Shown: positions 1 to 64,000 of the stretch, in pieces
Layout: each line of letters opens with the position of its first letter
Numbering within the stretch: position 1 is the first letter of the stretch
Source: Ylistrum balloti
Lineage: Eukaryota
Assembly: GCF_031769215.1 (NCBI RefSeq)
Contig: NW_026782303.1
Location: 310,001 to 374,000 of the forward strand
Reading direction: 5' to 3'
DNA length: 64,000 nt
The notes under the pieces: generated by a model
What the model was told of the DNA's origin: nothing
Database searches by the model: none
Seen by the model: only the letters and a program-made list of their open reading frames with translations
Program-made: the position numbers and the translations under genes

Positions 1-32
1 AAACCATGACTGTGTAATTCTTTGATTTATAG

Positions 33-185
33 GATGAGATTTTTCCGAAAATTTATGGATATCTCGAGTCCACCAATGATGGTCTGAAGGATTTTTGTGA
101 TCAATATTTCCCATTACTCAAAACGGATGTTTTGTTAGGTGTTATTAAACGTCACCATAGAGTCGAATTGGATTATCACACTTAA
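33..185 (+). CDS. Probable terminal coding exon of a gene starting upstream of the window (product unknown)
   Basis: Pyrimidine-rich acceptor (ttctttgatttatAG, AG at 31-32) followed by 50 open codons, DEIFPKIYGYLESTNDGLKDFCDQYFPLLKTDVLLGVIKRHHRVELDYHT, ending at TAA 183-185. No family motif recognised. Confidence 0.4.
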   Translation, partial: DEIFPKIYGYLESTNDGLKDFCDQYFPLLKTDVLLGVIKRHHRVELDYHT

Positions 186-3100
186 AAAGAGAACAGATAA
201 TTGTTTCTGGGAGTGCAGATATCCTCATTAACAACATTAATATACTTGAAAATAACACCGTTACGTTGTCTAATTCAATGTTCGACAAATAGTCAGGCCA
301 ACAAACCGATACTAAACAATGCTGACATCATATACCACAAGGAAATAACATATTCCGCAATGGAATTATGATGTTTATCATAATCTTCAATAACTTTTAT
401 CTTCCAAACCCTTGTAATCTGTGTGGCAACGGAAATCTCATTGACGGGAATAAGTTATCCGAAACTGGAACGCTCAGTTGAAGGTTGTTCCCGTTTGTTT
501 ATGGTCGAAGTAAGCAACGTATTGAATAATCACATTTCCAATTTACTAAGTATTTGTTAATGCTTTAGATATTGAGTCTCTACTTGTTATAGTGGCTTTG
601 AGAGCGTAATACATCGTATTCAAATTGTTCAATAGATTGCTTAAATCAGTTCATCTTTAACCAATCAATAGCATTGCAAGGGCAACATATGCGCCTACCA
701 AAAGAACTTTATACAAGGCAGCAGGGTTAAACTCACAGGTAAAATAATTTGGTAATATTAAAACGACACTGGACTTGATTATCTAGACACTTTTATAAAA
801 AGAGCAAGGTTGGTAGTGACATGTCTATGATACCTGGTTGATAACAGGATTTCGGTTTAAATTGTACCTCGTGTTAAGTTCATGGCGCATTTGGACAAGG
901 AAAGAAGTAATTGGTCCATTACCTGATTTTCTAAATTCATCTATGCTAAAGATTTTCATTTCGTAAATAACGAGTATAAGATAACATGTTAAAAAATCTT
1001 TGGATCGTTTGTTTCCGCGATAGTCATGTTGATATCATATTAAGTTTTATTAATTAATATTCTATATTTACATGTTTCATATTGATTTATTGAAAATGAC
1101 GGTTTCTGAAAGTGTTATGTTTTACTTATGTCGCCCGTCAACATATTCAGAATATTTGCCAAAAAATTTGTATCATTATCTATTTAGTGTTGGGTGAAGA
1201 ACACGTATTTAACAAGCGTCATGAGCGAGAAAATATCATCATTTTGAAAACTTCAAAAACAAAGCATGATATATGATTTAGAATTTAGTTGTTGGTAGGC
1301 AAGCCTGCAAGTGTCGTGTCTTGAATGACAGTATATCAACATCATACATATTTCCGATAACAATATATCACATTTTGTGATATATGATTTACATATTGTG
1401 CCTTGCTTTCGGGGAACAATTTCAAAATATTCCCTTATCACTGGAAAATGGTAGATTAACCGAAATTAATAGTGACCTAAAGCTACAGATGTATTATTTT
1501 AGTAATTCTAATTCGTTGTAAATCCACAAATACCAATTATTTGTCCTAATAACGTTACTACGATACGCTAATGAGCATTAAGACAATATTTATGTTTCTT
1601 ATTACGCTCTGTTTGCATTGTTGTTTAATTATAATTATCGTAAATTGAGCTTAACACTGACTAGATACTAGGATTTTCCTTGTGTTATAAAGAATATGGT
1701 CAAATGATGTCATGCACACTGCAGTATAACTAGGGATCCAGATTACAACCAAAAATATCGCTGAGAATTTAAGAAGTATTAAGATATTGATAAGCATTAA
1801 TATTTTCCTATATCAATTAACCACTTCGTTTAGGTCCAGTCGCGAATGTAAAAAGAAGGATTTACTTAACACCAGTGCCAAGGAGTTTATGAAATTTCTA
1901 CCAGTCTAGTGTTTTCAAATATCCATGATGGATGATACAATCATGCTTAATTTCAAGGCCAGGATGTACCTAATACAACCTTAAACGACGACTGATTCTT
2001 CCAAATCTCGTACACTCCACACGTCAGTAGTAATAGCTGTCACCTGTAACCTGCCGTCGAGTTTTTTTTATTGGCACCTGCCGCTCTGATCCATTACATT
2101 AGTATTTTCTGGTTCTGACAAATCCGAGTAAATGTCTAGTTTGAATTTTATGGGTTTACCCATTGTGAAATAATTTTTCCGGTCTCCATTCAAGCTTCCC
2201 GCTTGTTGTTTGTCTATTGAAAGTTAGGGCGTTGTCATCGAAACTTTAATCTTCGGTCGGTTGTGTTATAAGAAATTGCATTCTGTTGACAACCGTAAGA
2301 GAATGTTCACGAAAAAAGATGTAGCTATGTTTTTCTCATTACTTCAATATTTTTTTTTAATCAAATTTTGGTTTTTATTTCACAATAGGTTAATATTTTG
2401 AACGATATCATTCCTTAATTATTCATCTTGAATTAACAACACACAAACTACTTTAGCAACTTTGGTATAGATGCCATACTATGTGTTTCATCATATTTAC
2501 CTATTAGTTCAACAACACAAAGATTTATTATCAATGTAATCGTTTTACGTTTGGTATGTATTTCTGTATGAGTTGTATATGTTTTTTTCTCATGATGTAA
2601 CAGGCGATAATGAACAATTTTGCTTTCAATATCAATTTGGTTCAATATTTAAATGAGAAAAAAATCCTCGTATACTTTGTTATCGCCTGTTCTTTGATAT
2701 GCGAATAAATAAAATGTTGGTGAAACCAGAAGGTATTGATCTTTATTAATTATACATACTTCGTGTCCGTTTCCTTTGACGAGGCTGCATTTTATAAAGT
2801 GGCACAAGATCACAGTTCTTGCCATGAATTATCGGATATTATTACAAAAAACAAGACAAGATTATTTTAATGATATGCCGAGGTGAACATGTGACCGTGG
2901 GATCAGGTGGGTTGTGTGCACTTCCTACCATGCTTTTTTGTTTGCTTTATTTTTCGAGTCATTTCAACAGCTGAGACGATTTCCAGGACCATCGTATGAT
3001 AATGGCACTGCTCTGAAAGTTCATTACATGGTCCAGAAACATGACAGGTTATGTGATCCTGTCATATTCACGACGAACTTACCTTTGTGTCGTTTCACAA

Positions 3101-4055
3101 TCTTATAGTCGGCAACAGGATTTAATGGATTTCTCTTACATTGTTCAATTCCAATTGATACCTCGAAGTACAAAACGTTGGCGTATATTAAGGTCGATGT
3201 TTGACTCATCTCGAAACGTAAATGAATGAGATTAACACGCATTCGCGATGGAGAGCACAAATTCCACTAGCTTTCTCCTATCGCATCGTTGCGAGGATTT
3301 TATCCGAGATTCCGATTACACAATCGACTATGGAACTGTTAATATAACCAATGTCGATATTTGAAAAGGATGATGGAAAAACGAGACAAATAGGAAATCT
3401 CGTACACTCCATACGATATAGCTAATAGTTATTATCTGTAGCGTGCCATTATAAGGTCCAGAAACATTATAAGTCATGTAATCTCCTGAGTTCATGAAGT
3501 GATGACACTGAAACTAACTTTAATGACATGAAACATTTTGAAATTCAGTAAAGTTTAAGATCCGATTATGTGACTGATTATTCTAAGCAATTACCTAAGG
3601 TTTCTTATTCTATTTCTAAAAAAATAAAGTTCGTGTACAAATTAAAACCGGTTGGACTTTTAGCATTTGTTTCTAAAAGGTCAATGAATGAAATATCATT
3701 TTCCATTTCCATGAGTTGAAACATTGAAATTTTCTCATTCGTTGTATGGATTCCTCTAACATCCCTAAGAAAGACCTGATAGGTCTTATAAACAATCTGC
3801 GATGTTGAAAATTTAACTATTTGCCTGATCTTTCATTACGAATGTCAATTTCATCACGTTGACCATGAGGCCACTAACGGACGCTTTCTATGGCGCTATA
3901 ACACCCCCGGGCATCATTATACTGACAATGTGCAACTGGGGGGTTGATTCTTTTGACGTTTGACTGGAAGTACGACATAATGTAATAAATTTCTAGACGT
4001 TTTGTAGAAGATTACATTGATTGCCCTTGGATAATCGTAAAAATTGTTATACATC

Positions 4056-5170
4056 CAAGGGTTGATTGATAAGTTGTGAACTTTGTATTGAAGAAGGTAA
4101 GCAGAAATTTCATTTTCTTTAACTCTGCTGTTTTTTGACTATTTAAGGTTGTGTACCCGAAGACTGGTGTCATTTGGTCAGTTTATGTTGAAGAGGTAGT
4201 ACTTTAAAGTAAACATAGCAAGTGACTTTTGAAAAATGAACAATATGGCGGAAAAAGAGCAGTGATTCAATATTTGCATAACAAAGGTCTAGCACCTGAA
4301 GATATTCATACTGATATGGTAACAACACCAGGTATTGATGTCACTGAAAGTCAGTGAAAATGTGATTGACGGAATTAAAGCGTGACAGGCAGAGCCTGTC
4401 CTGGAAGGTCTGTCACTGTTGCAACCCCTGAAATTGTCAATACAATTCATGACATTGAGCTGTCAGACAGGCTTGTTACAGAGAAACATATAGCCAGTAC
4501 GTTGTGATTTCACAGGGAAAGGTACATTCCATTCTTAACGAAGATCTTGCAATGAGAAAACTCTCAGTCCATTTGGTACGAAGACTTCTGACAGTTGATC
4601 AGAAGCACACCAGACGGACTTTGTTGCGTGCTAATGTGAACCTTTTGGAGGTAGATCCAGCTAATTTTCTGCAGAGGTTTGTGACCACGGATGGAACGTA
4701 GGTCCATCATTTCTGTTCTATCAGCAAGTAAAGATCTGACCTCGGTTTTCTGGAATGCTGATGGCACTCTTATATTAAACTCAAGCGCCGCGAAAAGGTG
4801 TGTTGTTCCACCAGGATAGTTCCCTTGTTCACAAGTATGCTATTGCCATGGCTGCTATTAACGATTGCAGATTTGAATTGATTGAGCATCCACCATATTC
4901 GCCTGATTTCGCTCCATCAAACTTTCATCTATTTCTTAAATTGAAAAAAGGCAATTTGCAGTACCCGATTCGGTCAGTTGTTGAAGAAGCAGTGGAGGAA
5001 TTTCTGAACAGTCAAGAAAATGACTCCTTTAAAAGTGGCATTAAGGCCGTTAAACATCGCTGGCAAAAATGTATTGATACTGAAGGTGATTATGTTGAAA
5101 AATAATGCAACTTATCCGCAAAAAGTCTAACCATTAAATATGACGCTCACAACTTATCTTTTAGCTCTCG
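4056..5170 (+). mobile_element. Defective mariner (DD34D) DNA transposon with degenerate TIRs
   Basis: Broken transposase frames: RAVIQYLHNKGLAPEDIHTDMVTT (~4255-4330), SQGKVHSILNEDLAMRKLSVHLVRRLLT..RFVTTDGT*VHH (4504-4710) and FHQDS..EHPPYSPDFAPSNFHLF..WQKCIDTEGDYVEK (4800-5105), with 34 residues between the second D and the third catalytic position. Left TIR caagggttgattgataagttgtgaac (4056) matches the reverse complement of the right end (cgagagctaaaagataagttgtgagc, ending 5170, followed by TA). Confidence 0.9.
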
Positions 5171-7199
5171 TAAGTGTTGATCAATTATCATTCCGAGGAA
5201 TTAATAACGAAACATTCACAAACGTTAAGATGACATCAGACAGCACATCCGGATAGCTTAACACAAAAATGGTGGTCCACAGTTTTTGTACATATTGCAA
5301 ACTACTGAAACCGAAACGAAAACAAAATTGATTTTTTTTTTTTAAGTGATGCATTCCTATCACTGCATGATTAGGCTTTTTACGGTATATGTAAAGCAGC
5401 ATCATTAGAATAAATTTGTGAATCCAATTTAAATAAATCGGAATGTGTATTTACAAAGAATTACATGGCGGATGCCATCGGTGAAACAGAAGACGGAACA
5501 CGTGATCTTGTTCTCTTTGTAATTTTTCAGGAATCCTCTAATATTATTAATAACTTTTGAATATTGCATCTCCAGGCACGCGCGAATATTGCAAGATTCA
5601 GAACAGCTAAATTAGTAGTTCAATAAGGAAATTTTTCATCGAAAACATGTTGTTTGAACATTTGCAGTTCCAATATTGTAAAATCATATCAAATCCAATT
5701 TTCCTATCAATGTATAAAGCTTAAAAACAACCTGACGGCATTAATTTCCCTGCAACCTTATCGAAATGTGGTAATTCAGGTGAGGTCATTGACACAACTG
5801 AAAACGTGGCATAAGCTCTTCCGATGATTTCCATTAGATATGATATTAACCAACTTTTTGTTGGGGATTGATCGCAGCTCACATTTAAAGGAAATTTAAT
5901 AGCTTCTAGCTTTAGCAATCGACATCACATTTTCAGTGCTTATAGGAATACAGCTTTTTTGAAAGTTCTGTCATAACTTTTTCAGGAATCCGATATTTGC
6001 TAAAACTTTCTTTGAATCGGAAATGAAAGAGATTAAATTAAACATTAGACAAGCGAGAGGACAGGCTTTTTCATTACAAATTGAGGATTAGATAGCCAAA
6101 TGATAAATTAGTCTTCATCCTACAATTTTTTCGTCCTTCTAGGCCTAGTCAGATATGTTAAAGACCAAAATGATTGAAACCATGGAGGCGACTGAACAAA
6201 TAAACTAATTCTAAAACCAGATGAGTTGATGCAATAACCCCCGAAAATGCAATAAACTTGGCAAATTTCGATATCGAATAATCGTGATAATTAAGGGTAC
6301 ACGCTACAAAAGTCAGCATTATGCCATATTAGATACTAAATCTCGACTTATCAGAAGACGGTGCAACTGGCTGTTTTATAAAGTAACTTTAGTAATCGCA
6401 TTCAATGATATGACCGAGATAAAATCAATAAATCAATAGTTCTATACATGTTGGTCGCTCTGCTGCGTCTCAATGATTTTCCAGGTTACAGACATCACAT
6501 GATTAAAATAATAATTTCAAAACAATTTGTCATTGTCATCTGAAACAAAACGAAACGAATCCCAATAAACAGCATCAGGTATTAACAATATTTATGGTAG
6601 TATAATGACGTATCTGCAGAACAGTGCAATCAGCAGCGATCAACAGCTAGCAGTGCTCCCACACCCAGCAAATAGCTGATGAGATAAGCTAGGGGAAAAA
6701 ACTCGACAGAAATGAATATGTAACGAAACATACAAGGAAATGCGTACAGAGAGTCGACTCCTGTACGCTGTGAGGGTATTTAAGTCACGTATAAAGGTTA
6801 TAGGTCTTACCAATATGTTTGGTGCAATGAAAGATTTCTGTTGTCTGTAATATGAAATAACACTAGTATATTTACAAGGTGTGTTTTTTATTTAATCTTA
6901 AGCCGTATACATCTCCTATTTGACCCATTGTCATTGGCGATGTCACTTGCTTTCTGTGACAATGATACTGTCATGATTAGGTTCATTAGTTTCTTCTCAA
7001 TTTGGAGCTATGAATAAAATGAAATAATCAAATGACGATTTGCCGCTTTTTAATTCCTTTATCGTGTCAAACAGTTGAGATTGGCATTCCCCGTATTCGG
7101 CTGGGCCATACGTTCTCTACATATTTGTATATACGGATGAGCGAAGACCAACTTCAGCACATAACATGCAATGCGCCATTGAAAACATCGAGAGAATAC

Positions 7200-7320
7200 C
7201 GACATGGAAACATATTAATAACCAAACTCAAATTTCATCAATCTAGAGCAAAATAGGAAAAAAGAAAGATTTACACGGAGACTTATATATGAAACAGTAC
7301 GAGGAAGAATAAGACTTCAT
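7200..7320 (+). repeat. Copy of dispersed repeat family R1
   Basis: caaactcaaatt..ctagagcaaaata..aaaagaaagatttacacggaga..gaataagac matches the copies at 49205-49480, 35745-36000 and 33085-33205 (reverse complement). Confidence 0.7.
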
Positions 7321-8661
7321 TGAACAGCGTTTGATATTTTTGTGATGATGTCTAAACCTTCAGTTTGAAACAGTAAGAATATACAAAATACTTCAATTTC
7401 TAAAAACTGTCTGTCTCACAATATACAACTTACAGTGGCTTTTGTGTTTGTGGGGTCTTCCCTTAACACCAACTCTGCCTCCAACAACATGTTTTCATAG
7501 GAGGTCAGTTGTGATGATAGTGAGTTATAGTCTGGTGCAGAATTGTTGTACAGGTAACTTGTACAGGTAAATCAGAGAAGCAAGTTCTGACAACTGTTCA
7601 GTAAACTGTTAATCACTGTAAAATAAAGGAATCAAATATATTTGTAAAAAACTGTTGCAATCCCAAACTGTTAAATGGGAACTGTAGAAAAGCCCAGTAC
7701 ATTTTGGAGAATTATCTTTTTTCAATCTGCACTTTGAAGCATCACTTTCTCATTGCTTGATTTATTACTTTACTGTTGTCACACATATATAAGTTAATCT
7801 TGTACTTTTTTCAGCTCAGTTTAAAGTGTTTAATTTGAGTGAATCCCATGAGCGTCGCTAATCGCATTGGTATCGTCAACGTTATCAAAGTAGAAGACAG
7901 AAAAAAGACAGATGGTTTTGGCATTTGTATCCCTAATCGAGATGCCAACAAAGTATGTGATGGGGTAAGCAGTAGACACGATATTCCCACGTTTCTTCGA
8001 GGGTTACGAAAATATCGCAACAGCACACCGAAACATGAGCTAACTATGTTTAACATTTCGACGATCGTTTTATTATCAATTACATGTGTCCTGAAGCATT
8101 GGCAAAGATAAGCAATTAAAATGGCATTTTGTATTCTATGTCCAGTATTGAATATGGTGATACGCGCGATTGAAGTTAAATGTTTCCGAATATGGTGCCT
8201 AGTTACCGTGTCTACGTTATATTTGATCTTGATTGCACCGAGAACATCTCTGTGACCTAGTATTTGTATTGTTAGCGATGTGACCTAGTCCGTAGTGGGG
8301 ACATGGAAATCCTACAGACAGATTAGTTCTAATAATATATGTTTTAAGAAATACCCTGCCCTAGTTATCCTTATGGGGACTTTCAAGGGTTTTAAATAGA
8401 AAAAAAGGAAAACGTGTAGAGATGGTAGCATGCATACTTATTGATTTCTTTAAATGTAAAAAAGCATAACCTGATATCAAACACAACAAAGAGAATACTA
8501 ATATGTCTACAGAAATATTAATTAAGTGATAGAAATTATTAATTATTTAACGCTATTGAAGAAATATTTGATGAATAGAAAAAAAAACAACGACGAAAAA
8601 ACGAATAAAACAACATAATCATAATTCGAACTCCTGTTCGTTAGAAACGAAAACTAAATAT

Positions 8662-8830
8662 TGCGATGCTGCCGTGATTCTGGACCGCCGGACCGGTTTC
8701 TATTTTATGTGTTAGACATTGTTGATGTTTTTCCGGTTGTTCGTCGAGTTTTACCGCCATTAAAGGTTGACAAAACTCTGACGAGTTAACTTGTCATTGC
8801 ACTGGCCTCCTACAAATATTCGCGCACAAG
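8662..8830 (+). repeat. 5' LTR of Gypsy element
   Basis: tgcgatgctgccgtgatt...tacaaatattcgcgcacaag. About 8 substitutions plus one 5-bp indel relative to the 3' LTR by manual comparison; contains ATTAAA at ~8758. Confidence 0.93.
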
Positions 8831-8848
8831 TGGTGTCAGAAGTGGGAT
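8831..8848 (+). other. Primer-binding site complementary to the 3' end of tRNA-Leu(CAA-type)
   Basis: TGGTGTCAGAAGTGGGAT lies immediately after the 5' LTR. It is the reverse complement of ATCCCACTTCTGACACCA, the 3' end of eukaryotic tRNA-Leu(CAA). Confidence 0.85.
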
Positions 8849-9995
8849 TGGTTATACGCCCAGGAGGGAGTCAAAAGCCCGATTTTGTTTGTGTAATAAT
8901 GTATTGCAACTCATACCTCGGAGTGGACAGGAGTCTGCTACAGGTATAGTGTACGGTGTAAGCTAGTGTAGTGTCACATAACGACTGCTCCTTGTCTCAT
9001 TCTCCTCATTTTAGTTAAGATTATAATTAGGGAAGAGTTATTCACGTTTAACTCCAAAGCATGTCGACATATTAAATTCACGCAATTTAGGCAGTTTTCG
9101 TGCATTTTGTTTATATGAGACATGTTTTGAACTACATGTACTTTTACATTTAAATTGTTTTGGCAACAGTACTGTCGGCGTTCACTGCGAACACCGGTTT
9201 GTTTAACGAATCGTTCACAGCGAACGGTAAACTTTTCTCTTTCAGCGGTCAGAAAAAGATCTTGTAGACTACATATACTCACTCAATGTGAAAAAGCAAG
9301 GTAAATTCATAGACATTGCCGGGAGTTGTGTTAGTACTGTGAACAAAATCATTAACAATTACAAATGTGCAAGAGATTACACAGTTAAACGGAGATGCAA
9401 AATTCAGTTTATAGGGGTACTAGTTTACTCTGTGAGTCTCTACAACGACATTAAAGGTCATAAATCTCCATCTGAATTCCTCAAATCAGATGATTAAGTT
9501 GCTAGACAGGTACGGCTCTTGAATTCTAAAATTGAAAGTCTCAATACTGAACTCGGAACAGCAACACCCAAATTTAATGCTGACCTGCGTGACTGCAGAA
9601 AGAAAGGGAAAGAGCGTTATTTCATAGACTTACTAGAGGATGGTCTACATCCCGGAGAACTACTAACAAGGAAGTGGGGGTGTCGATTAAGATTGGACAT
9701 CATAAAACAGTGCTATATTGATAAGGAAGTGCTAGAAGTGGAAGTTGACAAACAGGAACTTTTAGCTTTCGAACAAGCTAAAGAGGACTAGCATGGAACA
9801 TCTTGGTGATCAGCCTCCAGAGGAACAGCTGGGGGTTCAGGATGACACGGCTTTATTTGATCCCAAGGTGGCAAATGACATGCTTCTTGTCATAATGAAG
9901 AGTTTTGAACAACGCGAAACACAAATGGGAATATTTCGTGAGGTTATGAAAGAGTTTGATGAGGAAAAAGAAAACACCTCGCGGAACATAATGAA

Positions 9996-10481
9996 ATGAT
10001 GAGGTCTTTCATGCAGGAGGCGAGTCAAGAGATCAGGAGCGCCCTGTCTCAAAAAGCACCACCATTAGCCCAGAGGTCCAGATCGCCTGCACCTTCCAGC
10101 AGACCACATTCTCCGCGACATGACTTAAAGATTACCAGGGCCAGCAGAACGGGGAAAAACATTGTTGTTCCGATAATTGTCAATGGGGAACCTACTGAAG
10201 CTGTCATCGACACGGGAGCTGACGCAAAAGTTATCTCTGACAGGTGGGCGAAAGAAGTTGGACTCAAGTATGAGAAACCGGGAACGGAAATAAAGTTATT
10301 AACAGCGGAAGACGAGGCTCAGATGACTGGGGTAGGAGTAGTCACTGCGACTTTCCAACTTGGTGAGGAAGTGAAGAAATTACCAGTGGTGATAGCCCCT
10401 ATTAGGGATAACATGCTGGTTGGTATTGACCTGCTCCAATCGGTACATGCAGCCATCCATACAGGAGAGAAAAAATATTGA
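9996..10481 (+). pseudogene. Gypsy gag C-terminal remnant plus aspartic protease
   Basis: RSRSP-rich segment followed by IIVNGEPTEAVIDTGADAKVIS and DNMLVGIDLL, the retroviral-type protease motifs. Confidence 0.85.
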
Positions 10482-13002
10482 AGTCAGTGGGAAGTTAATT
10501 CCAGGTTTCTCCCAAATGGCTGATACTGATATTGCTAGAAGTGTAGTGCGAGTTGATGCTAGCGTGGTGATTCCACCAGGAAGTGAGAAAGTGATAGTGG
10601 GTCGGTTGGAAAATCCCTCTCCATCTTCCCAGGCAATATTAGAGTCATTCAATCATCAGAGTGGGTTGCAAGTTGGATCATGTCTTGTCTGTATGAACCA
10701 AACTGTTCCTGTGAGAGTCCTTAATCTGAAGGACTGCGAGATCAAACTCTCGGAGGGCACCTTCCTAGGAACAGTTGAGGAGGTAGATGTTGACCAGAAG
10801 TTCAACAACACAGAGGAAGCTTTCCCTACTGCAGAAACAAAACATTTACAAGACTCTGTAGGTGTGGATCTAGGTGTTCCTTTACATTTGCAGGACCTTT
10901 TCTCAGAATCCTCGAATGGCCTGACAAATCCTCAGAGACAGAGACTCTGTATGCTTCTAAAGGAGTTCCCTGATATCTTTGCAAAGGACGACTACGACTT
11001 GGGCGGTGTAAAACATCGAATTGACACCGGTCAAGCAAAGCCAATACGCCAGCCAGCCATGAGAACTCCATTAGAATTCCAAGGCAAAGAAGATGCCCAC
11101 CTTCAAAAACTGATGGAAACTGGAGTTGTCATCCCATCAAGTTCCGAGTGGGCATCACCAGTAGTGCTAGTTCGGAAAAAAGACGGTGGAGTGCGATGGT
11201 GCGTTGATTACCGAAAGGTTAATGAAGTCAGTGTAAAGGACGCCTATCCACTTCCAAAAATTGAAGAGTGTCTTGACACCTTAAGTGGCGCAACAATATT
11301 TTCAACCATAGATCTGATGAGTGGCTACCACCAAATTGAAGTTGATGAAAGGGATAGGTCAAAAACTGCATTCGTAACAAAACAAGGACTCTTTGAGTAC
11401 AACAGGATGCCTTTTGGCTTGTCTAACTCTCCTTCCACTTTCCAGCGTGCAATGGAGCTAGTCCTTCGATGACTCCAGTGGTCAGTTCTCCTGATCTATT
11501 TGGACGAAGTGATAGTGGCCTCTAGATCCCTTGAGGAACATGTACAGCATCTACGCCAGGATTTTACTAGGATACGTGAACATGGTCTAAAACTCAAAGC
11601 GAAAAAGTGCTGCCTATTCAAGGAGAAGGTACTGTTCCTAGGTCATGTCATTGACGGCAGTGGGATTTCGACTAATCCAAATTTGGTGGAAGATGTCCTT
11701 AAGTGGCCAGTTCCAGGTAATTCTAAGGAGCTTCAGTCTTTCCTTGGTCTTACCAATTATTACAGGCGGTTTGTTAGGGGTTATGCCGAGATTGCTCTAC
11801 CATTACACGATCTGACAAAGAAAGATGCTAAATTTGAATGGGGAGATCGGCAAACCGAGGCATTTGAGGCACTAAAGAAGTCAATCACCGCCTCTCCAGT
11901 ACTGGCTTATCCACTTGACAACTGCAGGTTTGTTCTGGACACGGATGCATCAAACCGGAGTATAGGTGCCGTCCTTTCGCAAATCCAGAACGGAGAGGAG
12001 AAGGTTGTGGCCTATGCGAGGAGAAGATTGACTCCCGCCCAAGAAAAATACTGTGTGACACGACGGGAACTTCTTGTAGTTGCAGCTTTCTGTACACATT
12101 AATGCACAACCTTCTCGGCCGTAGGTTCTCACTGCGAACAGATCATAGCAGCCTGTATTGGATCTTCCGCTTCAAATCACCACAAGGACAACTAGCAAAG
12201 TCCAAAAGAGCTCCATGAAGAGCAAATGCAAGATGAGGATCTAAAAACTTTGCATGCCATAGTATGCAATGGAGAGACAATGGCCGAGGAGGAGGCCCAG
12301 GCCAGTAGTCCCGCCCTGCAGAAATACCTGCTTACTTTCCCACTACTCAAACTGGTACAGGATGTCCTCTACTACCAATGGGAGGATGCTGGACAGGAGT
12401 CACTGCGACTCCTGGTACCGTTTAAACTAAGGAAGGAAGTCATGCAGGCCTGTCATGGGGCCATATTCTCAGGTCACCAGGGGGAGAAGAGAACCCTTGA
12501 GCGAGTGAAGAAAAGCTTTCACTGGCACAGCATGTCAACAGATGTGGCCATATTTGTCAGAAAATGTCATGCCTGTGCCTCAGAGAAAAAGAACACAAAG
12601 ACAATGAGAGCATCTCTCCAGACCTACATCAGTGGGGCACCTATGGATAGATTACAGCTGGATATCGTTGGCCCTTTTCCATCCAGTGATGCTGGGAACA
12701 AGTATATACTTGTCATTATAGACCAGTTTACCAAATGGGTGGAGGCCTACCCAATCGGGCAACAGGACAGCGAGACGACTGCTAGGAAATTGGTAATGGA
12801 GTTCATATCTAGATATGGGGCACCTCTGGAGATCCATACCGACCAAGGCAGGAACTTCCAAAGTTCTCTGTTTAGGGAGGTATGCCGACTTCTTGGAGTA
12901 ACACAGACCAGGACAACTCCGTACCATCCTTCTTCCAATGGACAGGTTGAGCGATTCAATCGCACACTGCTTCTGATGATAAGGTGCTATCTAGACCATT
13001 GA
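10420..13002 (+). pseudogene. Gypsy pol remnant (RT, RNase H, integrase) with stops and deletions
   Basis: In-frame TGA at 11470-11472; YLDE in place of YLDD; frameshift near 12100; deletion after QGQLAK (~12200); integrase core with D,D,E motifs ends at TGA 13000-13002. Confidence 0.92.
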
Positions 13003-13773
13003 CAGGCACATTGGGACGAAAACATACCGCTTCTCTTATCAGCGTACAGAAGTACACCACACCCTGCTACTGGGTTTACACCGAATCGCCTTATGCTGGG
13101 CAGAGAGGTCCATGCCCCTTCCGACCTGATTTACAGGAATCTTAAGACATTGCGGGATCCTAACGATCCCCCCACCTATCTTGATAGGTTGTTAGAGGGA
13201 ATACACCTAAATGAGCAGGTAGCAAGAAAGACTTTGAAGGCTTCACAGGTCCACCAGAAAAGATTATACGATTTATGCGCTAGGGAAAGGAAGTGCGAAC
13301 TTGGAGACCTGGTACACGTAAAGAACTAGTCAAGAACAGTGGGTCAGTCCCCAAAGCTTCAGCCTGTTTGGAAAGGTCCTTTTGTGACCACCAAAAAGTA
13401 TGGCCCTGTCGTGTATGAAGTAAGTGACCGCAAGAAGGTGTCTGTTCTTCACTACGATCGTTTGAAGCGTTACTTATCGGATGTCGTCCCAGCCTGGGTC
13501 ACCAAGTTGAAACACACCCTTGACACTTCTGTGCTTCCTACAATTGTTGAGGAAGACCACCCTTCCCCTGATGTAAAGGAAATAATGACAGGCAGGGAAG
13601 TAATCCCTGTTGGGCAGCAGTTCCCCCCATCATATCTGCTCTGATCCGAGGGCATTCCTGCCAGCTGGGACTTCCTTACAACAGCCAGAACAGGATGGAC
13701 GAACTTCTCGTTTTGGACGGAAATATAAGGAACCTATTCGACTTGACCTTTCGTGGGAGCTAAAAGAAAACCT

Positions 13774-13785
13774 AGAGGGGGATGG
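13774..13785 (+). other. Polypurine tract of the Gypsy element
   Basis: agagggggatgg directly abuts the TG start of the 3' LTR. Confidence 0.85.
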
Positions 13786-13960
13786 TGTGATGCGGCCGTG
13801 ATTCCGGACCGCCGGACCGGTTTCTATTTTATGTGTTAGACATTGTTGATGTTTTTCCGGTTGTTCGTCGAGTTTTACCGCCATTAAAGGTTGACAAAAC
13901 AAAACTCTGACGAGTTAACATGTCATTGCAAAGGCCTCCTACAAATATTGGAGCACAACA
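13786..13960 (+). repeat. 3' LTR of Gypsy element
   Basis: tgtgatgcggccgtgatt...attggagcacaaca, a direct repeat of 8662-8830. Confidence 0.93.
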
Positions 13961-14075
13961 ATATGAACAAAAGAATGATTTACACAGAGTACAAGTAAAA
14001 TGAGACCAGACGTCCCGGAAGAGTATGCGCCTTCTCCTTCATCATCCGCACCTGTCATGTAAATCTTGGTCAACC
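13961..14075 (+). repeat. Right half of an R1 repeat copy interrupted by the Gypsy insertion (left half ~8610-8661)
   Basis: gaacaaaagaatgatttacacagag..gagaccagacgtcccggaagagtatgcgccttctccttcatc..tgtaaatcttggtca aligns to the R1 copies at 49260-49390 and 35780-35900. Confidence 0.7.
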
Positions 14076-14771
14076 TAGTAAGTTATGATACAATCCCAAT
14101 AAGAACACGTTAAACAACAACGAAACCAACAGGTTTACAGAAAAGTATCAAAGACTATATTCTTTTATTATACTTTTACTTTTCTCTATATTTTTCTATA
14201 GTGAATTAAGTCTGAAATTCTAGATGTTTTCCCCAGACCAATGGTTACCTGTCCACATTTTAATGTTGCCTGCCTGCGTCACAGCTCATTACTGTTCGGT
14301 ACTTCCCGGTCGTTACTCGACAACTTCCGCCAAATTAAATTTACATATGTCTATAATGATTCGTTTTCTTAGATATCAGCTCATGTATAACAAAACAACT
14401 GTAAACAATATTTTTTATGTTGCACACTCGCACCAAACTGTTGCCTGATGCAAAAGTTTAGTTCTATGGTTCAACAAAACACATGTTGACCTCAAATACA
14501 GTCAACAAATCTATTTTGTTAATCTTTCAATTATTTCAACAAACACCGGATAAAGATGTAATCAGACCAGTTACTAAGGTTCATAACACCATCGTGATGA
14601 TAGGACGTCTGAAAGCATCCTTGGAAATACTCAGTGCTCCTCAGTGCAAACACTTCAGTCGCTAGTTCAGTCAAAATTATCGATAAAGCTAAGGTGTAGC
14701 ATATTGGATTTTTTAAAATTTATTTTATGACAGACAGATGAACAAACGATATCATAAAGAAGCTTTATTGA

Positions 14772-17700
14772 GTATGAACAAGAAACGTTTTGTCATAGTT
14801 TGCAGATAAAAAATTGCTTTATTGAGGTTTTGTTGTGTATGAATAAGTTGTGAAGTATGTTGTTACGGGGAATAATTGTATTGAATCAAAATATCGAGGA
14901 TTTACGAGGATCCTAAAATCGAGATTTAAAAGAATCAAATGATTCAATTAAGGACCTTTATATCGAGGTTTTACATTATAAGATTGTGGACCCTTATATC
15001 GAGGTTTTATATTATAAGATTGATGACCCTTATATCGAGGTTTTACATTATAAGATTGATGACCCTTATATCGAGGTTTTACATTATAAGATTGTGGACC
15101 CTTATATCGAGGTTTTATATTATAAGATTGATGACCCTTATATTGAGGTTTTACATTATAAGATTGAGGACCCTTATACCGAAATTTTACATTATAAGAA
15201 TGATGACCCTTATATTGAGGTTTTACATTATAAGATTGTGGACCCTTATATCGAGGTTTTATACTATAAGATTGATGACCCTTATATTGAGGTTTTACAT
15301 TATAAGATTGATGACCCTTATATCGAGGTTTTACATTATAAGATTAAGGACCCTTATATCGAGGTTTTATATTATAAGATTGATGACCCTTATATCGAGG
15401 TTTTACATTATAAGATTAAGGACCCTTATATCGAGGTTTTATATTATAAGATTGATGACCCTTATACCGAGGTTTTACATTATAAGATTGATGACCCTTA
15501 TACCGAGGTTTTACATTATAAGATTGAGGACCCTTATACCGAAATTTTACATTATAAGATTGAGGATCCTTATATCCACACTGTATTGTATATGAACGAG
15601 ATCCCTCATAACCAGGTTGTATTGTGTATGAACGAGGTCTCTCATATCCAGGCTATATTGTTGAACGATGTTCCTCATATCCAGGCTGTATTGTGTATGA
15701 CCGAGGTTCCTCATGTCCAGGCTGTATTTTGTATGAACGATGCCCTCATATCCAGGCTGTATTGTGTATGAACGAGGTCCCTCATATCCAGGCTGTATTG
15801 TGTATGGACGAGGTACCTCATATCCAGGTTGTATTGTGTATGAACGAGGTCCCTCATATCCCGGTGGTATTGTGTATGAACGAGGTCCCTCATAACCAGG
15901 TTGTATTGTGTATGGACGAGGTACCTCATATCCAGGTTGTATTGTGTATGAACCAGGTTCCTCATATCCTGGTTGTATTGTGTATGAACGAGGTCTATCA
16001 TATCCTGGTTGTATTAAGTATGAACGAGGTCCCCCATATCCAGGTTGTATTGTGTATGAACGAGGTACCTCATAACCAGGTTGTATTGTGTATGAACGAG
16101 GTCTCTCATATCCAGGCTATATTGTTGAATGATGTTCCTCATATCCAGGCTGTATTGTGTATGACCGAGGTTCCTCATGTCCAGACTGTATTTTGTATGA
16201 ACGATGCCCTCATATCCAGGCTGTATTGTGTATGAACGAGGTCCCTCATATCCAGGCTGTATTGTGTATGGACGAGGTACCTCATATCCAGGTTGTATTG
16301 TGTATGAACGAGGTCCCTCATAACCAGGTTGTATTGTGTATGGACGAGGTACCTCATATCCAGGTTGTATTGTGTATGAACGAGGTTCCTCATATCCTGG
16401 TTGTATTGTGTATGAACGAGGTCTATCATATCCTGGTTGTATTAAGTATGAACGAGGTCCCCCATATCCAGGCTGTATTGTGTATGAACGAGGTCCCCCA
16501 TATCCAGGCTGTATTGTGTATGAATGAGGTACCTCATATCCAGGCTGTATTTTGTATGAACGAGGAACGTTTCGTCAAAGTTTGCAGATGAAAAATATAG
16601 TTTATTGAGGTTTTGTTGTGTATGAATATGTTGTGAAGTATGTTTTTACTGGGTTTAATTGTATTGAATCAAAATATCAAGGATTTACTACATATGGTGA
16701 GTATTTTCAGTAAGTGAAAATCGGTCCTTATATCGGAGCTTTTACTGTATGTAAACGAGGATCCTAAAATCGAGATTTAAAAGAATAAAATGATTAAATT
16801 AAGGACACTTATACCGATGTTTTATATCATAAGATTGTGGACCCTTATACCGAGGTTTTACATTATAAGATTGATGACCCTTATACCGAGGTTTTACATT
16901 ATAAGATTGATGACCCTTATACCGAGGTTTTACATTATAAGATTGATGACCATTATACCGAGGTTTTACATTATAAGATTGATGACCCTTATACCGAGGT
17001 TTTACATTATAAGATTGATGACCCTTATATCGAGGTTTTACATTATAAGATTGATGACCCTTATATCGAGGTTTTACATTATAAGATTGTGGACCCTTAT
17101 ATTGAGGTTTTATATTATAAGATTGATGACCCTTATATCGAGGTTTTACATTATAAGATTGATGACCCTTATATCGAGGTTTTACATTATAAGATTGATG
17201 ACCCTTTTACCGAGGTTTTATATCATAAGATTGTGGACCCTTATACCGAGGTTTTACATTATAAGATTGATGACCCTTATATCGAGGTTTTACATTATAA
17301 GATTGATGACCCTTATACCGAGGTTTTACATTATAAGATTGATGACCCTTATACCGAGGTTTTACATTATAAGATTGATGACCCTTATACCGAGGTTTTA
17401 CATTATAAGATTGATGACCCTTATACCGAGGTTTTACATTATAAGATTGATGACCCTTATATCGAGGTTTTACATTATAAGATTGATGACCCTTATACCG
17501 AGGTTTCACATTATGAGATTGTGGACCCTCATATCGAGGTTTTACATTATAAGATTATGGACCGTCATATCGAGGTTTTACAGTATAAGATTGTAGACCC
17601 TTATATCGAGGTTTTACATTATAAGATTGTAGACCCTTATATCGAGGTTTTACATTATAAAATTGTAGACCCTTATATCGAGGTTTTACATTATAAGATT

Positions 17701-18864
17701 GTGGACCCTTATATCTAGGTTTTACATTATAAGATTAAGGACCCTTATACCGAGGGTTTACACTATAAGATTGATGACCCTTATACCGAGGTTTTATAGT
17801 ATAAAATTGTGGACCCTTATACCGAGATTTTACATTACAAGATTGTGGACCCTTATACCGAGGTTTTATATCATAAGATTGTGGACCCTTATACCGAGGT
17901 TTTACATTATAAGATTGATGACCCTTATACCGAGGTTTTACATTATAAGATTGATGACCCTTATACCGTGGTTTTATATGATAAGATTGTGGACCCTTAT
18001 ACCGAGGTTTTACATTATAAGATTGTGGACCCTTATACCGGGGTTTTACATTACAAGATTGATGACCCTTATATCGAGGTTTTACATTATAAGATTGATG
18101 ACCCTTTTACCGAGGTTTTATATCATAAGATTGATGACCCTTATACCGAGGTTTTATATTATAAGATTGATGACCCTTATACCGAGGTTTTATATTATAA
18201 TATTGATGACCCTTATACCGAGGTTTTACATTATAAGATTGATGACCCTTATACCGAGGTTTTACATTATAAGATTGAGGACCCTTATATCCAGGCTGTA
18301 TTGTGTATGAACGAGGTCCCTGATATCCAGGTTGTATTGTGTATGAACGAGGTCCCTCATACCCAGGCTGTATTGTGTATGAACGAGGTCCCTCATATCC
18401 AGGCTGTATTGTGTATGAACGAGGTCTATCATATCCTGGCTGTATTGTGTATGAACGAAGTCCCTCATGACCAGGCTGTTTTGTGTATGAACGAGGTCCC
18501 TCATATCCTGGCTGTATTGTGTATGAACGAAGTCCCTCATATCCTGGCTGTATTGTGTATTAACGAGGTCCCTTATGACCAGGCTGTATTGTGTATGAAC
18601 GAGGTCCCTCATATCCTGGCTGTATTGTGTATGAACGAGGTCCCCCATATCCAGGCTGTATTGTGTATGAACGAGGTCCCTCATATCCAGGCTGTATTGT
18701 GTATGAACGAGGTCCTTCATATCCAGATTTTACTATATCAGAAAGCGGACCCTTATATCGAAGTTTCAATGTATATTAACGATAACCCTGATATCCAGAT
18801 TTTACTGTATGAGAAAGAGAGCCTTTATATCGAGGGTTTACTGTACTATCGTGCACTTGTTTAG
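14772..18864. repeat. Composite 36-bp minisatellite: two tandem cassettes of [spacer - A array - B array]
   Basis: A monomer GACCCTTATATCGAGGTTTTACATTATAAGATTGAT (~14952-15580 and ~16800-18290). B monomer GTCCCTCATATCCAGGCTGTATTGTGTATGAACGAG (~15581-16560 and ~18291-18725). The spacer 14772-14950 is repeated at 16558-16800. Diverged 36-bp monomers follow at 18726-18864. Confidence 0.95.
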
Positions 18865-21800
18865 AAATGCTGACTAATCGCCAATATATACAACATATCC
18901 AAGCCAAATTAGACAAATTAATGATGCTGAGTTGTGGGCGAGTAAGTAGATTAACGAGATAGATTTTCATACCATTGATATGTAATGAGCTCATGACTGA
19001 AAGACTCTGTCCCGTTTTTCCTGGCCACACTTAATTAACGTGACTTCGGTAGATATGGTTACCAACACGATGTATACAGCTGTATGCATGTTTCACGGGC
19101 TACTTAGACACAATTTACACATTTCCTTTTTCCTGCATTTATGACCGTTGCAGCCAGGTCCTACATGCAGATATAGATAAATTTTTCATTTCTGATATAC
19201 GGCTTTATCAATTTTTTTCGAAATAAATTTATAGGATAAAAAAAACATACGGAAAATAAATCTAAGGAAACTACAAGACACTGACATAACATATGACGAA
19301 TAGTTAGTGTCGTTCTCTTGTCTGCAGACATCGCGTGCGTTTTGCAATAATATTCTGTCTACCAGTGGCGTTTTACTTATAGATGTTCTATGTAAAAATT
19401 CCTGGTGTAGGATGCTAATATGAGCCACTATCTGTATTCTTCTGGAGTTAAAGATTCTTCTTTTTGTATGACAAGGTTTAAACCAGTGAACAATATTTTT
19501 CTGTTGAAATTCACGTACTGATTGACCTGGTTACTTATCCATGATATCCAAAACCAAAATGTCCTTGTTTATGATCTAGTTAAGATATATCCATCTATTG
19601 ATGTCTACATTGAAATGTGAACATAGAGGAGAAAAATGAATAAAATGGGAAAAAAAAAAAAAAAAAAACAAAGAAAAAAATCACCCTATGTAATGATAAT
19701 TATTGCTATTTACAATTAGCGGACCTATGTATCTCACAAGAAAAAGCTCATAATATACGTCAGCTGAAGTTTATAGCTTATTGTCAAATAAATTCACTAA
19801 GACAATTTACATTTGTGTGAGAACTTCGTTTGCTCTCGCGATAAATTATAATTTACTGAATAGAACATCTTGGAATATTACAACAAAATCATACATCTTC
19901 TTCACGAAACGGCAGTAAATACGACAGAATTGAATTATCATGTCCTTTCTCACACGGTAAAAATTATTACCGGTCTTCTCAATGTCCCCGAAGCTACAAG
20001 CACCACTACGTCTTTATAGCAAGTGTTAATATTCAGTTAGTTTGAATGGAAGGGCAAGTATTTATTTATTTGGTTGTTTGTTGCCTCTGATGAAGACAAT
20101 TGAATAAAGTGAATTGCAGTAAATTGTTCCAGGCTTGTCTTGATGCAGACGTTCATTGCCCGACCTAATGTATATTTTTTGTATTACAGCAGTACAAGTA
20201 AAATGGGGATATTACACTCCCAAATGCTTAGATATAGCCCATCTAAAGAACTGTGTCATCATAATAGATATATTTTTTCAATTAACGAAACATTATAAGC
20301 AAGTCTATGTCTATATCATGATATATTCACATTTACATTTCAAACCGCAAAAAATCAATCTACGAAGTACAATGTTTGCTATGTTCAAAATAATGACTTG
20401 GCTGGTGTAGTTATTTACCAGTTACCTGCAAAGAGTTATTCTTGCTGCAGCCATGTCCTTACTATATAGGTCTTAAATATTTTCGTAATTAAACGGAGAA
20501 ATAAAAGATGGATGATGTAGTGTCATTTTTGTGAATTCTTTAATCTTTATTGACACTCCTACATATTCATTACGGTTGCACTATGAACTTTGTAGGTAAA
20601 CCGATGTGTGTTACACACCATTGGATTTAAAACGCTGAATATCAATACAAGAGGGCATATATAGATTATGTAACGTTCTAGACGCTATAGAATTGTGTTA
20701 CGGATATGTCATTTTAAAAAACACTTCTACGGTATTTCAAGTCAACGAAATTATTCGATGAATTATTCACTGCATTGAAGACGTTGAAAATCTTTACCGG
20801 TATGACTTCTTCGAGATTGTACTGAAGTAAAGTATTAACGTATTGCAGGAATAGAAATTATTTTTTGTTGAAGAAATATTGAAAACACTAAAGTCACCAA
20901 AATGATTACTAATTTGATGACATTGAAACTGTAAAAATGTTCTGAAATTACTTGAAATATTGGACCATTTCAAGCCAGTGGAAATGTCAGCTGAGTTTGA
21001 AATAGTGGTTGATTCGTTCATATTAAATGTTTACTGATTCTTTGTCGTGCTTTTAACTTCAATTTTAAAATGAATTCAGCCGTCGAATCCCACTATAGGT
21101 GTACATATTACGCTTTTACATGCTTGTTGTTTATATAAATATTTCGTTGTAGTGCTTAAATACACTCAGATATTCTGGACGTCATGATTCAGGAAATACC
21201 TATTAACCAATCAAACCTAAGGTTACCAACCATGACGTCATATTTCAAAACAGAAAAAAATTATATGTGTGTAACGTTTGCTATGGAATAGCTGGTCGTA
21301 TTCTCATTGTTCCAAGGGTTGACACGTATACATTTTGTTTGTATATATCCCCCGTAATTCCTCCAGTTTTGTTTGAATGTAAAATTTGTTAATAGTGTTT
21401 GTTCGTTGATATCAGTCATTGTGGATCAAAAGGTAATTATTGATGAACAAAATATTCCTTTAAATTTAAATCCATAGTATGAAAAATTTTCAATTGCATA
21501 ATTGAGAATAAATCTTTCAGAATATAATTGAGTATATATCTTTTCAAGTATGTAACATTTGAACTTTATTCTTAATATTTCTACATTTGTATGCGTGAAA
21601 AATATCCTAAGACTTAAATAAGAACACAGTCACAACGCAGGTATGAAAACAATGTTTAATGCATAAAATGATAAAGGAATATAAAAATCAACAAGATCAA
21701 TTAACTGATGTAAAGCACTTTTTCATTGTTAAATGTAATTTACTTAATACAAACAAAATCTATGTAAACAGTGCCATGTTCAAAGTTTCTAAAATATCGA

Positions 21801-22546
21801 TATATTGGGAGAAACAGAGTACAAAAACTGGTGTAAGAATTTTTGTTGATCTTTAAAGAGTTAAAAACTATTCTTCATCAGGAAACTATGTAATAGATAA
21901 AATAAAATAAATAATTATTATAATACTTTGAAATTATTATGTGATATGTAGTTAGTAAACACGTCATAAGAAAAGTGGAAATAACCTAGATCATTTCGTT
22001 ACATCTACATTTATGTCTGAAAAAAGACATCTCGTCAATGTCGCAGTTCTACAAGTTTGTTCCGTGGAGACTCACCTATTACTAAGAAAACATCACATAA
22101 AATGTTAACTGTGCGTCATAATTTGAATTATTATCTCACAATACCAGATACATGCCAAGTTATACAAACGGCAGAACAAATACTCCAATAAGTTGTAATA
22201 ACTTGTGCCCAATTCCCTTGTTCAAATTTATTTTGGCAATAAAATATGTTTAAACTAAAGAACAAATACTAAAAAGTAACACTATGAATGATTAAAATAA
22301 TATTTGTCATCTTTTGCGTCCTTGACAATTCATCTTTAATAAGTCATATTATGATTCTTGAAATTGTGATTGAAGAGCGTATATGAATCCTATCGTTTTA
22401 TTTCGTTGCAAAGGGAATATTTGAAACTATTCAAATGACCCGTTTGACATGAAAAGTATCACAGATATTCATTAATGAAAAAACACACTGAGACGTTGTT
22501 ATTCTTTCTAGTAGTACAATGCTCTTTCTTAATCTCGTGCCCCTCC

Positions 22547-22614
22547 TTATACGGAAACTGTTCCAGCCACAAAAAGACAGATCAGCATCAGGACGGTTGA
22601 AATCTTTGTGATTG
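22547..22614 (-). CDS. Coding exon 10: hydrophobic C-terminal tail (GPI-signal-like)
   Basis: Acceptor tttaatttcag; (A)[21 protein letters not shown], with no cytoplasmic tail. Confidence 0.8.
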
Positions 22615-25600
22615 CTGAAATTAAACATATCATTTTATGCAAGATTGAATATTTTGTTAATAAATCGTCTCTACAGAACTACAGTGAAACCTCGCTATTA
22701 AGACCACTTTGGGGACTGGACAAAAGTGGTCTTAATAGCGAGGTGGTCTTAATAGTGAGGTGGATCAGATTGACCACAAAGAACCGTAACTCTGTTTAAA
22801 ATAAAGAGTATATATATCATTAAGTAATATACATGTATATTATTCAACAATAATAACTAATAATAATAAACTAAAATGTTGAATTTTATGAAATGCATGT
22901 AAAAAAGACAAAATTGCTGAATTGACAGAAGAATAATTATGTATATATTCCTTAGTTTACATCATAATGTACATTTATATTTACTATTGTAAACATTGAA
23001 TAAAAGGAAACAAACTATCCATTTTAAGTTCAATTGGAATTTAACGTTAATTTTGCAACTATTTCACATAAATTTACGAACACATTTACTCAGTATTTGT
23101 AACAACTTTAATGAAGTCACTATAAAGTCTTTCAACGCTTTATTTTTCACTTAAATTCGCAAACACATTATCTTTATCAGTGTATCACTCAGTACAAATT
23201 TTTCTTTTTACTTAAAAAATGAGTCCAGTGCACAATATTGCGAAGAGCTACGGATCTGGACAGCCTCCTTTCATACGTCCTTTTTACCGATCGCGATAGC
23301 TAGTTTCGTTTCCGTGGTTTCGTCATTGCTTGATAAAGTTCATCGGAGTTTAGTGACAGAGAAAATGTGTCGTAAAAAAATTGGAACACATACACGTCTT
23401 TTTATTGTTCAAACGATATCGAGAGTGTAACATTGCTACAAAAACAGTTAAAAACCCTCGACAACGTGTGCGCGTGCAAGCCAAGGAATATCTGCCGAAA
23501 CGACTACATAATTCACTTTTGGGTAAGCAGGGCTTCTAAGGTGTTAACAGCATACCTACCGATCTATCAATATCTAATTAACAAACAACAGATCGCTATT
23601 AAAACGTGTCTAGCACGCGGTTTCGGACGGGTATGCCAAGTTAATCCGATAATGATGTTTACTTCGTTTAACGCCAGCTGGTGACAGGGTCGGTAACCCG
23701 TGACGAAAACAATGGTCGTGAACGACACACATGTTCGCAGTTCACTGCCCACCAGGTAAACTTTAATCACTGGTCAGACCGTGGTCGTAATTGTGAGGTC
23801 AATTATCGTTAATAAGTGGTCGTTGGGACTGTAGGAAGTGGTCGTAATACGGAATAGCGGGATGGTCGTAATACTGAAGCGACCAATACAAAGATATATA
23901 GTGGAAAAAAACGGGACTGAAAAAAGTGCCCGTAATAGCGGGGTGGTCGTAATTTTGAGGTGGTCGTTAGGTGAGGTTTCATTGCCATAACTCTGAGGTC
24001 AGCAATTATTTGCTCCCATCTTTATGTTATTAACATTTTCCCTTTTCGTACATCAGCCTAGCGTTACCTGTTAATTTTTTTCACGTGTACGTTTCAGTGT
24101 AGATATAAAAGACTATAATTCAAATATGTTCCTTTTACAAGTTACACATATCTCAGTATTGTACGCTATATGAAAGATTGGTTTACCTTCTGTAGCTCCG
24201 GAACCGGCAGCGCCAGCGCCAGCTGAACATGCAGTTGTACATCCCGCATATACTTCCGTTTCGTCACTTCCGTCATCGCAGTCTTCGGAACAGTCGCACT
24301 TAAATGATTCTTCGATACAACTTATGGTTGAGGGATTCGCACACGAAAACCATCCGGAGGGACAATTCTGAAAACATTAATGCTACTTATGAAAAAATGT
24401 AAAATATAGCTGATTATAAGCATATAATGAAATTAGAAAATGAATTTGGAATAACTACAAACCAAAGTAATGTAAGAGTATTTAACCGTATTATCTGGTT
24501 TATGGATGTAGATTTAATCTTCTAGAGTAACATATAGGACAACTTGAATGTAAAAATATAAATATTCCAGAATCAATTAGTTCATCTATATGTTGTTTCT
24601 CAAAATATAAACCTGAAGAGTTTTGTAAATATATTCAACAAGGGACACACAAGGTTGGCAAAAGTCATCACTTTTTACAAGATCGTACAAAAAACGCACA
24701 AATGAATATCACCTCTTTTTGATCATATTCTTTAACAGAATTTACAACAAATATTCTATAAAAATAATGATGACGAAAATCACTTTTCCTTTGCATTTTC
24801 TTTTAAATTGGCGAAATGTCGATATAGAAACGAACCATGGTTACTGTAATGTTATTTAACTTCTTGGAAATTCTTAATGTGAACTGCATCATGTACAGCA
24901 TAGGTATCTTAATCAATTTGCTAATGTAGTTGTTTCATATTTATAGTTTAAATAATCATTACGTAAAAACGCTATTGTATAGATGAAACATCTTTACCGA
25001 CGAAATCTCTCTACTAAGTGCTTATCTGACCTGTACATAGGTGCCAGGGGAAGGGCTCGGGCAGGCAGCAGAGTTACAGGACTGGAACTCGCTAGAATCT
25101 CCAACACACTGGAGGCCACCATTAGCTGGAAGTGGGGAATCACAACTTCGTGCGCGCGACTGCGTTCCTCCTCCACAAGTGACCGTGCACACTCCGTAAG
25201 ATCCCCAAGCTCCCCAATCTCCATCGACTGATTTTAACGCAAGTAAATAAAATATAGCTCATTCAGGAAATCAAATTGCATTAGTGCCATTTATCCAACT
25301 CACTTATGTTTATATTTTACAAAAGAACTCATCATAAATTGTATCAAATTTGAATCATTGAAGTAAGTTAGTAAGTAAATTATGCGGATTCTGAAGTTCT
25401 ACAATCGCATTTTGTCTGAATTTTATCGTTAAAATAAAAAAATAATGTGATCTGATATAAAGGTCACTCTCATTGTAAAATATCAATATACTTACTTATA
25501 CAAACAGCCGTGTTACAATCCTGACTCTCAAAGTCCGTTCCGTTACAACTAGCACCTCCGTGGGCGGGGGAAGGGTTGGTGCAGCTACGGGTTCGATCCT

Positions 25601-28600
25601 GGGTGCCACCTCCGCACGTGACAGTACACACGCCCCACGCTGACCAGTCGGTATATCCGCCATCAACTACATAAAAAACATTACCATTGTATGAAGTAAG
25701 GAAGATGCTAAATTATCATCCTTCTTTATAATATTTTGATTTTCCTTGTTTCAAATGCATTTTAATATTTATGATAACAAACGTGTTTTCTGTGCCGTAT
25801 CCACCTACTTGGACAAGGACTAAGGGTGCAATCAGTCATCTCTGAGGCGTCTCCTGTACAGTTGTTGCCGCCATATTGGGGGGTGGGACTGTCACATGCG
25901 CGTGTGCGGTTTTTGACACCATTTGCGCATGTCACAGAGCAATCTCCCCATGATGTCCAAGGTCCGTACTCGCCATTTACTGAACAAAGAAGATTATAAT
26001 TATATTAATGATCGAAGACAACATTATTTATTGAAAATCCACTTACAAAAACATTAAGATTTTTATGCTTATGTAAAACCCATGATCCCATAAGTTTAAA
26101 CACAGAATTAAGTATGTATCAAATCGGCAGTTTTCGTCCGACTTCACTCTCGCGAAATTACCCTCTGTATTTTATAAACAACAAAGGTTCAATTACTTAC
26201 TGGGACAGTAGGTACTTGTGGTGCATGACTGTGTTTCAGTACCATCTCCAACACACTGAGCACCGTCATATGCCGGAGCTGGATCCGAACAGTTTCGAGT
26301 TCTTTCCATCACTCCAGTCTGTGATGATCCAAAGTCCATGCAAGTCAATGAGCAATCACCGAAGGATCCCCAGCTAGCCCAATTACCGTCAACTGTAAAT
26401 ATGTGTTGATATCATCATTATACAATTATTAGTTATTCTAAATCGAGTGCATGCTCTTTTATGGGAAAACGAACGTATGTAAAGGAGATCTATTGAAGAT
26501 GATATTTTGACGAGGTACAGTTGTCTGTGGATGCAAAAAGCGACAAAGATTATATTTTGAGTTGTAATTATTATTTCTGAAAATTACAAACGAGATTTTT
26601 TTCACTCAATTTATTCAGAACGTAATTTCACAGGGACTTACAGAAGGAACGAAATGCCTAGGGATTCTGTTTGCAATTATGGGCAAATTTCACGAAGAAA
26701 TGATTTATAAAACGTCGACATTATTCATTTCAAAGACAAAGTATCTATATTATCCATAGTTACAATTGTGACATCAGTATAATGACGACTCATGGAAAAG
26801 GTAATGCCATATAGAGTCAACAGTGCCTTAAGAATAAAAAATAATCGAATTACAATCGTGAAATCATGACATAAAACAATATTTTCGTACTTGGGGCAGG
26901 TTTGGCACAATCTTCATCAATCAAGCCGTCTCCGTCATCATCTACAACATTTCAAAATAAGATTACGTCATGATATGCCTCATTAAGTCATTAAGTAGAT
27001 GGAAGAACTACTTGTAAATTCTTGAACATATTGAATGTGCCAATACCAGAACTATGTGCTGTGCAGCGTCATCATTATATACAATATAACTATAATGGTA
27101 ATCCGAGTATCATATTATGTAGTTATATCTATATTCACATTTGATGAACTTTGTCTTTTTATATTTTTAACTTTTAACATTTGATATAAGTGCCCGAAGG
27201 AATGAAATGTATATGTGACACGTGAATTTCGTGAAAATTAACTGACCTGCGTAATTATTAGCTGTTGTACAGAGTTCCTCATCTATGAGACCGTCACAGT
27301 CATTATCAACACCGTCACCCACAACAGAGGTAGTGTTCACGCAAACCTGGTGAAATAACACAACTTCTTTTTTATTTCAAACTATATACTAACTTCAGGC
27401 ATACACTAGGGCTTCATCTTTATAGGAGAAAATGCTTCACCGTGTCAATACCAAGCAATGTACCGGCTGAAATTAAACTTGCTCTCGTCCTTTTTGCAAA
27501 CTTAAAAAGAATCATCGACATTCCTGAAAAAATGTATGCTACTCTGCACATCGCCTGCAATTTTATCATTAACTACATAAAATAAGTGTAACATGTTTCA
27601 AGAGCATGATCGGTTAGATGACAAATTCTTTCATAAACAATATTGTTTATATCAGAATATTGAAATCTAACGATCCACTCATAGATTAAGATAGAGTTTA
27701 CAATAATGTTCACTCAAACTTAGCACATCCTTCACCCCCATAAACGTAACAATACTAAAGAGATAAATATTTACTCTCAACCACAACTGTATATTGAAGA
27801 AATGATAACATTGGCGTTATTACGACTTTTGAAAGGCGTAATTACACTTTTATTCGCGTAGTAACGCGATTTTTTAAAAAGAATTTCCCCTTCAAAATTG
27901 ACCTTTTTAGGCTTTCGTAGTTTTTATATTGCTGGCCGATAAAATAATAATCAGGCCATGAAATGGCATCCAACGATATTTCATATTATTTAGAAATATG
28001 AATGAACGCATGACATTATGCAGATCTCCCCGAGGTGATATTTATATTCAAATTCGGGCGACGGATCTGCAGACTGCATCGACAGGTTTCGAATAATTTT
28101 CTCCAGGCTTTGCTCTTAGAACGAAAGTAGGGGGGAAAACACGGAATGCAATAGCACCAATCTTAAGTATTATCAAATCTTATATACTGATTTATGAGAA
28201 ATGATATCAATTAGTATGTTATGAGCTCTGTATCAATGTTAAATACTTACGGTGTTGATTGGGGCCATACGCATACCAGTAGTAAAACCGTATGTCTCGT
28301 ATCTGGCTTGGCCGTATAAATATCCTCCGAATATGGAGATAGTAGAGGTGTGCCGAACGGTATGGGAGCCATGGCTGACGGCGACATATCCGGCGACGTA
28401 CTCGGTACCACTGATGGAGTTATAAGTGGTACTAGGAAACACATCACCGTCGAGTCGGAGTCCATCCTTCTCTGAATCTTTCACCACAAACATGAAGTAG
28501 TTACTGTAAGATCCCTGTAAAAGAATCACCAACATGTTTGTATCAAATTCGAAATGAACTATTGAACATCCAATTTTTGCATTCCTTGGGATAACGTTTC

Positions 28601-30508
28601 ATTATATATGTTATTTATCGAAGATTTATCTCGTTTGACCTAAAAAGATGTTAAAACCCAAGGAAACCCTGATCTGCTAGAATATTTGGTTAATAGCAAA
28701 CCATCAAACGTATGCTGTCGTACATTACAAGTTGAAAAATAAAATGTATTTTTGATTGAGTATAATTATCATCTTCGTTATCAAACATTGCGGATATGAC
28801 ACATCTACCATCTGGTGCTTTAGAAAACCAAACCGATACTTATGCCGAATGGTTGATTAAAATTGTAAGATTTACACCATTGCAGTACAGACAGAAAAAA
28901 CCAAAAGACACAACCCTGGTGTCTTAATCAAACTGACAAAGACAGTATATTGTAGGATATTAAAATCATTTTATAAAGCTCCATTGTGCAATGAAACAAA
29001 TAGCATACCGTATTTCACACTTAACATAGAGCTCCAATGATTCTCAGAGTTTGTTTTTTAATTTACGTACCAAAATATAAATATTTCGACCAATTCCTTT
29101 CGAAGACATTTGAACAACAATTTTGAATTTCTTATGTTGCTTTAAGGCAGTAGTGTTAAAGGAAAGAATTACCGATTGCATTGAAAGTGCCCAGCCAACA
29201 TTATTACAGTATTGATGTTTTATTCCTTAGTGCAAATGAGTGTATGTGTTACATTTACCTGGGAGTACCTTGGTGTTGCAAATGTGTAATCAGCTGCGTA
29301 CTGTTCAATTGGTGGAATAATCATCATCATCGGATCGGATTGTTCTGCACTGGACTGCTGGCTCAAGCAAAACTGCACCACCAGAATGGGTTTGTCGGAC
29401 GTGACCTTACAATAGGCGGTAGACGGGATGTCCTTCTCAATCATGTCACCAGCGTTAGTTATGGTAAAGGTGTCAGTGTATCCTCCTGTGATTGTTATTA
29501 CTGTTGAGGCCTCGCTGGATATAAACCGGAAGTAGTCACCAACTGTTCGCAAAGGAATGGGAACAGTAATGAAATTCTTTCCCCAAGAGTCAACACGTGT
29601 AATTTGTTCAACTAAATGATCAGAACTTCCGCCTGCACCAATCTTGGTTTTCTTGTTTCCGCTGAACACGGCGACGTTTTTGTCAGCCGAGATCTTGGTT
29701 CCGCTAAGATCACCGGAACTGTAGAACTGAAAGGTATCGAATCTGTCCATGGAAAGAGCAAATGTATTCCCCGCGTAATAATATGTACTGTCATAGTAAA
29801 CATAGTCATTACTAAGTGATGACCCCAGGGTCACGTTAACGGATGTGGTATCGTTTACGGCAGCAATCAGAATCTCACACTGTTGTGATGGAGGGTAGTA
29901 TGTAACGGCATAATATTCTTTACCAATAACATCAGTGGGCAGACCAAGAAAGGCATCACAAGAATACGTTTCCTTATTGACTCCATAAATCACCACTTCG
30001 TCATCTGCAGTTATCCATATTCCTTTGGAATCCATATTCGTTCCTGACATACGAATCAGTGGCGAGAAAGCTAACTCTTTGACATAACCAGAAGTAACTG
30101 TGAAACTTTCGCTGATTCCTGCTGATGGATAACGTGGTGCTGTAATCTGAACATTGACCGTAGTTGTTTTCATAGTAGTTACGAAAAGTTCGACGTCGTA
30201 ATTAGCCGCGATATTTTCCATGTAGCCAATTATAAATTCGATTCCAGCATTATCGGGTGCACCTGCAATTGAAAACGCTTGTTTCCATTTTTTTGATAGT
30301 GTACTTTCAAACTACAATCAAAAGACAGTCGCCGTCTCTTTATTCTAACAACTTGTCAACCTATCTACAAATTTTCACCACATACAAATATGCTATTCAT
30401 CCTTAAAATCACACAATCATGCATATAATGAATAATCAACAAAAATAAAGAATAATACTCACAGAACGCTGAAACGAGCATGCACGCTGCAAGGACCACG
30501 GACAGCAT
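22547..30508 (-). CDS. Secreted, probably GPI-anchored IgGFc-binding-domain / MopE-like motif / 3xTSP1 / LDLa protein (757 aa, 10 coding exons)
   Basis: Exons: 30508-30463, 30262-29259, 28514-28251, 27346-27247, 26941-26891, 26392-26201, 25666-25496, 25227-25031, 24367-24187, 22614-22547. All introns are GT-AG, phases match throughout (1,0,0,1,1,1,1,0,1), and the total of 2274 nt is stop-free to TAA at 22549-22547. Confidence 0.92.
22682..23984. mobile_element. Non-autonomous Tc1/pogo(Tigger)-like TIR element in the last intron of the IgGFc-domain gene
   Basis: Left end TA|CAGTGAAACCTC matches the reverse complement of the right end GAGGTTTCATTG (one mismatch). Both ends carry subterminal GTGGTC(T/G)TAATAG(C/T)G(A/G)G repeats. 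The right-hand TA TSD is not preserved. Confidence 0.7.
24187..24367 (-). CDS. Coding exon 9: LDL-receptor class A module plus small-residue linker
   Basis: [36 protein letters not shown] followed by [13 protein letters not shown]. Confidence 0.9.
25031..25227 (-). CDS. Coding exon 8: thrombospondin type 1 repeat 3
   Basis: [43 protein letters not shown]; phase 1-0. Confidence 0.93.
25496..25666 (-). CDS. Coding exon 7: thrombospondin type 1 repeat 2
   Basis: [41 protein letters not shown]; phase 1-1. Confidence 0.93.
26201..26392 (-). CDS. Coding exon 6: thrombospondin type 1 repeat 1
   Basis: [37 protein letters not shown]; phase 1-1. Confidence 0.92.
26891..26941 (-). CDS. Coding exon 5: Asp-rich motif 2 (51-nt exon)
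   Basis: [17 protein letters not shown]; acceptor gttgtag, donor GTACGA; phase 1-1. Confidence 0.85.
27247..27346 (-). CDS. Coding exon 4: Asp-rich MopE-like metal-binding motif 1
   Basis: [33 protein letters not shown]; acceptor ttcaccag, donor GTCAGT. Confidence 0.88.
28251..28514 (-). CDS. Coding exon 3: C-terminal part of the IgGFc-binding region
   Basis: [45 protein letters not shown]; phase 0-0; donor GTAAGT. Confidence 0.92.
29259..30262 (-). CDS. Coding exon 2: IgGFc-binding protein N-terminal domain
   Basis: [80 protein letters not shown] are typical motifs of this domain. Confidence 0.95.
30463..30508 (-). CDS. Coding exon 1: signal peptide [15 protein letters not shown]
   Basis: ATG at 30508-30506; donor GTGAGT; an acceptor (ttctattcag) 2 nt upstream of the ATG implies a further 5' non-coding exon. 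Confidence 0.85.
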
Positions 30509-31569
30509 AACTGAATAGAAGAAAAGACGTATAAGTATTGCTTAAACAAGCACAAAAATATCATGTAAAGCATTCAATTGCACCATGCCAAATATGTAAT
30601 TAAGATTTTCAGTATCATCGGTATTGCTGATATTTGTTAAGAAAATGAAACCGAAATATCGTTTAGTTAATTCGAATTTAATATTGTATCATAGTAAAGA
30701 TGAACAACAATAAAACAATCAAACCCATATGTTTGTAAGTTCAATTCCAATTTCAGTCTTTAGAAACAATATTCGACCTTTAAAAAGTTTTATTTTGTTT
30801 TTTGATATTAGCAAGTAAAATTCTTCGATTAAAACCAGCTCCGGTTGCTATGACATCACAACTTTTGAACTACCATGTATGTACCAAAATTGCTGTAAAG
30901 TCGAATTTTAGTGGTCATTCTTACATATGCTAGCTATAGCTTTCATTTCATGTTTGAATCTCTGGACTTGATTATGAAGTCCCGTTTAAACTCTTGTTCT
31001 ATCCGAAGTCAGAACACACTGCTGTTAATTAACTAATACTACCAAGATGTCTAAACACGTGAGTTGAATATGTATTTTTATCCTTGTGGTAAAAAAAAAA
31101 TCGAAAATAAGACATTTGTGAAAAAATATATGACAAAACTTAATTATAAACATTTTAACGGAAGTTATACTTGTGGTGTTTCAAGCTACTGAATTCTTCA
31201 TTTCATTATCGTAATAAGGCATTTATCAATGTTTATAAATGTAGATTGAGATTAACTATGGTTGAATTGCTCCTTGCAAAATTTCCCTCTACAATAGCAC
31301 ATAACATGTTTTAAGTATATACCTTTAGCCATGTTGCTGTCTAGAGATCCCCTGTCAACGAATGCTTCTTTCTCGTCTGTTAGATAACTCTATGCTCTAA
31401 TGTTTATAAGAACCTGAAAATTCCCGTGATAAGCATTGTTGGATTGGCCATTACTCATAGATATATTAGACACACAATACTTGTCAATGATCCAATGTTT
31501 ATTGTTGAAATTATGTTTTGTAAGATAATTGTCCGCATTGTAAAACAAATTGTTTAAAATAAAACTTAC

Positions 31570-31650
31570 TTGTCAGGTATTTAGTTTGTAAATGTGCGCA
31601 CAAAAAAGTATGAGTTAGTCTACCCCAATATGTCATGTTTATATATTTAT
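31570..31650 (-). promoter_or_regulatory. Putative TATA/Inr core promoter and short 5' non-coding exon of the IgGFc-domain gene
   Basis: On the minus strand: TATATAAA at ~31646-31639, an Inr-like TCATAC about 30 nt downstream (~31612), then a strong donor CAA|GTAAGT at 31569. Not confirmed by transcript data. Confidence 0.4.
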
Positions 31651-31770
31651 TTAACGTCAGAGCTGATACTTTAAATCTACCAGGAATGTAATTACAATAG
31701 CCACTGCCATGGTGAAATAAAGGATAAAAAGAAGCTTATTAGTTAGTAATCTATTTGGTGACACCTGTGA

Positions 31771-31994
31771 TGTCGACATCGTTTTGTAATATCTCTGGTG
31801 AAATCATTACATATCTGATACCTCATGTCTGATATTAAGGTCAATGTCGACATCGTTTTGTAATATCTCTGGTGAAATCATTACATATCTGATACCTCAT
31901 GTCTGATATTAAGGTCAATGTCGACATCGTTTTGTAATATCTCTGGTGAAATCATTACATATCTGATACCTCATGTCTGATATTAAGGTCAATG
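31771..31994. repeat. Three identical tandem copies of a 74-bp unit
   Basis: tgtcgacatcgttttg...ttaaggtcaa starts at 31771, 31845 and 31919; no mismatches seen. Confidence 0.95.
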
Positions 31995-33084
31995 ACAATT
32001 AAATGTGTTACCAGAATAATGTATATAAGGTGATGAGAGAAGACAAACGAACAGATACACAAGTGAATTGCAAATTTAAATACAACTTAAGTATGAGATA
32101 CAGTACAGCCAAATTACTAATTAAACTACAAATGAAACATGTGCACTTTACGGGTCGCCTGAGTAAGTTATTATTAAGTTTTATGGTATTTTCGGTCAGC
32201 TGTGATAGATGTACTCAATGCAGTCGCTAGGATACGGTTGTGTCTTGAGTTTCTTTTAAGGAAAAAAAATAAGAATAACTATCTTCATCTAAACCTACTG
32301 TCATATGTTAGCAATGACATGCTTTCAAAGTAAAAACGAGGATAAGTAGTGATGCAGAAAGGATTAAGGGAGCATAGCTGAAAAAACAATCTTCATTATG
32401 ACACTTCAATCTACACCATTAGTTCGAAATTAGGATTCTATGTCAACTTTGCCAATGTTGGAGTGAGTTCTGGGTCTATGGCGTTAACTAAGGAACACAT
32501 GAGTGAATGGTATAACTAGGAACACCTTCATTAGTGATATCTGCGAAAAAATATATTGTTAGAAAAACAGTAGAAAGTGTTGTTTTCGAGAATGTAATTA
32601 AATCGGGAAACAGATCTATACTGACAATTAGAAAAATAGAGATTACCATGATTAATGTCATACATTCCATGAAAACTATTTCCAGCATTTAGTAAAACTA
32701 AGAAAACCATTGAGAGGTGTAAAAAGGTGTAATTTATTCTAAATAACTACAAAAATCAGGGCTCCATGTAAACGTAATCTTGGATTTTCTGAAGGCCGTT
32801 ATGCCAGACATGCACATTTTTGAAATATTTAACATTCTGTTGAAATACCAACCAAAAGTCTGGGAAGACTTTTCTCTTGTCCTGCTTTGAAATATTGTAA
32901 AATGTTCTTTTAAAAGATACTTGATCCTGGATTTGTATCATTTACTACGGGCAATAGCGTCTTATTTGAATTTACGGGAATGGTAGAAATTTGGGTTAAG
33001 TGGTTGTTATGTGACCTATTAGTACATTCACTTGGCGTGATGAAGTAGTATAACCAGTAATTTTTAGTATGCTCAAAATGATTT

Positions 33085-33205
33085 GGGACATCTGGTCTTA
33101 TTCACCTTGTTCTTTTTCATGAGTTTCCGCGTAAAGCTTTTTTTATTCGTATTTTGCCCTAGTTATATTGAATTTGAGTTTGATTATGTGGACATAATGG
33201 TATCT
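33085..33205 (-). repeat. Copy of dispersed repeat family R1 (inverted)
   Basis: The reverse complement reads atgtccacataatcaaactcaaattcaatataactagggcaaaata..aataagaccagatgtccc, matching 49215-49330. Confidence 0.75.
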
Positions 33206-35114
33206 TCTTCTTATTGCAACTACTTCAGACCTTTGAATAATGGCGACCATCATTTGCTATGTTGATTTTTTTTTATTTGTATTGGACCTTAATTTGCTGT
33301 TTTGACTTGTGAGATTGCGCCTTAATTATTAAGGTTGATTGATCAGATAAACTAAAATAGATACATACACCAGACCCTTGAGACACTACATAACGATAAC
33401 GCCATGTAAAGTTTGATTGAATCAGAGAAGAGGGCTTGGGTTCAGCCAAGCAGGCAAACAACACTATCACGATTTAAGTAATGATTGCTGGCCACTCCTC
33501 GACATTATTATTCAATTAAAGAATAACACGTATTGATGTACGTCATCCATCAAACACAGAGTAAACGAGGAGTTGATATTGTTTACTAAAAAACAGAGCA
33601 TCCACTTACAGAAATAAATTAATTCTATTTTTAACAGTATGATAATCGAATATTTTATTTACCTCAACATATGGCAGGGGAGGGGGATCTGTATCTATGT
33701 TTATTTTACTATATAGGATTTGAAGAGAAAATAATTTTATTTAAAGTCGAGGTGTTGTTTGACTATAGAGGCCACGATTTATCACCCGGTGCGTGGTTCC
33801 CTACCCACAACAGTTTTTGTTTCAATCACAGGATGCTGAATCCGTGAAAACACTTTACCTTTATATACCTGGACGGTATGTGACGTGTGTCTTTTATGTT
33901 AAGTGAGATTGCCACAAGCAAATATAAGACTCCACCTTGAAATGTCTCTGACTGGTCAAGGGCTGATAACCCCAGCAAAATACTAAAAATGTACAATTCA
34001 TTTTTTAATCAAAGCATTTTGTCGCTATTGTAAATTAAGTTTCCCCGTCGTTTACTTCACTTGAAGAGAACATCGTTTTGCCTTATGCTAAATATATTAA
34101 GGATAATGTCTGCGTGCCATAAAATGAAATAAGTACAGACTTCCCTAAGCATGTTGGGTCACACAAGGTACTACCGGGTCAGTTGTTTGGAGAAGGCTTC
34201 GATCAGGTAAGCACATTGTGTATTTTTGTTACCTGAATACCTCCGGTCAGTAGGACAAACACTATTACATTTACCGGATTAAATAAAACAATATTTAAAC
34301 AACTGTAGACAATGCCGACTATATAGGATTAAGAAAATATATAATATTGAAGTCTATGTTATGATTAAGTATGAGGTCAATATTCTGTCCTTGCCTTAAC
34401 CCTGTAAAGTCTACCCCAAAAGGAGAGAGAACTGCAAACATGATTAATTATTATTGACCAATCACTGCCTGACGAATTCTAACGACAATGATAACAATGC
34501 CATCAATATGAAAGTTTGTCAAACTATCACACTAAAGGTGACTGCTACCATAGAGAATGAAAGAATCCTTCGTTTTGAGTACACCAGTATATCATGAGAC
34601 TGATGAATTCCATAACTTAACAATAACAAAAAATCAATATTTTTATGCCTCTGCCATTTAATGGTGTGGGGTGGGATGTATTGAGGGATATTATATTACC
34701 CATGTAAGACTCTTACATCTCGTTCCGATCCATTATCATCCATTTGACTGATCATATTTACATAGCAGCGAGGAAATTCATGTCTTTTGTACATTTTCTG
34801 TTTTTAATTATGTTATTTTCCCCGGAACTTCTAGTCTGCGTTGAATTCTAGGATTGGCCATGCTATCAGCATATGTTTTAATCTGATATTGCACATCACT
34901 GGTGTTATATGAGACATGAATGTACTTATGAAATCAAGAAAGTTGATACTTTTTATTCAACAACAATAGCGAGAATGTACTATTGTTTTGCACTTATTAC
35001 ATCTCTAACCAATTGTCATGAATTTAAACAACATTAATAGCATTGCCGTTATTTTCGAAAACGCACGCTTTATAAGTAGTTGCTTAGCAACACTAAGTCA
35101 TGACATATGTATAT

Positions 35115-35115
<1 letters not shown>

Positions 35116-35145
<30 letters not shown>
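35116..35145 (+). repeat. Poly(G)30 tract
   Basis: 30 consecutive G in an otherwise AT-rich region. Confidence 0.9.
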
Positions 35146-35146
<1 letters not shown>

Positions 35147-35744
35147 GGTAATTTAGCCTAAACTATTAGCCAAAACAACAATCAATTCTCTAATCTCAAT
35201 CTCTATTTATTGCGTTTCTATAATTTATAATTGTACTGTAGATAGCTCTTGACTAGAACTGCTCTGACAAAGGGAAAAGGAAGTGCGCTGCAGCTCCTGT
35301 TTAATTAAAACAAATTATTCAGGCCTATTGTTTATGCTGCACTAAAGTACATGAATGCAAGCTGATATCGACGCCGATCATCGAGAACCATTCCTGTGCT
35401 ATCTATAGCAGTTATTCTTTTTCAAGTCTGTCGTCTGATTAAAATGCTCTTAAACAATGATGTTAGGACTATGGTACGTGTGCTACTGTACTTAGAAACA
35501 ATGGCAAGTGTTCAAACTTTACAAAGCTTATTGTAAGTGTAATCACCTGGTCCTATTTCTTGTTCAGCCTTACGTTACATTTTTTTGCAGTTTTGCTAGC
35601 GTCCATACATGAAGGTGATCAGTCATTTGCCCCAAAATCTCCTTCACCGAAGTGATGATAGTGATCCAAGGTTGAAGGGCGCAGATATGATTGAGCAGTA
35701 ATATTACGAAACGAAAAACGAACACAACAAGAAAATGTAATTTA

Positions 35745-36000
35745 TAATTCAAACAAAATTCTGTTAAACAAAGCAAGAACAAAAGAAAGGTTTACAAGTA
35801 GACTACTCTAAAATCCAGGGAGAATAAGACCAGGTCTTCTGGAAGAACAAGCGTCTTCTGCTTCATCGACGACACTCGCCACATAAACATTGGTCTATCC
35901 AAGTAAGTATTGTCAAGTTCTCAATTGAAAACAAGTTATACAACGCAAGCAAACGGCAAGCTAACAAGCACCAAACATGTCCAGCTTCATATTGCGCAAA
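35745..36000 (+). repeat. Copy of dispersed repeat family R1
   Basis: gaataagaccaggtcttctggaagaacaagcgtcttctgcttcatcgacgacac..ggcaagctaacaagcaccaaacatgtcc aligns with 49310-49475. Confidence 0.75.
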
Positions 36001-36799
36001 GAAATATAATTTCTTAATGAGATCAGTATTTGTACCGTAAAACTCACCCATAATTTCACAATCTCTTTCTGATATCTGTGATTAGGACATAGATGATTAC
36101 TTTAGCCTTCCAACTGCTTTCCACTATTTGTTCAGAAGTCAAAGAAAGATTGGTGATGCGGAAGAATACCCCTAAGAATTGTTCATAGCAAAAAATAAAA
36201 TAGTTATGGATTTCTATAGAAACAGTGCTTCTAAATAATGTTCATCTTTATGTCATAAATGCAGATCTTAATCCTGTAGAACACGCCGGGTATATGGAAA
36301 CGAGTAGGTATACCATCTAATCCGTTACGACTGACCGAATTCGTTTACTTAATTTACCAATGGTATTAAATATTGTTTATAAAATGTATTAATGTTCGCG
36401 GTAAATAGTCATTGGTCAAGTGTAGTTTCTCATATATATATAAGAGATTAACTATCATACTAGTCGATTATGACAGGTGTGTTTAAGTAGAGCTTGTGTA
36501 TTTTGCGGCTTGTCATAAGCGTTTTATGGAATTCTGCACGGTCATCTGGAGGATGTCTCGCAATTTGATAATAGATAAATTATGATATATACCACTTAAT
36601 AATTCATTTTAAGCGGCTTAGACAATGTTCTATAACATAAATATAGACCAGCGATTTACATACATAGATAAAACATTTCGTTGTCATTTTAAGCCGAATA
36701 AAATCCAGATGTCATGGCCATTGTCACAGGGACTTGTCAGAAATTCCTCATCCACGGTCCATATCTACGTATGATAGTGACAAAGGTTATAACTTCCGA

Positions 36800-36935
36800 G
36801 AAGGGAAAACTGAACACATTTTAAGATTTCATAAGAAAGGTGACCCGCATACCAATTCACTTCCGATCGGGAAATCGAACTACGATCGCCTAGGTGAAAT
36901 ACGGATACGTTACTCCTGCGTCTTCCGAACATCAA
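36800..36935 (-). mobile_element. Old tRNA-derived SINE fragment
   Basis: The minus strand has a tRNA-like head (gacgcaggagtaacgtatccgtatttcacctaggcgatcgtagttcgatttcccg) with a B-box-like GTTCGATT; degenerate. Confidence 0.4.
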
Positions 36936-37449
36936 AAGCTCCCATTGCTATAGTAACGTAGTAGTTATGATATAACGGCCCTCTCGGGTTAGAAATTTAA
37001 ACTCTGATCATAGTAATGTTCTGTTCACGAGCTGATATCAAACCAAAAGCAAAGGGAAAATTTATTATTTTCTAATTCTAGGGGCCGTAGATCTAGGTAA
37101 CACATACTACAACACTTTTTTTAAAGTAGAGTGTGTCACTCAGATCTAGGTTCTTTAGAATATCAAAAGGCATAATTTAAAGGAAATGTGTTCGATTTTC
37201 GCGTCTCGGGAATTACAGCCCTTATTACAAGAGTACATATGATAGACTGTAGTTTGTGAATAAGTGCCAAGTCTCATTGCTTAGTGTAACACATGTATAT
37301 ATACAAGCGACGTATCAGTGTATCAGAGAGATCATTATACAGATAATGTTTGGTATGTCATAGGCCCAAAGGAAAGATTGTGATCCAAACACCAGACCGC
37401 ATTGGATCCATTCTAAGGAGGAAATGGGTCCAATTTGACACCAGCAGTC

Positions 37450-39350
37450 TACTTTTTAATTTTTTGATATATATAGTGTTTCGTGAGTATTGTAATATCA
37501 GTATCAATTAAGCTGGCTTGTGGTGATGTGTTTCTAAATGGAAAATTTGTTGAGAAAATAGTAAACAAAATATCCAATTAGTTTCCTGTTGTCAGTAGTA
37601 GTACTTGATCTTCCTTACGTTCCTATAAGCAATGAGTTATTGCTTCTGGTTCACCATTATAAATGTTACACAAATTTGTTTTGAACAGAAAATTGTTAGT
37701 AAATAACATATATCATTTTTATCTTATAACTTTGTAATTTTGAACTGGTTGAAATTGTGAAGGGAATTCTATAAATTTTCTTCCATTAATCGATATTGAT
37801 GAGAAAGTTTTCCCCCATTTCTTTACCCGAGTTGTAAAAATGCTTTGAACACATTGCAAAAGGTAAAAACAGCGTATTTTTCAAACTCAGAGTTTCCTGC
37901 TGTAAACAATCGATAACATCTTTGAAATCAACCTTTCTTAATCCCTAATTTAAACGATTTGGAATAACAACAGTTGTCTTTATTTTATTGGGCTTATCAT
38001 CTCAAATAAAATCAAGTATCATAGAATTCAATTAAACAACACATCTGGCATGCGTTGAAACAAAAGGATAAAAAAAGATAATTAAGCTGAAAGATCAGCA
38101 CTGCAAGCACTTAATTTTACCTTTAGGGGTCAATTCCACCTTTTTCAAGTATCAAATAAGGGTTATTAGTTTCATCAAAATCAAATCTAGGTATATCAGT
38201 CAGAAAAGTCAGCTCCCAAAATGTGAATCTGTTGAAAGTCAAAATCTGGCAAAACGTTTTTTCACTATATGGTTTACTGTTAATCCATGAAACCTATTTT
38301 TCATCAGTATTGATATATAACTCGATATCTTTGAAAAATTGTTTTATTCAGATTCCCTTAAAGGTCTTCATGAACCATCCAGCACCAACCCAGTATCATC
38401 AGCATATTCTAAGTTTTGAATGCATGCAATTTCTACCTTGATTTGCCTAGTATATTTATTGTTTATTTTTTCTCTTCTGATTTTTTTCTAAAATCACTGA
38501 AAAAATATATATGCGGCGATTGGATTACCTTGATGACACCCACGGTGAATACTAATAGGAACAGAGATGTTACCACCCTAATTTACAGAAGAAAAAACCT
38601 TAAAACGCAGTGTTTAAATCCATGCTTTGATACCACTCCCAAAATTCAAATAATTAAAATTTTCCTCTATGAAATGTCATGAGACAGCATCAAAGGCTTT
38701 TCCAAAGTCTATTGAAAGTAGCACACTTCTTAGCTTAATGCATCACACCGCACAGCGCACGGACATTTAAATGCCTGTTTGGTCATTACTTATAAATTTA
38801 AAACTTGCCCATTTCGTTACGCGATTATCCAAGAAGCTTTTTCGTAAGTAATATCTAAATGAGAAATGGGTCTTCAATTCTTTATTAAATGATATGGTTA
38901 ATTTCCCTTGGGAATGCAAGTGATTAGTCCTTGTCGTTGTGTAATTGAAGGCTGACTAACAGAGAAACAAAAATTGGTAGATTTAACAAACATTAAAAAA
39001 TTAGCAGTAAAACCAGCGGAACCGTAATTTTTTTATTGTTCTTTATATATCGAGTATCTTACCTGCTTCTTCAATTGCTATTTGACCTTCCAGACTATCA
39101 GCTTCGATTTGATTAAACTTAGAAACATTATAACAGAGAGGTGATTATCTGCATTCAAATCATCGATCTTCTCTATTTCATTATTTTCCGTATTTTTGCT
39201 TGGTCTTGCTCAACCAGTTTTTGTGCCCTTTAGCTTTTAAGAGTTTGTCTGATATAGCATGTTTCTCAAATTTTAAATTTCGTTGAATCAGCATGAGACC
39301 TGAGATTATGGTATGTCGGGGTCTGTTTCGTATGATGAGTAGAGGTCCTA
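37450..39350 (-). mobile_element. Decayed L1/Tx1-like LINE ORF2 fragment (linker, RT, C-terminal region)
   Basis: Minus-strand motifs despite many stops: SLEGQIAIEEAGK (~39060-39100), SITQRQGLITCIPKG..RPIS (~38860-38960), LLSIDFGKAFDAVS (~38680-38720), RGCHQG (~38535), EYADDT (~38400) and NID*WKKIYRIPF (~37770). Confidence 0.85.
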
Positions 39351-40626
39351 TGTCATCTAACCGATGATTATGCTTTTATACCTAAAATGTCTATTCTGTC
39401 GTTCTTTCCTTGTCCTGTGAGATTCAAACTCCATGTTACCTTGTTTTACCTATGCTGTAACATGAGTCATTTATGTGTGTTATGCAACACACGCCACATC
39501 TGGAAACTATATTTAGAAATGAGCATGGTTTTAATTGTTACTTCCGTTCGTTTACCTCCAGTTCACGGGGTACTGCACTGCAATCGTAAGGTCAACAAAA
39601 GAAAAGAGGGATTAAAATGGAAATGGTCTTACTGTTGACATTGAAAGGTCGTAGAACAATAGTTATTACTCATTAGGGTCCGAACCACGAGAGCCCAGAA
39701 TATTCAAACTTAATTTCTGACACAGACGATAATTTTGGGAACGATAATAAATCTGTATGTGCAAATTTTTAACATTGTTATGTGCACAGATAAAGGTTTT
39801 GACAACGGCCACATTACTTATTGTGCAGCTACAGAGAAAGTTTCGGAGCTATTCTGAGGTGCAAATTTAGGTTTATAGTTATTATAAAATCTAATTTAGA
39901 TTTTAAAAGCCAGTTCTCATGAAGGAAATGAAAATTAATCTGGGATAATTCTTTTCGTTTTCCATTTAATGCTATTATATTACAGTTTACTTCAAATAAA
40001 GTGATTCCAAGCAGTAAGGATGGAGCCCATAGTTTTAAAAAACAGAATATCGAGTTTTTAACGCGCATACAAAAATGAAGTTCAAATTAATAATCAGAAG
40101 AATTAAAAAAAAAAATCAGTCATATAGACAATAGAACATCAAACGATCGTTGTAAAGTGACAAAGGTAGCAGTCTGGCACTAGCGCCCATTCATAACTGC
40201 AATTTTTATCTATTATAGGTTCCGTATAATACATAATTTTAGTGACAAAATGACGGATGATGGTGTAGCCTAATACAAGGTTTAATTGAAAAGTCAATTC
40301 TACTAGATATACCCGAAATAAAGATAATTAGATTTGTATAATTTGAAAGGAAATATCAGTAGGATCATTGTCAAGTATAATTGCTGTGAATGTGAGAGTA
40401 GGACATATAGACAGTAACGGCTGCAGCCATCGTAAGAATCACTAAACATATGTAAGTTTGCAGCACCGTCTGGTCGTAACTTCAACTTTAATTATGAAGA
40501 TTGTAAAGCGGATATCCAAAACCAATTACTATCATACCTTATTAAGGACTAGCAAACAGTCTCTGGTGTGTGGCCATATCTCTATTGCGCTTGTCACACG
40601 TACTAACCTTTCTTCATCAGTGACTT

Positions 40627-40792
40627 GGAGACGTGGAGATGCAGCAGCCCCATAATTCAACAAAGGATTTAAATACCTATCACTACTTTCTTCTTGTCTT
40701 TTATTTGTGGTTGATTTTTATTTCTTTCTTTCTGCTTTTTTAAATGTCGACTCAATTGATTTTCTTTAGTTGGTCCTGTATATTCCAGATAT
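40627..40792. repeat. 166-bp insertion flanked by a 14-bp direct repeat; copy of 42222-42387
   Basis: TTCATCAGTGACTT at 40613-40626 and 40793-40806. The enclosed sequence matches 42224-42387 at a constant offset of 1595 with 5 substitutions by manual count. Confidence 0.85.
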
Positions 40793-41289
40793 TTCATCAG
40801 TGACTTACAAGTGATTTCTAGTTAACAGCCATCTCCCCATTGCTATTGTCGTACGTACTTAAAAGACGTAATGAGTTCTAATCTATAAAAATAACTCACA
40901 GGAGAAATTCTTAGAATTACTATTCTCCAAGTATCAGACAAATACATGTTTCGAATATTAATCTCTTTATTTGTTATTTTCTGAGTGTCCATTTAATATC
41001 GTTTTATACAACATCGCAATTAAGAAGTTGCTTTTGTATCATCAGCAAATCCTTGTTTGATATTATGATGTCAAAAAGTTTTTTTTATTGAAATTAAAAC
41101 GATCAATAAACGACGTCATTATTTCACTGTCCCTTAAAACTACTTGATTAATCTTATGTATAGAAACATTGATGATAGCGATGCTCTTCAGCGAAGGTCT
41201 ATACCGGTAACATGTGTTTTAATCACGGCGAAGATGAGAGGGACCAAAAATTTGTACATCCTAGAAAATTTTCTCCCGAAGTGAAAAGC

Positions 41290-41700
41290 ATGGAGCTTCC
41301 AGAAGTGGAAGGCAATGAGCATAGGTCCTCTGCACTTTACCTGTAGCTAATTGTTAATCAAAAGAAGAATTACTGTGATTGCCTTACTAATGAAATGGAC
41401 ATTAAAATTCCTCAAAGTACCACACTATAAACACAAGCACTCAAAACTTCAACCTCACAATAATTGCGCGATCGATCACTCGCTGTAGGGAACCAAATTT
41501 TCATCACTTCTTGAAGCATTAACCAGCTAGCAAAAATTTCATTTTATTTTTTTAATACGGTCAAGAATGTCATTGTGGAATGCAAGCTTCGCTCTTTTCA
41601 GACACTACAAGACTCATATTATGAAGAAAGGATGGATCTTGATAATACACTTTTCATAGCAGGCATGTTCTCTCATGCCATACATACGTATGATATGTTT
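41290..41700 (+). mobile_element. Possible hAT transposase C-terminal (dimerisation) remnant
   Basis: Broken frames VLCTLPVANC and ASFALFRHYKTH..AGMFSHAIH loosely resemble the hAT dimerisation-domain consensus; heavily degenerate. Confidence 0.3.
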
Positions 41701-42059
41701 ATCACAAATAAATTCCATATAACATCGACACTGTTGAAAGATCCTATATATGTGTAAAACATCGTCTGCATCTTATTTAGAAATAATACAACAATATGTT
41801 AAGGTTGTTATGAGCAGGTGTCCTAAAATTAGTGATGTAATGAAACAGTGTAAAACAGGAACCTTGAAAATATGAATAAAAAGGAAATAAAAAAAGGATT
41901 TGGAAAATAAAGCACAACCATTCAGAAGTGGTTTCAGTTTGAAACATATGTAAAAACGTAGTGTATGTTCCTTTGACGTGTCCACATGTTGTTACGTAGC
42001 AAAGATAAGTTATCAAGTTACATTATTTGTTAGTTTTAATAAACTATTATAACAATTTG

Positions 42060-42250
42060 TCCATAAAGACACACACGTGAATAGCACCTTTTAATGATTT
42101 GGAGTTAGATGCAGTATAACCAAACAATGAATGAACTTGATCATACAGCTGTTGCTAAGGACTTTGAAGCCTATAAGGCTACTGAACAAAATCTCGAAGA
42201 GATCGAAAGAAAAGTGAAAATCTAGACGTGGAGGTGCAGCAGCCCCATAA
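42060..42250 (+). repeat. Dispersed repeat family R2 (second copy at 60415-60610)
   Basis: aaagacacac.(a/c)gtgaatagca..catacagc..tt(t/c)gaagcctat.aggc..gaaagaaaagt.aaaatct..(c/t)gtggaggtgcagcagccccata is shared with 60415-60610. Confidence 0.75.
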
Positions 42251-43602
42251 GTAAATAAAGGATTTAAATACCTATCACTACTTTCTTCTTGTCTTTAATT
42301 TGTGGTTGATTTTTATTTCTTTCTTTCTGCTTTTTTAAATGTCGACTCAATTGATTTTCTTTAGTTGGTCCTGTATATTCCAGATATTTTATTTGATAAG
42401 TTCATTATCTTACACACCTAGCTCTTTGTCAACAATCATTTATCGTTATATGCATCATGTACTATGTATTGCTAAAAGTTTTAAAAATGGTTAGAAATTA
42501 TTTTTGAAAAAATCTGAATCGTCATATGCATATACTATGTATTGCTAAAACTGAAAAAATGAATAGAAAAAAAATAAAAATGCAATTTAAACTGACGTAA
42601 AATTGTTCAAACAATGAAATCACAAAATGATATACGGTCTTTAAAACACAGTGTAATCATTCATCTAAATTCTATGACCTTCCTCCCAAGATAAATACTA
42701 AAGTACATTCACTTTTAATTCTTTGATAAGTATATAAGCTAAACAAATCTGGTTAATTAATTCAAATCACCAATTAACTCAATGCCCTTAATTCCATACC
42801 TATGTTCGTTTGATCTTGTACTCTTTCAGTGCTAACAATGTGATTTATTTTTAGACGCCATTGTTGTTGTCCGTGCTGGCTTTACAATAGTCACCAATCA
42901 AATCTGTAATCTTATATACTACTATAGAAGATGAGGTTGATCAAGTGACGTCAGCGATGTTTCAGTGATTAATGCTTTAGTACACAACGACGTGGCGGTC
43001 GCTGACCTGTTCACTACTGGTGACGATGCATTATTAAAGTGATTGATGTGTAAGGGGATCCGATTCAGACACGACTTAGTCACGTTTTCTTAACAAGACT
43101 TTCGTTATTTTCTTTTAATTAATGAGGAGTTGGCACATGCAATGAAAAATATACAGACGTGATTAGTTATAGTGCAAAGGATACACAAACTTAGAAATGA
43201 AGAATACTTACAAGAAGAGTGGGTGTCATCACTACGGATGACGCTGTATGTTATGCATTGTCAGCAAAATTGATTTCAATAACAATCAACAAAACAGACA
43301 AAACCACTACACGACGAATTATGATATAAACCATGTTTCCTTGATAAGAATTTTACTGATTTTGTTAAATAATTTCACGCTTAACAAACAAAAAGAATAT
43401 GTTGTATCTTTATACGACCAACAAATGAATTTAATTTTTTTTAATTCTATATGTTAGACGGATGCAAGTAAATGTTTTTACCTATCTTTTGTCATTTTTT
43501 TTTATATTTCAACCGTATACCGCTAGTATAGACCTTATAGTCTACCATATCATTACAAGTACTGACCTCTATCAAACGACCCAGACGTTTGTCTCACTGA
43601 TA

Positions 43603-43886
43603 CTGTTAATCCCCTATATTTCACGAATATCATGCTTTGCGAACTTGCACCTTCTGTCATATTCGCAAATACATGATTTCGCGAGCGGTGATCTAGAAAT
43701 GACTTTCTATTTGCAGAATGATAGGCTTTTAGATATATGGATTCCGATATTGATAACCAAATCAATATGGATGTCATCAAGAGTTATTGCTGTACAAAAT
43801 GATCGTTAGGGATTTGAATTTGCGACTGACTCTGCTTGCGTTTTAATGCTGAAATAAACCCAACGCGAAATATAAGTGATTCACAG
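43603..43886. mobile_element. MITE with degenerate TIRs (CTGT...ACAG) and TTCGC subterminal motifs
   Basis: Left tactgttaatcccctatatttcacg versus the reverse complement of the right end, cactgtgaatcacttatatttcgcg. Confidence 0.65.
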
Positions 43887-45422
43887 TGTTTCGCGGAATG
43901 TGGACAACTATTCACGATAACTGAGATGTTTGTAAATTGTTGCCCTGATAGAAAGAGTACATCATAGAAATTTGAAAATAGACACTTACGCCAATAGTTA
44001 GATAATGAAAAATTAAATTGTGAAATTCCGTTTCTCTTTATTTAAAATATTTTCTTTATTTTCCTTGGTGTTGTAAATTTCACTTATATTATGCTTATGT
44101 CGTTTTTTCAATAATTTGAGGGAAAGATATTTTCTCGCTCATTATCTTTTGTAAAATTTCCTAATTTTCTCCGAAATCACAAATATTACTGTTAATAGAC
44201 ACCGCTCTTTAGACAACAAAAATTGGTAGAGTTTCACAGTTACAAATAAAATAAAGCGTTTTTCAACGAAATCAATCCCACAAAACATAACACAAACGCT
44301 TTTTCAAAATATTTCACAAAGTTTAAACGGTAAGTAAGAAAAAATAAGTAAAACATTACTACATGTAAAAAATGGTTTTTCTAGAGAAAATGTTCTTATA
44401 TATGATAAATGATATCTCAACAAAGAGTAGACATATTCCTTCTGTAATGGTAGCGTGACAACCCAATATGTACGAGAATGAAAATAGTGTTTGATCAAAT
44501 TAAAACTCTATAACAAGACCTAGGATAAAAATAGGCGCACATTTACTGTGGTTAATTCATTGAGTTCGTGTTAATGGGTTTTATTTTTTATTTTAAATTA
44601 TCGATCGTCACAGAAGTGCATGCCGTGATTGTGGTGTATATTGTATGTATCTACATATTTGTTGCCTGGCATAATATTGGCATTTATATCAATGATAGAA
44701 AATATTGAATTTGTACATCGATTACAGACAGGCTTATGGAAACTGACTTTCATTAATAAGTCATGAGAACTGGTCCTGATACTAAATAGAACCTGGAAGC
44801 CACGTGTATGCTAGGTGCCTATTTGTTGTAAAAGTAAAAATAAAAAGGCATTGTATTGATTATTCGGCAAAATGTGTCAAAACTTTACGGTACACAATAT
44901 CGATTTAACGATAGAAAGCGGTTTGTTTGAAAAATAAATTAATGTGATGAGATGGAACGCTTTCTTATTGTGTGAGTGAAGCTGCAAATGCCGTGCAATA
45001 CCTCACGAACGTGATAACCTGACATGCCACTAGTACGGCCAAATTACTGTGATGCTTTTCTGGGTGTGAAACTTTGTGTATGCGCATGCGCGCTGGCAAA
45101 TTTCGGGGGAAAGGTATTGATACAACTTCATAGTATATAAAGTACAAATTAGGTTGGGCTCTACACTTCATCTAGTTAAGACATTCGGATATCTAATATG
45201 TTAAACCTTGAAAAAATTAATTTGGACTTTGGAAAATAATTACTGTGTAACTAAGGCAGAATGATTTCATCGTTGTGTGTTGCATCACGCTTGAGGTTAC
45301 GGTATTACAGTTTTAACAGAATTCACCAAAATGAATTCTGCTATGGTAAGGAGCATCAGCTTGTTTAATCATATGAAACTAACGTTACAATCTACAATTT
45401 GAAAAGGATACAGCGATTCCGG

Positions 45423-46832
45423 ATGAGTACATTAACAGTACCAGTGCCCACTGGGGAATTTAGGAGAAGAAGTTTAAGCGGTGATCGAAACTTTCACTTC
45501 AAGAGAAAGAAGACATCAAACTCATTAGAACACCCAAGCGTGCTAAATAAGTTAATAACTGGATTTCTCCTTCGGAAAATTATTTTTGCTATGATCGTTA
45601 TATTTGTGGTGTTAGCATATTTCTCTGTCAGCCTAACCATTTCTTACAGAGATATGTCGACAGGTAAAGAGAGTATGGACTCTGATATGGATTTGTGTTC
45701 CTTGACTGCAAAATCTGCTAATATCTACAACGATATAAAACGGGTTAAAATGACGGGAAGATTGGCTGAGTTGTCTTATATTCGTGCGAGAGAAGATCTC
45801 CTACAGAGCTTTGATTTCACTAAAAAGCATAAAAGTCCATTTGAAAATGCGTCATATCCGACGAAAGGAGATATGCGTGTTATCTTACAACGACACAAGG
45901 AAGGGAAAACGACAGACGAGGAAAAAATAAATAAGTACCCATTTTCCTTTATATTAAATCCGTCTGGTCAATGTGATGAAACTCCAAATTCTGAACAAAA
46001 TATTTATTTGTTGTTTATAATTAAATCATTATCATCACATTCAAGGAGAAGAAATGTCATTCGGAATACTTGGACTAACAACACCTTCATCAACGGGTAC
46101 ACAGTTAAGAGAATATTTATCTTTGGTCAAGGTAACGATAGCAACGATGTTAATGCAGCATTGAAATCCGAAGCTGCCTTATTCGGAGATATATTACAAA
46201 TGAATTTAGTGGACAGCCACCGTAATAGCACGTGGAAATCACGTGGTGGATTGAAATGGGCTTCAGAAAACTGTTTTGGTGCGAAATACGTGATGTTAGT
46301 GGATGATGATTATTATGTGGCGACTGATTTGGTGATTCAGCTTCTGGAGTTTACTGGTAAACTAGACAACTTGTATATGGGCGTGGTTAACTGGCGACCT
46401 TCACCCTTCAGGTCAAAGGTTAGTAAATGGTATATTTCGCCCGAGGAATATCCCTACCCAGTCTATCCTGCGTTCGTAAGTTCAAGTGCTCTTCTGATGT
46501 CTATGGATTTCGTTATAAACTTTAATATAGCCAGCATGTATACGAAACATTTTATATTTGATGACGTATTTCTTGCAATTGTGGCTTCCAAATTAAACGT
46601 TTCCCCTATAAGCAATAAACTATTTTATCGCGGGAATATTCCATACATCAATAAATTATTTGAAACCACACTTGCCTGTCACGGCTTTGATACACCAACT
46701 GGTTTATACAATGCATGGATGATACATATGTTGGTGAGGTGTTATGGACGAAATATTGTCAATCATTTTCTGATGAAAACAGGTAACCGACGATCAAATC
46801 TGCCCGATCTTGGACGTTTATATAGAAGTTGA
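45423..46832 (+). CDS. Beta-1,3-galactosyltransferase-like glycosyltransferase (GT31 family), intronless, type II membrane protein, ~469 aa
   Basis: Single TM segment IIFAMIVIFVVLAYFSVSLTI followed by LLFIIKS..RRNVIRNTW, FGDILQMNLVDSHRNSTWKS..LKW, YVMLVDDDYYV, YPYPVYPAFVSS and FDDVFL. First ATG at 45423 (the ORF track starts from TTG at 45399). Confidence 0.92.
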   Translation: MSTLTVPVPTGEFRRRSLSGDRNFHFKRKKTSNSLEHPSVLNKLITGFLLRKIIFAMIVIFVVLAYFSVSLTISYRDMSTGKESMDSDMDLCSLTAKSANIYNDIKRVKMTGRLAELSYIRAREDLLQSFDFTKKHKSPFENASYPTKGDMRVILQRHKEGKTTDEEKINKYPFSFILNPSGQCDETPNSEQNIYLLFIIKSLSSHSRRRNVIRNTWTNNTFINGYTVKRIFIFGQGNDSNDVNAALKSEAALFGDILQMNLVDSHRNSTWKSRGGLKWASENCFGAKYVMLVDDDYYVATDLVIQLLEFTGKLDNLYMGVVNWRPSPFRSKVSKWYISPEEYPYPVYPAFVSSSALLMSMDFVINFNIASMYTKHFIFDDVFLAIVASKLNVSPISNKLFYRGNIPYINKLFETTLACHGFDTPTGLYNAWMIHMLVRCYGRNIVNHFLMKTGNRRSNLPDLGRLYRS

Positions 46833-49204
46833 GATCGAGCATTCAACCCATCTGTATTTTTCCACCTTTTAAGAAAAGATTTTGTCTTGGCTTCAGCATT
46901 TTGGCTAATTTACAAGAAATGATAATAATTATAATTATAGTAATAATCATCTATATATCATATCCTTATATTCACAATTTCAAATCCAATTATTTGACAA
47001 TAAAACAACAGAAAACACAGATATATCAGCGGAATATTAATTTAAAAACGACAAAAAATATGATCAAAAGTGAGATTTTCGCGGAGACTCGTAAAATAAG
47101 GAATAAGTATTCCGAAAGCGTTAAAGTATTCTACTCAATCGAAAGCATCCGCAAATTCAATTTACTCATGTCACGTTCTGAAATAAGAACAGCGATATCA
47201 CCAAGGGTATTAACGAGCGTCGGGCACATGTAAATTTATATTACACTACTGCGGCATGTAAACACTATACCGTTTGGAAGATTAGATTATGCTGCTTAGA
47301 AACGTACACAAATTGCATTAGGGAAATCAATATCTCACTTATATCATACAGCTTGGTAGAAAATTGTCCTCTGTTGCTCTCATTGTAGAAAAAGATGGAG
47401 ATAAAGCCGATGTAGATATATCTATCGTATTCTTGATTTTCAAATCTGGTAGGTATTAATAATGGATATGGTCAATAATTGTGTCATTGAATGACAAGAT
47501 ATCAATATATCTAAAAATGATATAAAACGATTTTTGTAACCTCCTCAACATCTTTTTATTTAATTCATAACATAAGAAATGTTCTGATTACAAAACTGCC
47601 TGTTCATTTTAAAAGCCCTTTCCAATGATATTTCAATATTTATAAAGCTACAAAAATATATCAATACAACTCATAAGGAAATATGTATCGTACATGTGTC
47701 TTTGATAAGTGTATATTTCCTTGTTGAATACTAGAAATTATGTTTGTTCTAAGTACAAAACGTTTACGATTCAGTACTCGGAAAAATCATTGCTGTCGGC
47801 AAGATCATTTTTGATTGTATAATAATCTCAGTGTTTGTCTGCAAAATGATTTACTAAAGATCAAATTTGTTAAATCAACAATCACTTATTTTCATGAAGT
47901 TATCATGATAGCAGTATACAGATGCTACTGTTATATAGTACAACTAACATTTTAAGCCTTCTGGGATTTTCTGTTTTGTATAAAAGTGTACATTACATGA
48001 TTCAGTTTTGAGAAGGTAGTAAATAATTTATTTTAACCAATAGAAAATTTCACAATTTTCTTAATTCAAGAGATTCATGAACATAGCACAAAGGAAGAAA
48101 CATTCGTATTGTACTTTGTATTTGTTTTTAAACAGATACGGAAACTTTCAAATCTTAAAAAGAAACCATGATGACTGAAAGGATCTGTGTGTTTACAGAT
48201 AATGAATATTTAAGAAGCAAAGTGGCTCGACCTATATCCGTATTTTCAGACAATTGCTTTGTATCGATCTTTTAAAAGGCATTTTGAATTATACATCTTT
48301 AAAGAAAATATCCTCTGCGTTCCTGTGATACACTAGAGATATAGAAATTAGTATGTATTTACAATTCAGTTTGATTTGCGTAGGGATTATGTCATGGATG
48401 TTCACGAACGCTACAAAAATGTGTATTCATAATGTGAAACATTTCAATAAAGTCATACTTATTTTCAAATCATTTGAATTTGTTATTTCTACGAATCATG
48501 CTTCATCCCAAAATGATAACACCACCAATAGCACAACGTCTGAAAATACTAAAAGCACCTTCAAAATGAATGCATATTTCAAATTTGTATACATGTATAT
48601 TGTTTAATAAAAAAATCAGCGATTAAAATCTATCCGACAACATTTCTGGCTTTTAAATGTTGATTAATGATTCACGGTCTTCCTTTTCAGAATCACGTCA
48701 TTTAAGTAATTCAGGAGAAACCGTGAAAAATGGCGTTATATATGAGTAGTGAAAATACACACACACAAAAGTTATTGTCATTTTAATGGACAAGCATCGA
48801 TACATTTCTTGAGTTTGTAAGAATTTCTGGAATGCTTAACGAAATGAAATACAGCAACCGGCAAAACTATTTTTACTTTTCAGGGCATTGGGGAAATGAA
48901 GAATGTATGGCATGTCGTAATACCATCTTTTTGCTTCACAAGACGCTGTTTACGATTTTCCAATGACAAAATCCTAGAGAGAGAGTAAAACTCAGAGAAA
49001 ACAATTTGTAAACTTGCTTTTATATTATCATACAAAAGTTGTTCACAGTTTAGGAAACTGTCGTTAAATAACTGAATTGCAAAATATAATTCTATTATTC
49101 ACGGTAGCAGCACACAGTGTGCAAGTTATAATCTTATGAAGTAATGAAGTTGAGGTTGCGTATAGAGAGACTTTAGGATGAAATGTCTGTAAAAAAACAA
49201 CAAG

Positions 49205-49480
49205 AAAATACTAACATGTCAACGTAATCCAAACTCAAATTCAAATAAGACTAGGGCAAAATATAAACAAAAGAAAGATTTACACGGAGAATCCTGGAAA
49301 AATACAAGAAGATTAAGACTAGGTGTCCCAGAAGAGTAAGCGTCTTCTGTTTTATCGACGATACCTGCTATGTAAACCTTGGTCAATAGTAAATAATATC
49401 ACGTTATCAAATGAGAACAAGGTATACAACAATGGAACCATCAGGCAAACTAACGAGCATCAAACACGTCCTTCTCGTAG
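49205..49480 (+). repeat. Longest copy of dispersed repeat family R1
   Basis: Shares collinear blocks with 7200-7320, 13961-14075, 33085-33205 (rc), 35745-36000 and 54165-54225 (rc). Confidence 0.75.
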
Positions 49481-50409
49481 TGCCCCTTTTGCAGAATATT
49501 CGTTCATTTCTGATGTCAATTTCAGGTCAGCTGCATATAATATTCCATTCAAAACATCAGATTTTATGTGTGCTCATCGTCAAAGTGGGGGAGGGAAGTG
49601 AAATTATCAAATTTTCAATAAAACTTCCATTTACCAAGATTTAAAAACGAATCGTTATTTATATTTGGCAAATAACAGACCTTAAATAACTCCGGAGGGC
49701 CTGATCAAATCACCTCTAATAGGTGACATTAGTGCATTTTCAATTTTAATCTGATTTTTACCGGAGAATGTTTTTTTCTGATTTTGATGGAAACACTTTG
49801 AATGTCTTATCCTTCGTTGTATATCTAAGAAACTATTGTAAAACAGTTGTAGTTTTAGGCCTCAATTTCCACCATTGTGTTGTGCAGTAGTATTGCAAAC
49901 TATTTGTGAGCTGGCTTGAGCTGAACTGAAATGGAAACAGTCGTGTAAAAGCGTAATACACATAGAAAGCTTCAAGTAGTCGATTGAAACCTGTATGCTT
50001 TAGTTTAATTAATTGTTTCGCACTTCCGTGTCTCACTCTAAAGTTGTATTAAAAGGCATTATTAATATGCATCTCTTTTTCAAGAATCTTCACGAAGATT
50101 GCAGATGCCATGTTTTATATTACTTGACTTTTCTCTAAAATTATTAGAAATATAGAAATTACGAAATCTAATTAATTATGGGGTTAATGCACCTCCCCAT
50201 ATCAATTTTGACATTTATTTCGGTGCAAATACGCGGTTGTGGACTATGATGGAACGTGAACATATCCAGATAGATATACTGAGGAGGAAGACTATTGGAA
50301 ATTTGTATCGCCACTGACGTGATCTCAATGGGAAAAATCATATTTCCTTGTTCAGTATAAAGGTACATGCTCTTTAGCATACATGGTAATTCTTTTTCGT
50401 TAATTTCTC

Positions 50410-50645
50410 TATAAGATTTATTTATTAAGCAACAATTGCGAAACAAGTTATTTCAACTAAACCGATTGCTAACCACTCTTGTTGTCCTAGACGTAAACGA
50501 GAGAGTGATCTTTGTGTTGTTGGAAACCGAAGTGCTCGTGGGAAACCTATGTGGTTGGCAGGTGACACCCTACCTTTTAACGTCCGTGCGGAAAATCCAA
50601 CCCCAGAATTGAAAGGCGAGTGCATTACCACTACGCCACCCGACA
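50410..50645 (-). mobile_element. tRNA-derived SINE with conserved central-domain-like motif
   Basis: Minus strand: GGTGGCGTAGTGGTAATGCACTCGCCTTTCA (A-box, tRNA-like head), ggtttcccacgagcacttcggtttcc (resembles the GGTTT.C.CCGGG..CTCCGGTTTCC core of V-/Meta-type SINEs) and an AAT-rich tail near 50420. Confidence 0.75.
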
Positions 50646-51994
50646 ACTCTTTTGCTGATGTCGTTTGTGTCTTCTGAGGACGAGTGTCATCTATAAAGAT
50701 GATGACGCTCACCATTCGGGAAAAATCATGCATGGTTTTAAGGCTCTCCGAGTAACTGTTTCTTTGTGCATTGTTTGCCTTCCTGTCATCGATTTGGTGT
50801 TTGAATTAAGATTCTCTCGACGTATCAATATTTTCTGAGATAATGGAGTCTAGTTCTCTACAGTGCTATATTAAATACAGACTTTTATGTGTCAGTGTAT
50901 TAAACACAGTTGTTCATCATTATTATTTCAGCTCCCTCTCTTACTACAAAGGATAATTACCATACACAGCAACGATGTAAGGGCTTGGAGCACTGGGCCT
51001 ACATCTTCTCGGAGTCACTGTTTTTATTACTATGTTGATCAATAATTCATCCTTGTAGCAGTCAAAAACAACTCAATCGATCTATTTTTGAATACCTATA
51101 CAATCCCGTGGTATTTGGATACTGTGTTTGGTACATACCGTGTCTGTTGTGCTAAATTAACAATAGCACGGAATATACTGGCGAGCCATTCCGGTGTTTT
51201 CCTTGACCCCTGTAACAGAGGACTTCTTGACTTTGATTGTCCAGGATTTGGTAACCAGTCATGGGGATAATGTAAACATATCGTGCGATCTTCAACAAAC
51301 AAACAAGTAATAATGATTGTCTGAGACACTTGTTTTCGGGGTGGCATTGTACCTTACGTCGGGAAGACGTCTGATCTGGTAATTACGATGGTAGACTACA
51401 CTATATACAAATAAACACCATCTATTCGATAGGCATTGGTTTAGTGCTTTAAAGTTCCAGAGTGACGGTAGCCTCATTAATTATTAAATAAGGTAGAGAT
51501 AACCACTTCAACAACTTTTACAGATAGTTAGAATTATTCTGACGTTCTAATAGAATTTCTTATGACAAGAGAGTAAGCAACCCATACCTTGATCAACATT
51601 CTAGCAATAATTGTAGAAAGAAACAAGAAAATCTACATGTTTGTGTGCATTTCAAAAGTCCAGAAAAGTCATATTCTGTTTTATATTCGTTATCACTTCC
51701 ATAATAGTAAAGTAAATCGGTGTACAAGATTTCATTAATCTTAATTAATAGAACGCCTGGACATCGATTGTTATTTGGAATACTAGTTCAATATTTTCAC
51801 TTTTTTAAAAATCGTTAGCAATATTTATTGATATGTCAATTCGCATTATAAAATAAAATTCCCAGCTGATTAATTTACTCACTTATCCGCCTTATAGTAT
51901 AATTTAAATTCGACCCATTGTTATTTTTCACGATGACCAATTGTGACAATTGTGATTCTCCACGATCACCTCCTAGATTTCAACATTAGGTGCA

Positions 51995-52533
51995 TAGCCT
52001 CATTGACGAGTCCTAGAAGGACGAAACAGCTGTATGATGTAGCATCACTGACGAGTCCTAGAAGGACAAAACAGCTATATGACGTAGCATCACTGACGAA
52101 TCCTAGAAGGACGAAACAGCTGTATGATGAAGCATTAGTGACGAATCCTAGAAGGACGAAACAGCTGTATGATGCAGCATCACTGACAAATCCTAGAAGG
52201 ACGAAACAGCTGTATGATGTAGCATCACTGACGAGTCCTAGAAGGACGAAACATCTGTATGATGCAGCATCACTGACGAATCCTAGAAGGACGAAACAGC
52301 TGTATGACGTAGGATCACTGACGAGTCTTAGAAGGACGAAACAGCTGTGGGATGTAGCCTCAATGACGAGTCCTAGAAGGACGAAAAGCAGTATGACGTA
52401 GCATCACTGACGGGTCCTAGAAGGACGAAACAGCTGTAGGATGTAGCATCACTGACGAGTCCTAGAAGGACGAAACAGCTGTAGGATGTAGCATCACTGA
52501 CGAGTCCTATAAGGATGAAACATCTGTATGATG
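51995..52533 (+). ncRNA. Tandem array of 12 x 45-nt minimal hammerhead ribozyme units
   Basis: Consensus unit TAG-CATCA-CTGACGA-GTCC-TAGAA-GGAC-GAAAC-AGCT-GTA-TGATG contains the full hammerhead core (CUGAnGA, GAAA, NUH=GUA), stem II GTCC/GGAC, stem I CATCA/TGATG and a palindromic stem III ACAGCTGT. Units start at 51995, 52040, 52085, 52130, 52175, 52220, 52265, 52310, 52355, 52399, 52444 and 52489. Confidence 0.88.
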
Positions 52534-54164
52534 CAGTTTGATTCATTATCTAAAAGTATCTTGTTATGTATTTGTATTGAAATGTGCTTTATACGTGTGT
52601 GCCTCTTGTTCTGTCCTTTCATTCGGTTATAAAGTTAGTGACAATATAAAAATGTTACAATACTTTTGAAAAATCCCAAACGAAATTATTGCACAAGATG
52701 CATTGTAATTTTTCTAATGTCGCTCCCTATGGACCCAGGGTCTGGAATAATCTATAAACTGGTACGAAGGCGATCAAGATAATCAATAAATAACTGATCG
52801 ATAATTCTCTTAAATACATCGCATTATCTAGATTTTCACAGACCAAAATACACATAAGTACATGATTGAATAAGCGATTATAAATTGTGATGATAACGAT
52901 AATCGTTAAGTTATGGTTATCTTTTCGGCATAAGCTGGCCTCGAAATCGATAAAGCGATGATAAGCTATCGATAATAGAATTTTTTACATGTGCAAAACA
53001 AAACAGTCATGTGCCTCGGAAGGGGTGATTGGTTTTTTATTCACTGATAATGTCAATCTACATTTTCCAAAATATTACCGATGTAATAATGAATTAGTAC
53101 ATTTACCTGAATCACCCTGGCTTTCTGAAAATGATTTTTAAAATGGTTGTGGTGTGAAATATCAATGTTGTTTTCGTTTGAAAGAAAGATTAATGTAATC
53201 CGATTTCAGGTCGATACAACATATCTTCAACTTAATTATTTACAGTAAACCAGTAAGCCTTGACAAATAATGAAGTAGTTGAGAGTTGTTAGACCTGACA
53301 CTATCTCTGTCCATAAGCGTCATTTGGTTAAATTAATGTCACGATTATACCATAGGTAAAGTGCAGGCTGTCCGTCCAGTAATCCTGCATTGGCTTCTTT
53401 GACAAAGATATAAGGTGTATCATACAGAGCGCCATCGACTGTAGGTATGTGCCTGACTTAACGCCTGGTACAGAGTTCTTCAATACTCAATATAGAACGA
53501 ACCCTAGAGACCAAAGTTCTATGTCACACGGTTCCAGTCTGGAAAAGCTGAACTATTTTTTTTTTTTTTTTTTTTTTTGTATTATTTCTACGTGGAGCTT
53601 CAGCTGTCGATAAATGTGTGTCAGGAACCATACACTATTTGTTAAAGAAAGATGTGTTGGGTAAGCGTTTACTAGCAGTAATAAAGTCGTTCTCGTGGTT
53701 TTAGAAAACGACTTTCGTAGCAAAAAGTATTATGGTGAAAATGTAGCATTTCATTTTCTTTTAAGTATCGAGTTACCGATAAAACGTGTACATATATTTT
53801 GTTTCCAATAAATTTCGAAGAGTTTGAACTCTTTTGATATTAAAGTACATAGTTATTGTAATGGTACCGACAATTTTAATTGTTTCTTTACTTTCTACAT
53901 CAGCTGCTAAACACGGTCAGCTTTCCGCCAAGCTTTTTGACAACGGGTATCGGTTCTAATTTCCCTATAATGAATTTTCCATGTCTGGATAGCAACATTC
54001 TGCAAACACAACTTATGGTATTTACGTGTTGCAGTTGATTCGATATCCATGTGCCTGTTCCCATTGTCGCGATTTTCTTGCGCAAATTCGTCAACTGACG
54101 GACAAATTCGTTTTCAAAATATGCAGGTTGACGAGAATTCGGGGTCGCCAGAGTAACCTCATTG

Positions 54165-54225
54165 AATGACCAAGATTTGCATGGCGGGTGTCGTCGATGA
54201 AGTGTAAGACAATTACTCTTCCTTT
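54165..54225 (-). repeat. Short inverted copy of dispersed repeat family R1
   Basis: The reverse complement gagtaattgtcttacacttcatcgacgacacccgccatgcaaatcttggtca matches 35845-35895 and 14025-14072. Confidence 0.65.
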
Positions 54226-55587
54226 ATACGTATTATTAGACTGTACAAGCAAGAATAACATTTAAAATGGAAGCCCATCCAATGACCATTTAGACAGCAT
54301 TGGAAACAATGTTGTGATGTCATTTAAATTGTTCCGTGGGCATTCAATGATACAGTAGACACAGAGAAAATGAAACTATTTGGTGATAGTGACTTTTAAA
54401 ATAGGTCTCATAGCCTTAAATGAAAGTTTCGTAAAACTTTCTGAGCTCAATGGCCATCCATATAGATACACAACTAGTATCAGTAACGAAAGTGAAACGT
54501 AGACTCAGAAATAAGTTGTTTTCCATTTCCTACACACGTGTGATTTTGATCCTTTTTCTCGCCGTTTGAAAATGTTACCGAAGTGTTCGGCTGACAACCC
54601 ATAGGATTAGATAACATTTCTAGACCTAAAAGTAACGTTATAGATTATAGAATAAAATAAGAGATATGTTTTCATACTCAATAGCAAAGAGCCTGAAACA
54701 AAGTTACATGAAATGCATAGACCATAGAGATAACAGCACAACTTACCAACCAAGTTCAAGATGAACACACAATTGACACAAAAATAGGTCGGCAACAATC
54801 TATAATAAAAAATAAGACATGCCTCTAATTTTTTGTTCGGTTAAATCCCACTGCAGACAGATAGACTCCTCATGTTTTTCATATATTTTTTCTATGAAAT
54901 TCAAAGTTCAAAACTTAAATTGTCCCAATTTCAGAACAAATGCGTTAGCTGTGTTTAATTCACGTTTTAGCATGCCTGTTACTATCGTACATTCTACAGA
55001 TAAAGAACAGTTTAATATGAAGACGGCTATTAAACAGAATATGATCTAACACTCGCCCCTAAAGGGCCCCACTTATGAAATCAACGTCACTCAACCTTAT
55101 ATCACAGTTCTATATTCCTGGGTAGTACTTTCCAAAGGCCTTACTGAAATCAAGATATAATGATATTGTTGTAAACGCATCCTTCTAAGTGAAGCTGCAT
55201 TTAGCAATAAGGAATCCAGGCTAGACATTTGTTGCATATAGTTGCTGTTTAATAGTTATTTTCCTTATAACAGATATTGGTTCGTGAGGAAAGGGGTCTT
55301 AAATTTCGAGAAAAGCGGTTTAATGAGAAATCAAAGCTAGCCTGTCCTTGATATCTGTGAAAATACAAATTTGTAATACTTAGTAGCTGTTACGACGATG
55401 TATTGATTAAAGAATCTTAGTAAGAGAGCTTGAACCGGATCATTATCTGTAGAACGAATAACATTTCCGATTAATTTCAATATTTTTTTCTGTCAGTGAT
55501 ATAGCTCTCGTTTTTTTCAGATGTTGTTACAGAAAACGACGTCTATTCACTCAGTTTTACTGACTTTTAAAATGTGGTTACACTGGA

Positions 55588-55739
55588 CTCTATATCAGAT
55601 TAACTACATGTCAAGATATAGACAGAACAAGGATCACGTGTCTCTATGTCACATTGACTACACGTCAATATATAGACAGAACAAAGATCACGTGTCTCTA
55701 TATCACATTGACTACACGTCAATATATAGACAGAACAAA
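55588..55739. repeat. ~2.8 tandem copies of a 54-bp unit
   Basis: actaca(t/c)gtcaa(g/t)atatagacagaacaa.. starts at 55603, 55657 and 55711; the unit contains a CACGTG E-box. Confidence 0.9.
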
Positions 55740-58544
55740 CGGATCCCTGGTCTTGTCGACGGAAATGCTTTGGTAATAGCACAACAATTTTGCTTTGTTA
55801 CAGTGTAGCTTATCCACTGATTGAGAAAAAGGTAACCATATTTCTATTGGTGTGCGAATTTGGGAACGACAAATATTCATTTCATAGTATTGAAATCAGA
55901 TTTTAAATTTTCTTTCATTGTTTAAGCCCTATGAATCAATAAGAATTATATGCCCATATTTGGTCATACTCCACTGTAGAGAAAGGATCTATATTAACTT
56001 TTGTGTCTTATGTATAGCCGTCATGAGCCACAAGTTCCTTAAAACATAGTTATATGTCAGTGATGAAACGGTGTCATTGGGGATGACTTTGCTAGAGATT
56101 AGTGCCCAACTGTGATTGTAGAAATATCGTTGCTAATATTCGATCCACGACAAGATTTCTGATAATCTGGAGCTAGAGTACAAACCGTACAAACAAGATT
56201 TGTACGGTTACATGCATATACATCCTTCATGAAATGATATCCCCTTTTACATATTTCTCAGTTACAATGAAACTTTCCCTGATTTTGTCTGTACGTCCTT
56301 GCAATCCAGACTATTTTGGGTGATGGAGCCACTGACGACACTCTTCGACGGGGACGATATGTTGATTTTGGAAGTTTTGTTGGTACTCTAGCTCGGCATG
56401 GGTTCCCATTTATATTATTCAGATACAGGTCTGTAAAAGATTATGGCACTCCTCATTTATTACACTTGATAATTGAATTTCCAGATATTCAACAAAGCTC
56501 TGAAGTGCTGTTTAATTACAATTGCGTAATGTCAACCAAAACAGCCTTATTGTGATGCTATGGTGTCATTTTAAAGAGTACGATCTGGATAATATCACGT
56601 GACCAAGCGCGACTATGATCGCATCTCTGTTTTCCCGTAGTAAAACTTAAGAGCACCTAGATTGCACCTTAATGTTGAGCGGCACGACCTGGCGCGCAAT
56701 CAGTTCTCGCTCGAGAAGATTGAGCATCGTTCCTCCCCGCTCTACTCTCGATTGTCACTCGACCATGCGTCCATTCCTCGACCTTGCTCGCCTTTTCGAC
56801 GTTCTCTGTGCAACATTTTGATCGAGGCTTATTTTTGTTTTTTTAACGTATCTGAAAACTGAGCTACGATCTCTTTTCGGGGAAACCATTCCTCCACCGT
56901 GTAACAGCGGGAGACCAAGTCACGCTCTGGTATCGCAGCTCAGTCTTTCTGGAAGCTTTCTCGGTTAAATGACCCTTTTGCTTTAACGGAAGACATATCG
57001 CAAGCATCATTTGAGATCAACGATCTTTTTGGTCTTACAATCTCGTCTGAATACCTTGTACCTTTACAAGATTTTGGTGACAGCCATTCCGTCCAAAATA
57101 ACAGGGTGCCCTAGTTCGGCAGTCCAGCTACCAGGATGAACGTTCCCCCTGCTCCAACTGCTTGAGCTCATCTAAACCTTGACATAAACCCTAGATCCTA
57201 TGTCCTCCTGTCAACACCAACCACGCTTACGGAATCAGACATAGAAAAGTACCTCCTTCATCTACGAATGATTGGACAAATTATGAAATTATAATCAGGA
57301 TTTACGTAACAAGTTATAAAAAGCATTAAGATTTGTAGTTATACTTTCTCTGGTTCTACCAGGTAACTAGTTTGAGTTTCCCAAGTGTTCCCAGTCCTTA
57401 CCAGCAACATTTTGAACACTTGCAAAGCTATAGAGCTTTCATTAAGTTAGTTAATTCATGGCTGGGCAGCTTCAAAATGTTAAGTTATGATAACTTGTGC
57501 TACCTTAACATTGTCTGCTTTCCTGAAATTATATAGAAAATAGTTTTTACTCATAAGATTCCTATAGAACTTTGTTAAATTGTATTCAAATTTTAGTGTA
57601 CTTCCCTGACCATGATCTTGAACCTAATTATATTAAAGGAATAACTGTCATAATTATCAATTAATTAAATGTGATGATCTCTTTGGAATCTTTTCCAATT
57701 TCTTAGTATTAAGATTATAAAATGCCAAGACAAAGGACAAAATCAAAATCTGAAAATATATATTATCTAAATATGGTAACTTTGCCCATTTATCAGACAT
57801 TTTTCAACATTATCTAGAAGCCTTTCTGTAGAAATTTTTCAATGTATTGTTAAATTTTGAAATCGAAGTCAGTTTCACATGTACTTTTGATATCTAGTAG
57901 TGTATGATGAATGTGTCAATAATAAGAGACCCTGAGCCTTTGGGGACGCTAAGCTACTCGCAGTCAGTGACCACATTACCAAGACTGACTGAACTCATTA
58001 TCCATGAACCCCATCATGATATGTTTAACATACATGTTTAACGTTGCCTTTCCTGTCTTATTCGCACCCCTGCTCTCTTGATGGATTTTTTGTTTTTATT
58101 TTTGTTTTTTCAATTTAAGAAACAAAAAATTCTTATATATTTTCACACAATTTTGTGTATACCAATTTTATTAACAACCCGTTTTAAGTTTTAAGTTCTG
58201 ATATATATTAAATATCTTAAATACTATATAGCTACAGTGTAAGTCGGATAATGTTCGCAACATCTATACTATTAGTGTGCGTCTCTTGATCGATCTTATA
58301 TTAAGTTGATTTTACAGCGAATTAACTTGAAATTTGTGTCATTTGCAAGTTACATTTTTTTGCAATTATACTCATCCAGACGGAATCGTCAAAATCGTTC
58401 GGCAAAACTTTATAATTAAAATAACGTTCTCCTGTCAGTGAGATTCCAAGTTTTGGTAACAGAAAGTCTCAAGAACTCAGTAATCATGAAGGTGCGTAAG
58501 ATAATTTATATTATGCGTCTCTCTCTGTGTTTTCGAAATCAACA

Positions 58545-58735
58545 AACAACTGTACTTACAATTGGTCAACTTTACGAACGTCTGTCAAAAATGCCGCAGT
58601 GTTTTCTGTTTAAAGGGAGATAATTCTAACTGCTTGGAAAAGTTACTTCCCCTAGATTCACAACAACCGATTTCATTGGTTAATTGAAACAGGAAGCGCC
58701 GACTTCAAAGCGACTGATTTCACAAACAACTGCTT
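58545..58735 (+). promoter_or_regulatory. Putative cell-cycle (G2/M-type) promoter of the securin gene
   Basis: Inverted CCAAT boxes (ATTGG at 58561 and 58675), a CHR-like TTCAAA (58704-58709) next to GCGCC (58696-58700), and Myb-like YAACTG at 58547, 58627 and 58727, all upstream of a donor CAG|GTAAG at 58816/58817. Confidence 0.5.
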
Positions 58736-59623
58736 ACATTTCGGACTGAATGCAAGTTTGTATCAGATAACGAGACAGTCTTCAGAATACATGGGGTTTT
58801 AGAAGAAACTGAACAGGTAAGGTTTGATTTTGTTTAATTTTCTCATAACGCAGAAACAGAAAATCCTTTAAAATGAACTCATTAATGTATTTTATTGACA
58901 AATTACTATCTATGTATGTATTCACATTGCTGTGCTGTAAAATAGTAATTCCAACATTAAGGTTTATTGTCTTGCCGTATCAAATAGACTTATGGAAATT
59001 GAAGCTCTTCGCTGTGGAATGTGTGTGTAGATATGCGAGCTAGAGGGAAATGGGGAGGGGGAGGGGTGAGGGACAGGGTGGCCCTACCCGACCGATCATA
59101 AGCACTGGTAAGCGGGTAATTTCTGACTAGGTGCTTGGTACCTTTGTCATACATCGAGTTGAATGCATTCTACACGCCTTGGTAAAGGATTTTTTCGGAC
59201 TTTCAAGAATAAAATCTAATGTTTTTGTAAAGCAATACCTGTACCATCATATATTTTTTGAGACATCGAAGTATCATACGACTTTCTCTAGTCAAAGGTA
59301 CATACATTATGTAGGTAATTTTAATCTTTTCAAAACAAACAGTAGTAGAAAAGCTTATAATTTTCTGAATTATTATTCTAACTTTTTGATTATTTATAAG
59401 TGTTGATATTTAAAACAAAATGCATGTTTAGTCTCTGGCTGAAAGACTGTCCAATACTGTATTCCAAAATTAAAAGGATTTCATTAAAAATGGCTCACAC
59501 TAACTACAGCATAGAAGTGAATGGGGTGTAGGTAAATGAGATGAGGTAACAACTGTCAGGAGAGGGAGGCTTCGATGACTTCATGGCTCAGTAAGCAAAC
59601 AAAAGCTTAGTTTACTAAACCAG

Positions 59624-59846
59624 GCCCCACTTGTATAAAACATCTCAACTTGAGATTTCCTCAAGTCGAGATTTTCCTCAGCTGATATCTCCTTAAAAAC
59701 GGCTTGTATGAAATTTTCTCAAGGAACAGGAGGAAGTCATTGGCTAGGATGTCCTGAAATTCCTTGAGGAATTTTTATACAAGATATTTTCAAGGAGATA
59801 TTAGCTGAGGAAAATCTCAAGTTGAGATGTTTTATACAAGTGGGGC
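59624..59846. mobile_element. Palindromic PIF/Harbinger-like MITE (223 bp) in the securin 5'-UTR intron
   Basis: Long TIRs GCCCCACTTGTATAAAACATCTCAACTTGAGATTT / reverse complement; flanked by a 3-bp CAG duplication (59621-59623 and 59847-59849); internal sequence largely self-complementary. Confidence 0.85.
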
Positions 59847-60096
59847 CAGAGACGTATGCACTAGGCCTACATCCTTAAGATTATACAAAGCTAACCAAGT
59901 TCCATTATTAATCTTCATGTGGCTAATGCTTGTTACTGTAGACATCTAAAAATCTAAACAAAGAATTTATCAATAAAGATTTGATTTGATTAATTTCATT
60001 GTTGATATCTTGTTCAAATTGTAGGTACAAGTACACATGTGAATACAGGTGAAGATCATTTTTCTGAAGTGTGCTATAAGCCTAAACGTGAAGACA

Positions 60097-63000
60097 ATGG
60101 CATCCATGACTTTTATGCCTTATGTTGACAAGGAGAATGCTGGCTCTTTAGGAATCCATCCAGGCAAGGGGCAACAACGGACAACATCTGGTCTTGGAGG
60201 TGTGTTAAAGACAAAGACTTTGTGATCTTTATGCTAATACACATACTGCTGTGTATATATAGACATCTGTATTTTGTGTGTTTCTGTATCATCTAGTGTA
60301 TACATAATACATCTATTTGAAAAATAGTACCAGTCAAAATATTTTGTGACTAGTCCTTACCAAAATTATTTTGTCCCACATATAAGACGTGTAGACAATC
60401 TGATTTTTCTGAAGATTGTATAAAAGACACACAAGTGAATAGCAATGTTTATTAGTTTTTATTTAGCTACAGTAGAGCCAAAATAATGCAAACAACTGCA
60501 TCATACAGCCCAAATTTCGAAGCCTATGAGGCAGCTGAGGAATCTCCAAAGGAATCTCCAAACGAAAGAAAAGTCAAAATCTTTATGTGGAGGTGCAGCA
60601 GCCCCATAGTTAAATTTTGAAATTTTCAACTATCAGACAACTTAAGAAAAGCTTCAAGTACATTCTGAACCATACCACTATTCAAATGAATGAAAAATTG
60701 GCATGCAGGTTACAGCAAACCTCAGGGATTTAGTCCATCAGCAGTGTCTGCCACCTGTTGTCTTAATGATTTTTTGAAATGTATCTTTATTTAGAAGGCA
60801 TATGCCTGTATTTAAAATCTTGATCAACAATAGTTTTGATGGTATTATATGATAATGTATTAATTATATAAGATACAGTATAGAACTTTTGGGTGTCTAT
60901 TCTAATCGATGTCAAGTCTGTTCAATTTTTCCTCTACTGTAACAATTGTAAAGTAATTGGTCATATGACAAAATGCATTGTTTTATAGGCAGCAAAGTTT
61001 TTGGAAGTTCTTCAAAACAGCTAGTGACGCCAAGGAAAGCCTTGGGCGATGTCAGCAACCGTGGTCTCAGCTTAAACTCTAACTCCAAAAATCTAAAACA
61101 ACAGAAGCCAGCATTCAAACCACCAGCATCACAACAGAGAAAGGGGTTGAAAGTACAAGGAAACAAACAGAGCAGTATTACACATGTAAGCCTGGTATTG
61201 GATATACATAATCACTCTCTATAGCAATGGCATCAGACCTATAAAGGCTGCTTCGACAGAACCAAAGGGACTGTCGAGTTAAGCTGTGTGACAGTCCATT
61301 CAAGAGAGATAGCCCGACTTCGGCAACATTAACAATATTTAAATTTTGAAAATTTAGTCAATAATTTGGTAGATATACTGTAAAAACCTATATTTTTGTT
61401 GGCTTCAAATTTCATGGTTTAACAAAAAAATTGCATTTTCATTGGCACTTGCTTACAAATGTAAGTATTGCTCAGCCAATCCATTAGTTCTGTAACCCAT
61501 GCCAAATTTCATATATCAATTTATCATTTCTTAGTGAGATATCAATGTATATTTTTTTTATTTATAATAACCTTGAATTCCACAAAAAGGAATCTCCACA
61601 ATAATTAATGATCTTGCAGAATATCATGATGTCTTTTATATAATAATCATGCACATTGTCAATATTGTTCATGTAGATATACACTTCTTCCTGTTCTAAT
61701 CTAATCCCATATTTAAAATCCCAGATCAGGCTTTTGCAGACATAACTACTTCCATTGCTTGCTTCAATTCCAGCCTAAAACAGTGACCAAGGCTGCTCCC
61801 ACTGAGCCTCATTATGATGAGATTGAACACATACACATTCCCAAGGAAATTGAAGGTATTGTGTTTAAACAAAAATAAGTAACACAAATGTTTAATTGAT
61901 ACAGTAGTAGCTTGCTTGGTTTTTGATGTAATAATCCACGTGATATTTTAGTACAGTATTTGCTGGTTGAAAATATATATGTGTGCCACATTTGCCATAA
62001 TTGACATGCAAGAACATTGGAAATATGCTGTCATATAACAGATAACATTTCTCTGGAGGATATCAAAGATTTATTCATCTTCTGTAAGATAAGAAGATTA
62101 GTGAAGATACCTCGGTGTTAGTGCTTCAACAATTGCCTGATATTTGGATATATCTTGACAATACGCAGCAGAGACATCTGGACATTTAAGTTGGATTAAA
62201 TGGTGTGAACATCCGTTGAAAGTACAATCAAACATTTATTGGATGACAAATGCTAAAATGTTGTAATTTGCATATAATTATTTTACATTTCTTAAAGCTT
62301 AGATCATAGATAAATTATGAACCCCAGTCACGACCAGCAATCAGATAATTATGAATCAATTTCACTCATTAATTATTCAGATGATTCAAACATATTATTG
62401 ATCAAGATGACAGAAGTTAAAGATGATAAAATTTGGAAACTGCAGCAGTTGCTGTAGAGTATTTGTTTCAAACTAATATACATACTATTTTCTTTAACTA
62501 GAACTTTAACTTTTCAGCTCATTATCAATACAATAAATTTTGAAAAACACTTAAGAAAATTTATATATAAGAACACATATTTGTCAAGGAAAATCGACGT
62601 GGGCCCTCATAGTCATGGAATTATTGTATCTCTGATAATATTTGTTAACATTAAAATTGTTATTTGTTATCATTGAATATTGATGTTTTAATAGATGACG
62701 ATTTTGAGGATATTTGGCCAAAGTCTGAGAGAATAAGCTCATATATTTCACAACTGATCAGCTGGCGCCCGCCCTGTCTGTTCAGTCACCTGCCTGATTC
62801 TGGTGATGAAACTGATGAAGAGGAGGAGCGAAAAAAGAGAATGGAGAACTTGGACAATGTCTTGGAAAATATGCCCAAACCTCTTTCCACTGTTTGTGAG
62901 TAACTACAATCATTTTCATGGGGAGGTTCACAACAAAACCTGCAATGAAACTTTGTCACCATGGTATCATAACATTAATGTAGGTATTAGAATCTTATTC

Positions 63001-63568
63001 CTAGATGTGATGGTTTAGAGCTGATATTCTGCAATTTCATGGAAGAACATTTTTGTTTTCAGAATGTCAGCCAGCAGCGGAGATAGATTCATCTTGTGCA
63101 CATACTAGTATTTTATCTGTATTTGATATCTCATACAGACTAGATTGATTATCTTTTTTTATTTCGAATTCTTCTATTCAACTCATTTTAGACTCTGTGC
63201 ACTGACTTTATGCATCCAAGAGACATTTCCTGTACCAGCATTGTTTTTTTCACATTTATTGAATGTGGTGTAAATGTGCCTTATAGAATGGACGTAACAG
63301 AAAATTCAAGTGCTGGGTTGCTCAAGATTCCTCTGTCTCATGTGAGAAAAGGAGAAAATTCCAAACCAGTGGTACATTGCTTATGCTTATATTGATTTTT
63401 GTAGGTGATTTACCTGAACTAGATGAGGAAGATCTTTGGGTTCCAGAGCCTGTGGATTCCGTTTCATTTCCATCCAGTGTAGACCTTTGTGAGATATCAT
63501 TACCCTTGGACGATTCCTTGGATATCCTTCCAAATGTTGGACAGCTCAGAATACATGAGACACCTTGA
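60097..63568 (+). CDS. PTTG1: Securin (PTTG1-like, separase inhibitor), ~248 aa, 5 coding exons
   Basis: Exons 60097-60199 (MASMTFMPYVDKENAG, KEN box as in vertebrate YVDKEN), 60989-61185 (TPRKALGDVSN, D-box), 61774-61855 (HYDEIEHIHIP), 62695-62895 (DDDFEDIWP..) and 63405-63568 (DLPELDEEDLW..ETP*). GT-AG introns with consistent phases; the last junction is less certain. Confidence 0.85.
60415..60610 (+). repeat. Copy of dispersed repeat family R2 in a securin intron
   Basis: Collinear with 42060-42250, ending GTGGAGGTGCAGCAGCCCCATA. Confidence 0.75.
61357..61621. mobile_element. Probable degenerate MITE (CTGT-type termini) in a securin intron
   Basis: Left end tactgtaaaaacctatatttttgttgg resembles the 43603 MITE end; the right end tccacaataattaatgatcttgcagaata is only loosely complementary. 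Confidence 0.35.
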
Positions 63569-64000
63569 GTTGGCACTATTCTGATGCATTTGTAGACTTT
63601 TATTGTGAATTTCTAAGTCAGATAGGTTTTCAGGAGCCAGACACAATACATCGATCTGTTCTATGGAATTTTATTTCCAAGTTTTTCTACCAAATACGGA
63701 AAACAAATTTCACCATTAGTACACTAAAATACAGAAAAAAATGTAACACATGTATACTATCCCATTCAGGAAATCATAGAAACCATAAAATGTAATTTAA
63801 ATGTTATGATCTAATATCTACGACTGTTGAATTGGTCAAAAATTTAAGTTGTATTTTTTTATATATAGTTAAACAATAGTCAGTCATTTGTTTGGCTGTA
63901 GATGACAACCTCTTGATTCCAATCGCTTAGACTTAGTACTTTTTCTAGGCTTATGTGATCCTTTTTTATTCAAAGATAGATGTAATGTTGATCCTTATGA

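What the first reader, a model, noticed from the sequence alone, without database searches (positions are those of the whole stretch)
51995..52533. A satellite built entirely of hammerhead ribozymes: 12 head-to-tail 45-nt units with no spacer
Seen in sequence: each 45-bp unit reads TAG CATCA CTGACGA GTCC TAGAA GGAC GAAAC AGCT GTA TGATG. This is the canonical hammerhead core (C3-U-G-A-n-G-A9; G12-A-A-A), with a 4-bp stem II, a GUA cleavage triplet, a 5-bp stem I (CATCA/TGATG) and a self-complementary stem III (ACAGCUGU). Established: minimal type I hammerheads with palindromic stem III occur in Penelope-like elements and animal non-LTR retrozymes and cleave as dimers; described retrozyme monomers, as far as I recall, run to roughly 150-400 nt with intervening sequence. 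Here the ribozyme is the whole monomer. Inference: a plus-strand transcript can fold either as type I units (weak 2-bp stem III, rescued by dimer pairing) or as overlapping type III ribozymes. In the latter, unit n supplies GUA/UGAUG and unit n+1 the core, giving an 8-bp stem III, a loop 1 starting with U and a loop 2 ending in A, the usual tertiary-contact signature. Cleavage would release 45-nt monomers with 5'-OH and 2',3'-cyclic phosphate ends that RtcB-type ligases could circularise. This could be an ultra-minimal retrozyme or viroid-like replicon, or a self-destructing transcriptional insulator. Novelty needs a literature check.
Basis: partly seen in the sequence, partly recalled or inferred. 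Interest (0 to 1): 0.92.

Follow-up and report, generated by a model that had tools for sequence, protein, structure and literature searches.

The report
Hammerhead ribozyme minisatellite inside a retrozyme
This 540-base repeat really is twelve back-to-back copies of a 45-base self-cutting RNA motif, but it is one decayed copy of a small mobile element found thousands of times in this invertebrate genome, and the repeat appears to have grown mainly as ordinary repeat DNA.

Summary
Window 51995-52533 is 12 head-to-tail 45-bp units (89% alike), each a minimal type I hammerhead. Two neighbouring units together form a complete type III hammerhead.

It is not a free-standing satellite. The array is the multiplied ribozyme module of a dispersed, non-coding element of about 385 bp, with a left arm, one or more units, and a right arm. 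Many copies carry a single unit. Copies are 5'-truncated and often sit in partial tandems, which points to retroposition. A 30-nt block in the left arm matches the published Mytilus retrozyme, which makes circular RNAs.

In this copy no junction-spanning ribozyme is flawless, and only 2 of 12 units keep both the core and the G10.1-C11.1 pair. Across the family, core positions vary as much as other positions. One 33-unit array multiplied units carrying three linked inactivating changes. So at least some growth was ribozyme-independent, at the DNA level.

The idea of a 45-nt replicon or an insulator is unsupported but not excluded: 869 perfect two-unit ribozymes exist genome-wide.

This scan has already reported the same array family at least six times on other pieces of this genome. 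I found no published description of spacerless hammerhead arrays.

The parts
51995..52533 (+). Array of 12 hammerhead units of 45 bp (unit 9 has 44). Units 6 and 11 keep the core and G10.1-C11.1. Units 3, 7 and 12 keep the core but have a weakened stem II. The rest carry core or cleavage-site mutations.
52431..52481 (+). Best junction-spanning type III hammerhead in the window: site from unit 10, core from unit 11. It has one defect, a G-A mispair at the first pair of stem I.
   Evidence: Rfam RF00008 43.6 bits, E 3.8e-8; MFE three-way junction -15.5 kcal/mol, z -2.3
52207..52257 (+). Second junction-spanning hammerhead: site after A52214 from unit 5, core from unit 6. It has one C-U mismatch inside stem III.
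   Evidence: Rfam RF00008 42.0 bits; weak fold, z -0.2
51947..51994 (+). 3' end of the element's left arm (profile positions 205-254), directly abutting the first unit.
   Evidence: nhmmer with the family profile; flank comparison
52534..52614 (+). Right arm of the element (profile positions about 300-382), which is the 3' end of the retroposon.
50121..50224 (+). Left-arm segment (profile 102-205), same strand and colinear with 51947-51994. It is probably the same copy, split by about 1.7 kb of unrelated DNA (50225-51946).
   Evidence: inference from colinear profile coordinates
49985..50081 (+). Decayed 3' part of a hammerhead plus right arm (profile 282-377) of an upstream partial copy, a pseudo-LTR-like partial tandem.
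60413..60749 (-). Nearly full-length single-unit copy of the same element family (profile 3-384).
42065..42259 (-). 5'-truncated copy of the same family (profile 148-374).
6048..6270 (-). Old 5'-truncated single-unit copy (profile 134-371) with a ruined core.
32052..32130 (-). Short copy starting a few bases from the ribozyme cleavage site (profile 298-373).

Best explanation
The array is the internally multiplied ribozyme module of one old copy of a non-coding, non-autonomous retroposon of about 385 bp.

The element consists of a ~254-bp left arm, a 45-nt minimal type I hammerhead, and an ~85-bp right arm. It belongs to the bivalve-type non-LTR retrozymes, the Penelope-dependent class described in mussels.

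Inferred steps:
1. A tandem duplication whose ends lie at the base of stem I produced elements with two or more spacerless units. This probably arose by microhomology (TAG on the left, CAG on the right), where the folded ribozyme brings both ends together.
2. Such elements spread by retroposition.
3. Arrays then changed length by slippage or unequal exchange, whether or not the units could still cut.

In RNA from intact arrays, each pair of neighbouring units would form a complete hammerhead and cleave after GUA. This is inferred, not shown. This particular copy is decayed, has probably been split by a later 1.7-kb insertion, and is most likely inert.
For: Arms and copy number:
- Conserved arms flank arrays at unrelated loci.
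- A left-arm search gave 2,127 first-look candidates, and all 40 that were scored (39 apart from the query's own locus) matched, at 73-82% identity.
- Of 19 left-arm loci, about 10 have exactly one unit and others have 5, 26 or 33.
- An alignment of 10 single-unit copies defines the element.

Retroposition:
- Profile mapping shows 3' ends fixed at 380-384 while 5' ends fall anywhere (1, 27, 53, 81, 133, 148, 205). Partial tandems and inverted pairs also occur.
- This matches the pseudo-LTR architecture described for Penelope-like elements (PMC8557442).

Link to the mussel retrozyme:
- A 30-nt block at the start of the left arm matches the published Mytilus galloprovincialis retrozyme consensus in 25 of 30 positions, including a 13-mer. 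The local score is 33 against 15.6 +/- 2.2 in 2,000 shuffles.
- Size and hammerhead architecture also match: 4-bp stem II, 5-nt loop, 2-bp stem III with a palindromic loop.

Ribozyme identity:
- Intact family units pass Rfam's type I gathering score (35.5 against 34).
- The perfect two-unit 51-mer scores 48.4 against 48.5 for type III.

Ribozyme-independent growth:
- In the 33-unit L018 array most units share linked U4A, C11.1A and A17G in a higher-order pattern.
- Core positions change as often as stems and loops: 0.063 against 0.05-0.075 in arrays, and 0.142 against 0.09-0.165 in single copies.
- In the window array, G10.1A is shared by units 3, 4, 5 and 7.
- All 13 arrays seen are attached to at least one arm.

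Other unit lengths, implying independent duplications with other end points:
- 49 nt in two other organisms, absent from this genome.
- 53 and 42 bp elsewhere in this genome.
Against: - Units in arrays are closer to the family consensus (90-98%) than the arms of the same copies (74-91%).
- No variant is fixed through a whole array.
- The same junction is used about 21,000 times. Growth in place from old single units does not explain these points well. They suggest arrays were inherited from array-bearing source copies, or are renewed by some other process.
- 869 perfect two-unit ribozymes exist, and one ~4-kb array has long runs of perfect units. Expansion is therefore recent in places, and an RNA route is not excluded.
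- The autonomous partner was not found. No copy of this ribozyme lies within 1.5 kb of 30 GIY-YIG endonuclease loci, and 20 of those loci scanned with Rfam gave no hammerhead hit.
- Whole-element folds are only weakly better than shuffles (z -1.2 to -1.5), unlike the highly self-paired retrozyme circles described.
- My sample of arrays is small and partly chosen through perfect-core matches.
Confidence: 0.72

Rival explanations
1. The tandem ribozymes are adaptive for the element. Two adjacent units give a solitary copy a complete ribozyme acting on its own transcript, so it no longer depends on a second full element nearby for dimer cleavage. Array-bearing source copies therefore out-competed single-unit ones. 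Later length changes are incidental.
For: - A single unit has only a 2-bp stem III, and such ribozymes are reported to act as dimers (PMC4209133; PMC6765202).
- Two units form a perfect 7-bp stem III.
- There are about 21,000 unit-unit junctions with one identical junction sequence, against 3,944 unit-to-right-arm junctions at the same stringency.
- Arrays occur in other species too.
- Units are better kept than arms.
Against: - Cutting inside the element would separate the left arm from the 3' end that reverse transcription needs, so the benefit is unclear.
- Core positions show no extra conservation.
- Array-bearing copies do not form one clean arm subfamily, though the sample is small.
- Dead units are multiplied.
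Confidence: 0.15
2. One reading: array transcripts cut themselves into 45-nt monomers, host ligase circularises them, and the circles are copied by rolling circle. This would make an ultra-minimal retrozyme or viroid-like replicon that seeds or extends arrays.
For: - The perfect 51-mer is a canonical hammerhead, and 869 exact copies exist.
- There are long arrays with runs of identical units.
- Mussel retrozyme RNA is circularised by RtcB in vitro (PMC7229834 supplement).
Against: - Every array inspected sits at the same place inside the element, with none orphaned.
- The initial duplication end points are not at the cleavage site.
- Units unable to cleave were amplified.
- No RNA evidence was found.
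Confidence: 0.07
3. The array serves the host, for example as a self-destructing transcript boundary or as a source of small RNAs at this locus.
For: None specific. The array lies about 5 kb downstream of, and on the same strand as, a galactosyltransferase ORF.
Against: - This copy has no flawless ribozyme.
- It is one of thousands of dispersed copies.
- Its flanks are unique and it shows ordinary decay.
Confidence: 0.02
4. It is one of the satellite-like repeats that bivalve DNA transposons carry (Helentron or MITE-type elements with a central tandem repeat), and the hammerhead likeness is incidental.
For: The layout of a left flank, a short tandem array and a right flank resembles those elements (my recollection of the bivalve literature, not tested here).
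Against: - 5' truncation with a fixed 3' end and partial tandems indicate retroposition.
- I saw no terminal inverted repeats in the aligned ends.
- All conserved hammerhead positions and three helices are present, and intact units pass Rfam's threshold.
- There is a shared block with the mussel retrozyme.
Confidence: 0.02

Closest known systems
Non-LTR retrozymes of metazoans, especially the Mytilus galloprovincialis retrozyme (350-390 nt; de la Pena, Ceprian and Cervera 2020, PMC7229834)
   Same: - A non-coding element of about 385 nt with one type I hammerhead that lacks loop-loop contacts.
- The same ribozyme architecture.
- A shared 30-nt block after the cleavage site.
- Dispersed solo copies plus tandems.
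- Coexistence with Penelope-type endonuclease genes.
   Different: - Here the 45-nt ribozyme alone, not the whole monomer, is repeated head to tail with no spacer, from 2 to more than 70 times.
- Described monomers are 170-400 nt.
- Circular RNA is not shown for this family.
Minimal hammerheads in pseudo-LTRs of Penelope-like elements, which act as dimers (Cervera and de la Pena 2014, PMC4209133; Lunse et al. 2017, not readable here)
   Same: - A diminished stem III with a palindromic loop, so that two copies pair to make an active ribozyme.
- A position near the 3' end of a retroelement.
- Partial-tandem and inverted insertion patterns (PMC8557442).
   Different: - No reverse transcriptase or endonuclease ORF is attached.
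- The two partners are immediately adjacent, so one transcript folds as an ordinary type III hammerhead rather than a long-range dimer.
Hammerhead-bearing satellites and SINE-like repeats (newt satellite 2, Dolichopoda pDo500, Schistosoma Sm-alpha)
   Same: Tandem or dispersed repeats whose transcripts carry a type I hammerhead. Double-hammerhead cleavage was proposed for the newt.
   Different: Those repeat units are roughly 330-500 bp, with the ribozyme a small part. Here the unit is the ribozyme.
Plant LTR retrozymes and viroid type III hammerheads (Rfam RF00008)
   Same: The junction-spanning fold matches the type III model over its full length, at 48.4 bits for perfect copies.
   Different: - There are no LTRs, primer-binding site or polypurine tract.
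- The type III topology arises only from the tandem arrangement of type I units.

Membership tests
Hammerhead ribozyme (Rfam RF00163 type I, RF00008 type III) | Conserved core C3-U4-G5-A6-N7-G8-A9, G12-A13-A14, A15.1-U16.1 and a non-G at position 17 | tested here: met
   Present in the unit consensus. In the window 5 of 12 units keep it. There are 2,454 exact 32-nt cores genome-wide.
Hammerhead ribozyme (Rfam RF00163 type I, RF00008 type III) | Score at or above Rfam's gathering threshold | tested here: inconclusive
   Window units reach 29.3 of 34 (type I) and 43.6 of 48.5 (type III), so no hit at gathering. Intact family units reach 34.6-35.5, which passes type I. The perfect 51-mer reaches 48.4, just under type III.
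Hammerhead ribozyme (Rfam RF00163 type I, RF00008 type III) | Mg2+-dependent self-cleavage after position 17 | not testable with these tools
   No experiment was possible. The fold of an intact pair is compatible.
Metazoan non-LTR retrozyme | Non-coding monomer of about 170-400 nt carrying a type I hammerhead | tested here: met
   A 385-position profile was built from 10 copies, with one unit at positions 255-299. No tRNA-like head was found.
Metazoan non-LTR retrozyme | Whole monomers arranged in head-to-tail tandem repeats | tested here: inconclusive
   Partial tandems are seen (L031, L035, L036, L038, window 49985-50224), and second ribozymes lie about 300-320 nt away (L017, L036). Most sampled copies are solitary and 5'-truncated.
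Metazoan non-LTR retrozyme | Sequence relation to a characterised retrozyme | tested here: met
   25 of 30 identities, including a 13-mer, with the Mytilus consensus. Score 33 against a shuffle maximum of 27. Only this block was tested, because the full consensus could not be entered.
Metazoan non-LTR retrozyme | Expression as self-cleaved circular RNA | not testable with these tools
   No run on record as RNA holds the stretch. One run guessed to be RNA has 354 contigs on the array.
Penelope-like element (autonomous) | Reverse transcriptase plus GIY-YIG endonuclease ORF flanked by pseudo-LTRs carrying the ribozyme | tested here: not met
   No such ORF adjoins the array. None of 30 GIY-YIG loci carries this ribozyme in its 3' region, and 20 of them scanned with Rfam gave no hammerhead hit.
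Free-standing satellite DNA | The array is the whole repeat family, without a conserved non-repeated context | tested here: not met
   All 13 arrays inspected abut the same arms, and many copies have one unit.
Viroid-like or rolling-circle 45-nt replicon | Propagation that requires self-cleavage, so only cleavage-competent units are amplified | tested here: not met
   The L018 array amplified units with U4A, C11.1A and A17G. There is no excess conservation of the core.

The most novel reading that the evidence does not exclude
Intact arrays of this family are transcribed and cut themselves, through the type III ribozymes formed by neighbouring units, into 45-nt RNAs with 5'-OH and cyclic-phosphate ends. 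A fraction of these RNAs is ligated into circles. There are 869 perfect two-unit ribozymes, including a ~4-kb array. The circles would be the smallest natural ribozyme circles known, and reverse transcription of them, or template jumping within arrays, would contribute to array growth.
Probability: 0.1. Interest if true: 0.75.

Novelty: new variant of a known kind. Interest (0 to 1): 0.4.

Why it matters
Hammerhead-bearing repeats in animals are known as 170-400-nt retrozymes and as Penelope pseudo-LTR motifs that must pair as dimers.

A family in which the ribozyme alone has become the repeat unit shows how a type I motif turns into a self-sufficient type III ribozyme by simple tandem duplication. 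It also offers a natural series of 2 to more than 70 spacerless ribozymes for testing co-transcriptional cleavage, small-RNA output and circularisation.

It links a scallop-type element to the experimentally studied mussel retrozyme through a conserved block of unknown function.

For this window itself the array is a decayed copy with no sign of a local role.

Tried and rejected
- Rfam at gathering threshold on the whole window gave nothing.
- Whole 295-bp flanks searched in the genome were unique. The shared arms only showed up when boundaries were compared directly.
- I looked for the autonomous partner through 51 GIY-YIG hits. The 30 loci fetched contain only incidental copies of the element. 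A core-motif scan of all 30 found one unrelated hammerhead-like core (L064), and an Rfam scan of 20 of them found no hammerhead at E up to 0.01.
Copy density, array-size distribution and 5'-end distribution therefore rest on the window and about 70 small loci.
- A test for copies starting exactly at the cleavage site found only 2 of about 23 unbiased copies starting near it (profile 297/298, site at 294/295). This is not significant.
- Adjacency of variant carriers within arrays was not above random expectation.
- The arm alignment did not separate array-bearing copies from single-unit copies.
- ARAGORN found no tRNA-like head.
- Whole-element folds are only marginally more stable than shuffles.
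- nhmmer of the family profile against the 65-nt mussel segment reported nothing, whereas a local alignment with shuffles was clear.
- Literature: no paper holds the core sequence, none joins hammerhead and scallop, and none describes spacerless hammerhead arrays. Lunse et al. 2017 is not held.
- Expression: no RNA run is on record, and the single reads call showed contigs only.

Full report
**Observation.** Window 51995-52533 reads as twelve head-to-tail units of 45 bp. Each unit has, in order:
- a 3-nt linker
- CAUCA
- the core CUGACGA
- a 4-bp stem II with a 5-nt loop
- GAAAC
- the palindrome AGCU
- GUA
- UGAUG

Rfam finds nothing at its gathering scores. With E-value reporting it finds the type III hammerhead model across unit junctions (43.6, 42.0 and 36.3 bits; gathering 48.5). 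It also finds the type I model on single units (24.6-29.3 bits; gathering 34).

**State of this copy.** Unit by unit:

| Unit | Changes |
|---|---|
| 1 | C3U |
| 2 | G12A |
| 3 | G10.1A |
| 4 | C3G, G10.1A |
| 5 | G8A, G10.1A |
| 6 | one change in the stem III palindrome; core intact |
| 7 | G10.1A |
| 8 | G at the cleavage position |
| 9 | C3A and a 1-nt deletion |
| 10 | A9G |
| 11 | one change in stem I; core intact |
| 12 | C11.1U and a stem III change |

None of the eleven junction-spanning ribozymes is flawless. The two best have one helix defect each (52207-52257 and 52431-52481). Only the second folds convincingly, with MFE -15.5 kcal/mol and z -2.3.

**Context.** The 32-nt core occurs 13,697 times in the 648.5-Mb genome at up to 2 mismatches, and 0 times in the reversed control. 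Of these, 2,454 are exact.

Comparing array boundaries at unrelated loci shows conserved sequence on both sides. A left-arm query had 2,127 first-look candidates. All 40 that were scored matched: the query's own locus at 100%, the other 39 at 73-82%. Among 19 loci found through the left arm, about ten carry exactly one unit and others carry 5, 26 or 33.

Ten single-unit copies align over about 385 bp: left arm 1-254, unit 255-299, right arm 300-384. Mapping a profile of these onto all held DNA shows three things:
- 3' ends are fixed at 380-384, while 5' ends fall anywhere. This is the signature of target-primed reverse transcription.
- Partial tandems occur, in which the end of a right arm and a short tail precede a full copy.
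- Inverted pairs occur.

This is the insertion architecture described for Penelope-like elements, whose hammerheads lie near the 3' end in pseudo-LTRs (PMC8557442).

The window alone holds at least six copies or fragments. The array-bearing copy has an upstream partial copy at 49985-50081. Its left arm seems to be split by about 1.7 kb of foreign DNA, with profile 102-205 at 50121-50224 and 205-254 at 51947-51994.

**Relation to a characterised element.** The supplement of de la Pena et al. 2020 prints the Mytilus galloprovincialis retrozyme consensus. Its stretch about 70-100 nt after the cleavage site matches the start of the scallop-type left arm in 25 of 30 positions, including a 13-mer and an 8-mer. 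The local score is 33, against 15.6 +/- 2.2 and a maximum of 27 in 2,000 shuffles.

The two ribozymes also share architecture, and the elements share size: 350-390 nt in the mussel, where the RNA accumulates as circles. I therefore file the element with the metazoan non-LTR retrozymes, with two reservations:
- Whole-monomer tandems are only partly seen here.
- No RNA evidence exists. No run on record as RNA holds the stretch, and the one reads call returned contigs only.

**How the array grew.** Three lines point to growth that does not need cleavage:
- The 33-unit array in L018 consists mostly of units with linked U4A, C11.1A and A17G, arranged in a higher-order pattern. Units that cannot cut were multiplied.
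- Over 171 units from 34 arrays, the twelve core positions change as often as stems and loops. The figures are 0.063 against about 0.05-0.075 in arrays, and 0.142 against 0.09-0.165 in single copies.
- All 13 arrays I could inspect are joined to an arm at the canonical place. None is an orphan, as integration of copied 45-nt circles would give.

The duplication end points (TAG on the left, CAG on the right of the ribozyme) are not at the cleavage site. They lie at the base of stem I, where the fold brings both ends together.

Other unit lengths exist:
- A 49-nt unit with four extra bases in the linker occurs in two other organisms. It is absent here.
- Periods of 53 and 42 bp are visible in the hit list of this genome.

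**What does not fit a purely neutral DNA story.**
- Unit-unit junctions number 21,344, against 3,944 unit-to-right-arm junctions at equal stringency, and all use one junction sequence.
- Units in arrays are nearer the consensus than the arms of the same copies.
- No variant is fixed through a whole array.
- 869 perfect 51-nt two-unit ribozymes exist, with long runs in a ~4-kb array on contig C48.

These points suggest that array-bearing source copies were themselves retroposed, and that some arrays are young. Whether tandem ribozymes help the element, by giving a complete ribozyme within a single solitary copy, is open. So is whether 45-nt RNAs are made.

**Partner element.** The genome has at least 51 GIY-YIG endonuclease matches. 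In 30 loci around them I found only incidental copies of this element. An Rfam scan of 20 of these loci found no hammerhead. The autonomous partner is unidentified.

**Novelty.** I found no paper with this sequence, none on hammerheads in scallops, and none on spacerless hammerhead arrays. One key paper (Lunse et al. 2017) is not held. Described retrozyme monomers run from about 170 to 400 nt.

The scan itself has already reported this array family at least six times on other pieces of this genome, with follow-ups reaching the same reading. I reached mine before reading them. Those notes call the organism a scallop. I did not test that.

**Verdict.**
The ribozyme topology holds. The free satellite or replicon does not.
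- The thing is a new variant of a known kind, and this copy is a decayed member.

Noticed in passing
window 14947-18845: About 3.9 kb of 36-bp tandem repeats in alternating blocks of two different 36-bp families, with 108-bp and 464-bp higher-order periods.
   Followed up: no
window 31770-31994: Three perfect copies of a 74-bp unit (100% matches), which suggests a very recent duplication. A short fragment of the hammerhead element lies just beside it at 32052-32130.
   Followed up: no
window 35116-35145 and 55588-55739: A run of 30 G, and a 54-bp repeat of 2.8 copies at 92%.
   Followed up: no
window 45399-46832 (+): An intronless ORF of 477 aa with a galactosyltransferase domain (PF01762, E 3.6e-38) lies 5 kb upstream of the array on the same strand.
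   Followed up: partly
G000:C4:355515-356881 and G000:C16:259330-259560: Arrays with the same stem I junction but periods of 53 bp and 42 bp, that is, other unit lengths of the same ribozyme repeat (hit list).
   Followed up: no
G000:C48:1206920-1210996: An array of about 4 kb with long runs of perfect two-unit ribozymes, apparently young (hit list).
   Followed up: no
G000:C422:240415-261997 (L052-L055, L069): Five GIY-YIG matches at about 5.3-kb spacing, four of them in open frames of 755 aa. This looks like a tandem array of intact Penelope-type elements.
   Followed up: no
runs X6, X7, X18 laid on window 51995-52533: In two other organisms many contigs carry a 49-nt unit with TCCC inserted in the linker between units. 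In a third organism contigs run from left arm through one unit into the right arm.
   Followed up: partly
start of the left arm, e.g. L031:1470-1510, L015:1715-1754 (-): A block (CACTGCTGGTGGA ... CCCCGAGG) is conserved between this family and the Mytilus retrozyme consensus. Its function is unknown, and it could be a promoter or a protein-binding site.
   Followed up: partly
window 32052-32130 (-), L064:685-768 (-): Short copies begin within a few bases of the ribozyme cleavage site, as expected if cleaved RNA were occasionally reverse transcribed. There are too few to test.
   Followed up: partly
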